From contig NC_059433.1 of the NCBI RefSeq assembly GCF_021028975.2, positions 25,668,001-25,732,000 on the forward strand: DNA of 64,000 bases, read 5' to 3'. Positions 1-64,000 of this stretch are shown piece by piece; position 1 is the stretch's first letter; every line of letters starts with the position of its first letter. The position numbers and the translations under genes were made by a program. This DNA comes from Sphaerodactylus townsendi (lineage: Eukaryota). The notes beneath the pieces are model-generated. The model had not been told where the DNA came from and searched no databases. It worked only from the letters and a program-made list of their open reading frames with translations.

Positions 1-1506
1 CGGTGTTTTCAGCATTATACTTCCAACTCAGTTCCAATATTTAAAAAAGGGCTGGGTTGGAAGAAATGTATCAAAAGCAACAGAGAGGCAGGGCAGGGGA
101 AGGGATTTAGCTCCCCTTACCTATGTGTTTAATTGTGAACAAATACACACATGCCTTCTATGATGTCCACTTTTGGCCCTAGCTTCACATGACCAGTGCT
201 GGAACAGGAAGGAAAATTGCACTAAATGGCTAGATGCACATGCAAAATCACCATCACAAATCACACATCAGGGGCAGATTTCATATCACCTCAACATACA
301 ATATTTTTCAGTTAAGGCAGCTCAGAAAGTCAACTGAACTAGCCGTTAATTGTATTTCCAGAAATACATGGCACAACACACACATTCCACAGATAAGAAT
401 TCTTATATGTATACACACACACACACACACTTGTACACACACCCTAGACTCAAGTTTCCACAGTCTCAGTTTCCTGAGCAATCATGGAAACACTGCTTTA
501 TGCGTTACTCCGGATAGACACAATTACCAGGAATTCTGCTCTGCCAAACAGAAGGATGTGAGAGAACTCAGGGAGTAGAATATCAAGGCAAAATTTTAAA
601 CTAAATTCACATGAACAAGATTAATTAGATGTTATTAAGCTGACTTCACTATAGAGAGGGGCAAGAAATGCTACCGCTGTTACATATTTATAGAGGTTTT
701 TACAGAACATAAATTGGAACTTATCCTTGGCTTTTGCAGGAACCATTCTCATGGGAATACAATTAGATTATAATGAAGGGGAAAGACCAGACATTAATGG
801 TAGTAGTGCGCATAATCTGCGTGTAGCCAAGTAACAATATGTACATACTTCCTTTTTAGATACTTTTTATATTTACCGTATGTCAACTCTTTCATTCAGT
901 TTTTGACTATTGAAAACCCGTTTTAGTACAAATTTAAATATTTATAATTCACATAATATTTCAGAGTCTGGCAAGCTTTGATTGTAGGAGCCAGTCCAAA
1001 GATTTAGGAGCCAGACTTATATTTCATCCTCCAAGGTTCAGTATTTTAATAGTCATCTTTTTTAAAGTGACTGCTAGAGATAAATATTTCAGAAAAAATA
1101 AAGGCATGTGAAAAACAAAAATAAAATATGGAAATGGGGCGGAATTGCAATACATGGGATATTTACTTTTCTTTCAAACTAATTTTGCTGCTTTAATATA
1201 AGTGCATAATTTACAAATTAAGAGTATACACTTGAACTATTTAATATATATGGAATTCAAAAGTATAAATGCCTTGTACAGTTATACGAGCAAAATTGAA
1301 AATATGCACATGTATCTTAATTTTGCCATCCAAAATGGAGGAAAAATATAAAAGCTGATGGTAGCAGGCAAACATTCTCAAATAGTTACAGCAAAATGAG
1401 ATATCAATACACCTGGAAATCAAGCTAAAGTTTATATCACTTAACTGTTATAATTAAATACATGGCATAATTATTTGCATCTCATCAATAAATTCATCCT
1501 TGAAAA

Positions 1507-2459
1507 TCTATATATATATATAAAAAGCTAACAGTGTATTTGTTACTGATGCTCTAACGCCAAAACGCCTGGACCGATTGCTTTGAAATTTTCACACAAC
1601 GTCGCATTTGCATGCGGCCAGGTTTTCATACTGTTTCCACTCCTCCTGTTGTGTACATGTCACAACTGTGCCCGTTATTGTGTACATGCCACACCTGTGA
1701 CAGTTGGAACCACAGTTCTGTTCTGCAACAGCGCCATCTGGTGGCCGTCAAAGCAACACCCTCTGATAAAACAACCATGCTGCCTTTGAAAACCCCTGCC
1801 ACCTGGAGTGAAAGGGATGGGGCCCACCATCTGGACATGGCCCACCCACCCTAGCGGAGGAAGGGGAAGGTGAGGGAGAGCCCGTGGGTTTGCTGGACCA
1901 AACGCTCTGAAATTTGAACACAACATAGCTCATGCCTCCCAGTGTGTTTTAAGCTACTTACCTAGCTCATGTACCACATCTGTCCCAGGTAAACCATAAT
2001 AACAAGCCCAGTTCTCCCCCCCCCACATAGGAACCAAAAGTCAAGTAGAAACGGATACCCTTTCATACACACATCTCTTAGGGGTGCGTTTCAGCCTAAC
2101 TGTGAGAGGTATTGTGTACACGCCACACCTGAGACAGTTGGAACCATGGTTTTGTTCCGCAACAGTGCCATCTGTTGGACGTCAATAGCAACACACTTCG
2201 CCTGCAAGGGAAGGGAGTGAAAGGGACGGTGTCCACCATCTGGACATTGGCCACCCACCCTAGCAGAGGAAGGGGAACGTGAGGGAGTGGGGTGCCATGC
2301 AGGGGAATGGGAAAGAGGGAGGGGAGCGAGGGGCCCCTTGCCCCTCCCCTCCCTTGCAAGCATGGTGCAATGACACATGTTAGAACCGTTCGCTTTCTCT
2401 TTTCTTTCTTTTCCACTTCACCAGACTAAGCCACAGCAACGCGTGGCTGGGTACGCTAG
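1507..2459 (+). mobile_element. Non-autonomous Helitron
   Basis: 5' end A|TCTATATATATA. 3' hairpin agccac-agcaacgc-gtggct (2429-2448) followed by CTAG|T. No TSD. Internal diverged direct repeat ~1663-1885 / ~2097-2290. Confidence 0.8.
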
Positions 2460-2485
2460 TATGTTATATATATCAACAGTAAACT

Positions 2486-2578
2486 CAAGTATACTTAAGT
2501 ATAAGTAAATTAAGTACAAGTAAATTAAGTAAATTAAGTATAATTAAATTAAGTATACTTAAGTATAAGTAAATTATT
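2486..2578. repeat. AT-rich imperfect tandem repeat (taagta / taaattaagta)
   Basis: Read directly; just downstream of the Helitron. Confidence 0.75.
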
Positions 2579-3600
2579 ATCTATTGCTGTAGATTTTGCA
2601 TAAAAGTTTCCATGCAGTACATTTTGAATAAGTAAAACCCTGTCTTTTAAAGCATTTGACACACTCCAAAAGAAAAACATTAATACACTTTTTTCAGTTA
2701 TCCTCAATAAGTTAACGATTTCTCCTTTGGAAAAATCAAAGTCCTCAGACATTTTCATGCTAAACACTTTGCCTATCACTTATTACAAAGGGGAAAATAT
2801 TGCATAATTTTTAGTGTACTGCCTGACTTTCCCACAGAAAAACTGGCGGCGGGGGGGGGGGAGTCTTAAAAAAAACCCCAAAGGTGCTATGCCATGTTGG
2901 TTGCACAAACTGGCCTGAAGCCAAACCGAAAAGGGTTTAGCGCAGATGTTCCATCACAGAAGGCCTGGTGGTGTTCCACAACTACTTTGTAAATTACCTA
3001 TTTTTGCAATATATTGTATTGAATTGTTTGAGGTATGCATTATACTATTTTAGTGCATTTTTCCTCTAATTTTGTAATTTGTTGGCTGTATATTTTTGTT
3101 TGCTAAGAAGTAAATAAACTATTTCTTTCTATGGCCTGTGCTACTATTATGTGAAAGTAACGGACAAATTCCAAACAGTATACTTTTCCTTCCCTATTGT
3201 AACAGTACTCGTTTGGAGGCTGCTTGCCTGCCTCCACATTGGTTGAGAGTGTCAGTTGTGACTTGACGGCATGTTCCACCAAATTGTAATAGTGGATCCA
3301 ATGCATTTTTGCATGGCTATTTTAAATTTAATGCACCATCCACAAAAATATAACTTTCCTGTACTAAGGAAATCAAATGATGTGCTAAAGATTGGAAGAT
3401 AGAAATTTTTAATAATAAAAGTTAATTATTCCTTATTTTTACAGCTGGTGGCAACAGATCTTATTGATGCTGCTACAAACTCTGATAAGAATTATGTACT
3501 CTTTGCATATCTCTGTTCTAGTAGGAAACAGCCCTTACTGTAAGGTAAAGGACTTATCAAGGCAAGCCTATATTGTTTGCAGACAATAAACTCTCTAAGC

Positions 3601-5135
3601 CCATGATGGCGAACCTATGGCACAGGTGCCAGAGGCGGCACTCAGAGCCCTCTCTGTGGGCACGCGTGCCGTCATCTCCCTCTCCCCCTTGCCCCACCAG
3701 AGGCTGCTGCCAGCAGACGCGTTGTGGGTCAGGCTGCACAGGCTGGCCGTGCACAAGGTGCTCTGCCGGCTGGGACTGAGCTTCAGGAAGGCCCTCTTGA
3801 GTCGACCTGATTGGCTGTACGTACCATCGAGTATCCTGGTAGTACTCATCCTAGTAGTGGAGTTGCTGGGAGAATACCCCCTCTCCTCCACAACGCTTGG
3901 GAGAATGGAGGCTGGCATGCTTTTCTTGGTGAGTAACTTTTGGAATCAAACTAAAACTTTAGGGGTAGGGTTAAAAACGGCAGCCTGAGCGCAGTGGTGG
4001 GATTCAGACGGCTCGCCCTCATTGGGATGAACCATTTGTTAAGGATCCCCCTTCCCTGGGAGAGAGAGAGATGGAGCTTTTAGTGCAGGGAGCCTAGGGC
4101 AGGGAGGAGAGATCTTGCAAGATCCCTAGGCTCGCAGTGCTCAGCAAGATATGCAAACTTAATTTTGCAGAGAGATCTCCTGTCCTGCAAAAAAGTCCAG
4201 ATCTTGCCTGGAGGAGCCCTCTCTGCAAAAGCAAGTTGTCTGCTGGGTTCGCTCCAGTGGCTTTCTCTGATCGTTGCCATTGGAAAGGTGAGGGGGCATC
4301 CAACCAAGCAGGCAGAGGGCAAGTCTGCCTAGCAAGCGGAGTCATACCTTCGCCCTCGGTGCGCTGCCCTGGGAAAAGTGCATCCTCCTTGCACACACAC
4401 AAAAAAGCATCCCTGGGTCCCTCGCTCCTCTGCAGCATGACTTTCAACGCCCAGATTGCATCAAGTCCAAGTTAGCAGCTTGGTGGTGTCTATGACAGAG
4501 GCTGATGCTGCTAACTACTCTGCAATCTGCTTGGGATTCAGGTTTTGGTATCGATTTTGCAGTGTGCTCTTCCTCCCTGGCAGTTTGCAGACTTGCCTGC
4601 AAGTTTGAAAAAGGTTCAGCTTCGCAGATTTCTGGGGAAAGTGAAAAAAAGAATCTGTGGGGAAAGTCTTCCCTTCTTCCTCCACCCCAGCCGCTCCTGT
4701 GGGCTGAGGTGATGCTGTTAGGAAATGGGAAGCTCTTTCAGAGATCGGGAAGGAAGAACTTGTTTTAAAGAGGCTGATGTTTGGGTCCATGTTATCTGTA
4801 ACTGCAACAGGTTGTCTCTGTGTGTGTTGTTTTCTCTCCCTTGCAATCAGTAATGTCTGAAAACTCCCCTTTTGCAACTGGATTTGTATGAGGCTGTCAA
4901 ACTTTAGTCCAAAATAAAGAAACTGTAGATATTAACTATACTAGTCTTTATTGGAAATACTAAAGACCAGGAACAGTAATTGAGGATTCTGAAGACCACA
5001 AGCAAAGTTTGGGCTTAAATTCCCTTGTCCCGTCCCCCGCCCTGCCCCCCTGGCCAAGTGTTGGCATTTGCGATAAACAAGTGGGTTTTGGGTCGCAGTT
5101 TGGGCACTCGGTCTCTAAAAGGTTCGCCATCACTG
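3601..5135. mobile_element. hAT non-autonomous element with captured ~1.4-kb interior (Pack-hAT-like)
   Basis: TIRs ccatgatggcgaacc / ggttcgccatcactg and 8-bp TSD ctctaagc (3593-3600, 5136-5143). The 70-80 bp termini match the elements at 16117 and 30555. Confidence 0.85.
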
Positions 5136-5796
5136 CTCTAAGCTCATCAAATATAGTAAGTGGCTGGGCAATCCAACATTTCCCAACACTGTTTAATATG
5201 ATACATGTATTTAACATGATAAATGTAGGCATCCTTTAAGACAGCCAAATAACTTGGGCAGATGAGGAACTGGGCACCTACACCTTTCTGACCTTAAGAC
5301 ACTATGGTGTTCTTCTCCTTGGCGGAAACCATAGGGATTAGTGGCTGGGAACTCCTGAGGCCAAACGGTCACACAATACCAGCAAATGATGGTTCCTTCT
5401 GATACACAGCAGTACTGGGATAGCCAGTGAGAAGTATCATTGCTATAACACACTTTTACTTTCAGCCTTTAGCTGTAGAAGGGAAAGAGAAGGAAATTGA
5501 CTTATCCCTTTGCTCCCCTTTTCCCCAGCAACTCCACTACTAGGATGAGTACTACCAGGATACTAATAAGAATCAGAGAAAAAGGACACAGGGCTTGCAA
5601 TCTCTATCCACCATCAATTAATGAACAATATTATCAAATTAAAAAATACACAAGTGACTAGGAAGACCCGTATCAACCAGGTAGTTGAGAAGAATTCTGA
5701 AATATAAATATTATAAATATAGTCAGTAGTCTCCTTGATGAAGTAGGCCATTCTAAAAGTATTTGCTATGTCATATACTACAGTAGCAGAATTTTG

Positions 5797-6237
5797 CAGC
5801 AGAGGCATAGTGGTTAAGAGCAGGTGTACTCTAATCTGGAGGAACCAGGTTTGATTCCCCACTCTGCTGCCTGAGTTGTGAAGGCTTATCTCCGTGGTGG
5901 CGAACCTTTGGCACTCTAGATGTTATGGACTACAATTCCCATCAGCCCCTGCCAGCATGGCCAATTGGCCATGCTGGCCGGGGCTGATGGGAATTGTAGT
6001 CCATAACATCTGGAGTGCCAAAGGTTCGCCACCACTGGCTTATCTGGAGAATTCAGATTAGCCTGTACACTCCAACACATGCCAGTTGGGTGACCTAGTC
6101 ACAGTTCTTCAGAGCTCTCTCAGCCCCACCTACCACACAGGGTGTTTGTTGTGAGGGGGGAAGGGAAAGGAGTTTGTAAGCCCCTTTTAGTCTCCTATAG
6201 GAAGGAAAGGGGGGATATAAATCCAACTCTTCTTCTT
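5797..6237 (+). mobile_element. Squam3-like tRNA-derived SINE interrupted by a MITE
   Basis: Box A/B-like head (tagtggttaaga...ggtttgattccc) and (CTT)n tail. Confidence 0.8.
5892..6037. mobile_element. Palindromic hAT MITE nested in the SINE
   Basis: Near-perfect hairpin centred on ggccaattggcc. 8-bp TSD gcttatct. Confidence 0.9.
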
Positions 6238-7320
6238 GAGTCTGTGGGAACCTTTGAAATTCTAATACAAAGGTTGCCGTGGAAGCGGGGGGGCAATTAC
6301 AAAACATCCCCTATGGGAGGCAGTCAAGCACAACCACGGAAGAAGTACAAGTGCAGGGGACAAGAGAGGTAAATATTAAAAATACACTGGGAAAAGAAGA
6401 GTCAGAGGCAAAATAGCACCAACACTGTAGTGGCTGCTGGCTGCATAGATACCAGTAATCAGATCTCCAGTAAGCAGTCAGATGCCCTGCAGAGCAGAAG
6501 CCAACCTGGCCCCACACACTTCCTAAAAATATTTGATGGGCACCAGGAAAGGAATTGGCAGGTACCAGGGTGCTTCCAGGCACCACACTGGGGACCACTG
6601 CAGCAAACAATCTACATGAGAACCAAAACATCAAACAAGGGAGAAACTGTTTCAAACGGCTGCTAAGAAAACTAAAGGATCGTTTGTCTTGTTCAGTATT
6701 TCCTCAACTACAAATTCAAAGAAAGCAAATTCTTGAAAACTATCAAGAGAATTATCAATGTGGCAAGTACATCATTTTCAACAACAAAAGGCCAAGAACC
6801 AGTAAGCTGAACATAGCATTAATTTTCTATCTAATTTCCAGAGATTTTGAAGCCAGGCCGAGTGGGGGAGAATGGCTTTTTCCATAAGATTTTCTAGAAA
6901 AACAGAACCACTGGGATAAACAGAAATAAGAGGAATATTTACATTTCTAACAAATCTAAACTTATTTTACTGATCTAACAACATAAAATGCAACATTTAA
7001 AACTTAGTTAACATATAACATTGTACTATTTGGACAGTTATGGAATTTTCCACTGGAAAAAATGAACAGTCTTTAGATTTTTTTGAAGCTATACATTTGG
7101 AGTGAATAAAACCTTGTCTTAAAAAGCATTTTCATTTGTTAAAAATGCAAATATTTCATGAGGGGCTTCCAAAACGTCCCAATTTTTCCACTAGACAAAT
7201 TCAGGAATGAATGTATTTGAGTAAGGAAAACTTTGGTGCAGTAGAAAACTTTTTCTCAATTCTAAAAGAGAAAATAGTTCACAGGAGGTTTTTCCCCCAG
7301 TGCTCCCACTTCCCCTATGT

Positions 7321-7500
7321 CAGTGGTTCTCAACATGTGGGTTGGGACCCCTTTGGGGGTTGAACAACCCTTTCACAGGGGTCGCCTCTCTGCAGTAGTG
7401 TTCTCCATCTGTAAAATGGATAAATGTTAGGGTTGGGGGTCACCACAACATGAGGAACTGTATTAAAGGGTCGCGGCATTAGGAAGGTTGAGAACCACTG
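7321..7500 (+). mobile_element. SPIN (hAT) non-autonomous MITE
   Basis: TIRs cagtggttctcaac / gttgagaaccactg and 8-bp TSD ccctatgt. The ends resemble recalled SPIN_NA/URR1 (gggggtcaccacaacatgaggaactgtattaaagggtcgcggcattaggaagg). Confidence 0.88.
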
Positions 7501-10500
7501 CCCTATGTTAATACTGGGGGGGGATCCCTATTCCTGCAGCAGTCCCAAATACTACCACACAAAATACTGGTCCTGAAGATGGGGGACCAATGGGACAACT
7601 TTAGTCCATCTGTTGCTGCATCCTCTTTCACACAGCAGTCAACCAGTTGCCAAGGACAGGCGTATTTGGAGGTCCACATCATATCTGGAAGTTCACAATA
7701 ATGACTGATGAATATTGAGTTCAATATCAACACTGTGTTGAAAATGTAGGCCCCAGTTTACAACACTTTTCTTTCCATGTTCAGTTGCCCTACCCATGTT
7801 TCAACCCTGGCAGAAAATATGACCAATAACACGGAGGGTGGGGTGGGAAAAAGAGACTGCCAACATTCTTTTGAAGAGTTAGTTGCCCTTTCTTGATGTT
7901 TGACAGCAATGTCTGCTTTGTATTTTCTCTCCTTTTTTTTGCAGAATACTTCTTTAAAACTACCATATCAATTCCCTGCGTCCAAGGCAGCACTAGCTGC
8001 TGTATGACAAGTGCCAAAAGAATGACAGATGAACTGTTGAAAACTCAACATGGAATTATTTTGTCAAGAATTTTTTCATCCTTTTCTAACCATTTTAATG
8101 AATTTTTAGAACGATGGCTAAAAACTCCAAGATAATGAAAAGCCTTATTGTGTTTTTGCAACAAACTGTCAGCCCAGGAAGGCACTTTAGATGCTAGTTA
8201 ACATCCCATTTTCCGGGACATCAAGTTTTAGTGCATAATTATGGGTTACCTCAGAGGTTAACGAAGTAAATGAATGCATACGCTGCTGTACAACAGTGAT
8301 TTGAAGGCATGACATTTAGTCCAATGTTTAAAAAATTAGTCTGATTTTGGGTCCATGCTATAAACGTTAGGCAAAACCCAGTCATAAAAAGAACTTGTTT
8401 CAAAGAAAAGAAAGCATTTTTTTCCAAAACTCCCCACAATTTCTCAAAATTTTCTATCAACGTAGTTGAATCCAAGGAAAATACTTTTTTTTCTGGCAAA
8501 AAGTTTCCTCTGCATACAGCCCAAGGCAACTCTCAGCTACACTGAATCAATATATTTGCTTTGTTCAATAAAAGTCAACAAAAAGACTGTTCATAACCCT
8601 AACTACCCTAGAGAAAAACGGAAATTTTGTAATAAATTGTTAGTTGCACAATTTTTTTTCCATTGCAGGCATTCTTCCAATGTTACATTGTGTATGTATA
8701 CACAAGTAGCATGTAGACAATATAAATATTTACAATCGGTTCGCTTCACCTTTTCGTCAAACCAAAGTAATAATCCAAGCAAACATAATTGGCCTACAGA
8801 ATTCACTAATAAACGTATATTTGATAAGAATGAAGTGTGTTTGATAAGAAACATTTTTACTCACCGACAATGTAAATGAGGAAAAATAAAAACCGTGGAA
8901 TACCTAAACTTTGGCATCCGTCTTACTAGTCAAGGGAAACCATACTTTCCCCTGTTTCTCCACTCTTAATCCAATTTATGTATGTTTTTGCATGTTTATT
9001 GTTCAGATGAGAGCTGCTCTCATATGCAAGGAAGGGCTATTGCCTACCATACAATCCTTCCCAACCACATGTGAGAATATTATCGTTCCAGCTGAAATGG
9101 GAAGCTGCAACACATCCAAACGTTCCAAAGTACATCATAAAAAAACCAAATCCCCCTTTTAAAAAGCACTTCACTTTGAGGACAGGAAAAGCTTGAAGAA
9201 AGGTCTTAAACTGGAACATTACTAAAATCTGCTACCTACTACTCTACCTGTCGTGGGCATACTTCAAGGGAACAGTCTCTGACAGATGCATTCTTAAAGC
9301 ATGAGAGGCATATCGTTCATACAACTAACTTTACGTTCAAGTCTCGCAGATTTTTACGAAGCACAACTGCCCGCATATTTGTTGCGTGCAATTAATTTTG
9401 TCTCTGTTCAAGAACAAATTAGTCAAACAATGCTAACATGTGGGAATTATTTTACTACGCTTTTCTCCACATTAATTGTAAACAACTCTTAGCCAGGTAA
9501 AAGTTCTTCAGTGGGCATCATATTTATTTAAAACAATTTAAAACCCAGATATAAAAGTGCATAAGAAGTCTTGCTCGCAACAGAACCAATGGTATTATTA
9601 TGGTAGGTAATGCAATAGATTTCTAGTTTCACCAAAAGAATGCTTAGAACAAAGGGGCTCAATGGCAGTCCAAGATGCTGACTCTCAAGGCTAGCAAGTC
9701 CCATTAATGCAAGTGGCACTTCAGGGATGATATCCAAAGAAATAGGGATACTGGAGGGCATATCAGGACAGCCATTAATGACATCTATACTGGAATATTG
9801 TTGTTCTCTAGTTCTTCTCCTCCACATACACATATATGGTGGTAATATGTCCGGTAAAGCTTGTACTCACCATTACAACTCTGTCAATATTGAACTGTGC
9901 TGTGATCACACCTTAAGCAACAATTAAACAGTTGAAAAAAATCCAACAAATCCAATATTTCTACATTTCCAACCCTTCTCCTCTCCTGAGCATTCCAGGG
10001 AGATTACAATAAATAATCTTGATAAAATATCACAATTACAATGTTTATAAAGAGTAATCACAAAAACATTAAATCACAAAATGGATGAGATAGTCATAAT
10101 TGTTTAAGGACAAACTACCTACTTCATAACTCTAGATATGTGACTACTGATCAAATCAGTGAGACTTTCTAAAATATGAGACCTTGCACAACACCTCTAC
10201 TAAGAAAGAGAAGCCCATATTACTAGAATCCTTTGTGGTTTAAAGTCTATTCAATCTCCCGTTCTACACATAAAGAACTTTATACACATACACAAGCTCC
10301 GACAGGTATTTCTCCAAAACCATCCACAATTGCACTGTACACTATAATTGTGAAAATGAGGCTGTTCCATTATAAAAATTTATCAGTGGAATAAGCAACT
10401 GATCCTACCGCTATAAACTTTAATGCATGCTCTAGTAAACTATAGTAATAGTTATATCTAAATTATGCTGAAGGATGAAACAGAAAACTAAACTTAGCAG

Positions 10501-10528
10501 TAAAGCACAATTCAGAATATCTCTCCAA

Positions 10529-10669
10529 GGCCCCTTCCGCACACACAAAATAATGCATTTTCAAACCACTTTCACAACTGTTTGCAAGTGAATTTTGCTA
10601 TTCCGCACAGCTTCAAAGAGCACTGAAAGCAGTTTGAAAGTGCATTATTCTGCATGTGCGGAATGAGCC
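10529..10669. mobile_element. PIF/Harbinger-type palindromic MITE
   Basis: TIR ggccccttccgcac, 3-bp TSD caa. Same family at 23317, 51141, 54620 and 62486. Confidence 0.8.
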
Positions 10670-13666
10670 CAAGCTACAAGGATAACAATGAGGTAAAAAA
10701 TTAATGATCCCCTCAATATCCTCAGAAGTCAACTACATTTAAAACCATGCTAATCTCTCACAAACTACAACATTTTACATAGTACACAGGGGATAGGAAT
10801 GTTTGCTAGTTAAGCAATCTTATTTAAAACTAGTTCTAAGATAAAAAAGCCAAGGTGTTCTGAGAATTGGGGCGGTGGGGGCAATTTGAGAATCCCATGC
10901 CAAAATTTTCTCCTCCACGATTTTTGAAGATCCCATTTTTCTCTTTAATTGAGACTCATCAGCTGTGAAAACTCGATGCTCCAGCAGCTTACTGAACTTT
11001 TATCAGACAGGGGATGGGGGGAGGGAGAGAACAGGGTTGTTTATTTTGCCTAAGTTACATTAGTCAACACACACGAAAACCCCCAAGTATGATCTGGTTT
11101 TATAATCTTAATGGTGGCCTGCCGTTACGCTATCACATATTATGGCAGGCTAGAATCCTGCAGGGTATCGCACAGATGTGATCTGGAAATTCCACCACCT
11201 CAAAATCTTTCAAGGCACCTGACTCGCATGATCTCTCCCCTGCCCTAACAATAGTCATTCTCGCTATTCCATCCCTTCTAGAAACAATGTTACCCTTATT
11301 GGGCCATTTTTCTATTTCATTAAATTTATCAAACCCTATTTTTGGGCATACCAGGGGAGTTTTCCATGTAGATAGATACCCACACCTTGTTCATAGATGG
11401 TCTTTCTTCATGTGATTTGTCATCCACATGGGTGCAAACCAGTTTAAGATTAACTATAGCAATATTTTTATCAACTTCTGTATGTTCTAATGTTTATTTG
11501 TATAGAAATCATCAAAATTAAAGTATGTGTACATCAAGAACTTGCAGATTCCATACTAAAGACGCTGCTCTAACTTTTACTATGCCTCTGCAGAAAACCA
11601 GGACTTTCTCTAGTTCTTTTGTAAGAAGAAAAGATCATCTGGAAGCTCAAGCACTTACATTTACAAAATCACTAAAAAACATGTTATCTAAAGTTTTTTC
11701 CGCAAAAACAAGTGCAAGAATCTCCTGCTTCAATTTATCATAACTCTATAACTTTATTTCAGGGGTTTAATTAAGTACAGTTTGAAAAAGGTACTCCAGA
11801 GGAATAGTATTTAGGTCAGTGTTATACTAAGGTGATGCTGGAGTAGCTCAGAATTTTTCCCAGTTCCATTTTTCCACTGAAAGAACACACTAGCCAATTC
11901 AAAGTCAGCACTTTACCAACTGACCTTACTGTTAAGTTATTGTTCAATTGCACAGAGGTCAAAATCAGATTTATTTTCTTACAGCTTCCCACAAAGGCAA
12001 AGACTACTATCAGCTGTAATTCTATCTGGTACCTCAAGCAGGTAATATTAGAGTGCCTGCACAGCAGCCTTTCTGGCTGATAATTCCTGCCGATACAAGA
12101 CAGTTAGTAGCTGTCTCATTTCACTTGACACTCGACTGAGATAAGTTTCAGTTGAGGCTTTTGGAACAAACACCGATTCCCAAGAACTTTAACCTCTTCC
12201 TCCTAAACTGCAAAGCTGGAGGCAGAGACAAGCAGACCACATCAAATGCCACATTTTTGCCTCTATCATTTACTTTGATTTAAGAAAAATCAATACAGTA
12301 TTTAAGTCTATACATTAGTAGTGGATCCTAGAACTTTAAAAATGAATTACTGTTGATTACACTTGAATTACAATCCATTCCTTGATATCTCCCTACTATT
12401 TGCTACTTTTCTATTCCTGCTCCACAAAAAACACCACACCACATATTGGCTTTGACCCATAGGAACAGGATTTGGAAATGCATGTTTGGTTTCTATAGGA
12501 GGGTGGTGAAGTGAAAACTGGGCTCCATAGGTGAAAACTTTGCATTAAAGTGAAATAGAACAACTATGGCTCTTCTATTCACTTTCTGAACACTGATTTA
12601 GCTACTGCCATCGGGTTTTTGAGCAACCAAACAATTTTAGATCACAATTTTTGAGAAATCCATAAATAGTGCTTTTATATATTAACAATAAGAGATCCAG
12701 ACCACATTCAGCATATGAGAAATCAATTTTAGTGTGTTTCAGAAACAGAAGCAAATATTTTAAAACATACTTTCATAAATAAGTAAAGTTGAACACACAA
12801 AGTTGAACACACAAACTGATACATAGAGATAATCTACAATAGCTCACAGGGCCTATTGTACACAACACATGAAGAAACAGAACAGCACCACAATGGATTT
12901 AATCTCTAATTTGAGATCTAATTTCACATGTTCTTTCTTGACTTAATGTTTTATGAAAATATTACTCCACCATCAATTGGAATCTACAGGTAACCTTTAC
13001 CTATGCAATTCAATATTCAGGTATTGCAAAGTCATTGACTTAATTAAGATTATTCTTCATTTACACTTCTGTGAATGAGAGAAGGATCATAAGAGTGTGT
13101 CCCTGTAATTCTCAGGACTCGGAAACTCTCCAACTCATTCTTTTATTGGCTTATTCTAAGTTTTACGGATATGACTGCAATAAATAAACTTCTTCATTCT
13201 TTTAGACTGTAAATTGTACCCTGATGAGGGCCAATTAAGGATTTTCCCCCTACTGTTGAACCTGAGAGGAGGTTCAGCTCAGTCCTGTGTCCACTTTCTG
13301 TTAGAAGATAAAAGTGGCAGGATTTCTTTGGAGGTAGAAAATTTTTTTTGGCAGAGGTATTCAGATTGAAAAACCAGAGAACCTTGGATGCTGATTCCTA
13401 AATTGTTTGTTTTAATACTCAGTCTCTTGTTTGGGTTTATAGTTTTTTTGTTTGCTGTTTTGCTATTTAACTGCTTTCCAATTTGTACATGGTTATATTT
13501 TATTGGTTTGGGTCAGTAGACCATAATAAATAAAAAAACAAGTCCTGGAACTCCTTTTCCAACAGCTGAGTTAAGTTATAGGAACTGCTGTTGCTTCCTT
13601 AAGAAAAAACACAAACAATCCTACTTATGTGGACTGACAATGTATATTTCGATTTGTCCTTTATAC

Positions 13667-13757
13667 CTGTTTTCTCCCTGCTTGTTTGAAGGCGGAGGAT
13701 TCAGCACTGTTTGATTCCCTTCCATCTCCACAATGCATTTGGTATTTAAATCCAGCT
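13667..13757 (-). CDS. KIF13A: KIF13A coding exon 2 (ELDLNTKCIVEMEGNQTVLNPPPSNKQGENR)
   Basis: Acceptor ttccag|AG and donor AG|gtataa. 91 nt, phase-compatible with exon 1, and the peptide resembles recalled vertebrate KIF13A. No further exon was recognised in 1-13666. Confidence 0.94.
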
Positions 13758-14949
13758 CTGGAATATAATGCAACAGAAGACATCAGGACTTTCCCTTACA
13801 GAGCGTCATATACATTTCACTCATGTCCAACAACACTTTGCCTTTTTGTTTCTTCTTGAGTCTACAAAACAATTCCCATTTGCTACCAGCAGCATAGGAA
13901 GTAATACGGACGTTGCTCTCTAAAACACATAAAGCTAAAAAAACCAGACCTGCAGATTATCAGCAATCCTCCACTAGTTGTGAAACAGATGTTTCTAAAG
14001 AACAGGGAATACATAAGTATCTTTCAGAACAGAGGTCAGTATAACTGCATGGGTTGCATGTTGGCCAATGCCACACGCCTGTGATCATATCTTTGGATTT
14101 TGCATGAATTAATTCAGAATATACTACCATTACATCCTCGATTCACAATTCAGGTTGCAAAGCCACACTGCACACAAAACCGTTCGTGGAAAAAGCTGGA
14201 GAAGTACACTCCCTGTCCTTTCTTTAATCAGCCTGACGGTGACTGAGTGGTTAAAGAAGACATCTAAATACTGAATGCTAAAAAACAACTGAACCATACT
14301 GATCTTACACATGAACCTCATACTGCCAGTCACTTCGAATGGGGGCGGGGGGGGGGGGGGGGGAAAAGGGGCAAGGCACGGGGTGGGAGGTTATCCAAGG
14401 AGAATCCGCCCAGAGAGACATGAACTTTCCCCGCCCAATAAGCAAGAAAACGACTTAATGGACAGCTTTCTAACAGGATTTATCCAGGGCTCCACTATTA
14501 GAAAAGAGGACAGTTAGATTTGAGTCCAGTTAACACCTTACAGACCAACAAAGAGTTGCAGGGCACAAGCTTTCAAGAGTCAAAGTTCCCTGCCTCAGGT
14601 ACCCAGGGAAGGGAGCTTCAGAAAGCTTACAGCATGAAACATTTGCTGGCCTCTAAGGTGGTACCAGACTCAGATCTAGCTGTTTTACTGCCAACCTCTG
14701 GAATCAGAAAAGGGGGTCTACGCCCTATTGGAAACCTCTTCTAGATCCTTGAGAGACAGATAAGATATGCTGGTTTAAGGATCCCACCCAATGGCTTTTT
14801 TTAACAGCCAGGAATAGTGGGGTTTCTTGGTTATTTTTAAAGACCCCCCAAAGTTCTCCAAAGCCATGTGCAATCTTCTCAAGACCAAAAGTTCACCAAA
14901 GCCTTCGTCACATCCCCGACTACTCTGCAAACAACTTGCTGCTGAGAGG

Positions 14950-15860
14950 AGGCGGAGGGAGGGGGGAAAGGTGTGTCTGAGGGGTCGAGGCGGGTCAGGC
15001 GAAGGCACGGGGTTTCACGCATCGATTTACCTCTCCTGTTCATGGGCCGGACTCTGACGGCCACTTTCACCTTGGTATCCGACATCTTCCCCGCAGATGG
15101 CACGGAGGCGGCCCGGGGGGCTCAGCGGCGGACGTGGCTCCGAGTCCTCCTTCGCACAGCGGGGAGCGGGGCAGCCCCACAGCCAGCCCTCCTCCCGGAT
15201 CGGGACCCAGCGGGCTCCAGTCAGCGCCTCCGCGCCAGCCAGAGTGGCCGAGGACTCTCCCACAGCAGCGCCGCCGCCGCCGCCGCCGCCACCCTGGGAA
15301 AGCGCAGGTCCATCTCGGAAAGGGAGGCGAGGCGACCGAGACTGCAACAGGCTGCGGGCAGGCGAGCGGGAGAAGAAGACTCTTCCCTTCCTTAGCCTCG
15401 TCTCCGCGGCAAGCCCCGCTGCCCCTTTCCCCGACCCCGCGGCGGCTCCTGCTGCTGCTGCTGCTGCTTCTGCGGCCGCCTCCTCCCCATCCCAACCGCC
15501 ATCTTCCAGCGCCGCCGGCGGCTTCTGCCTCGTCTAGCTGCTCAACCCCTGCTGAGATTCCAGGCTCGGGCAGACAGGGGGCCGTCGGAAATAGACGGAA
15601 GATGCCGAATCGCTTCGGCCGGCGGGGGCGGGGGCGGAGGAGGAGGAGGCGGGTCGGCCGTTTAACGGACGCGATTGGGAAAAGTTTCCCTCAGGGTCAT
15701 GCGCGAGATACGCTCCGTTGGAGGATTAGCGGCGCGCAAGCGCAGAAGGGAACATTGGCGGAGAGGGAATGTCGGGCGGGTAGGAGCGGGGCGCCCCCTC
15801 GCTCAGTTGGGAAAGAGGCGGTCGGCGCCAAGTTGAGGAGGGGACTGGGAAGTGCAAGGC
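14950..15860 (-). promoter_or_regulatory. KIF13A CpG island, promoter and 5'UTR
   Basis: Very GC/CpG-rich. GC boxes (ggggcggggcgg, ~15625-15637), CCAAT on the minus strand (gattgg, ~15673) and an NRF1-like gcgcgcaagcgca (~15732), all upstream of the KIF13A ATG. Confidence 0.85.
15031..15085 (-). CDS. KIF13A: KIF13A kinesin-3 motor, coding exon 1 (MSDTKVKVAVRVRPMNRR-E)
   Basis: ATG at 15085. The translation is the KIF13 N-terminal motor motif VKVAVRVRP. 55 nt ending at donor G|gtaaat, inside a CpG island. Confidence 0.96.
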
Positions 15861-16116
15861 TAAGTGTAAGGCAGTTGGGAGAACTGAAGTACTACAGTTG
15901 CAGCATGGCCTCTGCCAATGGCTAGAAATACTTATTTAAAGTTGCGTGTTTTAAGTAAGAATATAAAAAATCTGGATTATAAATATAGGAATCCCAAGAT
16001 CTTCAGTTCCACTGAGTAGTAAACCAGGATCATGGCGTTAGTAAAACGAGGGAAAGAAGAAGTATTCAGTCATTTTCAGTCCATCTTCAGACTCAGGCTG
16101 GAGCATGGAGCTATGT

Positions 16117-16600
16117 CAGTGCTGGCGAACCTTTTCGAGACCGAGTGCCCAAACTGCAACCCAAAACCCACTTATTTATCACAAAGTGCCAACGCAGCAA
16201 TTTAACCTGAATACTGAGGTTTTAGTTTAGAAAAACGCCATTCTGCTGCTACTTGTGAGTAAGCTTGGGGGTAGTCATGGGCCTTTGCTTTCTAGCTAAA
16301 TCGTGGAAACGCCAAACGGTGAATCACGCACCCTGCTGAGGGCTGAAGTGCCCCATTGTCAGCAACTGAGTTTCTACCCTAGGTAAAGGATTGCGCTTGA
16401 AATCTTCCCACAGCAACCAGTGAGGTTAAACAGAACATCAGGTTACCTACATGTCGCGGGGCTCCAGTAGCTCAGGGCTAGGCCTAGATAGGTGGGGGCA
16501 ATTTTCGCCCCCCCCCCCCACGATGAACTCTGCACACGTGCCCACAGAGAGGGCCCTGAGTGCCACCTCTGGCACCCATGCCATAGGTTCGCCATCACTG
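16117..16600. mobile_element. hAT non-autonomous element
   Basis: TIRs cagtgctggcgaacc / ggttcgccatcactg, 8-bp TSD agctatgt. Confidence 0.9.
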
Positions 16601-19600
16601 AGCTATGTTTATTTGAAGTGCTATATATCATGCAATATTTTAAAAATGGAACTGGCATATACATACATGCAAACCCTCTTATTTCTACACCGAGAATTAC
16701 GTGACCATTTCCCCTAAATGTAGTTGCTTAGTGGATTTAAGCTTTACTTCCTCTCTGCTAACTGACAACCTAGCTGACTTTCCTGAAACAGGGCTGATGT
16801 CACATTGGGGATGTGCTCATGAGAGCTGCAGGTGGCATGTCACAACTTATGGTGACTTCAAAGCAAGCGAGAAGCACAGGTGGTTTGCCATTGCCTTCCT
16901 GTGCACAGTGCCAGGGTTAGATGAAGAGAGGCCCTCAACTATTCCACTTGTGAGACGCCTCCCAATCCCCACTCTCACGATTAGAGGAAGATGGAAGAGT
17001 GTTTTAAACAAAATTCAGTAAAGCCGAGGATGATGACAGGTGTTTCAAATTCCACAATTCATGATTCCTCTAAAGGACATAAGATGTTGTTGTCAGATAC
17101 CATGGTGACTGCGGGAAAAATGCATAAAGGTTAAAATTTAACACTCTGAAAAATGCTTGCCATAAATTGAAGGGTTGTTTAGAGACTACAGTGTGTTATT
17201 ACAGCATGTGTAAGAAAGGCCTATGACAGTGTCAAAAATATTGACTAAAGGCCCCCTAGATTTTGAAGCCCTAGATTTCAGCCTGCCAAGCCTATAGGTA
17301 AATCCAGCACTGATCTGCAGAGTCTTCCTTGGTGGTCTTCTGACCCTGCTTAGCTTCCAAAATACCATGCTGTTTTCTCTCCTATGCTCAGAATCCTACT
17401 TAGGACTAGTTACTTTCAGGAAAGTGTTGTTAGGAGTTGCACTGTTTATATCCTCTGATCACAGAAGCGTTATATGGTAACAGTATGTATCATAGGGGTT
17501 TGAATGCAACATTAAAACTCTGAGCTTGCTGTTCACTGGATAACTGCTTCCTGTTCATTGGAAAACTGCTGTATCGTATCCAATAAGAATGGAAAATATC
17601 TGACCGAAAGATTCCACGTATATGCATGCATTCACTAAATCCTCTCATTGCCATGGACAAAAGAATTGAGGTCTTTCTGGTTTGGGATTAGGTTTAGGAA
17701 GTGTCACATCATGTTCCACTCCACATGTCTGACTGAAAGATTCTATGTGTGTGCACTCACTAAATCAACATTTGAACATTTTTCTACATAAAACTCATAT
17801 CTTAGAACTGTCCTTAGAACTGCTTTCTTGCCCTTCATAGCAAAAATGGTCTTCCAAATGATCCATAATGCCATTCCAGTATCAAAATGTGGATTTAGAG
17901 ATGAATAAATATACCTTACATTAGTTTTGTTAAACACTCCCTACTCTGTGATAAATTCCAGGAGTAGTTTACAGTGCAGTCCAATGCAGGGAGGGGTGCT
18001 TTGGGCAGCACAGAAAGGAGGAAAAACAAAAAACCCTCCTGCTGCCCGAATTGCCCCATAGGGTATTCAGGCTTGTGCCACACTTTCGTGCAGCATAAAT
18101 CTGCAGATTCCGGGGCTGGTGTTCTTAGGAATGCACCAGTTTCCCCCCCCACACACACACACACAATTGCACTGGCATCAAGCAGACACCATGGCAGCCC
18201 TGACTGGGTTCACCACCACGAAGCGGAGGGGGGGCTAGTTGCTGGTGCCTCTGCCCTCGGCCAGCTAAGGGTGCCCCTTGCACTGGTGGAGTGGGCAAAC
18301 ACAGTATGGCCCTCTTCCACTTCCTATGCATGTTTAGGTCTCCCCATTTGAAGTGGGCTGCCTGTTTCACCTACTGAAAATGTATAGTATCTTTGCAATA
18401 TTCGTTAATTTCCAAACTTACAAGCATAACTCATTGGTAGAGAATCCACTAAACCTGTATCAGATTCACAAAGAACACCTAAGTGTTTTCCCCTTCTGCC
18501 AGTTTGTTATTCTTCAAAATTCAAACTGTACAACTGCTTCCGAATGTTTCTAGCCGTCTCTCTTTTCAAAACCCTTGCTACATCCATATGTCAAGGCAAA
18601 CAGATTTGTCTGTGACGAACATGAACCTAGCTTGATTTCATGCCTGCATTCTGGCTTTGCTGCTTCTTTTCCCTCCTCTCATTGCCATGGACAACAGAAT
18701 TTGGGCCTTTCTGGTTAGGAACTTGTCTTAGGAAGCGTCGCATCATGCTCCATGCACCAAGACATCTGAATTGCAGGCCTTGGCAAAACAGAATTTGTCT
18801 CTTCCCTGAAAGCCAGGGCGCTAAACCTCAATTTAATCCTGTCTTTGAATCCCAGCTAAAACGTGATTCAGAGCTTCCCAAACCCTTTGACAGTTGTCGT
18901 CTAAAATTAAGGAGGGTTTGCATTCACGACAGCTGAATCAGGGTTTATCTGTATACTGTGGAATGTTGAAAATGGTCTTTTCAGGTGAGCAGTTTATTGA
19001 AGAATTACTGAGGCAGGATCAGTCATGCCTACTTGTACAATAGTCCACTATTTCCTATATCAGAAGGCAACCAGCTATAATATCCTCCTAAATTATTGTT
19101 TGGTTTTTACTATCACTTCAATGTATTATTTTACTGTAACCCATCTTTTGGCTTGAACTGGTTCCCCCACTACAGTCAATTTGCAGCATAACTGAAAAAA
19201 GACACAAAACATCTGGTTAACTCGAGAATATCTCTGGGATAATTTCGTGACATTAAGCCTTAACCACATAGAATTCTGTATAGGATTATCCCCAATTCAT
19301 TTTTCTAAAAATAGAAGAAACTCATGTTTCCTTATTCCACCTGCTGTGTTACGATCGTTAATCTGACTCAATGAGCCAAGAAATATTAAATTGCAGTGGC
19401 AACTGTGAAAAGTTACCCCCTCCCCTAAATGAAGGCTCTGCTTTTTTTTCTCATTTAATCCATATGTCATGGATAATTTAAGATTTATGCAGAGTAGAGT
19501 GCATAATGATATTGATATCTTTAAAGTGTGATTCTAAGCAGAGTTACACCTTTCCCAGTCCATTGAAATCAGTGCACTTAGAAAAGCATAACTCTGGAAT

Positions 19601-19650
19601 GTTCCTGATAACATCCCATGAAATATATTTGTAATATGACGTATTATGAC

Positions 19651-19820
19651 CAGTGGCATAGCACCAGTGGGGCTGGGGGTGTGTGACACCCTGGGCAGAG
19701 TTGCAGCAGGGGTGTGGCTGGGGCATGGAGAGGGTGTGGCATTCCGGGGTGGGCAGCGCTGCAGCAGGGGCACAGGGCACATGCGTGCCCCAGGCACAGT
19801 TTCCCCTCGCTCCGCCCCTG
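19651..19820. mobile_element. hAT MITE
   Basis: cagtggcatagc...tccgcccctg, TSD attatgac/atcatgac. Confidence 0.7.
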
Positions 19821-19835
19821 ATCATGACATCTGCT

Positions 19836-20008
19836 CAGAGGCGTAGCAAGGGGGGAAAGCGCCCAGTACACTGGTGCATCCTCCACCCCTGTCCCACCCC
19901 AGAATGCACCTGCCCTGGAATGCCCTCAGAACGCCTTTGCCACAACCCCACAGGGACGCGCACCTGGTGTGTCGTGCGCACCCCTGTCCCCTTGGAGCTA
20001 CGCCTCTG
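19836..20008. mobile_element. hAT MITE
   Basis: TIRs cagaggcgtagc / gctacgcctctg, 8-bp TSD catctgct. Confidence 0.85.
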
Positions 20009-22489
20009 CATCTGCTGCAATATTGTATGTTTAAAAAAGTAAAGGTGGTGCTCTGTGCAAGCATCAGGTCAGTGGAAATTACTGATCAATGGAGTGACAT
20101 CATAAATTTGTAAATGGCAATTGTACTTGTTCAAGGCATGGATTGTCTCAAGGAAAGCCCAGGAAGAAGGTAATATACCTATGCTAAATTTATTGCAATT
20201 TATAAAATGTTATAATAAACATTGTTGCGATATTGATTCCAGAAAATTACTAAAAATAAAGCAAGTCAAAATTATGCATTTTCACTGATACTGAATTCTG
20301 TTGTAATTATTTCGTAAGTGACTGATACATGATCTTAGTGGGATTTTAACACTTAAAGTTTTCCTAAAGACACTTTCCTGAGAATAAGCTCCATTCAATT
20401 ACGCTGAACTTACTTCTGAGTAGATATGCTTAGGATTACTCCCTGAGTCTAGTAAAATATATTGCAGCCCAGCTTTCCATTGTAGAATTAAATTGTGATT
20501 GGAATAGATTTAAATTTGAATCTAGTAGACCAAGAGGGGTTTATGCTTTTGAGAGTCCACACTTGTGAGAAAGGGGGAATGGTGTTCCTTGATTCCTACT
20601 GATTGAAGTTGTACTGCATTTGTCAAGCCACCAAAATATCTACAGTACTGTATTGTCAGAAAGGTAAGGGAAAGTTTTGATGGGGACTCAGGACCCATCC
20701 CCACCAAGTTTATGTCATGCTACACAGAAGACTAATGAAAACAAAATTCCATGAGGAAGATGATTCCCCCTCCCCGCATTTTGTACACTGAATATATTTT
20801 GCAAAAAGCAGGTTGGGAAATTCCTGGGTTCATGTGGTTGGAGTTGGAGGAGGGTGGAGTTTGAGAGGGAAGGGATGGGACCTCAGTGTTGGATATTGTC
20901 ATAGAGTCCACCCTCTAAAGCAGTCATTTTCACCAGGGGAAAACCTTTCATTTGGAGATCAGTTTTCATTCCAGGAGATCCTCAGGTTGTACCTGGATAT
21001 TGGTAACACTAGCCAGAGACCAGAGTACCCTTCACACACCTGTAGTACTTGGATAAGGGGAAGCTGTGCAAAGTATTCTTTTTGTTGCTGGTAGGGGAAG
21101 GGGAGTGTTCCTTGCCAAAAACATCTTCCAGTACCTGTTTGATTATGTTTTGGAGGACATTATGATTCATTGGGTCACCATGAGTCAGAAGTGACTTGAC
21201 AGCACTTAACACCCCCCCTCCCCATTTGATTAAAATGGCTTCTTGATACAGCAAGAAGACTATTATTCAGGAAACACTACTAGTACTTAGGTTTTGGATA
21301 ATAATTTATTGATGTTTGTACCTTTAAAAGATTCTTACAAAACCATGCAAGTGCGTTGGCCAAAAAACAGTTTTGAAATTTACGACGCCTGATAGCTGAA
21401 CATTAAACATCAGTAATTTAGGAAATCCAACAATAACCTCTTTTTCAGAACTATTACAACAAACATGCATACAGATCTCTGGCACAAAAGGAAAGAGAAT
21501 GAAAGGTATGTTTCTTCCATTCTAACAATGTTTAAATCATTTCTATTAATGCACCTGTGCCAACGTCTTACGATAACCTGGAATAACAGTCTACTTACTG
21601 AAGAAATGTGCATGCACGTGAAAACTTATACCAAGAATAAAACATTGTTGGTCTTAAAGGTGCACGTGGACTCAAACTATTTTCTGCTGTTTCAGAGCAA
21701 CACAGCTACCCACCTGAATCTATCTGAAATACAAATGTAAGCATTGTGTGCAAGGTGGGGAGGGAGAGGCGGTCGTATTGATGTTCTCAGAACATTTCCT
21801 GAAAATCCAAAACATAAAGATTTAATTTTTTAAAAATGGCAACTCGTTTGTGTTATTATATGTAAGGCCCTGGCTCTACCGTTAACTTTATTTCTTTGGA
21901 CCAGTTCAGTGGAGAATGAATTGCTCACCCCGAAAAAGCAATTAACTGCCACAGACAATTTGTGATATGTGCAACAGAAATGAGCGTAAGCTGTGGAAAG
22001 GACAAGTCTTCCATTATTCGCCCCTCCCTAAAAAGCATTCACCCTCTTCATCATTACAATAAAGAATGTCTGGTATGCAAGTATGGCTGAAACAGATCCC
22101 TGCAGTTTTATTGTGATTATGTTTCCTGAATTGAGACTGGGAGCTTGTAGTGAAACAAAGAAGGAGGCCGATATATAAACACTGTTGGGTTATTAGTTAT
22201 GTATTCAGGACAATTTTGTTTTCTTAAAATGGTTCTTAATTGCACTTTCAGAAATCAAAATTTAAAGAAAAAACTATATGAATGAAGGAACAGTATATGA
22301 AAATATAGATTATGTTGAAATCTGTCAACTGAATCTTTTATAATGATTAGCTTTCTATAAAATGGTGGCATATAAAACCATTTTCTTCGGTCATGTTCAC
22401 ATCTGACTCTGCATATCTCACACTTCTGACAATCTAAACATCCTTTGCTTACAAACATACACAAAGATAGCATTCATTCACAAGAGAGG

Positions 22490-22936
22490 TGTAGTCGACC
22501 CACGTGGTCAGCGCAAGAACGAGACGAGACGCGGAGATAACATCTGGTGGAGATCGCCAGCAGCGGGAGACCGGAGGTCCGTGTTCCTAGCGAGTCTCCC
22601 GCATGCCGGTTCCTGGCACCTTTTATTGTTACTCTATCGGGGGCGTGTAGGAGGGAGGATCGGGGGGAGTTCCGGGAGAGCGGGAGATCGGGAGATCATC
22701 ATGTGATGCATGATCTCATCTGGCTACGTGCGGAGAGGAGCGTAAGCGTCTGAGCCTAATCCTCACCTGGGGGCAAGACCATTGTCCCTGCGCCCGGTGA
22801 TTGAGCCAGGCAGTTCATGACCCGTGACTCATTGGGGGATGAGGAGTGGGGGTGCGGTGCGACCAGCAAGGCCGTAGGTCCGTTGGCGTCCCAACGTTCT
22901 ACCACGGTGCTGCTGGGTCAGCAGTGCATCACTACA
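22490..22936 (-). mobile_element. Solo LTR of an LTR retrotransposon or ERV
   Basis: TGTAGT...ACTACA termini and 5-bp TSD agagg. AATAAA on the minus strand (~22622). CpG-rich. Confidence 0.88.
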
Positions 22937-23316
22937 AGAGGAAATGTGTAACACATTGTTCAAATTAAATAGCAATCAGCAACTATTTCCTTCATTATAT
23001 GCCACATTAACCATAATCAATTTTACTGTGAAAAATCAGGTATTCTTAGCTGAGTTTTGTGTAAGTGGACTCCTTTTAATTATCTCACAATCAATTGTTA
23101 TATGTTGTGTATTTATTTTATTCTGTTTACATGTCCATGTCAGTGAAGGGTACCTAAAACCATAAAACATATATTATTACATTGCCCAAGATACAATGGC
23201 AAGTGAGTGCAACAAATTTTGCCATTGTTACAAGAAATGCGCTGTCCAGACAAAAAAAAAAATCAAATTTCTCCTATCAGATAGGAACCCTGAAATTACT
23301 ACAAAAGTGACTGAAT

Positions 23317-23446
23317 GGCCCCTTCCGCACATGCAGAATAATGCACTTTCAATCCACTTTGCAGCTGTGCGGAATAGCAAAATCCACTTGCAAACAATTG
23401 TGAATGTGGATTGAAAGTGCATTATTCTGCACGTGCGGAAGGGGCC
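23317..23446. mobile_element. PIF/Harbinger-type palindromic MITE
   Basis: Same TIRs, 3-bp TSD aat. Confidence 0.8.
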
Positions 23447-24039
23447 AATGTCTAGCATATGTTGTTGGACGAAGGAACCGGAATTAGTGTGCACTGCATT
23501 TATTTTGCATTTGTTACTGCTTTTAACTTTTCCCCTTTTATGCCATTAAAGACATTTTTGTCGTTTTTATTCTGTTTATTAGAAGTATTTATATCCCACC
23601 TTTCTATTGTCCTTATTCAAGGCAGTCTGTCTGTCTGTCTGTCTAATCTTGTTATCTTTTACACCTGATTCAAACCCTTAGCAAGGCTACCCTACAAATC
23701 AAAAGTCTTTTTCTGCTGATTTCCACCCTTCACAGGAGTGTAATGACCAAGACATTCCAGCCTCTACATGATTCCTCCACCATTTCATGACCATGTCCCT
23801 GGATCCAATGAATTGGGTGGCCTAGCCATATTAAAGTAGCAAGACAGCTGGTTGTTACAATTCCCAGTCCTCTCTGGGACTGGGAATCTGTTTTGTTTTT
23901 AATGTTTTGCTGTTATACACTGTGAACCTTTGGAACAGAGTGTTCTACAGCAACATTGTATTCTGTGGCTGCAATCCTAAAGAGACTTCCTTGAGAGAAA
24001 GCCTTCCTGAATTACATGTGTGTATTTATTTTACAAAAT

Positions 24040-24420
24040 TTATATCCCACCTTTCTTCCCTCACAGGGGTATCAAGGCAGCTAACAAATTAAAACATACA
24101 AAGGAAAATCACATTAAAACCATAAAAGCCATTCCCAAAAGCCCGTCATTAAAGCCATTTAAACGAGATCTAAAATATTTAAATATTTAAAAACAACAAA
24201 ACTGTTGGGCATGAAGAAAGGCTCATTGAAGGAATGCCTAACAAAAAAAAAAAAGTCATCATCTGCTGGTGGAAGATGGCAACAGAAGGGTACAGATGAG
24301 TCTTCCTAGGGTGAGAGTTCCAGATTTCGATGCCTCTATCTAAGAAGGCTGTCTCCCTAGTTTTTACCCACCTAATCTCAGAAGGCAAAGTATAGAAATA
24401 TGACCATAGTTATTGGGAAG
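24040..24420 (-). mobile_element. Degraded L2 LINE 3' fragment
   Basis: Minus-strand peptide ...RETAFLDRGIEIWNSHP... followed by a typical L2 3' end. Confidence 0.5.
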
Positions 24421-25370
24421 GTTTATAAGGAAAAAGGTTATCTTTCATGGGACTTACTTCTGAGGAAGCCTGCTTATACTTGTTCTCTATTTGACTGAGA
24501 TGTTCTAGATGGACAATGAGGGGCAATAAAGGCCGATATGTCCCTTGGGATGTGTTACTTCCAGATTCCCTAAACATTAGTGTGACTTGAGATTTCTCCA
24601 GCAGCCCTTTAAGTTATGTCAGATATTTAAAACATACCAGAATGGACAACAGAAGAGAAGATATTTTGAAAGTTGTGGGATATTGCCACCCCAGTTTGTG
24701 AAGAATTTTGTGTGGAAGACAGTGGATGCCCAAGTGGCAGCAGAGACAGGACTGGAGGGATTCCATACCGATGAAGAGTATTCCCTAAATGTGCAGGAAA
24801 TCCTGTTTTTTAATATAAAGAAAAAAAAGTACCAGCATGTAAAACAAAAACACATCAGGCCAGTGGGGAGTTTGGAGGCAGAAGGCTGTGTAGAAGCTAC
24901 TGAGCACCATCTTCCTCCTTTCACCAACCACTAGTAGCAGGTAGCAGATGGCAGGCAGTTGAGATGAAGAGGAAAAAATAAGTGGGAGCTGAAGGTTATG
25001 CACACATTCTGCCCTCATGATAGTGAGAGGGGAAGTAGTTTGCTTCTGCTCACCCTAAGGAGGAACAAAAATGTGCAGCGCTGCTTTATTCAAGTCGGGC
25101 TATTGGTCCATCTATCTCATCATTTCTGCTGTAACAGGCAAAACCTCACCATGATATCAGGCAGAGAAATATCTTTCCTAACAGCTGCTTCCTGAGATCC
25201 TCTTTAACCAGGAATTGCATCTGGGACTTCCTATAGACAAGACAACTGCTCTTCCAGTCAGCCTTGGCCCCTTTTCTAGAACATACACCTTCAGTCATGA
25301 GTCCTCCAAACGCTGTTTTTCTTCTTCCTTCTGGAATCCTTTATTCTCTGAAGAGGCTTGTCTCTTAACT

Positions 25371-25684
25371 GGGCCTTTCCCCACTTACCTTAAGCCCCGC
25401 GCTACTCTCCTCAAGTAGCGCGGGGTCCCCCGGCACTCCCCATGACAGGGGCGGCGACAGTGCAGCCGCCCTGACGCTGCCGCTGTTGCGCCCCCTCAGT
25501 GCGCGACATCCCTGGCGCTGGAGAAAACGGTGCCTTTTGATGACCCCATGCAGAGAGCGGGGTCATGGGGGTCGTGGGAACGCAGAGTGCGGGGTTGTGG
25601 GGATGCCTGGGAGCGCGCCAGGGATGCCGCGCACTGAGAGCAGCGCGCGGCATAGGGGGGATCCTGGTGAGTGGGGAAATGCCC
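25371..25684. mobile_element. GC-rich Harbinger-type MITE
   Basis: TIRs gggcctttccccacttacc / ggtgagtggggaaatgccc, 3-bp TSD act. Confidence 0.8.
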
Positions 25685-26408
25685 ACTGTTGGAAGACTCA
25701 TGGGATGGATTTCTCTCCCTTTTAAACCCCTTTTAAATGGGAATCCTCAGACATATGAGAGACATTCCTTCACACAGTTTAAAAAACTACAAAGTATCCC
25801 AGTTGTGTATTCAAATGCAGAAGTGGTCTGTCTACAGTTCATTCCAGTGGGATGCACACTTTGATACACATCCAAATTAGCATTAATATCAGCATATTTT
25901 GATACACTCTGCTAGAGGATTTTTCATAACAAAGAGCTTTCTAGCATATGGCTACAAATTCCTGTGCATTAGCCATGTGAGTCTGTGACTGTGACTGCAA
26001 AACTAAAAAAGGAGTCATGTGGCTCCTTCAAGAATGGGTTTATTGAAACATTGTTGAACAGCAAATACGGTCCAAAAGCAAAAAAGATTAAAAGAGTTAG
26101 AAGGACATGAATTGGTAGCATTGATGTGCAAAACTCAAAAGGATTCAAAATCTCCAAGCAACCGATGACTAAAGCTGTAATTAACAACCCAGACTACTTA
26201 TTTACATTAAATAGTTTACGTACAGAGGATATGAAAGGTGTCAGATGTGTTAATAAAATTAACGCTACCGAACAATCCGATTCAACATTTTATCAGCAGA
26301 GTCTCCTTTTGAAGGCTTTGTTGAAAAAATGCTGAATAAAAGGTAAGGTGCGGGTAGGGATGAGAGTCTAGTTTCTAGTGGTCATTGGAATGGGGATTTC
26401 AGCTAGAG

Positions 26409-26551
26409 CAGGGGCCTGCAACCTGTGGCTTCCCAGATGTTCATGGACTACAATTCCCATCAGCCCCTGCCAGCCAATTGGCCATGCTGGCAGGGGCTGA
26501 TGGAAATTGTAGTTCATGAACATCTGGAGAGCCATAGGTTGCAGACCCCTG
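26409..26551. mobile_element. Palindromic hAT MITE
   Basis: Hairpin core shared with the 5892 family, 8-bp TSD agctagag. Confidence 0.88.
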
Positions 26552-28554
26552 AGCTAGAGGGTGAAAGGTTAGTAGCAGTCTTCAAAAGCCCAGTATTGGA
26601 TACATTCAAGATCAAATGTGAAATAGCAGCATCAACATTGTATTTCAAAAGCATTTGTTATTAAAGTAGTTTCCTTTTAAAATAACTCATAAGTAAATTA
26701 TTGTAATTCTATCATTACATTCTGTTTTTCAGTCTGTAACTAGTGAGATAAAGGTGCTTTTAAACTCAGTCTACAATACACCTTCTAGGCAAGCTCAATT
26801 GAAATTAATATAAATAAAATAAATAGATACTCCAGGGTACTTCTGTTAAAATAGCATTTTACAAATATAGCACATCTATTTAGTCTTTTTTGTGGCAATG
26901 TTATTTCACAGTACTGGGCATTCAAACTGTTTGTCTGCAACTTCATTCTGCAACAGGATTTAAATAATCTCAAATGGTTCAGGTTTATGTAAACTATATT
27001 GTCAGTCCCTTTTTATCCATTGGAATTTCCATAGGAAAAAATTGTACATGGGCTTAAAAGAGTTTCTTCCTTAAAATATCCAGAAATGTTGAGTAAGTGA
27101 GTGAAGAGATCTAATAGAATAACTAAAAGGTACAAAGCGCTGAGCTTTTCTTATCCCAATAGTGAAATAGCTCAGATAATCAACACAACATTTCAGAGAT
27201 TTCTTAAATTCATCTCAGTATAGTTGTAAAATTACTTTTACACTGCATTCGGGAAAGCAATAACAGACAATGTATTTTATTCCTTGGAATAAACTGGTTC
27301 CTTCTTCTGTTATATCATACACAGTTTCTAACTATGCAAAAGCCTGTACATTGGCATCAAATTACAGGTTTCAATAACTGCATGTATCTTTGTCATCACT
27401 TTCAAAGGGAACACTGAATCGCTCATTTCTGGCCATTTCTCCTATCCACCACCCAGTGGCTTTTCATTCCACAAGGGGAAAGTACTTTTTTCTTTTCATT
27501 ATGATAGTGGGGTGTGTGTGTGTGTTCATGTTTGTGTGGACAACAGATGGGGAAGAACCCTTGTACAGAAAAATTGCCGAATGGGAATGGGTTAATCTCT
27601 GTATTCCTCTGCTAAAACTCACAGCTGATAAAGGACATTCATGGTGTGGGTGTGAAATGCAAAATCTGAGGCAACGCACTCGTGGCTAAATTTAACAAAC
27701 AGTATGACCCTTGCATTCATCTGAAGAAAAGATATGACACGATTCAAGACATGTAACACACAGAAGTACAGTTCAGTTGCAGTCTCTTAAATCTACAATG
27801 GATAAAATACTATTCATTTAATCACACAAGCAATCTCTCATAAGTGTTGTTACAGTGATGCATGGGACCACGGGTACTGCAGAAACATCCAGCAGGAGGC
27901 AAATGAAGTAGGTGTGATCTCTGATAGAAACATCCAGCGCAACATCATTTAAAAGGCTTTGCTCTAGATACTAGGCATGCAGAACCAGCTTAAGAGGCAC
28001 CAAAGCATATGTCAAATCAGTGGCATCGAAGTGAGAGGCACCCATTTCTGCTACCAGCTACATGCCCCTTTCTTTGCCCTGTTTTGTTTGGCTCAGCTGA
28101 GTCATGGATGCCCTCTGCAATATGTCCAGTGAAGACACAGGCTGTAGTAGCACTGCATTTCATATCCAGTTATTTCATAATGGCCAATTCAGTATCATAA
28201 TTTATGGATGCAGAGGTTGCAGTTCATGTTCTGTTTGGTGCCATAGTAGGTCATAGAGCTAGACTGAAAGAATGCTTTCACTTGACCCAACTACATTATA
28301 AAGCAACCTGAGCCTGTCTAAAACCCAACACTAACAGCCTCAGTTTTAGAACTCTTACGCCTTATCGCTATCAGTTGCAAAGAGGATGGCTGACCTATGT
28401 CTGTTTTATATCAACAAGACTGCATTTTACTGCGGTTGTACATGGAGGAGGCTCCAACTGACTCTTGCCAGAGGAGCTGGGTAGTTACAAAAAACTTGCT
28501 ATATGTTACCTGTGTTGGGTTGTAGACTGTATTGGGTCATCAGTTTGCAAGACA

Positions 28555-29775
28555 TCATTCTTCCCCAATATTTGAACAAGTGGTATATACTTTTAAAGAA
28601 TGATCCCCCCCGTCCAAGACAATCAGAGAATTATTTGCAGTGTAAGCTAACGCCAAGGGGTAGGAAAGACCCTGTGTAATGATGGGTTTACATACAGGGA
28701 AATCTTCGGGTTTTCCAAGGTCAAATACTGTTTGGTTAGAGGCATCAGTTGCTATAACGTGTCCTTCCTTGTTGAAGGTGACGGCACTGGGATAGAGTTT
28801 GGAAGGAAACACAAGATTCAGGCCAAAACTATCCACCTGGCTGACGAGCTTCATATCTGCACTGAAGACTTTCACTCTGATGCAGCCAAAGCTTGGGCCT
28901 TTTGCCATTAGATGTTCTATTACTGAAATAGCCCCAGAAGCCTGAGAAACGGCCACTTTTCTTGGGTTACACAGATTAGAATACATTTTCCTCACTTCCC
29001 TTAATTCCCCCTTTTTAAAGTCAGCTGTCAAGCGATACAAAATTCCTGCCTCTGAATCGGTCATGACAATATCGTTCTCAGGCGTAGTGTCAAGGCCCCA
29101 GGGCAAAGAGAAGGACTCTGAGATCACAAGCTTGCCTCTGCCATTAAAATCAAACACTTTGACAGAACGGTCTCCACTGTCTGTGACTACAATGTGACCA
29201 TCCAACGTGAAAGTGACATCAGTTGGGTACATAATGTCATTTCCTGCTCCTCCTCTTTCTCCAAACTGTTGCATGCAGCTCCCGTTGAAAGTAAACAGCT
29301 TAATCCTCTTCTTGCCATCGTGGGCCACTGCTATGCAGCCAGACTTCTGACAGACCGCAATACCGGTTGGATTGAGGAGCGTTCCCCATCCTCCAAAGGA
29401 AAGGCCAAATGTTAAGACATGAGATGCTGACACAGCCATATCCTCACCTGTCCCAATCGTCCTTCCAGAAACTGGAGAATGAATAGCCGAAGGGCTCAAT
29501 ATTTCCATCAAGTGCAGCAGCGGCAAACAGTCACTGGTCTCAGAAGATTTGCAAGCTCTTCGGCAAAAAGGACACTCCAACTTAAGATTCCGTGGATGAG
29601 CTAGAGAAGAGACGCATTTCAGGCACATAACATGTCCACATGGCAAGTTTCTTGGCCTACGTATTTTCTGCTGGCTGTATCTTTCAAAGCACACTTTGCA
29701 TTCAAACAGACTGGTCTCTGTCTGATCAACCAGCTTTGCCATGATCTCTACTTTCTCAGTGGCCATGACGGACAT
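28555..29775 (-). CDS. NHLRC1: Malin E3 ubiquitin ligase (RING-HC + NHL repeats), uninterrupted CDS, 406 aa
   Basis: C3HC4 RING (CKVC...CGHVMCLKC...CPFC) followed by NHL repeats (NPTGIAV, YPTDVTF, LPWGLDT, YPLALAY). Lies between KIF13A and TPMT, as in other amniotes. Confidence 0.96.
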   Translation of the reverse strand: MSVMATEKVEIMAKLVDQTETSLFECKVCFERYSQQKIRRPRNLPCGHVMCLKCVSSLAHPRNLKLECPFCRRACKSSETSDCLPLLHLMEILSPSAIHSPVSGRTIGTGEDMAVSASHVLTFGLSFGGWGTLLNPTGIAVCQKSGCIAVAHDGKKRIKLFTFNGSCMQQFGERGGAGNDIMYPTDVTFTLDGHIVVTDSGDRSVKVFDFNGRGKLVISESFSLPWGLDTTPENDIVMTDSEAGILYRLTADFKKGELREVRKMYSNLCNPRKVAVSQASGAISVIEHLMAKGPSFGCIRVKVFSADMKLVSQVDSFGLNLVFPSKLYPSAVTFNKEGHVIATDASNQTVFDLGKPEDFPVCKPIITQGLSYPLALAYTANNSLIVLDGGDHSLKVYTTCSNIGEE

Positions 29776-30554
29776 TTATACAACTCTAAGAGGATTTCTG
29801 CTTACACTCCGCAGTGGTGCTTTATGCCATCTGGTCACATTGGGTGGTCACAAGATCCGTTTACATCAGAGGTCAATGAATTCTAAGACAGGCGTCCATG
29901 TGCAATATGTGGTTGTCGTTTGCTGCCCTCTTCTGGAAACCTGATATAATACAACAGGTTCAGAAGACCCATCAGCCAGGAGAGCTCTAGAAAACGATTA
30001 AATCTTTCCTTCTGTGTTTTACTTTTAACTTGTTTTTATTTTTTAACTTAAAATGGATGTAAATATGATTCTTTCAACTGTCATGTACCGATATAATTGT
30101 ATTCATGAAAATTCAGTTCTGCAAGATAGATATCTGAATGCTGCCAACAGGGGCCCTTTTGTTTATCAAGGATCAATGCAAGGTTAAAGTCCACTAAAAC
30201 AAATAAAAGAGATGGGAAGAGATTTGATTTTCAAAAGTGCCTAACTCTCTTAACACTAGCAGTGTCTGCAACCTCACCAAAGGCCTTGCTTTCCAAAATC
30301 AATGCTATTGTCAGAATACACAAAGTTGTTTAGAAAGTTTAAAAATCTTTTGACTAAGGGAACTTAAGTTTGGAGGACAAGATTTTTTAAAAATTTATTA
30401 TAAATTGCCTCAAATTGTATGTTGATATGTTAAAAAAGGTTTAATAAACAGGGGCAACTTAGGCTGGGCTAGAAGTTTAACAAACAATGAAGAAATGTGA
30501 TGGAGAAGATTGACAGAAGGATATGGGCAGGAGGTCATTTGGGTATATATAGTC

Positions 30555-31043
30555 CAATGATGGTGAACCTTTTTAAGACCGAGTGCCCAAATTGCAACCC
30601 AAACCCCAGTTATTTATCGCAAAGTGCCAACTCAACAATTTAACCTGAATGCTGAGGTTTTAGTTTAGAAAAAAACGGTTGGCTCCCGCTTCCTCCGCCT
30701 CTACTCCACTCCGGGAAAGTAGGCCAGCCTGCTCTAGCCCTCCAGCAAGTCCCAGTAACTGGGCTCTGTGCCTCCCTAGCATCTCTGCTCCTCCCTCTGC
30801 ACACACCCCCCCCCTGGGCAGAAGCCACCTGGAGCACAGTGGGTGCACTAGGTCTGGGCTAGCTGTGTCCCTCCCTGCTCACCACGGTGTGCGCATGTCG
30901 TGCTCAGTGGCCCAGGCCAGCCTAGATGTGGGGGGGGGAGGGTGATTTTCCACCCCCCATATGACGAACTCTGTGTGTGCGTGCCCACAGAGAGGGCTCC
31001 GAGTGCCACCTCTGGCACCCGTGCCATAGGTTCGCCATCACTG
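30555..31043. mobile_element. hAT non-autonomous element (duplicated at ~35747-36225)
   Basis: Same termini as the 16117 element but a different interior. Imperfect TSD (a/t)tatagtc. Confidence 0.85.
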
Positions 31044-31759
31044 ATTATAGTCTATCTGTATGGTATTGACCTTTGTCGTGTAAGTAAAATAGATGCCTGA
31101 GGGAGGAGAAAATGGGAATAAGAAACAAGGACATTTGATTTTTAAATTGATTTTTCCAGCCATCCTTAATTTACATCCATTACCTTACCTATGTCTCAAC
31201 TGAGAAATTGCTGCCTCATGGCTTTCTCTCTGGTTTCTATGTCTTGGAAAAGAGGAGGCCTGTTGGGATTGTCTCCAGAAAAGATGACATTTCAAAGCAA
31301 CTGGCTTGAATGAGGCCACCTCGAAAGCTGCCAGGCAAACAGTCTAGCAGCTAACCAAACAGCTTGTGAAAGAAGCTCCTAAGGATCTTCCATGATGTGG
31401 CCAACTGATAGGCAGGAAAGCCACTTGACTCACACAATGAGACTTATAGTATTCATAACAAAGATGAATTAAATAAAATAAGAAAACTAACTAGCTGTTC
31501 AGGACTGCTAAATGCAGCATACTTCTTTTTGCTAAGGCGGAGAATAACTGCAGATTGGAGGAAAGAGGGCCACCCTTATTTCAGCCTAGCTGAATTGTTT
31601 CTTACTGGTTGATTCGGGAATGCTGCTCACTTGCAGATAAGCAGGGAGAACTGTTTTGTTCTTCTGAAAGCCAGTGTTGTGTAGTCGTTAAGAGTGGCAG
31701 ACTCTGATCTGGAGAACTGGGGCCAATTCTCCACAGTCGATTAATCCCGTGATACTCAC

Positions 31760-32030
31760 ACGAAATAGTCTTTGCCGAACCTGCTTGAAAGTACTACTTT
31801 TTCAAAAAACACGTCTTTGATCCAGTTTGGAGGGGAAGATCGAGGGTCTAATCTTGGTTCATATTTCCCACCGTGGAGCATGACGCAAATGCCTTACAAC
31901 CAATCAGTGCGCGCAGTGCTGTTCTCGCACGAGAGAACGATAACCAACCAGAAATTTGAGCGGGGGGAGACGTGCTGACGTGAGCACGTTTTTGCAGGAG
32001 AAAAAAAAGGTCCTGCCAATCAGAAGAGAC
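31760..32030 (-). promoter_or_regulatory. Putative NHLRC1 promoter and non-coding first exon
   Basis: Local CpG enrichment, two CCAAT boxes (~31900, ~32016), CRE-like tgacgcaa/tgacgtga and tgcgcgca. Minus-strand donor gtgagtat at 31759. Confidence 0.5.
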
Positions 32031-33269
32031 CTGCCAAGGCGATCATGTGGTAGTGGAGATTGTTACATTTCTTGAACCCAAGATAGGCCTAGATGTCTTC
32101 ACTGGAAACATGCTGCGGTGGGGCGATTGAAACCTCGATGAAAAGATGCGGTTTATTTTCAAACTTGGTTTGATCTAGATTGAATTTCCTGGTGGGGATT
32201 CGGCCTGGGTTTGATTCCCCATTCTTCCATCTGAAGTCAGCCACACGGCAAACCACCTGCAAATGCCTTTTGCCCTGAAAATCCTACAAGGCCACCATAA
32301 GTCAGCTGTGACTTGACAGCACTTGACACACACACTACACAAGTTGCTTCAATCAGCTTTTCAACAGCCATGCTACAGGAATCCTGCTGGGAAGGCTGCC
32401 TTCATTTTTTCAGGGCAGAAATGCCTGTAACAGCTGAATACAAGTAGATATTGAACAGGTGCAGCCTTCTCAGCTGTATGTGAGCGTCATTAACAGGGAA
32501 AATTGTTCCTAGTTATGTCTGCACACCACTTGACTTCTAAATGCATTGACATCCTGTCAGGAAAAAACCAATCATAATGACTGCAGATCTTGTAACAAGG
32601 GAGAGGGTGGGAAATCAATTAGCACTGTCTGCCCCTCTTCATCCTCCTTTGTCTCAGGCAGGTCCAAAATACAGCCCTAGACATCCTACCGATTTTATTC
32701 AGTTGTCTTTATGAGACTAGTAAGCTATTTTTGAAGATCTGTCCGCTTTAGTGCCTGTAAACAAAATCTCAGATGAGTTTTTTGCTCTAGGCAGCTGCCA
32801 ATCACAAACTCGGGTGTCGTTAATTTTAAGAAACGGGTGGAGACAGATGCTCGAATATGACAATTAGGAAAGTATTCCTTCATAATCTTAGCCCACTTTT
32901 GGCCAAAGCTTTAAATTTTATTTTCCAGGGGTGCGGGAGGGGAAGAGAGAGAGGAAACGTTCTTGCTGCAGGCAACACCAGCTGGTCCTCCTTCACTTTT
33001 TCCTCAACGTTTCCCCAAGTTTAAAATGGGTTTTCATCACAGCAGCTGCTTCCTCAACTGGGGGGCCCTTCATCAAAAGTGAAATGCCCAGTGCTTATGC
33101 AGCAATGGCACTGATTGACAGTAGAGGTAACAGCTGCCTCAGCAGAAGGAAGGCTTTAATTACCAAGACAGCAGCACAGGTAATGAATACCACAACTGTT
33201 CTGACACAAACGGCGATTGATCCAAATGGCACAAAGGGAACGAAGAAGAGCTGGTTTTCATGTCCCACT

Positions 33270-33565
33270 TTTATCTTTTGAAAAGAGTATCAAAGTGGCT
33301 CATAATCACTTTCCCTTCCCCGCCCCACAATGGGCACCTTGTGAGGTAGGTGAGGCTGAGAGAGTTCTGAGATAACTATGGCAAGCCTAAGGTCACCTAG
33401 AAGACTTCATGTCAGTCAAACTCTCAATCGTTGGCGGTAGAGAGGGACAGGCCTTGATGGGCGCAGGGAGCTGTGGGAGGAAGACTTCATGTGGAGGAAT
33501 GGGGAATCTAATCTGGCTCTCCAGATTGGAATCCACTGCTTTTAACCGCTACACCACACAGGCTC
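33270..33565 (-). mobile_element. Squam3-like SINE (duplicated at ~38500-38795)
   Basis: gtgaggtaggtgaggctgagagag...ctccagattggaatcc...accgctacaccac. Confidence 0.65.
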
Positions 33566-33880
33566 TATACATCATACCTTTTATCCACTGACTATGGGTT
33601 TTTGGAAAGAGTTACAACCTTCTAAGTGCATTGTCTTCAGTGGACTTAGACTGATGCAACTCAGTTTAGGACTGCACAGTTAAACTGCAAATCAGAGTCA
33701 CTGCACACTTCTACATGGCAATCTTGCATGGTGTGGAAATATTCTTCCTTCAACAATGTTTCATTCACCAGCTATACAAAGATGATGGGTTGATACACTT
33801 CCCCCAAACTCTGGAAACTAGAAAGCAGAGGGCTTTCAAGTGGTTTCCATGAACTTTAAAGTCATGTGAATCTTCTAGCT

Positions 33881-33993
33881 CCGTGGTGGCGAACCTTTGG
33901 CACTCCAGATGTTATGGACTTCAATTCCCATCAGCCCCTTCCAGCATGGCCATGCTGGAAGGGGCTGATGGGAATTGTAGTCCATAACATCTG
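33881..33993. mobile_element. Palindromic hAT MITE truncated at the duplication junction
   Basis: Same family as 5892-6037. The right TIR is missing here and present at the end of unit 2 (~39253). Confidence 0.85.
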
Positions 33994-34952
33994 AGGAAAC
34001 ACAAGATTCAGGCCAAAACTATCCACCTGGCTGACGAGCTTCATATCTGCACTGAAGACTTTCACTCTGATGCAGCCAAAGCTTGGGCCTTTTGCCATTA
34101 GATGTTCTATTACTGAAATAGCCCCAGAAGCCTGAGAAACGGCCACTTTTCTTGGGTTACACAGATTAGAATACATTTTCCTCACTTCCCTTAATTCCCC
34201 CTTTTTAAAGTCAGCTGTCAAGCGATACAAAATTCCTGCCTCTGAATCGGTCATGACAATATCGTTCTCGAAGTGTCGAGCCCAGGGCAAAGAAGGTCTG
34301 AGATCTGAAAGCTTGCCTCTGCCATTAAAATCAAACACTTTGACAGAACGGTCTCCACTGTCTGTGACTACAATGTGACCATCCAACGTGAAAGTGACAT
34401 CAGTTGGGTACATAATGTCATTTCCTGCTCCTCCTCTTTCTCCAAACTGTTGCATGCAGCTCCCGTTGAAAGTAAACAGCTTAATCCTCTTCTTGCCATC
34501 ATTGGGCCCACTGCTGTGTGAACTTCTGACAGACCGCAATACCGGTTGGATTGAGGAGCGTTCCCCATCCTCCAAAGGAAAGGCCAAATGTTAAGACATG
34601 AGATGCTGACACAGCCATATCCTCACCTGTCCCAATCGTCCTTCCAGAAACTGGAGAATGAATAGCCGAAGGGCTCAATATTTCCATCAAGAGATTACGC
34701 TGACAAACAGTCACTGGTCTCAGAGATTTGCAAACTCTTGACCCAAAAGGACACCTCAACAAGATTCCGTGGATGAGCTAGAGAAGAGACGCATTTCAGG
34801 CACATAACATGTCCACATGGCAAGTTTCTTGGCCTACGTATTTTCTGCTGGCTGTATCTTTCAAAGCACACTTTGCATTCAAACAGACTGGTCTCTGTCT
34901 GATCAACCAGCTTTGCCATGATCTCTACTTTCTCAGTGGCCATGACGGACAT
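33994..34952 (-). pseudogene. NHLRC1: Second, frameshifted and 3'-truncated NHLRC1 copy (pseudogene or false duplication)
   Basis: Near-identical to 28804-29775 but broken into ORFs 34695-34952, 34499-34762 and 33931-34587. Lacks the last ~83 codons and abuts a MITE at 33993. Confidence 0.8.
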
Positions 34953-37900
34953 TTATACAACTCTAAGAGGATTTCTGCTTACACTCCGCAGTGGTGCTTT
35001 ATGCCATCTGGTCACATTGGGTGGTCACAAGATCCGTTTACATCAGAGGTCAATGAATTCTAAGACAGGCGTCCATGTGCAATATGTGGTTGTCGTTTGC
35101 TGCCCTCTTCTGGAAACCTGATATAATACAACAGGTTCAGAAGACCCATCAGCCAGGAGAGCTCTAGAAAACGATTAAATCTTTCCTTCTGTGTTTTACT
35201 TTTAACTTGTTTTTATTTTTTAACTTAAAATGGATGTAAATATGATTCTTTCAACTGTCATGTACCGATATAATTGTATTCATGACAATTCAGTTCTGCA
35301 AGATAGATATCTGAATGCTGCCAACAGGGGCCCTTTTGTTTATCAAGGATCAATGCAAGGTTAAAGTCCACTAAAACAAATAAAAGAGATGGGAAGAGAT
35401 TTGATTTTCAAAAAAAAAAGTGCCTCCAACTCTGCTTTAACAACACTAGCAGTGTCGTAACCAACCTCATAAAGGCTCCGCCTTTTAAAATCAATGCTAT
35501 TGTCAGAATACACAAAGTTGTTTAGAAAGTTTAAAAATCTTTTGACTAAGGGAACTTAAGTTTGGAGGACAAGATTTTTTAAAAATTTATTATAAATTGC
35601 CTCAAATTGTATGTTGATATGTTAAAAAAGGTTTAATAAACAGGGGCAACTTAGGCTGGGCTAGAAGTTTAACAAACAATGAAGAAATGTGATGGAGAAG
35701 ATTGACAGAAGGATATGGGCAGGAGGTCATTTGGGTATATATAGTCCAATGATGGTGAACCTTTTTAAGACCGAGTGCCCAAATTGCAACCCAAACCCCA
35801 GTTATTTATCGCAAAGTGCCAACTCAACAATTTAACCTGAATGCTGAGGTTTTAGTTTAGAAAAAAACGGTTGGCTCCCGCTTCCTCCGCCCTACCCACT
35901 CGAGCAGGGGCCAGCCTGCTCTAGCCTCCAGCAAGTCCTGTGTGCACCGCTCTGTGCCTCTCTAGCATCTCTGCCTCCTCTGCACACACCCCCCCCCCCG
36001 GGCAGAAGCCACCTGGAGCACAGGCACTAGGCCCGCCAGCCAAGTCCTCCCTGCTCACCACGGTGTGCGCATGTCGTGCTCAGTGGCCCAGGCCAGCCTA
36101 GATGTGGGGGGGGGAGGGTGATTTTCCACCCCCCATATGACGAACTCTGTGTGTGCGTGCCCACAGAGAGGAGGGGCTCCCGAAAGTGCCACCTCTGGCA
36201 CCCGTGCCATGGGATTATGTCACTGATTATAGTCTATCTGTATGGTATTGACCTTTGTCGTGTAAGTAAAATAGATGCCTGAGGGAGGAGAAAATGGGAA
36301 TAAGAAACAAGGACATTTGATTTTTTTAAATCTGATTTTCAAGCCATCGCCAATTTACATCCATTACTGCCCACCTAAGTGTCTCAACTGAGAAATTGCT
36401 GCCTCATGGCTTTCTCTCTGGTTTCTATGTCTTGGAAAAGAGGAGGCCTGTTGGGATTGTCTCCAGAAAAGATGACATTTCAAAGCAACTGGCTTAGATA
36501 GAGGCCACCTCGAAAGCTGCCAGGCAAACAGTCTAGCAGCTAACCAAACAGCTTGTGAAAGAAGCTCCTAAGGATCTTCCATGATGTGGCCAACTGATAG
36601 GCAGGAAAGCCACTTGACTCACACAATGAGACTTATAGTATTCATAACAAAGATGAATTAAATAAAATAAGAAAACTAACTAGCTGTTCAGGACTGCTAA
36701 ATGCAGCATACTTCTTTTTGCTAAGGCGGAGAATAACTGCAGATTGGAGGAAAGAGGGCCACCCTTATTTCAGCCTAGCTGAATTGTTTCTTACTGGTTG
36801 ATTCGGGAATGCTGCTCACTTGCAGATAAGCAGGGAGAACTGTTTTGTTCTTCTGAAAGCCAGTGTTGTGTAGTCGTTAAGAGTGGCAGACTCTGATCTG
36901 GAGAACTGGGGCCAATTCTCCACAGTCGATTAATCCCGTGATACTCACACGAAATAGTCTTTGCCGAACCTGCTTGAAAGTACTACTTTTTTCAAAAAAC
37001 ACGTCTTTGATCCAGTTTGGAGGGGAAGATCGAGGGTCTAATCTTTGAAGTTCATGGCTTCCCACCGTGGAGCATGGCGCCAAATGCCCACAACCAATCG
37101 AATGCGGCGCAGTGCTGTTCTCGCCATACGAGAGCGAGGCAACCAGCCAGAAATTTGAGCAGGGAGACGTGCTGGCTATTGAGCCGCGTTTTTTGCAGGA
37201 GAAAAAAAAGGTCCTGCCAATCAGAAGAGACCTGCCAAGGCGATCATGTGGTAGTGGAGATTGTTACATTTCTTGAACCCAAGATAGGCCTAGATGTCTT
37301 CACTGGAAACATGCTGCGGTGGGGCGATTGAAACCTCGATGAAAAGATGCGGTTTATTTTCAAACTTGGTTTGATCTGAATTGAATTTCCTGAGTGGGGA
37401 GTTGACCTGGGTTTTGATTCCCCATTCTTCCATCTGAAGTCAGCCACCGCGACGGGTAAACCACCTGCAAATGCCTTTTTTTGCCTGAAAATCCTACAAG
37501 ACCACCATAAGTCAGCTGTGAAGCGACGGCACCGAGCACACACACACTACACAAGTTGCTTCAATCAGCTTTTCAACAGCCATGCTACAGGAATCCTGCT
37601 GGGAAGGCTGCCTTCATTTTTTCAGGGCAGAAATGCCTGTAACAGCTGAATACAAGTAGATATTGAACAGGTGCAGCCTTCTCAGCTGTATGTGAGCGTC
37701 ATTAACAGGGAAAATTGTTCCTAGTTATGTCTGCACACCACTTGACTTCTAAATGCATTGACATCCTGTCAGGAAAAAACCAATCATAATGACTGCAGAT
37801 CTTGTAACAAGGGAGAGGGTGGGAAATCAATTAGCACTGTCTGCCCCTCTTCATCCTCCTTTGTCTCAGGCAGGTCCAAAATACAGCCCTAGACATCCTA

Positions 37901-39113
37901 CCGATTTTATTCAGTTGTCTTTATGAGACTAGTAAGCTATTTTTGAAGATCTGTCCGCTTTAGTGCCTGTAAACAAAATCTCAGATGAGTTTTTTGCTCT
38001 AGGCAGCTGCCAATCCTACAAACTACGTTGTCTTAATTTTTAGAAGCGGGGTGGAGACAGATGCTCGAATATGACAATTAGGAAAGTATTCCTTCATAAT
38101 CTTAGCCCACTTTTGGCCAAGCAGCTTTTTAATTTTATTTCCTTCCAGGGGTGCGGGAGGGAAGAGAGAGAGGAACGTTCTTGCTGCAGGCAACTTCAGC
38201 TGGTCCCTCCTTCACGTTTTTCCTCAGCGTTTCCCCAAGTTTAAAATGGGTTTTTCATCACTCACAGCAGCTAAGCTTCCATCAGCTAGGGGCCCTACAT
38301 CAAAGTGAAATGCCGAATGCTTATGCAGCAAATGGCACTGATTGACAGTAGAGGTAACAGGCTGCCTCAGCAGAAGGAAGGCTTTAATTACCAAGACAGC
38401 AGCACAGGTAATGAATACCACAACTGTTCTGACACAAACGGCGATTGATCCAAATGGCACAAAGGGAACGAAGAAGAGCTGGTTTTCATGTCCCACTTTT
38501 ATCTTTTGAAAAGAGTATCAAAGTGGCTCATAATCACTTTCCCTTCCCCGCCCCACAATGGGCACCTTGTGAGGTAGGTGAGGCTGAGAGAGTTCTGAGA
38601 TATGCTTCTGTGAAGCCTAAAGTTGCCTAGAAGACTTCTATGTCCGTTAAACTCTCAATGCGTGTAGGCGGTGGGGACAGGCCTTGATGAGCATGAGGGA
38701 GCTGTGGGAGAAGACTCTCATGTGGAGAATGGGGAATCTAATCTGGCTCTCAGATTGGAATCCACTGCTTTAACCGCTACACCACACAGGCTCTATACAT
38801 CATACCTTTTATCCACTGACTATGGGTTTTTGGAAAGAGTTACAACCTTCTAAGTGCATTGTCTTCAGTGGACTTAGACTGATGCAACTCAGTTTAGGAC
38901 TGCACAGTTAAACTGCAAATCAGAGTCACTGCACACTTCTACATGGCAATCTTGGTACATGAGGTATTGAAATATTCTTCCTTCAACAATGTTTCATTCA
39001 CCAGCTATACAAAGATGATGGGTTGATACACTTCCCCCAAACTCTGGAAACTAGAAAGCAGAGGGCTTTCAAGTGGTTTCCATGAACTTTAAAGTCATGT
39101 GAATCTTCTAGCT

Positions 39114-39253
39114 CCAGTAGGTGTGAACTGGCATATCTCCAGATGTGCTGGGACTTCAATTCCCATCAGCCCCTTCCAGCATGGCCATGCTGGAAGGGGC
39201 TGATGGGAATTGAAGTCCATAACATCTGGAGTGCCAAAGGTTCGCCACCACTG
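39114..39253. mobile_element. Palindromic hAT MITE (duplicate-unit copy, garbled left arm)
   Basis: Clean right arm ...ggttcgccaccactg; left arm degraded relative to 33881. Confidence 0.8.
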
Positions 39254-39643
39254 TAATCTAGCTTCATGGTCCACTGTAGTTGTTCACTGAAAACAGGACA
39301 GCTGCTGTAGTACAAAAACCCTACCTTTCAATCATGTCTTTCATAGTACTCAAAGTCATTCTTCACCCATGTTTATAAAATAATTCAGGAGACAAAAGAC
39401 AAAAGTAAAATAATTTTTATAGAAATGTACAATTTTTAGACATGGTTATCATGCTTCAAATCAAGTATCCAGAAAATGGTTCACGTTGAATGGACAAAAC
39501 ACGGTATTATGAAATCAAATAGTGATTCCCTGAATGTAGTTAAGAGTTTTGACTGTAGTCCTAATAATACTTTCCTGGGTGTGAGTCCATTGAGTGAATT
39601 TGAGTAGGATTCTGTGTATGTTTGCCCTCGTAGAGTTGTATTG

Positions 39644-39756
39644 CTATTTTAACTGGAGAATGTACAATACCTCCCAGAAATAATCTAGACCCCAAGTTCT
39701 GTGACGCTCTTGGAAGCAATCTATTTTTTCAAGTTGCTTGATATCACAGCACTGGC
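39644..39756 (-). CDS. TPMT: TPMT last coding exon (QCCDIKQLEKIDCFQERHRTWGLDYFWEVLYILQLK*)
   Basis: Acceptor tttcag and TAG stop ending at 39644. 113 nt; the spliced CDS totals 738 nt (245 aa). Confidence 0.96.
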
Positions 39757-40406
39757 CTGAAATGAAAGCGAGAGTGTCACATTACAGTTCTAAAGTAAGT
39801 AAAAGGTTACTCTCAATTTTTCAGGGATTTAGTCTACCAGGGCATTTTCAGTCCTTTAAGAAATTACATTGGTAGAGTTTAGGCATAACACACAACTGCC
39901 ATTATTAACAAATAATTTGCTTTAAAGCTTGCAGACATATGGAAGCAAACATTTTTCAAATATGAAAAATAAGTATTGTCATGCCCCCACAGAGGCTTTT
40001 GAAATTTCCCCATTAAGCTTTCCCCATAGTTAGCATGGGTTTATTTATTTTTTATTTTTTATTTTTTTTCGATTTATTATACCGCCCCATCCCCGTAGGG
40101 CTCTGGGCGGTGTACAATACAATGCACATATACAGATAAAAATGCACGTATACAAGTAAAATAACTAAAACCATTAAAAGCAGCAGTAAAATAAAAACTA
40201 GTAGAAAGATTAAAACTAACACGCAATGGCGTCCGACAGATCCATTTCCAAACCCTCTTTCAGGGGGAAGATCAGCAAACCCCAGATGGCAAAGGCACTG
40301 ATGTAAAGGCCATGGGGGGTTGTAAAGTCTTCTAAGGGAGGGAACTAGTTTTGGTCGATCAAATTCATTTTGGTAGAAATTAAAAGCTTAATTTGAACTG
40401 ACTCAC

Positions 40407-40451
40407 CAAAGAACTTTTTAACTTCTGAATCAGGAACATAGAATGGCGGAC
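40407..40451 (-). CDS. TPMT: TPMT coding exon 7 (GPPFYVPDSEVKKFFG)
   Basis: GPPF motif, donor gtgagt, 45 nt. Confidence 0.96.
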
Positions 40452-41064
40452 CTGGGAAAGAAACTTGCACATTTAATAAGGAGAAATAACCAAACTAGAT
40501 ATGCAGCTTAAAGTCACTCTGATAAGCTGGGTTCTCAAAGTTATTCAAAACAAGGTAAAGAGGAATAGGGAAATCATGGCTTGTTCCCAGACCCTAAACA
40601 CAGGTCTCACTTTAACTGTCTCTAAACTGAGTCAAAAAGTTGATTCATACAACTGTTTTTCCAATTGCACATGAGAAAGAATGTCATGAAGATTCATGAA
40701 TGGCTGGTTTATTTGGTGTTGTTGATAATTAGTTAACTGACCCGTTTTTATGTTATATTAATTGAACTTTTTAATGAGAATTTTGTCTTCTGGGCTCTGT
40801 TTAAGGACCAAGAAGTAATTAAATATAATACTATAATGGGACATATCATGTGTCTGCTAGAATACATTTGGCAAACCTGATTTTGAAGGCTTCTTCCACA
40901 CATAATTCCATATTGAACTAATTTAATGATTCAGGTTCATTATAATCCCCACTTCCAAACAAGGTGAGTCACAAAAAGGCATCTCGTGACGGGAAATTGG
41001 ATTGTTTGAAGTTATTGTTAAATTCTAAGGTGTTTTAGCTGTAGATTGGACTACGGGATGTTAC

Positions 41065-41150
41065 CTTTATGTTTGTTTGGATCATATGACACAGTAACGA
41101 GAAGACAGCAACACCCCACGTTCATTAGTGATAACATCAAATTGGCATAT
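41065..41150 (-). CDS. TPMT: TPMT coding exon 6 (YANLMLSLMNVGCCCLLVTVSYDPNKHK)
   Basis: ag/gt boundaries, 86 nt, in frame. Confidence 0.95.
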
Positions 41151-41304
41151 CTAAAAAGGAAATAAATCAAATCAGGCCCCGATCATATTTGTGCATATAT
41201 AAACCAAGAAGTAAATATGCACAACTAAACTAAACAAGAGCTTTGCTTTAAACATTCCACACGAATATAATATAATGGCTCTAGAAGGGACTTTATTAAG
41301 AGGC

Positions 41305-41417
41305 AAGAAGAAGAAGAGTTTGGATTTATATCCCCCCTTTCTCTCCTGCAGGAGACTCAAAGGGGCTTACAATCTCCTTTCCCTTCCCCCCTCACAACAA
41401 ACACCCTGTGAGGTAGG
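41305..41417 (-). mobile_element. Squam3-like SINE 3' fragment
   Basis: aagaagaagagtttggatttatatcccccc...gtgaggtagg. Confidence 0.75.
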
Positions 41418-42047
41418 CAAGATGAAGGGACCATCTTAGGGTATAGATTTTACATGCAATGAATCCATGAGCCCAATTTTCCAGGAAATTCTTCTGAGCA
41501 AGCCCTTCTGAAAGGAACACTAGTGCTCTTGAGCAGTTAGTTACCATTCACTTTGCTGAGGCTTTTGCAGGTAAGCTCTGGGAACAGATGGACTGTGCTC
41601 CACTCAGGGTTGCTTAATCTAATGGGCAAAAGGGGTAGTTGATCCATGCCGACTGCCAGGTCCTTAATAGCACTAGGAATCGCTGGAGACTCTCTGGTTT
41701 TACCACAGAATTTCCAACAGTTCATAGAGCAGACTGATGTCACTTCCAGGTTTTCCCCAGAAGTGATGTAACGCTGTCAGCTGAAGGTAAATTAAAAAAA
41801 TTTTTTTTTTTTGCTCCTGTTGACTATTAGAGGGTTGGTGGTAGGAAATAAAAACTGGGGTGGAGATTCCCTGCCTTGGGAGAAGAACCTGACAGTCCTA
41901 TTAAAAGTAGCTTGAGAAGCTGAGTAACTAGTGCAAATTATTGAGCAACTAAACTGAGAATGAAACAGCTGTTCCCTTAGAGCCAGAGGCTTTAATAAAC
42001 AGTAAAGATCAATTAATGTATAATCAAATGCAATATAAATTACTGAC

Positions 42048-42122
42048 CGTTCTCTGTCACAAGGGTTAATAGCTACGAAAGACCCCCTGTCCCAAACTGC
42101 ATCAAATTTGCCAGCAACTGTG
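42048..42122 (-). CDS. TPMT: TPMT coding exon 5 (TVAGKFDAVWDRGSFVAINPCDRER)
   Basis: WDRG motif, ag/gt boundaries, 75 nt. Confidence 0.96.
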
Positions 42123-43608
42123 CTACAAGGAGATTAAAAGTTGTGTATTACAAACTGTGGATAACTTGTTTTCATTAGCAGGAAAATAACTTGTTTATTT
42201 AGCAGGAATATAACTTGTTTTTATTATCAGGAAAGCAGATTTTCCACAAAAGCAGCATAGGATTTTTAAGTTACTCTCTGTGGTCCCATACTGCATGAAC
42301 AAAAATCACCCAAATTATCCAATAGGAATATTCATGGAGAATTGAAAAGACCTACGCATTACCCCTTTAAGGCATCAGGTGGTTTTTCTTGCATGTTTCA
42401 AGTATACAAACCAGACAGTTCAATGGTGGCTGTGCACAGCTAGAGAAAGTCTAACAAACCCACTTGCTGATGGAAATGATGATATAGATAATAAAATTAA
42501 TGATCCAAAATTTGAACTCTCTCACAGCCCAATTCTGTGCAGGTTTCCTCAGAAGGAAGTTCCTCTGTGTTCATGGGGACTTGCTTCCAGATAACAGTGG
42601 AATGGATTGCAGCCCGATTTAACCAAACCCCCACTCCTCAATTCTAACTTCAATGTAGCTTTGAAATATATAAAACAAGGTACAGTGCCATCCTAAGCAG
42701 ACATATACCTTTCTAATAGCCCCATCCAAAAAGGGTGTGTGTGTTGAACTGTGGTCAGACATCTCGTTTGGTCCTCAGGAGGGTATCAGTTCTGCTTAGG
42801 ACTATATTGTCAGAATGACTGATACAGATTGAAGAAAGAAATGATATAATCATTTGTACATATCAGATACGCCTTGGCCCAATTAGCTTTTAGCCAAGCT
42901 ATGGCTGTGATCCTTATATTTCACAATCTGACTTTCTGAGTTGTCTTTCACTGGACAACACATTGAACCAGGGAACCATTTTTAAATGGCCCTTTCATAA
43001 ACATTCTGAGTCCTTTATTAAAAACATGGCATCAGCTCAAAAGTTGCAACAGACTGGATCCATCAGACGACGAGTTAAGCAGTTACATCATTTAGAAGTG
43101 GTTCTGCTTGCTGAAATATCTGTTGCACAATAACTAATAAAAGTTCATTAGAAGTCTCTTCTTGAAACAAAAGAAAATGACTTTGTCTTAAGGCTATCTG
43201 ATGCATTCCCTTTAGGAGCAAAAGTGATCCCAGACCAACTTGGCTAGAACAAAATTTATGTCTTAAGAGTAAGGGCATAGTTCTCATCTCATTTCCTGAT
43301 TTCCCCTATTAAAGGTTGCATCTGGGGTTTCTAACCAAAGCTTGACATCCCAAAAAGTACTATAAAATGATGCATTTCAATGCCCACAAGAGATCTTTAA
43401 CTTCATGAGCAGGAAGCATTTTTAGTGGATCATGAATAGCTGCATGATAGCTGTCTGGGAATGACACCGTATGTTAAGAAGATGAAACATGGAATGAGCA
43501 GCCTCAGCTGTACTTTTGTGTTTATTTTTCAGACTTTTGTGAGTTCCGGCCAAAAATGACTAGAAAACATCGAACACATAAGATTCAAAAGCATCATTTC
43601 ATTCCTAC

Positions 43609-43661
43609 CTCGTCAAGTCATAAAAACTGCAACAGTACAAAGAAATATTCCCAGATGAGCT
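43609..43661 (-). CDS. TPMT: TPMT coding exon 4 (SSSGNISLYCCSFYDLT)
   Basis: ag/gt boundaries, 53 nt, in frame with its neighbours. Confidence 0.95.
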
Positions 43662-45445
43662 CTAAAATGAAAAACAGAAAATGAATTTCCAATCAATGTT
43701 TCAAAAAATGAAACAAAGCAAAAGGTACAATTATCATCAAGTTTTAAAAAATGTAAAGATCCTTGAAGCATTAACTGTTTTGTTGGACAGAAGTAAAGGG
43801 TGCAATAAATAAGGACATTTATATAAATCCTCTTAACTTTGAAATAGGTCAGCTATCTAAGGGCTTCTTGAAAATCAATTTCCTACACGAATAGGATTAC
43901 TTTCAGAAAACTCCATGCAAATGATATTAAAAGGATGGTTGTTTCTCAGTTTTTGTATGAGTAGCATATCAGATTCATGAGCTATATAATCTATCCATGG
44001 TCTTCAAGGAAATTCCCACATGGAAATGAAGTTTATTAGAGAATTTTTTTCACAGTTAAGGCATTCAGGAAGAAATACAGTGAAGTGACATCCAAGAATT
44101 ACATTTAATTCATAAATTGTTATTTATTTATTACATTATATTTATACCCCACCTTTTTCTGGAAGACTCAAGTAGATAATGATCTACTGTCTAGTCAGGT
44201 TCTCCAGCTTAAGGATGCCCAGTTGGTGGTAATTAGAGCCCATCTTTCTACAGCAGCTCCCATCCTAAGGAATAGGTTCACAGAAATGAGAGGGGTGCCA
44301 TCTTTCTACATTTTTGGGAGGCACTGTAAAGCCATGTTATGTGCTGGAACTTTACATTGTTATTTGGGAGGATATTGGGAATTGTAAGCCATGTCACAAA
44401 GGAAAGGGTTTTTTAAAAATAAATATTCAAATAAATAAATCAGAAATTGTATTTATTTTTATCTGTTTATTCTGCCACCTTTTCCTAATCTCAGAGTGGC
44501 TCACATTAATATAAAACAGTAAAACACAAAGATTAAACATAATTCAAGACACCCCCCCCCCCCGAAGAAACCACAACTGGCTAGTTTAATATTAAGTTAA
44601 TCAATCCAAATTCAAATGTTCTCTCTACAACTTATCACTTGATTCCAGTTCCTCCAACACAAGCATATCACTAGATTATTTTGTCACAATCAGTGCACCG
44701 GGAGAAAAATCAGTGCAGACAGCAGAAAACAAGGCAGGAACTGTAAGTAACAGCTTCACTTAGTACAAAGAGAGCTCTGGTTTCCTGCAAATAAGACTGT
44801 GCAAATTGGGATCCAGCCACTGGCTCCTTTCAATTACATCTAGTTTATAAGCGGACCCGTTTTAAGGTTGCCAGCTCCAGGTTAAGAAATTCTTAGAGAT
44901 TTGGGGGAGGAGCCTGGATAGGGTGGAATTTGGGGAGGGGCGGGACTTCAGCAGGATATAACGACATAAAACCCACCCTCCAAAGAAGCCATTTTCTCCA
45001 GGGGAACTGACTGCTGTAATCTGGGGACCAGCTGCAATTCCAGGAGGTCTCCAAGCTCCTCATGGAAGTTGAGAGCCCTCCCCTTCATCTGGATTCTGCC
45101 AATCTAGCCATGCTGTTCCACACTACTTTCCATATGTTAACTGTGGTTTTGGATCACAGCTACTGATGCAAACTATGCTAAACAAAGTTCCTCTGTGACA
45201 TAATTTACAACCCATGGTTTTAATTTCTGCCTTATGGGGTAACCACATGTATCAGGGTACACAACACAAAACCATACTTAACACTGAGAAAAGAAGCAGG
45301 AGAACTTTCCATCCAAATAGGAAAGAGGGAAAGAAAGACTCCAGGTAGGTAAAATATGATTTGCATAAGTCAGATCCTTAGCAATCTGCATTAATAAATA
45401 GGTTTTCAGACAAAGAAAGCTTGGTGGGGGAGGTTCAATACAAAC

Positions 45446-45578
45446 CTTAAATAATTTAGCTCCAGGGATCTCAGGAACTGTTTCTTCAGAATAGGATAGA
45501 TTTTGTTCTGTGAAAAATTCTTTCACAGCAATTTCGCTGATTTCTACGCCAATGATATGGTGCCCCATGTCAGCTAAC
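45446..45578 (-). CDS. TPMT: TPMT coding exon 3 ([15 protein letters not shown]...GAKLFK)
   Basis: GVEIS motif, ag/gt boundaries, 133 nt. Confidence 0.96.
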
Positions 45579-45939
45579 CTATGGAGGTGGATAGAAGTAA
45601 GCATGCCTTCTTATTTTGTGGTCTTCAAGGTCCTATAAGACTCTTCTACCGCCCCCACTGAAAACTGAGGCTGCCTGCTTTTTCCATCTTGGTTGGGCCC
45701 TGATTCCATCTTGGGCCCCGCCTACTCCCTCCCCTCTTTCGCCTTTAAGATCGGGCGCCTGTTTTTAAACAACCTTGTTGTTTTAATTTTAATTTACATT
45801 TATTACTAGTAACTGCTGCTTTTAATGGGTTTAATGGGTTTAAGTTGTGTCATGTTGATTTGGTCAATTGTGTTGTGTTGATTTGCTGTCCTAGTGATCG
45901 GCCATATTGTGAGCCGCCTCGAGCACTTCGGGGGCGAGG

Positions 45940-46172
45940 NNNNNNNNNNNNNNNNNNNNNNNNNNNNNNNNNNNNNNNNNNNNNNNNNNNNNNNNNNNNN
46001 NNNNNNNNNNNNNNNNNNNNNNNNNNNNNNNNNNNNNNNNNNNNNNNNNNNNNNNNNNNNNNNNNNNNNNNNNNNNNNNNNNNNNNNNNNNNNNNNNNNN
46101 NNNNNNNNNNNNNNNNNNNNNNNNNNNNNNNNNNNNNNNNNNNNNNNNNNNNNNNNNNNNNNNNNNNNNNNN
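45940..46172. other. Assembly gap (233 N) in a TPMT intron
   Basis: Run of N. TPMT exon phases stay continuous across it, so no coding exon appears to be hidden. Confidence 0.99.
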
Positions 46173-46777
46173 CTACCCAACTGAAACTACAGTGAACACT
46201 TACTAGCCTGAAAATATAGTGCCCAAAATGAAGAGAAGCCATGCAGAGACAACATCTCACAGTTGCCCATGAGGAAGGAAAAGTCAGTGTCCACAAGGAT
46301 AAATATTAATGGTATGAAGATACCAATCAGTTAAGCATCAGTATTAAATTTTGGCTTGACTGTTTTCTCTTAAATTTGAAAAGCCACGTCCAGTGTTTAA
46401 ACCGTTCGGCTTTTGCTGGGTGTAAGAAAGGTCCTGACTAAATCAGAGCAGCCACTGAATTCTTGATAAATGTTGCTATCGTTATCATCCCAATGAGTCT
46501 TCCAAGTGTCCCCTTTTATGTCTTTCAAACACATACGGCAGAGCAACATGTTTTTGTGCCTGTAACAAACAAAACAGGCATGAAAGACCAAAGAAATTCT
46601 GTACCACCTTAATGACTGTGCCCAATATGCTTATTAAGTGTAAACCTCGTTAGATCTGGTGAACTGCACAGAGACCACCTTGTACATAACCAGTTTAATA
46701 CCCCTTTATATCTGGAAGGATTGGAAGTCTAGCACCAGAGAGTGTGAAATTTGATCTCACTATTCTCAGGAATGTTA

Positions 46778-47052
46778 TGAAGAAGAAGCGTTTTGGATTT
46801 ATACCCCACCTTTCTCTCCTGTAAGGAGACTCAAGGTGGCTTACAAGCTCCTTTCCCTTCCTCTCCCCACAACAGACACCTTGTGAGGTAGGTGGCGCTG
46901 AGAGAGTTCCAAAGAACTGTGACTAGCCAAGGTCACCCAGCAGGAATGCAGGAGTGTGGAAACACATCTGGTTCACCAGATAAGCCTCTGCCACTCAGGT
47001 GAAGTGGGGAATCAAACCCGGCTCCACCTGCTCTTAACCAATACCATGCTGG
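46778..47052 (-). mobile_element. Squam3-like SINE
   Basis: Reverse complement of the 5797 family: (GAA)n tail and ggggaatcaaaccc box B. Confidence 0.8.
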
Positions 47053-47267
47053 TTCTGGACATTATGCCTCTTTATAAGCTATACTACTGGAGCAGACTTT
47101 GAAGTATGCCTGCAGGGCTGATGAGGAATGCTACTTCTCTTGCATAGTCTAATCATTTAAATGTGGCTTCCAATGGAGACCTTCCATGTGAATGTAGACT
47201 AAATGTAGCCACTGATCCATACATTAACACTCGAAGCTGCCGTATACTTTGGAGCAGTGCATTTTAC

Positions 47268-47360
47268 CATTTCATCTCAACAGCTTTGCCACAAAGTGGG
47301 AAAAATATCCTCAGTCCATTTCTGCCATTGAGAAAAATATCCAAATACTTCTTTAGACAT
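47268..47360 (-). CDS. TPMT: TPMT coding exon 2 ([31 protein letters not shown])
   Basis: SAM-binding motif FFPLCGKA. Canonical ag/gt boundaries, 93 nt. Confidence 0.97.
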
Positions 47361-49321
47361 CTGCAGATGAAAAGAAAGGTTATTTTTTTTTTTAAAAACA
47401 TAACTGAATTCTACATGCAAAATATACTAACAGTTTAGATTTGAAAAGTGTTTGCTCATTTAACTATGTGAAGGGGAGGACAATTCACAGCAAGCTCCCT
47501 TTGACATTAAGCCTCAAAGACCTAACAACCAATGCTGGTTTGTTCTGAAAATCTCAATATAACGGAAGCAGACTTTGGAACTGTCCAGCTGTTGGCCTTT
47601 ACCGTTATAGGGTAGTATAAACACAAACCAAAAATGGAATTAACAACTAAATTAGGATGTATCAAATGCAAACAAGGCATGCAAAGAAGACAAATATTAA
47701 ATACAACCATTTGATTCAACCATTTTTTATAACTACCGGTAAACTTCAAAATACAAAACTAAAAGGTGTCACAATTTGAGCATGCATTTTCAAAGATAGC
47801 AGCTTCCCTGACCCTTAGGTTACCTGCATAAGTATTTAAAAGGTGATAATCTGCAGAATGAATAGAGAAGACAGCCAGAACTGGAGTCAGGCTAGAGGCT
47901 TTTAACTGGCTGGCCGGCCTGGTTTCCTCTTTCTGCCTCTGCTCCTGTACCTTCCTCCTCCAACCAGCCTTCTCCCTTTCCCCCTAGTACAGTTCCAGCG
48001 CTACACTTTGTCTTTGTGCTAAGCTCCATCTTCCTCTTCTCTGTCTTCTGCTCCTTAGTCAGCTCCTGTTCTCCACAGCCATAACCTACCTTAAACCACT
48101 TGGACCCAGAGAGCTCTGCTCCCTTGTCCAAGCTCACCTACTACCTCCGTGCCTTCTGAGCATCTTTCTGACAGACTGCAAAGTGGCCCTGTTCCTGATG
48201 CTACCCTGGCTTCAACTAACTCCAGGCCTGGGTTCCTCCCCACTCTACCCAGGAGTCTTACTGTTGGCCCCAGACAGGTCATTGCCAGGTAGCTGCCACA
48301 GCGAATCAAACCATTGGTCTATCGAGGTCAGCACTGTCTATTCAAATGCTGTGCTGGCTCAGACAAAGGCCAGTAGTTGGGTTTCAGAACTTATAGCCGA
48401 ACTCAAGAAGCAAACACAAAAAGTGCTGCATTCAGAAAGCCTGTATCAGTTCATAATCAAGAAGGTAGAAAGCCGTGGATGAAGTCTTACAGTTGCAGTC
48501 CGAAGAACAGGTTTTCAAGACCAGTAAGATGGGCGACAGCACAGATGCAAGGAAATCGCACCACAACTGTCTGCCATCCTGGCACTCTCTCTTACAACTA
48601 GTTGGGCATTTTACCACTTTTTATATGCCATTAAAGGTATTGTATTTGTATTGTATTTGTAACTAGTTGGGCAGACTTTAGTTTTCATCCTGAAAAGATT
48701 CACTACTGTCAAACAAACAGTATTTATACAAGATCCAGTCTTTTAATCTGCAGTTTATTTCTCGAATGCTTCCTGAATTGCTCTGCACACGAATCTGGTG
48801 GACTAAGGGTCCGGGTTCCCTCAGCTGGCACCTGGCTGGGAGTCGGGAACATTCAGCAAGATTCAAAAGCTTCTGTCAATACTTCCTCCTGCTGTTTCTG
48901 GGTTTCTAACCAGAGCTGGTTTCTCCTAAATGGCTTCTCCTTGGAGGCTTCTCTGCTGTCCCGGGACTGACCCATGACAGACTGACAGCAGCTGCTTAGG
49001 GTCTCAGGAAAGGGTCTTTCATATCATCTATGGTCTCATCCTTTTAAGTGAAGATGCCAGGGAGCGAGTGTTGCCCCCTTCCAGCCATAAACCCGCACTG
49101 ACTAACCAACTTCAAAAAGTTGTTGTGAGGATAAAATAGGGAAAAGAGGATTATGTATGCTGCCCTAAATTGCTTGAAGGGGAATGCGTTACAGCATAAA
49201 TAAAACAATAATGACTGTAGGTCATTTGGTTGTAAACCTTTTTACAAATCTTGTGAGAGTCAAACTTCTCTACAAACTTCAGTTTTATTATAACATAGGT
49301 AGAGAACAGGGAGTTACATAC

Positions 49322-49461
49322 GGATGTCCTTGTCCATTATGAAATCCTATGTTTCTCAGCTCCCACTTCGTCAGCCATTCTTCTTCAGTCAACACTCTGT
49401 TCCGCTGTGACCCAGAGTCTTCGCCCTCTTCCCTTGCAGAGATGTCTAAAACATTCTCCAT
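49322..49461 (-). CDS. TPMT: TPMT coding exon 1 (MENVLD...EEEWLTKWELRNIGFHNGQGHP)
   Basis: ATG at 49461, acceptor at 49477, donor gtatgt. 140 nt. Confidence 0.95.
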
Positions 49462-50298
49462 AGTCCAAGAACACCTCTGTGCAGAGAGATCAGTCTTATA
49501 ACCATTTTTGATTATTGATAAAAATGTCCAGCTTGCCTTAGCCAAATCCTTGTATATTTTCACTAAAGAATGTCCCTCTCCTTAATAACTCAGTACATTT
49601 TATTAACTGTTATAACATTTCTGCAAACCAGAACCTGCAGAAAAACCCAATTTGTTACATGAATCCATGATTTCTTTAAACTGCAAAATTAATTTCCTTT
49701 GACTGACATGAGTTAGCAGACACTTCCTTCCCAATGTGTATCCTGACAAAGCCAGGAGGCAAAATTTTGGTCACATCACAGCATACAACACAGCAGACAG
49801 TAGGGAAACATTCATGCTGAGTTCCTTAATATGCACAGGAATGATAGAATGTCTTTTTATCTGCCCTTGTGTACAAGAATAAAATAACAAGAGAGCAAAC
49901 CTGTAACTGGCCAACCCTTCTAAAAATCAGAAGAAAAAAAGGTAGAGAAAAACTCGAGCTTGAGGAATATTTGTATACAAAGAAAGCACACCCATAGTGA
50001 CAGACATAACCTTAGGTCCCACCTAGAATTTCTGCAGACAATTTCTGCTGATTCTCCCTCTCTTGGCAACCCCAAATGCTGCTCTTGGGGAATGGAGAAC
50101 CCCCAGGTATAGCTCTATTGTATTTATGCTATAATTTAATTTTTATACTATAAATGTAAATTGGTGTTGTATTGGATTTTAATTTGAATCTGTAAGCCGC
50201 CCAGGGCCTGACATTGGTCAGGAATTGGATGAGGCATAAATTTCATAAAATCAAACAAAAACAAGGGGTTATCATTAATATAGAGCTAAATGTTCATC

Positions 50299-50301
50299 TA
50301 T

Positions 50302-50344
<43 letters not shown>

Positions 50345-50355
50345 TTCATTTATTC
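50299..50355. repeat. (TTTA)n microsatellite
   Basis: Read directly from the sequence. Confidence 0.95.
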
Positions 50356-51140
50356 GATTTGATAAACCACCCTACCCCCGAAGGGCTCAGTGAACTGAGA
50401 TCTCTTCTAATAATCTGATGATGTCCTAACACCATACAGCCAATCAGATTTGTCTGCTGGTTAATGTCACTGAAGACAAAAGAAGCTAATTGACAGCAAT
50501 TCTTCCAGGGCTGATCAGATGTGTGCAGAAAGAAAATCATGTTTTTACAGTATATTGTACATGCATTCCCTGAAATGTGTGTACAGACTCAGTTTAGGGG
50601 ACTGGCTATTAAATACTCTTATTTATGGGGCCACCTCTCTCCCTGTACTCCACCATAGGATCTCTGCTCATGGCAGCAGGGGCTTCTGCAGGTGCCAAGC
50701 TGCAAATGGACAAAATCGACAACTGCCTGTACGTGTGCTTTCTCTGTTGCGGCTTGTGGAATGGCCTGCAAAAGGTGGTCACTCTCCTGACCTTTCACAA
50801 ACTATGCAAAACTTAAGTAGGCAAGAGGGCTTTTCTGTGCAGATAACAGGCTTGCACTGCACTGGCTGGTTTTATAAACTTGCCTGGATAAATGCTTAAC
50901 AACTGTGGTCTATAGACTTGTGTTTAACCTTTTTATTTGATTTATCCCCCACCTTTTCCTGACAAAGCCAGGCTTAGAGCAGCTAACACATATAATACAC
51001 ACACATCCAGTATAAAGTTAAAATGCTCAATTAAAATATATATAGTATAAAGTAATTTTAAGAAGGATCCTAGTTGCATAGGTTTTGTTGTCCCATTTAA
51101 TGTGTCGTGTGAATACTTATGCTATGCTTGCGTCCTTTCT

Positions 51141-51283
51141 GGCCCCCTCCGCGCGTGCAGAATAATGCACTCTCAGTCCACTTTCACAATTGTGGATTTT
51201 GCTATTCCGCACAGTAAAATCCAGCTGCAAAGTGCACTGAAAGTGGATTGAAAGTGCGTTGTTCTGCATGTGTGGAAGGGGCC
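51141..51283. mobile_element. PIF/Harbinger-type palindromic MITE
   Basis: Same TIRs, 3-bp TSD tct. Confidence 0.8.
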
Positions 51284-51519
51284 TCTGGGTCACAGGGCTC
51301 TTCCCCACCTTTTGGCTGAGATAAAAAGGCACAAGCTCCATTTTTGATAAAGGGCGCTTCGCTAATGTATACCCTGAAACTCTTGTTGGCCTGGATTCGA
51401 ATCTAACCACCCTTAAACCTCCAGCCACCCAGCCGGAGAAGCAACAGCCGAGCTCTCCCAGTGACCCTTAATTTTGAAGAGCTGATATTTAAACTAACCT
51501 TTAATTCGCCTTTTAATTC

Positions 51520-52260
51520 ACCTTGGGACGAGCCGGCCAGAATTAGAGAGAAAAACCAAGGGTAGCTGCTGGTTGCAGTTCCTGCTCTTGCCTGGAGTTC
51601 CCAGCGCTTCTCACCCCGGTCCGGCGCTGCAGTCTCCTCCCTCCTCCTCCTCCTCCCGGCAAGCAGAGGAAGCCAGAAGCTGGCTACACTGTCTCCTCCC
51701 CTTGTTCCACACGTTACGCGCTGAGGACAGCGGAAGCAGCTGTCGGGGGGGGGCGGAGGGCAGGGGGACGGGGAAGCCTGCATGGTGCTGGTGGCGAGCC
51801 CGGAGGTGCGTGAGTCCGGTGGCTGGTTTGTTTTCCGGGGGACGGCTGGAGAAGCCAGAGCGTATTGCCAAAGCAGTCTTTTGCCTCTGTTTGCACAAGC
51901 CAAAGAGCGTCGCTTTCCTGGCTGCAACCAGGAATAGTGAGTCGCACAAAGCCACAGGCAGAGCGCCGCTTTCTCCCCTCCGGGTGGGTCTGGCTGGGGA
52001 AAAGGGGGGGGGGGCGGTCCTTTTTTGCACAGCGTGCATCTGGCGGGTGCGGGTGGAAGGGAGAGTGGCTTTGTAGGAGGAACATGTGGGGAGTTTTGTC
52101 GCTCGGTGGCTGCGTTGGAGCCCGGACCTGCCCACATCTGCGGACCGATAGCCGCGTGCTGCTGAGAAAGCAAAGCGACTTTCTTCTGTCCATGAGGACT
52201 CGCATAATGCACGAGCGCTGAAATGAGGTGTCTCGTTTGGGATCCAGGATAGGGGCAGGC
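51520..52260. promoter_or_regulatory. TPMT/KDM1B bidirectional CpG-island promoter with putative non-coding first exons
   Basis: CpG-rich. Minus-strand donor gtgaga at 51614 (TPMT exon 1) and plus-strand donor gtgcgt/gtgagt at 51806/51810 (KDM1B exon 1). GC box ggggcgg at ~51750. Confidence 0.8.
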
Positions 52261-54619
52261 ACCAGCTCGAGTCCTGCCCTTTGAGAAAGAAGACGCTGAA
52301 TTGGAGAGTTCTAGGAGAACCCGAAGGATGGATTCCCTTCGCTTTTGATACTGTGTAATTCTACGGAGGGATTATTAGACAAATGGGAGCTCATGCGATA
52401 GCCCCTCCCCCCAATGAATTATTTCACAGGGATGTCCTTGTCTGTAGTCTCTTACCTTAAACCCAGTGTTGTAATCTATTGTGTTTTAGAAAGCCCTGAA
52501 AGTGGATGGATTAATCCCATGATTTTGTGTATATTTTTAGGCTTTGGTGTTGCCTCAGAAATTGGAGAATCCATACTTTCTAAAAGGAGGATGTCGCTTT
52601 ATTTGGGACTATTACCCGCTTGCTTACTTTGCAGGCAGATCCTGTGCGGAACTTTTCAGTTCTATTGTTGGCCTTGTGAACTAGTAGATGTCCGCACGGT
52701 TGTCACGTAGACTTGGATGCATTGATTGGAACGAGTCTGTGACAAAAGGCCCCTTTCCTTATGAAGACCTGCTCTCACTGTATATGGTTTCCCTTCCCTG
52801 GTGTTCATTTTAGCAAGTGCTGCTTCAGAATGGCCAGTTACAGACATAATCCAGTAAGCCTTTGTTAGCCACTGGAGCAGTGGCTAAAAACTGGGTCCTC
52901 ATTTTCATTGTGCTTTCCTTTGTTTATATCCTTACAGCTCTGTCTCAAAGTGCTTCGGACGGGCATTCATTCGCTAGCTGAAAACTGGGTGATTTGACTC
53001 CAAGGTGAGGAGAAACCTGCCCTTCCTGCTATTTAAATTATTCACCCTGAAAATATTAATCTTCCTTCCAGCATAACTGCAGCCCAGCCTTTTGGCATTT
53101 GTAGTCTGGGAGAGATAGGATGGAGTTGGAAGTCTGTAGTTATGTGGGATAAAATATATTTTGTATGAATTATTATTCAGTACAGTAAACACACCACACT
53201 GGGAATAAAACTACACTGAATTCCATTTAATTCCAAGAGAGTCACATTGTGGCTTCATAATAAAGAGACAAATGTGTATTCATACATACTGTATAAATTT
53301 GCTCAACAGGGATTCACATTCTCCATAAGCGTTGTGTCATCCACTTAGTATAAATAAACTATATAGGCTTGCTGCATGTGGAATGGGAGTTCTTATCCAA
53401 GGCTCTCCTAATATAAATGCTTGGGTGTGGCCTTCAAATCTGAAACAAGTTGTTTGTTTGTACCTTCTGCAGACTTCAGCTTTCAATGCCTGTTGGAACA
53501 CCCTGGAAATGTTTAGCAATACATATGCTGGGTTCTGAACATGGCATAGGGAGAAAGATGGCCGGCTTGCCATAGATTTAGAAGACGCACTGCAGGTTTT
53601 TAGCTGGTTATTAAGTGCCTCAGTGTTTGAATTCTACTTTACCAGAATCCCTTACAAACAGGCCAACACCAGTATGCTGACTATCAGTCACCATGAAAAT
53701 CAACAGGAATAAGTGGAAACAAGGGGAGAAGTGTAATGAAGAAGTTAGGAGGAGTGAATGGGTTCTTAATAAAGCTGTGGAGGTGCGGTTAAACTACTGC
53801 CAGCTTGTATCTTTTAAACAGAAAAGTTAGCATGGCATCTTTATCCTGGTATCTTGTTGTGCAACTTGAGAATTCTTTCTGTATCTTATTAAGTCTGCCT
53901 GGGACCTCCTCTTCCTTATTTTTACGCTTGCACGTTTAGAGTTGTTTTCATGTTCGTCATTTTTTATTCTTCCCACCCCCTTTTCTTTTATTTCAGTTTG
54001 ACCAAAAATGTCTGGGGAATCTAGAAAGTTCTGATAATTGCTGTAGTAAAAAGCAGCAATAAAAGAATACTTATATTAGGACTTCAGTTGTTTCAGCTAA
54101 ATAAATTAATCAACTGCTTATTTTCAAAATAGTACTTACTGGTACTTACAAAACACTTACACTTTTTTCCACCACTATAGAAATATTTTAATGCTTGTGT
54201 ATATATGTCTGAGCTTCATTTTCTGTTTGCATAAATTTACTGTTGTCTTTTTGTGGGAAAGGGTATATGGAATGCTAATATATGTCTATATGTTTTTATT
54301 GAATTGTTAAAATACTTTATACCTTATTTTAAACACTGCTTTAATATTTTAAAATTTTTTAATGTTTTCTGCCTTGGGGGCCACATTTGGGTGGGAAAGC
54401 AGCAGAGATATTTTTTTAAATAAAAGGATCACCTCAATTTATAAGCAGTGGATCCCTTGGATTTCTTTTCTCTCAAGGCTGCCTTTCTTCTGTTCTTTCT
54501 TCTCTGTGTTGGTGTTCTCTCCTGCTGACAAAAGAGGTTTTTTTGCACTTCATCATTGCAATTTACAAAGTATAACTGTAGAATAGTTTCTTAATTGGCA
54601 CAGCTTGCTTGGAGACTTG

Positions 54620-54759
54620 GGCCCCTTCCGCACATGCAGAATAATGCATTTCAAACTGCTTTCAGTGCTCTTTGAAGTTGTGTGGAATAGCAAAATCCAC
54701 TTGCAAACAGTTGTGAAAGTGGATTGAAAACACATTATTATGCATGTGTGGAAGGGGCG
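54620..54759. mobile_element. PIF/Harbinger-type palindromic MITE
   Basis: Same TIRs, 3-bp TSD ttg. Confidence 0.8.
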
Positions 54760-55087
54760 TTGGAGGTGGTTCTCATTCCTTGTTGGAACAGAAGTCTCAG
54801 TGAAAAGATGAGATAAAGTAATTTGTTGAAATAATTTGTTAAAACAAATAAAATGACTTTGTTGATGGAGTTGCTGTGACAATTAATGGATTATTGTTGA
54901 GTGCTACAGTGTATACTGGAGAAATAATTGTAATTAGAATCTTTGGGATGTGGGGGTTGAGATTGCACAGTTCTGGCTTTGCCTTTTCTGCTCAACATTG
55001 TCAGAAGTGCACACCTCATTCTCTCATTTGTTTCCTTTTCCTGCCCCTTCTTCTGGTAGAGTTTCTAGGTCCTCCCTGGATGCGGGG

Positions 55088-55290
55088 TAGGGTTGCCAGA
55101 TCTAGGTAGGAAACGCCTTCAGATTTAGGAGTGCAGCTTGAAGAGGACAGGAACCTCAGTGATGTCACAATGCCATCGATTCCACCTTCCAAAGCATCCA
55201 TTTTCTCCAGGACCACTGATCTCTGTAGTCCAGATATGAGATGTAATTCTGGGTTATCTCCAGGTCCCACCCAAAGGCTAGCATCCCTAG
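55088..55290. mobile_element. MITE with TAGGGTTGCCA-type TIR (hAT-Blackjack-like); related copies ~20810-21010 and ~44865-45080
   Basis: tagggttgcca...gcatcccta ends. The internal ccattttctccagg-ga-ctga motif is shared among the copies. Confidence 0.5.
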
Positions 55291-55619
55291 TTTCTGGTTG
55301 CCAGTACATTGATCACCAACCAAAGGAGACTCCTAGAATACAATCAGGGGTTGACTGATTGGGAAAGTCATTCCTCATTTTCATAGATCTTTCGCTATTA
55401 TTTATGTCATGTTCCTGTGTACGGCAACCTGAGTTTTCTTTCTTTCTGTCTCCTGCCCAGCTCCGTGCTAGCAACTCTGTGACTGGCCTGCACAATTTAG
55501 GAATGTTAACCATGGACAACTTGGAGAGTTCCTCCCTCCTGCTGTAGGAAGGCTCTTAGGGCAAAATTTGAACTTGGGTAGTGCTCTAAACGTCGCCTTG
55601 ATTTTTACGCTGCAGCACA

Positions 55620-55709
55620 ATGTCTTCTGGGAGGGTCCGAGCAAAGAAAAAAACAGTGACATTGGATCAGTCTCATGACAACCTTCCTTTGAGGAGTTCA
55701 GGGAGGCAG
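55620..55709 (+). CDS. KDM1B: KDM1B/LSD2 first coding exon (MSSGRVRAKKKTVTLDQSHDNLPLRSSGRQ)
   Basis: Matches the recalled LSD2 N-terminus (LPLRSSGRQ). Acceptor tgcag at 55615, donor gtaatt. Confidence 0.92.
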
Positions 55710-57007
55710 GTAATTGAAATAGATCTAAGTATTAAATGAAATGGTGTGTGTACTTAAATGTGAGTGTGTAATAATAAAAAGGGGGCCAATTGGGTTCCAT
55801 CCAAAATATATAGAGAGCATCATCCTAGGCAGACTTAAATCCTTATGAGTCTGTTCAATCAATGGGTTTAGAAGGGTGTAATGATATATGTACATTACGA
55901 TAGTTTGTTGGTGTGTTTAAAAGTTCAATCCAGGCACTAGGTGTTAGTTGTTAGATCCTTTGCGCGTTTCCTTGTAAACAAATTCTGCTGAATTACATTG
56001 AGTTTTTGGCTTGTACTCTTACAGCTCAATTCAGAAAGCGCTGCAGCAAGGGACAGCCCCACCACTGCTCTGCTTCCAGAGGGCTTTCAGGAGGTGCAGG
56101 GGTCCAGCCAAAAAGAAAAACACCCTGGCCACCTGAAAACCCTCCATTGGGCTGAATGGAGTTTTGCCACCCTTTTGGAGTGGTATAACTTCGAGGCCCA
56201 GGTGCAGCGTTCCCAGCTCTAAAGGCCAGATGGAAGGCAGCTACATTGGCTACATGCCCACTGCACCTGTGGGGCTGCTTAAAGTGTGAGAATGCTGACG
56301 CTGCACCCAGCACCATGTTTGGACATCCCAGAGGGCCACAATGTCCTCTCGTCAATGTTTTTCCCCCTTTACTGGGGCAAGTGCCCCAGGGATGGCAAAT
56401 CTACCGGCATGGGCCCGCACCACATCCAGAAACTGATTTGTCGCCCCCCCCCCCCCCACCCCCGGATTGGGCTGTTCGTACCATTGAAGTCAATAGAACT
56501 AGTTTGATTTAAATCGTAGTAATTTAGTTGAACTGGATTGCAGCCCAAGCTATATATTGTCCTTGGATAAAACTGAGTGCATATTTGTTGTTGTTAATGT
56601 GTCCTGTGCTTGCTTGCTCAGACAAGCTAATTTCAGTATACTGGCATAAAATGCAGTCATTTTGAAATGTTTGCTTTTCTGTTAGAAAGCTAGTTATGAA
56701 CCATCCTTTACCTGGCAACTTTTACATATTTCAGTATATATGCCAATAAAGGCTTGTGTTGTTGTACATATTTCAGTATGAACCGTATATGCACACAGCA
56801 CATGTAACTATTTTAGTTTATTTTAAAGATGTGTTCTCCATCCCAAGCTACCTGCAGGAGTAGTTTTGTGTCGGAGTGCTCTCGCCCCATGAGGTGAAAA
56901 CTTCATGCAGCTGTTTTCCTTCACTACTGAGTCACAAAACCTCACAGATAAAGGCTGTGGATCCCTACCTCTGCTATGAATTATTTTACATTGCTGTTTC
57001 TCGTTAG

Positions 57008-57132
57008 GTACGGAGGAAAGCTGCTGATACAGTGGAAGACGATGAAGATTCTTCAGAGAAAAAGTATCGAAAGTGTGAAAAGGCAGGGTGTACGGCAGCC
57101 TGTCCAGTTTGCTTTGCAAGTGCAGCTGAAAG
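57008..57132 (+). CDS. KDM1B: KDM1B coding exon 2 (VRRKAAD...EKKYRKCEKAGCTAACPVCFASAAER)
   Basis: Start of the LSD2 zinc finger. ag/gt boundaries, 125 nt. Confidence 0.96.
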
Positions 57133-57582
57133 GTCTGTGTTTCTCTTGACACCTGTTCCCATCCTTCACCAAAGTGTTGGGAGAGCTTTTTTCCATTTCT
57201 AGTTTATCTCTGGAGAAATTCTCGTGCTGTTTTTTCTCCTAATTTTATGTGCCTGGGCAAAGGGAATTCACTGCTGGTTGGAGCACAGTATATTTTTAGT
57301 TTTGTTTTTAGTGTGTTTTTAGTTTTGTTTTTAAGATGTTTTGTCACGTTGGTATATATTGTTATTACCCGCATTGGGTCATGAGATACCTAGAAGAAAG
57401 GGAGGTATATACATATTTTACTTAAATACACATATGTGTTAAGAGTCAAGAGACTGTCTCAAAATCTCCTGATACTTCCATCCAGTCCTTCATCCTATAT
57501 CCCACAGCCAGCTAGATCCCTACAAGACCCCTACATAGGGGTCAGACCTTCCCTATTGTTGTCTCCCAGCAACTGACATTCA

Positions 57583-57869
57583 AGAAGAGAAGAAGAGTTG
57601 GAATTTACACTCTGCCTTTCTCTCCTGTAAGGTGTCTCAAAGCTCTTTCCCTTCCTCTCCCCACAACAGATACCACATGAGATCGGTGGGGCTGAGAGAG
57701 TACTGAACTCTCACTGACTAGCCCAAGGTTACCCAGAAGGCTCCATGTAGTGGAGAAACAAATTCAGCTCACCAGATAAGAGTCTGCTGCTCATGTGGAG
57801 GAGTGGTGAATCAAACCCGCTTCTCCAGATTGGAGTCCAATGCTCTTAACCATTATACTGCACTGGCTC
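57583..57869 (-). mobile_element. Squam3-like SINE
   Basis: Full-length antisense copy of the same family. Confidence 0.8.
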
Positions 57870-59177
57870 TTCAGAGGTATCCTGTCTCTGAACATTGATG
57901 TGCTCTCAATGAGTTTGTCTAATTTCCTTTTAAAGTCACATAAAGTAGTGATCAGTACAAATCCCACACTGGGTCATGAGATACCCAGAAGAAAGATTAA
58001 TTAAATGAGTATTTGTAGGAAGAATCGAGACCTCCTTCTTCCATTTCTTTCCACTTCCTGTGGCTGGGAACAGGGATCTTCAATCGTATTGTTCCTGTGG
58101 GCACCTGTAGGAATTCTGTCAGAGGCCAGTGTGCATGATCACAAAATGGCTACCATGGGAGGTGGGGCCAACTACAGACTCTCAGTGAACAATCTTTAAT
58201 ATAATTATGCAATATTTCAGGCAAAGCCAGTCAGAAACCCTGCTGGGAAAAATCCCCACGGGCCCTCCCCATTTACTACAAGCATTTGGCCGGCACCAGG
58301 AAAAGTGCTGATAGGTGCTACAGCACCCATGGGTACAATATTGTGTGTGTGGTGGGGGTTAACCTAGGAAATATCCAGATTTGTGTTTACAGTTACTCTG
58401 ATAACTGACAAATTACATTTCTAAACTTCCTTCCCTCAGGAATTAGTAAATACAGAACCATGGAGGAGAAACTATAGGTGGAGTAACTGTTTTCTTTGTG
58501 ACAATGCCTACGCGTTAAGCAAAAGAGGCCTTTCTTGGCTTGAATCTCCTTGTTCAGTTTTTAATCTGCCTTGTTCTGAAGCTCTGTGCTCTATTTTCTA
58601 CACATGCTGTTTGAGGAGACCCTACTGTTCTTTGTGAAAATGTACACACTTAGCTCATTGGGTGACTATGTCAGTCCAGTGTTGTGGCTGTTTCATGCAA
58701 TTATGTGCTGTCCAATAATGGAAGGGTTCTATGGTTGCTCAAACAAAGGCATTTTTTAATGACAGAATTAGAGTACAGTTGCCAACAGCTTATAACAATC
58801 AGGCTGACTTTCATGCATTCCCTTCAATTTGCTTCTTCCCACAACTCCCAATTCCTGCCTCAAAATCCTGTGGAAAGTGACTCCGTAGTAATACATTCAA
58901 GAGCACTTTTGTTGTTGTTCCAAAGCCTGTGTGCTCAAAGAGATACAAATATGCTGAAAGTATGCTGGAAGCACAGAAAACCTTTTAAAAATGTGATACT
59001 AGATGCAGAGCTCAGCTTCCATTTTAAAAGGGAGAGACTTTCTAGTCCTCATGATTATAAAGAGCACAAACAATAGTACTGACTGAAATCTAAGAGCCCA
59101 GCATTCCTTGTTTTTAAGGGTCTAAGCTTCAATGACCTGAATTGTACTTTCCACTTCCTAAAATGGAAGATATTATG

Positions 59178-59552
59178 CAGTGGTGGGATCCAAAAATTTT
59201 AGTAACAGGTTCCCATGGTGCTGGGATTCAAACTGTGGCGTAGCGCCAATGGGGCTGGGCGGGGCACGACAGGGACGTAGTCAGGCATTCTTGGGTGGGG
59301 CTGTGGCAAGGACTCAGCCACTGCGCCGGTCCTTGGGCGGGAAACGAATGCACGCAGGCGCAGGCTGCCACGCACGCCGGTGCACCTCCTGCTAGACTGC
59401 TTCAAGTTCTGCGCACTACTGCTGAGAGGAGGGCATAACTCAGGCAAAAATCACGTGACAAAATCACCAATTAGTAACCCCCTCTCGGCACACACAAATA
59501 ATTAGTAACCTACTCTCGGGAACCTGTGAGAACCTGCTGGATCCCACCTCTG
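59178..59552. mobile_element. hAT non-autonomous element
   Basis: TIRs cagtggtgggatcca / tggatcccacctctg, 8-bp TSD atattatg. Confidence 0.88.
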
Positions 59553-59689
59553 ATATTATGCAAAGCAATGTCAGTTTACAAACAGGACAAATTTGCTTAA
59601 TATATACTGGTTACAGAGTTGAGATGTTGTTGTTTTTGGGATGGAGTATACTCTGAGTATCGGTTTTTTAAAATATCTGGAAAAGGAGT

Positions 59690-59945
59690 AGAAAAGGGAA
59701 AGCAATTTTACAAAAAGTTGAAATAGCTACCCTATGAAGAAAGGCTGAAGTGTTTGATAATTTTCAGTTTAGAGTAAAAACTAAGCATTGATTTGATAGA
59801 GGTTTGTAAAATAGTACATGAAAATGAACAAATATTCTTTCTCTCCTAAAATATTATAGCTTAGGGTACCCAATAAAGTTGATGAGCAGTAGGTTTATAG
59901 CAGACCAAAGAAAGTATGTCCTCACACACAATGCATAGTTAAAGT
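59690..59945 (+). mobile_element. CR1 LINE 3' fragment (old)
   Basis: ccctatgaagaaaggctgaag...ttttcagtttagag reads PYEERLK..FSLE, typical of the CR1 ORF2 C-terminus. Confidence 0.6.
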
Positions 59946-60360
59946 GTGGTCCTTCGGTGGCAGCCATTTTATGATCATTCAACCAACCTCTGTCATAATT
60001 CCAAAGGTGCCTGCAGGATCAAAAAGATTGAAGATCCATGTTCCAGTTTCTTAGCCAGGAAAAGCATTAAGTAGAAATAGAACTGGTTTTAGCCAACACT
60101 GAAAATAGCATTGAGTTTGGGCTGTGGATCTGTTCCTGGTCCAAGGCATTCATCCGCCCAGAAACGCGGGCATCAGCAAAAATGCCATTATTAATGGAAC
60201 AGATCTGTAGGATCCATTATATCCTTTCAAGGCATTTGTTGCTCCTCTGTTTAGTTTAGGGTTTAGTATACGTAAGTGGAAGTGCTTCACAGAAAGCTTA
60301 AATAGACAGCTTTTTATAAAAGCACATAAATCTGTAACATTTGGTTTTCATGCGTTTCAG

Positions 60361-60450
60361 ATGTGCTAAAAATGGCTACACGTCAAGATGGTACCATCTC
60401 TCCTGTGGGGAGCATTTCTGCAATGAATGTTTTGATCATTATTATAGAAG
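60361..60450 (+). CDS. KDM1B: KDM1B coding exon 3 (CAKNGYTSRWYHLSCGEHFCNECFDHYYR)
   Basis: LSD2 zinc-finger sequence. ag/gt boundaries, 90 nt. Confidence 0.97.
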
Positions 60451-61142
60451 GTAACTTTAAGCTTTCTGAAGCGATGACTTGGGTTTGCTGTTTAAACCTA
60501 ATCTGTTTAAAGCAAGAAGATATTTAAGATTTGGGCTGTTTCTGTTCAATACAAATACTGTTATACGTTGCTATTTCTACTTGATTGTGTTTTGAAATGT
60601 GGCTGAAAATAACCGTGCTGCGTTAACACTGAATCTACTGAAACTCGCCGATAGCGGGCTGGATCCCACAGGGAGAAGAGCTTCCATCAGGACAGCATGA
60701 CTTCCTCTGCAATATTATTCACTGGGGTTCCTTCTGCCAGCAAGAACATGCCATGGGATTCAAGCCAGTGGCTGAAAATCAACACTGGTGCTTATTTCTA
60801 AAAGATGCCACAATAAAGGAATAAGCTGTATCACAATGATACAAAAACACCTCCCTTTTTTTGAAGCAATAGTGGTAAAACACAAGAAATGATTAATATT
60901 AATAATCTGTATATTCTTTGCTAAATATCTACTGGATGCTTATAAAAAGAAGATAGCTGTGCACAGTTAAAGTATGGCCCATCAATGGCAGCCGTTTTAT
61001 GATCATTCAACCAACCTCTGTCATAATTTCAAAGTCATTACTGCTGCAATTACTTTAATGGGCATTTATACCATTTTGAACTGTGGAACACTATTACAAA
61101 ATGCTGTTGACTAAAAAAAAAGTGACACCAGTCAGGATCTTG

Positions 61143-61672
61143 GGCCCTTTCCACACGGGCACTGAATGGGAGTGCATCAGCATAAATTAGCACCCCCCCC
61201 GGACCGTTCGCACAGATGGTCCCCATAGGGGTGCAGGGGAAGGTGCAGCCTTCACACAGGCTGCACCTTCCTCCACCGGCTTACCTGTTCCTGCTGGCTC
61301 CTGTCGCGCTGTGGAGGCCAGGGGACACGCCCCCTGGTCAGAGCGACGGCTCTGGAGACGAAGGCCAGGGGGGCGTGTCCCCTGGCCTCCACAGCGCGAC
61401 GGGAGCCAGCAGGAGAAGGTAAGCCTGTCGGGGAAGGCAGGAGGGAAACTCCACCTTCCAGCCGCTGCTGTTCGCACGGCAGCAGCTGGAAGGCGCCCCT
61501 TTTGAAAAGCCTTGCTTGTGGAGCGAGGTTCAAAAGGGGCGTTTCCATGCCGCCTGGGTGTCGCGAGCACGGCGCTGCTGCATTGCAGCAGTGGCTGCTG
61601 TGCGAACACCTCCCCAGGGGTGGTGCTTTTGCCATCCCTGGGATGCTCTATTCCGCCTGTGTGGAAAGGGCC
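61143..61672. mobile_element. Long GC-rich Harbinger-type MITE with an internal hairpin
   Basis: TIRs ggccctttccacac / gtgtggaaagggcc. Inverted arms of ~60 bp at 61280-61340 / 61362-61423. Confidence 0.8.
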
Positions 61673-62049
61673 TTAGTTTCTTCTTGAAGCATGAACTATT
61701 TTGTGAAAAACTTGTTGATGTAGATGGTAGATATTCAAACAGGGAAATCCTGTTGTAAATAAGGGTCTCCATAATCAGGGAATCATGCAAATACATTCCT
61801 GAATTAATCATAGGATGAGTATGCATTACTTCTACTTTGGGAATTCTGAGTTGGCACAGTTATCAGAAGGAACAAGGTAAAAAAACAAACACAATAATAT
61901 TGTTAACTTCTGCACTTACTTGGAAAAATCAAGCCTGTTGTCTTTCATGTCTGTTTCTTGTTCTTAGCATTTCATGTCTGGAAGTTTTAAAATACTGTAC
62001 TGGCCCTTCTGTTAGTTTTATTTACCACTGATTCCGTCATTTCTCCTAG

Positions 62050-62161
62050 TCATAAAGATGGCTATGAAAAATACACTGCCTGGAAACGGATTTGGACCAG
62101 TAATGGGAAAAGCGAACCTAGTCCTAAAGCGTTTATGGCTGACCAGCAGCTCCCTTATTGG
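62050..62161 (+). CDS. KDM1B: KDM1B coding exon 4 (SHKDGYEKYTAWKRIWTSNGKSEPSPKAFMADQQLPYW); gene continues past the window
   Basis: ag/gtaagg boundaries, 112 nt, leading into the zf-CW domain. Confidence 0.97.
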
Positions 62162-62485
62162 GTAAGGGCTTTATTCATAAAGATACCCTGCTGTGAAATA
62201 ATGCACATACAGTTTTGAATCCCCTCCCCCCCCATACATTAACCCCTTCTGAAGGAAGTAGACCTTGCTTTCTTAAGGAGAATATCCAACAGGAGATCAG
62301 GAATGACTTGGAGTGCATTTAATGCTTGAGGATCATTTTCTTTGGGTTGGCATTCTTTGTCTGAATTCCAAGGCTGTTGAACTCAACTGACCTGCTATAA
62401 CTCTGTTTAGGATTGCACTGTAACCTCTTTGTACATCTTGATTACCGCTTCTATGCTTTCAGTCACCAAACTGATTTGAGGCTTA

Positions 62486-62626
62486 GGCTTATTCTGCACG
62501 TGCAGAATAGTGCACTTTCAAACTGCTTTCGGTGCTCTTTGAAGCTGTGTGGAATAGCAAAATCCACTTGCAAACAGTTGTGAAAGTGGTTTGAAAATGC
62601 ATTATTTTGCGTGTGCGGAAGGGGCC
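62486..62626. mobile_element. PIF/Harbinger-type palindromic MITE
   Basis: Same family, 3-bp TSD tta. Confidence 0.8.
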
Positions 62627-63119
62627 TTAGTTAGCAGATAGAGCCCAGTACTGTACCTCTCTGCTGATGAACTATGTCAATTGAGTGGGACTTGTACATC
62701 TCAGATCTTCCTCATCCCCTTTCCCTCTTTCAGGACTGCACTGAATTTTATTTATTGGCAGTTGTTACTGAGATTTTAAATTGTGGCCTTTTATATATGT
62801 GTGTGTGTGTATGTGTGTGTGTGTTAATTGTTTTATTTATACTGTAAGCGGCCTTGAGTTCCACAAGGTAGAAAGACAGCTAAGAAATGCTTTAAATAAA
62901 TATCTCCAACAAGAACTTAGAATTGAGATTCCTCTATTTAATTAGTGACTCAATACTGCTAATACCATTCATTTGAACTACAACAAAATGGACAGGGTGA
63001 CAATTTCAAACAGTGGAAAAGGGGAAACTCGCACCATGTGGTCTTGTGAGATATGTTGTGAGAACGCCAGGAAAGATTCCAAGAACAAACAGTGTTAATT
63101 GGTTTATTTATTTTTATCT

Positions 63120-63183
63120 ATTTATTAGATTGATTTATTAGATTGATTATTAGATTGATTTATTAGATTTATTAGATTGATTA
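63120..63183. repeat. Compound (ATTAG/ATTG/ATTT)n simple repeat
   Basis: Read directly; sits at the L2 tail. Confidence 0.85.
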
Positions 63184-63860
63184 CCCTGCCCTTTCCCAGC
63201 TGGAGCCAGGCTCAGTGTGGCTTATATACATAATTTTTAATATAACAAATCATAAAACTGGTTCACAATAGCAATATTACATAAACCATTAAAACGTTAA
63301 AATACAAATATAATTATCCAATGGTGACTAATTTGATATTCATGGCATACCGCAACACAGCCTAAAGACTATCTATCCCCGTCCCATCATAAATCAGATT
63401 GCTGTTCAATCAGGGAAGGGAGGGTGAATAAAAGCCAGGGGGCCAGCAAGATGTAATAGACCTCAACCAAAGGCCTAGCAGAACATTTCCATTTTGCAGG
63501 CCCAGTGAAACTGATTGAGATTCCTCGGTGCCCTATTATCAGATGGCAAGGAGTTTTGCCAGTCAGGAGCAGCCCTGGTTGAGGCCAGCCAAATGTCTTT
63601 GGGACCAGGGACCACTAGGAGACTTCTGCCAGAGGAATAAAGTGAAGAGATGCGGTCCTGAATATGCAAAGGTCCCAGACCGCTCAAGGCCTTAAAGGTT
63701 AATTCTAAACCTTGAATCTGATCTGGAATTCAACAGGCACCCAGTGCAGGTGGCAGAGCATAGGTGTAATTAAGCTTTCACCTGGACCAGTTGTAGCTTC
63801 TGGAGCAGTCTCAAGGGCAGACCTGTGTAGAGCGAGTTACAGTAATCCAGCCTTGAGGTT
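63183..63860 (-). mobile_element. L2 LINE 3' fragment
   Basis: Minus strand encodes TSRLDYCNS (~63833-63859) and an L2-like C-terminus (GLGP...LLVVP...WQNSLP). Followed by a simple-repeat tail. Confidence 0.75.
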
Positions 63861-63979
63861 TAAAAGGCAGGGAGGGAGCTATCTCTGAGGATTAGGTTAA
63901 AGTGGGAGGTGAGACCAAATCTCCTTAGTGGTAGTTCTTCTTACTATATTGCCTAGATTGGCATCTTGTTCCTCTTGCT

Positions 63980-64000
63980 CAGTGGTTCTCAACCTTCCCT
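63980..64000 (-). mobile_element. Terminus of a second SPIN-like MITE, cut by the window edge
   Basis: cagtggttctcaaccttcc matches the reverse complement of the 3' end of 7321-7500. Confidence 0.55.

What the first reader, a model, noticed from the sequence alone, without database searches (positions are those of the whole stretch)
3701..3928. Intact, frame-preserving 228-nt exon inside the Pack-hAT
Seen: polypyrimidine acceptor ctccctctcccccttgccccaccag|, strong donor TTG|gtgagtaa, and exactly 76 open codons in phase 0 (RLLPADALWVRLHRLAVHKVLCRLGLSFRKALLSRPDWLYVPSSILVVLILVVELLGEYPLSSTTLGRMEAGMLFL). It has many G/C-ending codons and a hydrophobic stretch; the other two plus frames contain stops. 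It is antisense to KIF13A, so it would not splice into KIF13A here. Inference: a captured symmetric host exon that could exon-shuffle into other genes when inserted in sense. I cannot identify the parent gene.
Basis: partly seen in the sequence, partly recalled or inferred. Interest (0 to 1): 0.7.

Follow-up and report, generated by a model that had tools for sequence, protein, structure and literature searches.

The report
Patchwork false exon in gecko transposon
The apparent 228-base exon occurs in this form in only one of the examined copies of a gecko jumping-gene family; its front part likely descends from the first exons of two host genes that were fused inside another transposon and re-captured, its back part was completed by a short insert copied from neighbouring DNA plus point changes, so it is likely not a working exon.

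Summary
The sequence features are real: acceptor, donor and 76 open codons. They do not form one captured host exon. The stretch lies in a non-autonomous Buster-type hAT (3601-5135) with at least 150 relatives. None of 71 other copies is an open, symmetric exon: 57 have TAA at codon 40, and none has the GTGAG donor or the hydrophobic stretch. That stretch is a 41-nt inverted copy of unique flank 1.65 kb away, likely gap-filling repair. The GC3-rich front does have host parents. Codons 12-21 trace, through other hAT elements, to a DUF4630-like first exon. Codons 24-32 (perhaps to 39) trace to ESYT2 exon 1. Both keep their native frame. They were likely fused in a second hAT family and then re-captured. 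Relatives link this unit to a transposase frame that has its own splice acceptor, so the family's inner GTAAGT donor may end a 5' leader exon (untested; no RNA available). This scan noted other Pack-hATs in this genome before; its look-ups returned nothing on this family.

The parts
3593..3600 (.). left 8-bp target-site duplication CTCTAAGC
   Evidence: identical at 5136-5143; 28 of 31 full-length copies have 6 or more of 8 matching, with T and A at positions 4 and 5 in 30 and 29 of 31
3601..5135 (+). non-autonomous Buster-type hAT, subfamily B, 1535 nt; deletion derivative of a cargo-bearing transposase element
   Evidence: 5.8% (84 of 1459 sites) from the subfamily-B majority
3601..3616 (+). 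5' terminal inverted repeat (14 of 16 complementary to 5120-5135)
   Evidence: AG in 65 of 71 copies; H-like motifs (weak: an 8-nt match)
3733..3763 (+). codons 12-21, likely derived in frame from the first coding exon of a DUF4630-like gene (L149, G000:C12 near 47.232 Mb) through H-type hAT carriers, after a 21-nt deletion
   Evidence: profile of the gene and 7 carriers hits here at E 4.8e-4 in 64 kb, reversed control blank; 42 of 49 family copies at E<0.01; carriers 67-76% to the gene over about 350 nt; DUF4630 E 0.0029, below cut-off
3770..3818 (+). codons 24-32 (core 3770-3795) and, colinearly, up to codon 39: likely derived in frame from ESYT2 exon 1 (L117, G000:C11:66518743-66519069) through H-type carriers
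   Evidence: family majority 23 of 26 identical to the exon, P 0.0005 against codon shuffles of that exon; window copy 16 of 17; carriers 72-76% over 180-245 nt; ESYT2 100%; an ESYT2-only profile is not significant
3817..3822 (+). family-wide inner donor GTAAGT, here GTACGT; the same A-to-C change at 3820 removes the in-frame TAA
   Evidence: GTAAGT in 50 of 71 and TAA in 57 of 71 copies
3830..3870 (+). 41-nt inverted copy of 5524-5564 (codons 44-57, the hydrophobic stretch); its first 4 nt (AGTA) were already in the element; with an 11-nt loss and 6 further nt (3871-3876) it turns the commonest 196 nt into 228
   Evidence: 100% identity; only two places in the genome; absent from 71 of 71 copies; junction contigs in organisms A and B
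3929..3934 (+). donor GTGAGT seen only in this copy; relatives mostly read GCATGT, GCGTGT or GTGTGT
   Evidence: 0 of 71 GTRAG, 17 of 71 GT
5120..5135 (-). 3' terminal inverted repeat; the last 78 nt match the 3' end of transposase-bearing elements
5136..5143 (.). right target-site duplication
5524..5564 (-). single-copy intron DNA that served as template for the insert
   Evidence: organism C shows it with its own flanks on both sides
13667..13757 (-). KIF13 exon 2 (91 nt); the element lies antisense in the following intron

Best explanation
The 228-nt unit is a layered composite seen in only one of the examined transposon copies and is likely an unspliced pseudo-exon, not a captured host exon. 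Step 1 (shown by alignment): hAT elements of another family (H; ends CAGAGGCG, 8-bp duplications) carry decayed pieces of a DUF4630-like first exon and of ESYT2 exon 1, and several carry the two joined. Step 2 (inferred): the join was in frame, and a 60-85-nt piece across it was re-captured into the 5' region of a Buster-type hAT that still had a transposase. Step 3 (shown): deletion derivatives A and B of that element spread to at least 150 places with a 116-nt unit that ends in GTAAGT and an in-frame TAA. Step 4 (shown as sequence, mechanism inferred): after insertion in KIF13 intron 2, a break in this copy was likely patched by microhomology-primed copying of 41 nt from 1.65 kb away. One point change removed both the stop and the old donor, and further changes made a new donor. 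The codon-like bias is inherited from the two host exons; the symmetry and the length are accidents.
For: 0 of 71 other copies form the exon; TAA in 57, GTRAG in 0, insert in 0. The 41-mer is 100% identical to unique flank and occurs twice in the genome, while the element is 5.8% from its subfamily majority, so the insert is younger than the insertion. Contigs of two organisms hold the insert junctions; a third shows only the flank copy. Graded series from gene to full carriers (L166, L168, L169), deleted carriers (L132, L171, L174), fused carriers (L112, L116, L119, L125, L127, L129) and this family. L112 matches family copies across its junction at genome-wide E 4e-7 to 1e-5. Changes in codons 1-40 peculiar to this copy are 6 replacement codons plus stop-to-Tyr against 1 synonymous. 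No protein contains the peptide, although a library searched holds a 100% match to this genome's ESYT2 exon.
Against: A strict acceptor-3n-open-donor unit of this kind was absent from about 990 kb of other loci, and three independent changes had to coincide here, which is what selection for an exon would also look like. The ESYT2 piece is short: an ESYT2-only profile does not reach significance on the window (E 1 to 9), so that link rests on the intermediates. The window piece matches the DUF4630-like gene directly at only 17 of 23 nt. The origins of 3701-3732 and of the sequence after 3818 were not found. The 71 copies include one H-family locus (L098) and about four with unrelated 3' sequence; 15 of 86 loci were dropped for not spanning both ends.
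Confidence: 0.8

Rival explanations
1. The family-level 116-120-nt unit is, or was, the 5' non-coding leader exon of the element's own transposase transcript: its GTAAGT donor would splice to the acceptor 24 nt before the transposase ATG. Sister lineages would use other captured GC-rich modules in the same slot. This can hold together with the best explanation.
For: L237 runs 5' repeat, exon unit, interior, acceptor, ATG and 119 nt of transposase. L236 has the unit upstream of an uninterrupted 645-codon transposase frame. L207/L208 links interior B to a 644-codon frame. Sister loci with the same ends and 85-92% identical transposase DNA carry at least three unrelated 5' cargos, most with GTAAG or GTAGG motifs. 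An acceptor just upstream of the transposase frame was found in 8 of 9 cases by Cosby et al. (passage seen).
Against: In both transposase-linked copies that carry the unit, the donor is dead (GGAAGT in L236, GAAAGT in L237). No null model was run for donor motifs in the sister cargos. No host source was found for the sister cargo tested (16 hits, 12 inspected). Donor retention in 50 of 68 copies is about what neutral decay at 5% per site gives.
Confidence: 0.3
2. This copy has been exonised: the insert and the point changes were kept because the 228 nt are spliced into an antisense or non-coding plus-strand transcript in KIF13 intron 2.
For: Best exon-like unit in the window and none like it in 990 kb. 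The insert is shared unchanged by two organisms whose flanks differ by about 2-3%.
Against: Replacement changes outnumber synonymous ones 7 to 1. No predicted protein holds the peptide. Organism B differs from the window just upstream of 3814. No neighbouring plus-strand exon was identified.
Confidence: 0.1
3. One reading: one intact symmetric exon captured from a single host gene and spread by the family.
For: Codon-like GC pattern in the chosen frame; host-derived pieces are present.
Against: searches (0 of 71 copies; flank-derived insert), two unlinked parents that are both first exons.
Confidence: 0.02
4. Codons 1-39 are a fragment of an IS630/Tc1-type winged helix-turn-helix, or the match to the two host genes is chance.
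For: ESM Atlas features put the family peptide near HTH_33 clusters at 0.94. The direct DNA matches to the two genes are short.
Against: No Pfam match for 8 versions at E up to 10. The PF13592 genome search gave one sub-threshold hit elsewhere and none at a family copy. No PDB hit. Plasmid and phage hits have E 1 and 7, and the plasmid hit is antisense to a hypothetical gene. The DNA series to two conserved host exons explains the frame.
Confidence: 0.05

Closest known systems
Animal Pack-TIRs, multicopy type, e.g. Pack-hAT-N8_XT with 291 bp of the CAPSL 5' UTR (Tan et al. 2021, PMC8277862; passages seen)
   Same: hAT ends, distinct target-site duplications, host 5' sequence as cargo, distant parent loci.
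   Different: At least 150 copies here against 3 to 5 in the frog examples. The host part is only 60-85 nt, comes from two genes and likely arrived second-hand from another hAT family. Relatives still carry a transposase frame.
Single-copy Pack-TIRs made by transposition-independent gap filling (same paper)
   Same: Filler copied from nearby (most within 5 kb), microhomology at a breakpoint, after insertion, inside the element: the 41-nt insert fits each point.
   Different: 41 nt is far below their median of 224 bp, and it sits on top of an older multicopy cargo.
Polymerase-theta templated insertions (PMC7165422; passages seen)
   Same: Microhomology-primed, inverted, with extra junction bases that may be a second round of copying.
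   Different: Their first tracts rarely exceed 10 bp and come from DNA flanking the break; here the tract is 37-41 nt from 1.65 kb away, so the enzyme is not assigned.
HelibatN3 Helitron with NUBPL promoter, coding start and splice donor (PMC4778049; passages seen)
   Same: Mobile host first-exon DNA with a donor site.
   Different: Helitron rather than hAT; shown there to splice into host genes; here no splicing is shown and the candidate partner is the element's own acceptor.
Host-transposase fusion genes (Cosby et al., 10.1101/2020.05.07.082677; passages seen)
   Same: Acceptor immediately upstream of the transposase frame.
   Different: There the host exon is at the insertion site; here a host-derived unit lies inside the element, and splicing it would give a non-coding leader.

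Membership tests
hAT superfamily, Buster family | short terminal inverted repeats and 8-bp target-site duplication | tested here: met
   28 of 31 copies
hAT superfamily, Buster family | target consensus nnnTAnnn (PMC3517528, passage seen) | tested here: met
   T in 30 and A in 29 of 31
hAT superfamily, Buster family | cognate transposase with hAT dimerisation domain sharing the ends | tested here: met
   L207 frame: Dimer_Tnp_hAT E 1.8e-6, Spin-doc zinc finger E 1.3e-4 below cut-off; same 3' end
hAT superfamily, Buster family | transposase groups with Buster clade in a tree | not tested
   no tree was built
Multicopy Pack-TIR | several copies with distinct target-site duplications | tested here: met
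Multicopy Pack-TIR | internal non-TE sequence with an identifiable parent not flanked by the TE | tested here: met
   two CpG-island first exons, L117 and L149; indirect for this family, direct for H carriers
Multicopy Pack-TIR | Tan et al. scan thresholds (BLAT score 100, identity 90%) | tested here: not met
   pieces are 26-49 nt; carriers are 67-76% identical to the genes; thresholds read
Gap-filling Pack-TIR (41-nt insert) | nearby template, microhomology, single copy, later than the insertion | tested here: met
Captured symmetric cassette exon | colinear homology to one internal host exon with its own splice sites | tested here: not met
Captured symmetric cassette exon | boundaries and frame shared by the family | tested here: not met
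   0 of 71
Captured symmetric cassette exon | spliced in RNA | not testable with these tools
   no RNA holder listed
IS630/Tc1 winged HTH (PF13592) | profile match | tested here: not met
Transposase leader exon | donor upstream of an acceptor before the transposase ATG in one element | tested here: inconclusive
   order present in L236 and L237 but the donor is mutated in both

The most novel reading that the evidence does not exclude
This gecko hAT lineage has a swappable 5' slot in front of a transposase that carries its own splice acceptor. Different sublineages fill the slot with different captured GC-rich exon-and-donor modules that are passed between hAT families, and use them as leader exon or promoter for the transposase. 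In this sublineage the module contains an in-frame fusion of two host first exons assembled in another transposon.
Probability: 0.25. Interest if true: 0.75.

Novelty: new variant of a known kind. Interest (0 to 1): 0.45.

Why it matters
As an exon the finding is ordinary: a pseudo-exon made by decay and repair. Its history is more unusual. It shows host coding pieces from two unlinked genes joined in frame inside one transposon family, handed to a second family and amplified to at least 150 copies. [quoted passage not shown] If the unit served as the transposase leader, capture would benefit the element itself, which could explain why some Pack elements become abundant; this is testable with RNA and minigenes.

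Tried and rejected
Protein searches with the 76-mer: no Pfam family; none of 282 candidates among longer proteins (near and shorter lengths not searched with that tool); 2 hits among 1.84 billion representatives, both tandem-repeat artefacts; no Atlas hit. Family 40-mer: none of 77 candidates. HTH_33 lead rejected. Selection on the family frame: substitution rates at non-CpG codon positions are 0.053/0.036/0.050 in 49 copies, with no third-position excess; the crude pN/pS of 0.63 ignores transition bias and was not used. RNA: no RNA holder listed, which says nothing about expression. Contig holes were not used: organism B has no laid contig with the window's base at 3932, but organism A also lacks one at 3725; absence of the insert in organism C is likewise only suggestive. 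Assembly artefact rejected: junction contigs in three runs, and a collapsed 41-nt contig at higher depth in two; several overlaps are 30 letters, just under the tool's bridging rule. Host source of the sister-lineage cargo not found. The host source of the sequence after 3818 was not searched, because family copies fill the scored candidates. A first copy-classification script had a filter error and was replaced. Paper searches for ESYT2 with transposon, captured and hAT and for gecko, non-autonomous, hAT, gene fragment and capture gave 0; the terminal repeat occurs in one unrelated snake microsatellite paper (listing only). These cover open-access text only; no repeat library (Repbase, Dfam) could be searched, and supplements were not read.

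Full report
Observation. Window 3701-3928 is 228 nt and translates to the quoted peptide without a stop. The acceptor, the donor and the closed alternative plus frames are as described; one minus frame is open too. Open frames of this length are common: 160 in the window, 13 at this element. The GC-rich third positions of codons 1-39 (0.82) are not explained by shuffling, and a strict exon-like combination was found once in the window and never in about 990 kb of other loci, under criteria chosen afterwards.

The element. It spans 3601-5135 with the duplication CTCTAAGC. Of 31 full-length copies, 28 keep a duplication of 6 or more of 8 bases, with TA in the middle, the Buster signature. A peptide search scored 150 of 289 candidate places, all at E below 1e-10. 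Two subfamilies share the first 535 and last 78 nt and differ inside.

The exon is not a family feature. Of 86 distinct other loci, 71 span both boundaries. Among them 57 have TAA at codon 40, 50 have an inner GTAAGT donor at 3817, 0 have GTRAG at 3929, 0 have the insert, and 0 combine AG, GT, 3n and an open frame (the set includes one H-family locus and about four with foreign 3' parts). The commonest lengths are 196 and 195 nt. In the window copy one change at 3820 removes both the stop and the inner donor. The changes peculiar to it in codons 1-40 are six replacement codons and stop-to-Tyr against one synonymous change, so the peptide shows no purifying selection. No protein search found it.

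The hydrophobic stretch. 3830-3870 is a perfect reverse complement of 5524-5564, outside the element, and the 41-mer occurs only at these two places. Its first four bases were already in the element; 11 nt were lost and 6 added, giving +32 nt. Contigs of organisms A and B hold the junctions; organism C shows only the flank copy. The element is 5.8% from its subfamily majority, so the insert came later. This fits the gap-filling model for single-copy Pack-TIRs: nearby template, microhomology, after insertion (PMC8277862, passages). It is longer and more distant than typical polymerase-theta tracts (PMC7165422, passages), so the pathway is inferred only loosely.

Parents of the front part. Two hits of a pattern search lacked the family's ends and led to a second hAT family, H, about 0.9-1.0 kb with ends CAGAGGCG and 7 of 8 duplications in three copies. 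It shares 54 nt with 3733-3786 at 78-87%. Searching with an H member returned a CpG-island exon, L117, identical to a gecko record named extended synaptotagmin-2 and conserved in reptiles and birds. Five H-type elements carry 180-245 nt of it at 72-76%, with its donor. A weaker hit, L149, is a second CpG-island exon with a sub-threshold DUF4630 match (the human gene C2orf72 is recalled as this family). Other H-type elements carry about 350 nt of it at 67-76%. The alignment shows a series: full carriers, carriers with a 21-nt deletion, carriers fused to ESYT2, and this family. A profile of the first gene and its unfused carriers hits 3733-3763 at E 4.8e-4 in the window with a blank reversed control. 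The ESYT2 link is weaker by itself: 23 of 26 nt for the family majority, no significant profile hit, but colinear with the fused carriers up to 3818. The order of transfer from H to this family is inferred from H copies being more diverged from each other (mostly 70-79%) than this family's (mostly 82-93%) and from H holding the longer pieces.

Link to a transposase. A 644-codon frame with the hAT dimerisation domain lies downstream of an interior-B match and ends in the same terminus. An acceptor sits 24 nt before its ATG. L237 has the 5' repeat, the exon unit, interior A, that acceptor and the first 119 nt of the frame. L236 has the unit upstream of an uninterrupted 645-codon frame. Subfamilies A and B are therefore deletion derivatives of a cargo-bearing element. 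Sister loci with the same ends carry at least three other GC-rich 5' cargos. Against this role, the donor is mutated in both L236 and L237, the sister cargo tested had no host source among 16 hits, and no RNA was available.

Rejected lead. The Atlas placed the family peptide near HTH_33. Pfam, a genome search with that family, PDB, plasmids and phages gave no support.

Comparison and verdict. The element works like a multicopy Pack-TIR with a later gap-filling patch. It meets the hAT/Buster tests that were run and fails the tests for a captured cassette exon. Two searches of the open literature found nothing on this cargo; repeat libraries could not be searched. Earlier notes of this scan describe other Pack-hATs in this genome, unchecked here; look-ups by sequence and words for this family were blank. 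The exon is most likely an accident (0.8). The serial, two-gene, in-frame capture is a new variant of a known kind, and the leader-slot reading remains open (0.25-0.3). Interest 0.45.

Noticed in passing
L236 (G000:C885:1102.2-1106.5 kb) and L207/L208 (G000:C3:118802.1-118809.2 kb, minus): hAT copies with uninterrupted 645- and 644-codon transposase frames; L207's 5' region holds a LINE insertion and lacks the 5' end within 6.7 kb.
   Followed up: partly
L238, L239, L242, L243; L244, L245; L246, L247; L248: Same termini and related transposase or native region, but each group has a different GC-rich 5' cargo; L246/L247 has a tandem array of about 130 nt with a GGTAAGC motif in most units.
   Followed up: partly
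L112, L116, L119, L121, L125, L127, L129, L166-L174: H-type hAT network carrying long pieces of the DUF4630-like exon, of ESYT2 exon 1 with its donor, or both fused; a better subject for dating the captures than the window copy.
   Followed up: partly
L260-L264: The donor-bearing module of the L238 lineage also occurs in elements without this family's termini, suggesting module exchange between families.
   Followed up: no
L042:893-930 and 1785-1822: A 38-nt perfect copy of element-internal sequence lies in the flank about 70 nt before the element: possibly a templated insertion in the opposite direction (1 such case in 86 loci with short flanks).
   Followed up: no
window 28558-29775 and 33934-34952 (minus): An intact 406-codon RING/NHL-type frame (NHLRC1, recalled) and a second, frameshifted copy about 5 kb away, with duplicated flanking repeats; tandem duplication or assembly error.
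   Followed up: no
window 3991-4040: Degenerate stretch resembling the end of a third hAT family (motif recalled, not tested).
   Followed up: no
window 4820-4851 (plus): A second acceptor-like pyrimidine tract inside interior B.
   Followed up: no
window 16117-16600, 30555-31043, 35747-36213: Three short elements of about 480 nt with the same termini as the studied family.
   Followed up: no
window 5894-6035: Perfect 142-nt hairpin element with related termini nested in another repeat.
   Followed up: no
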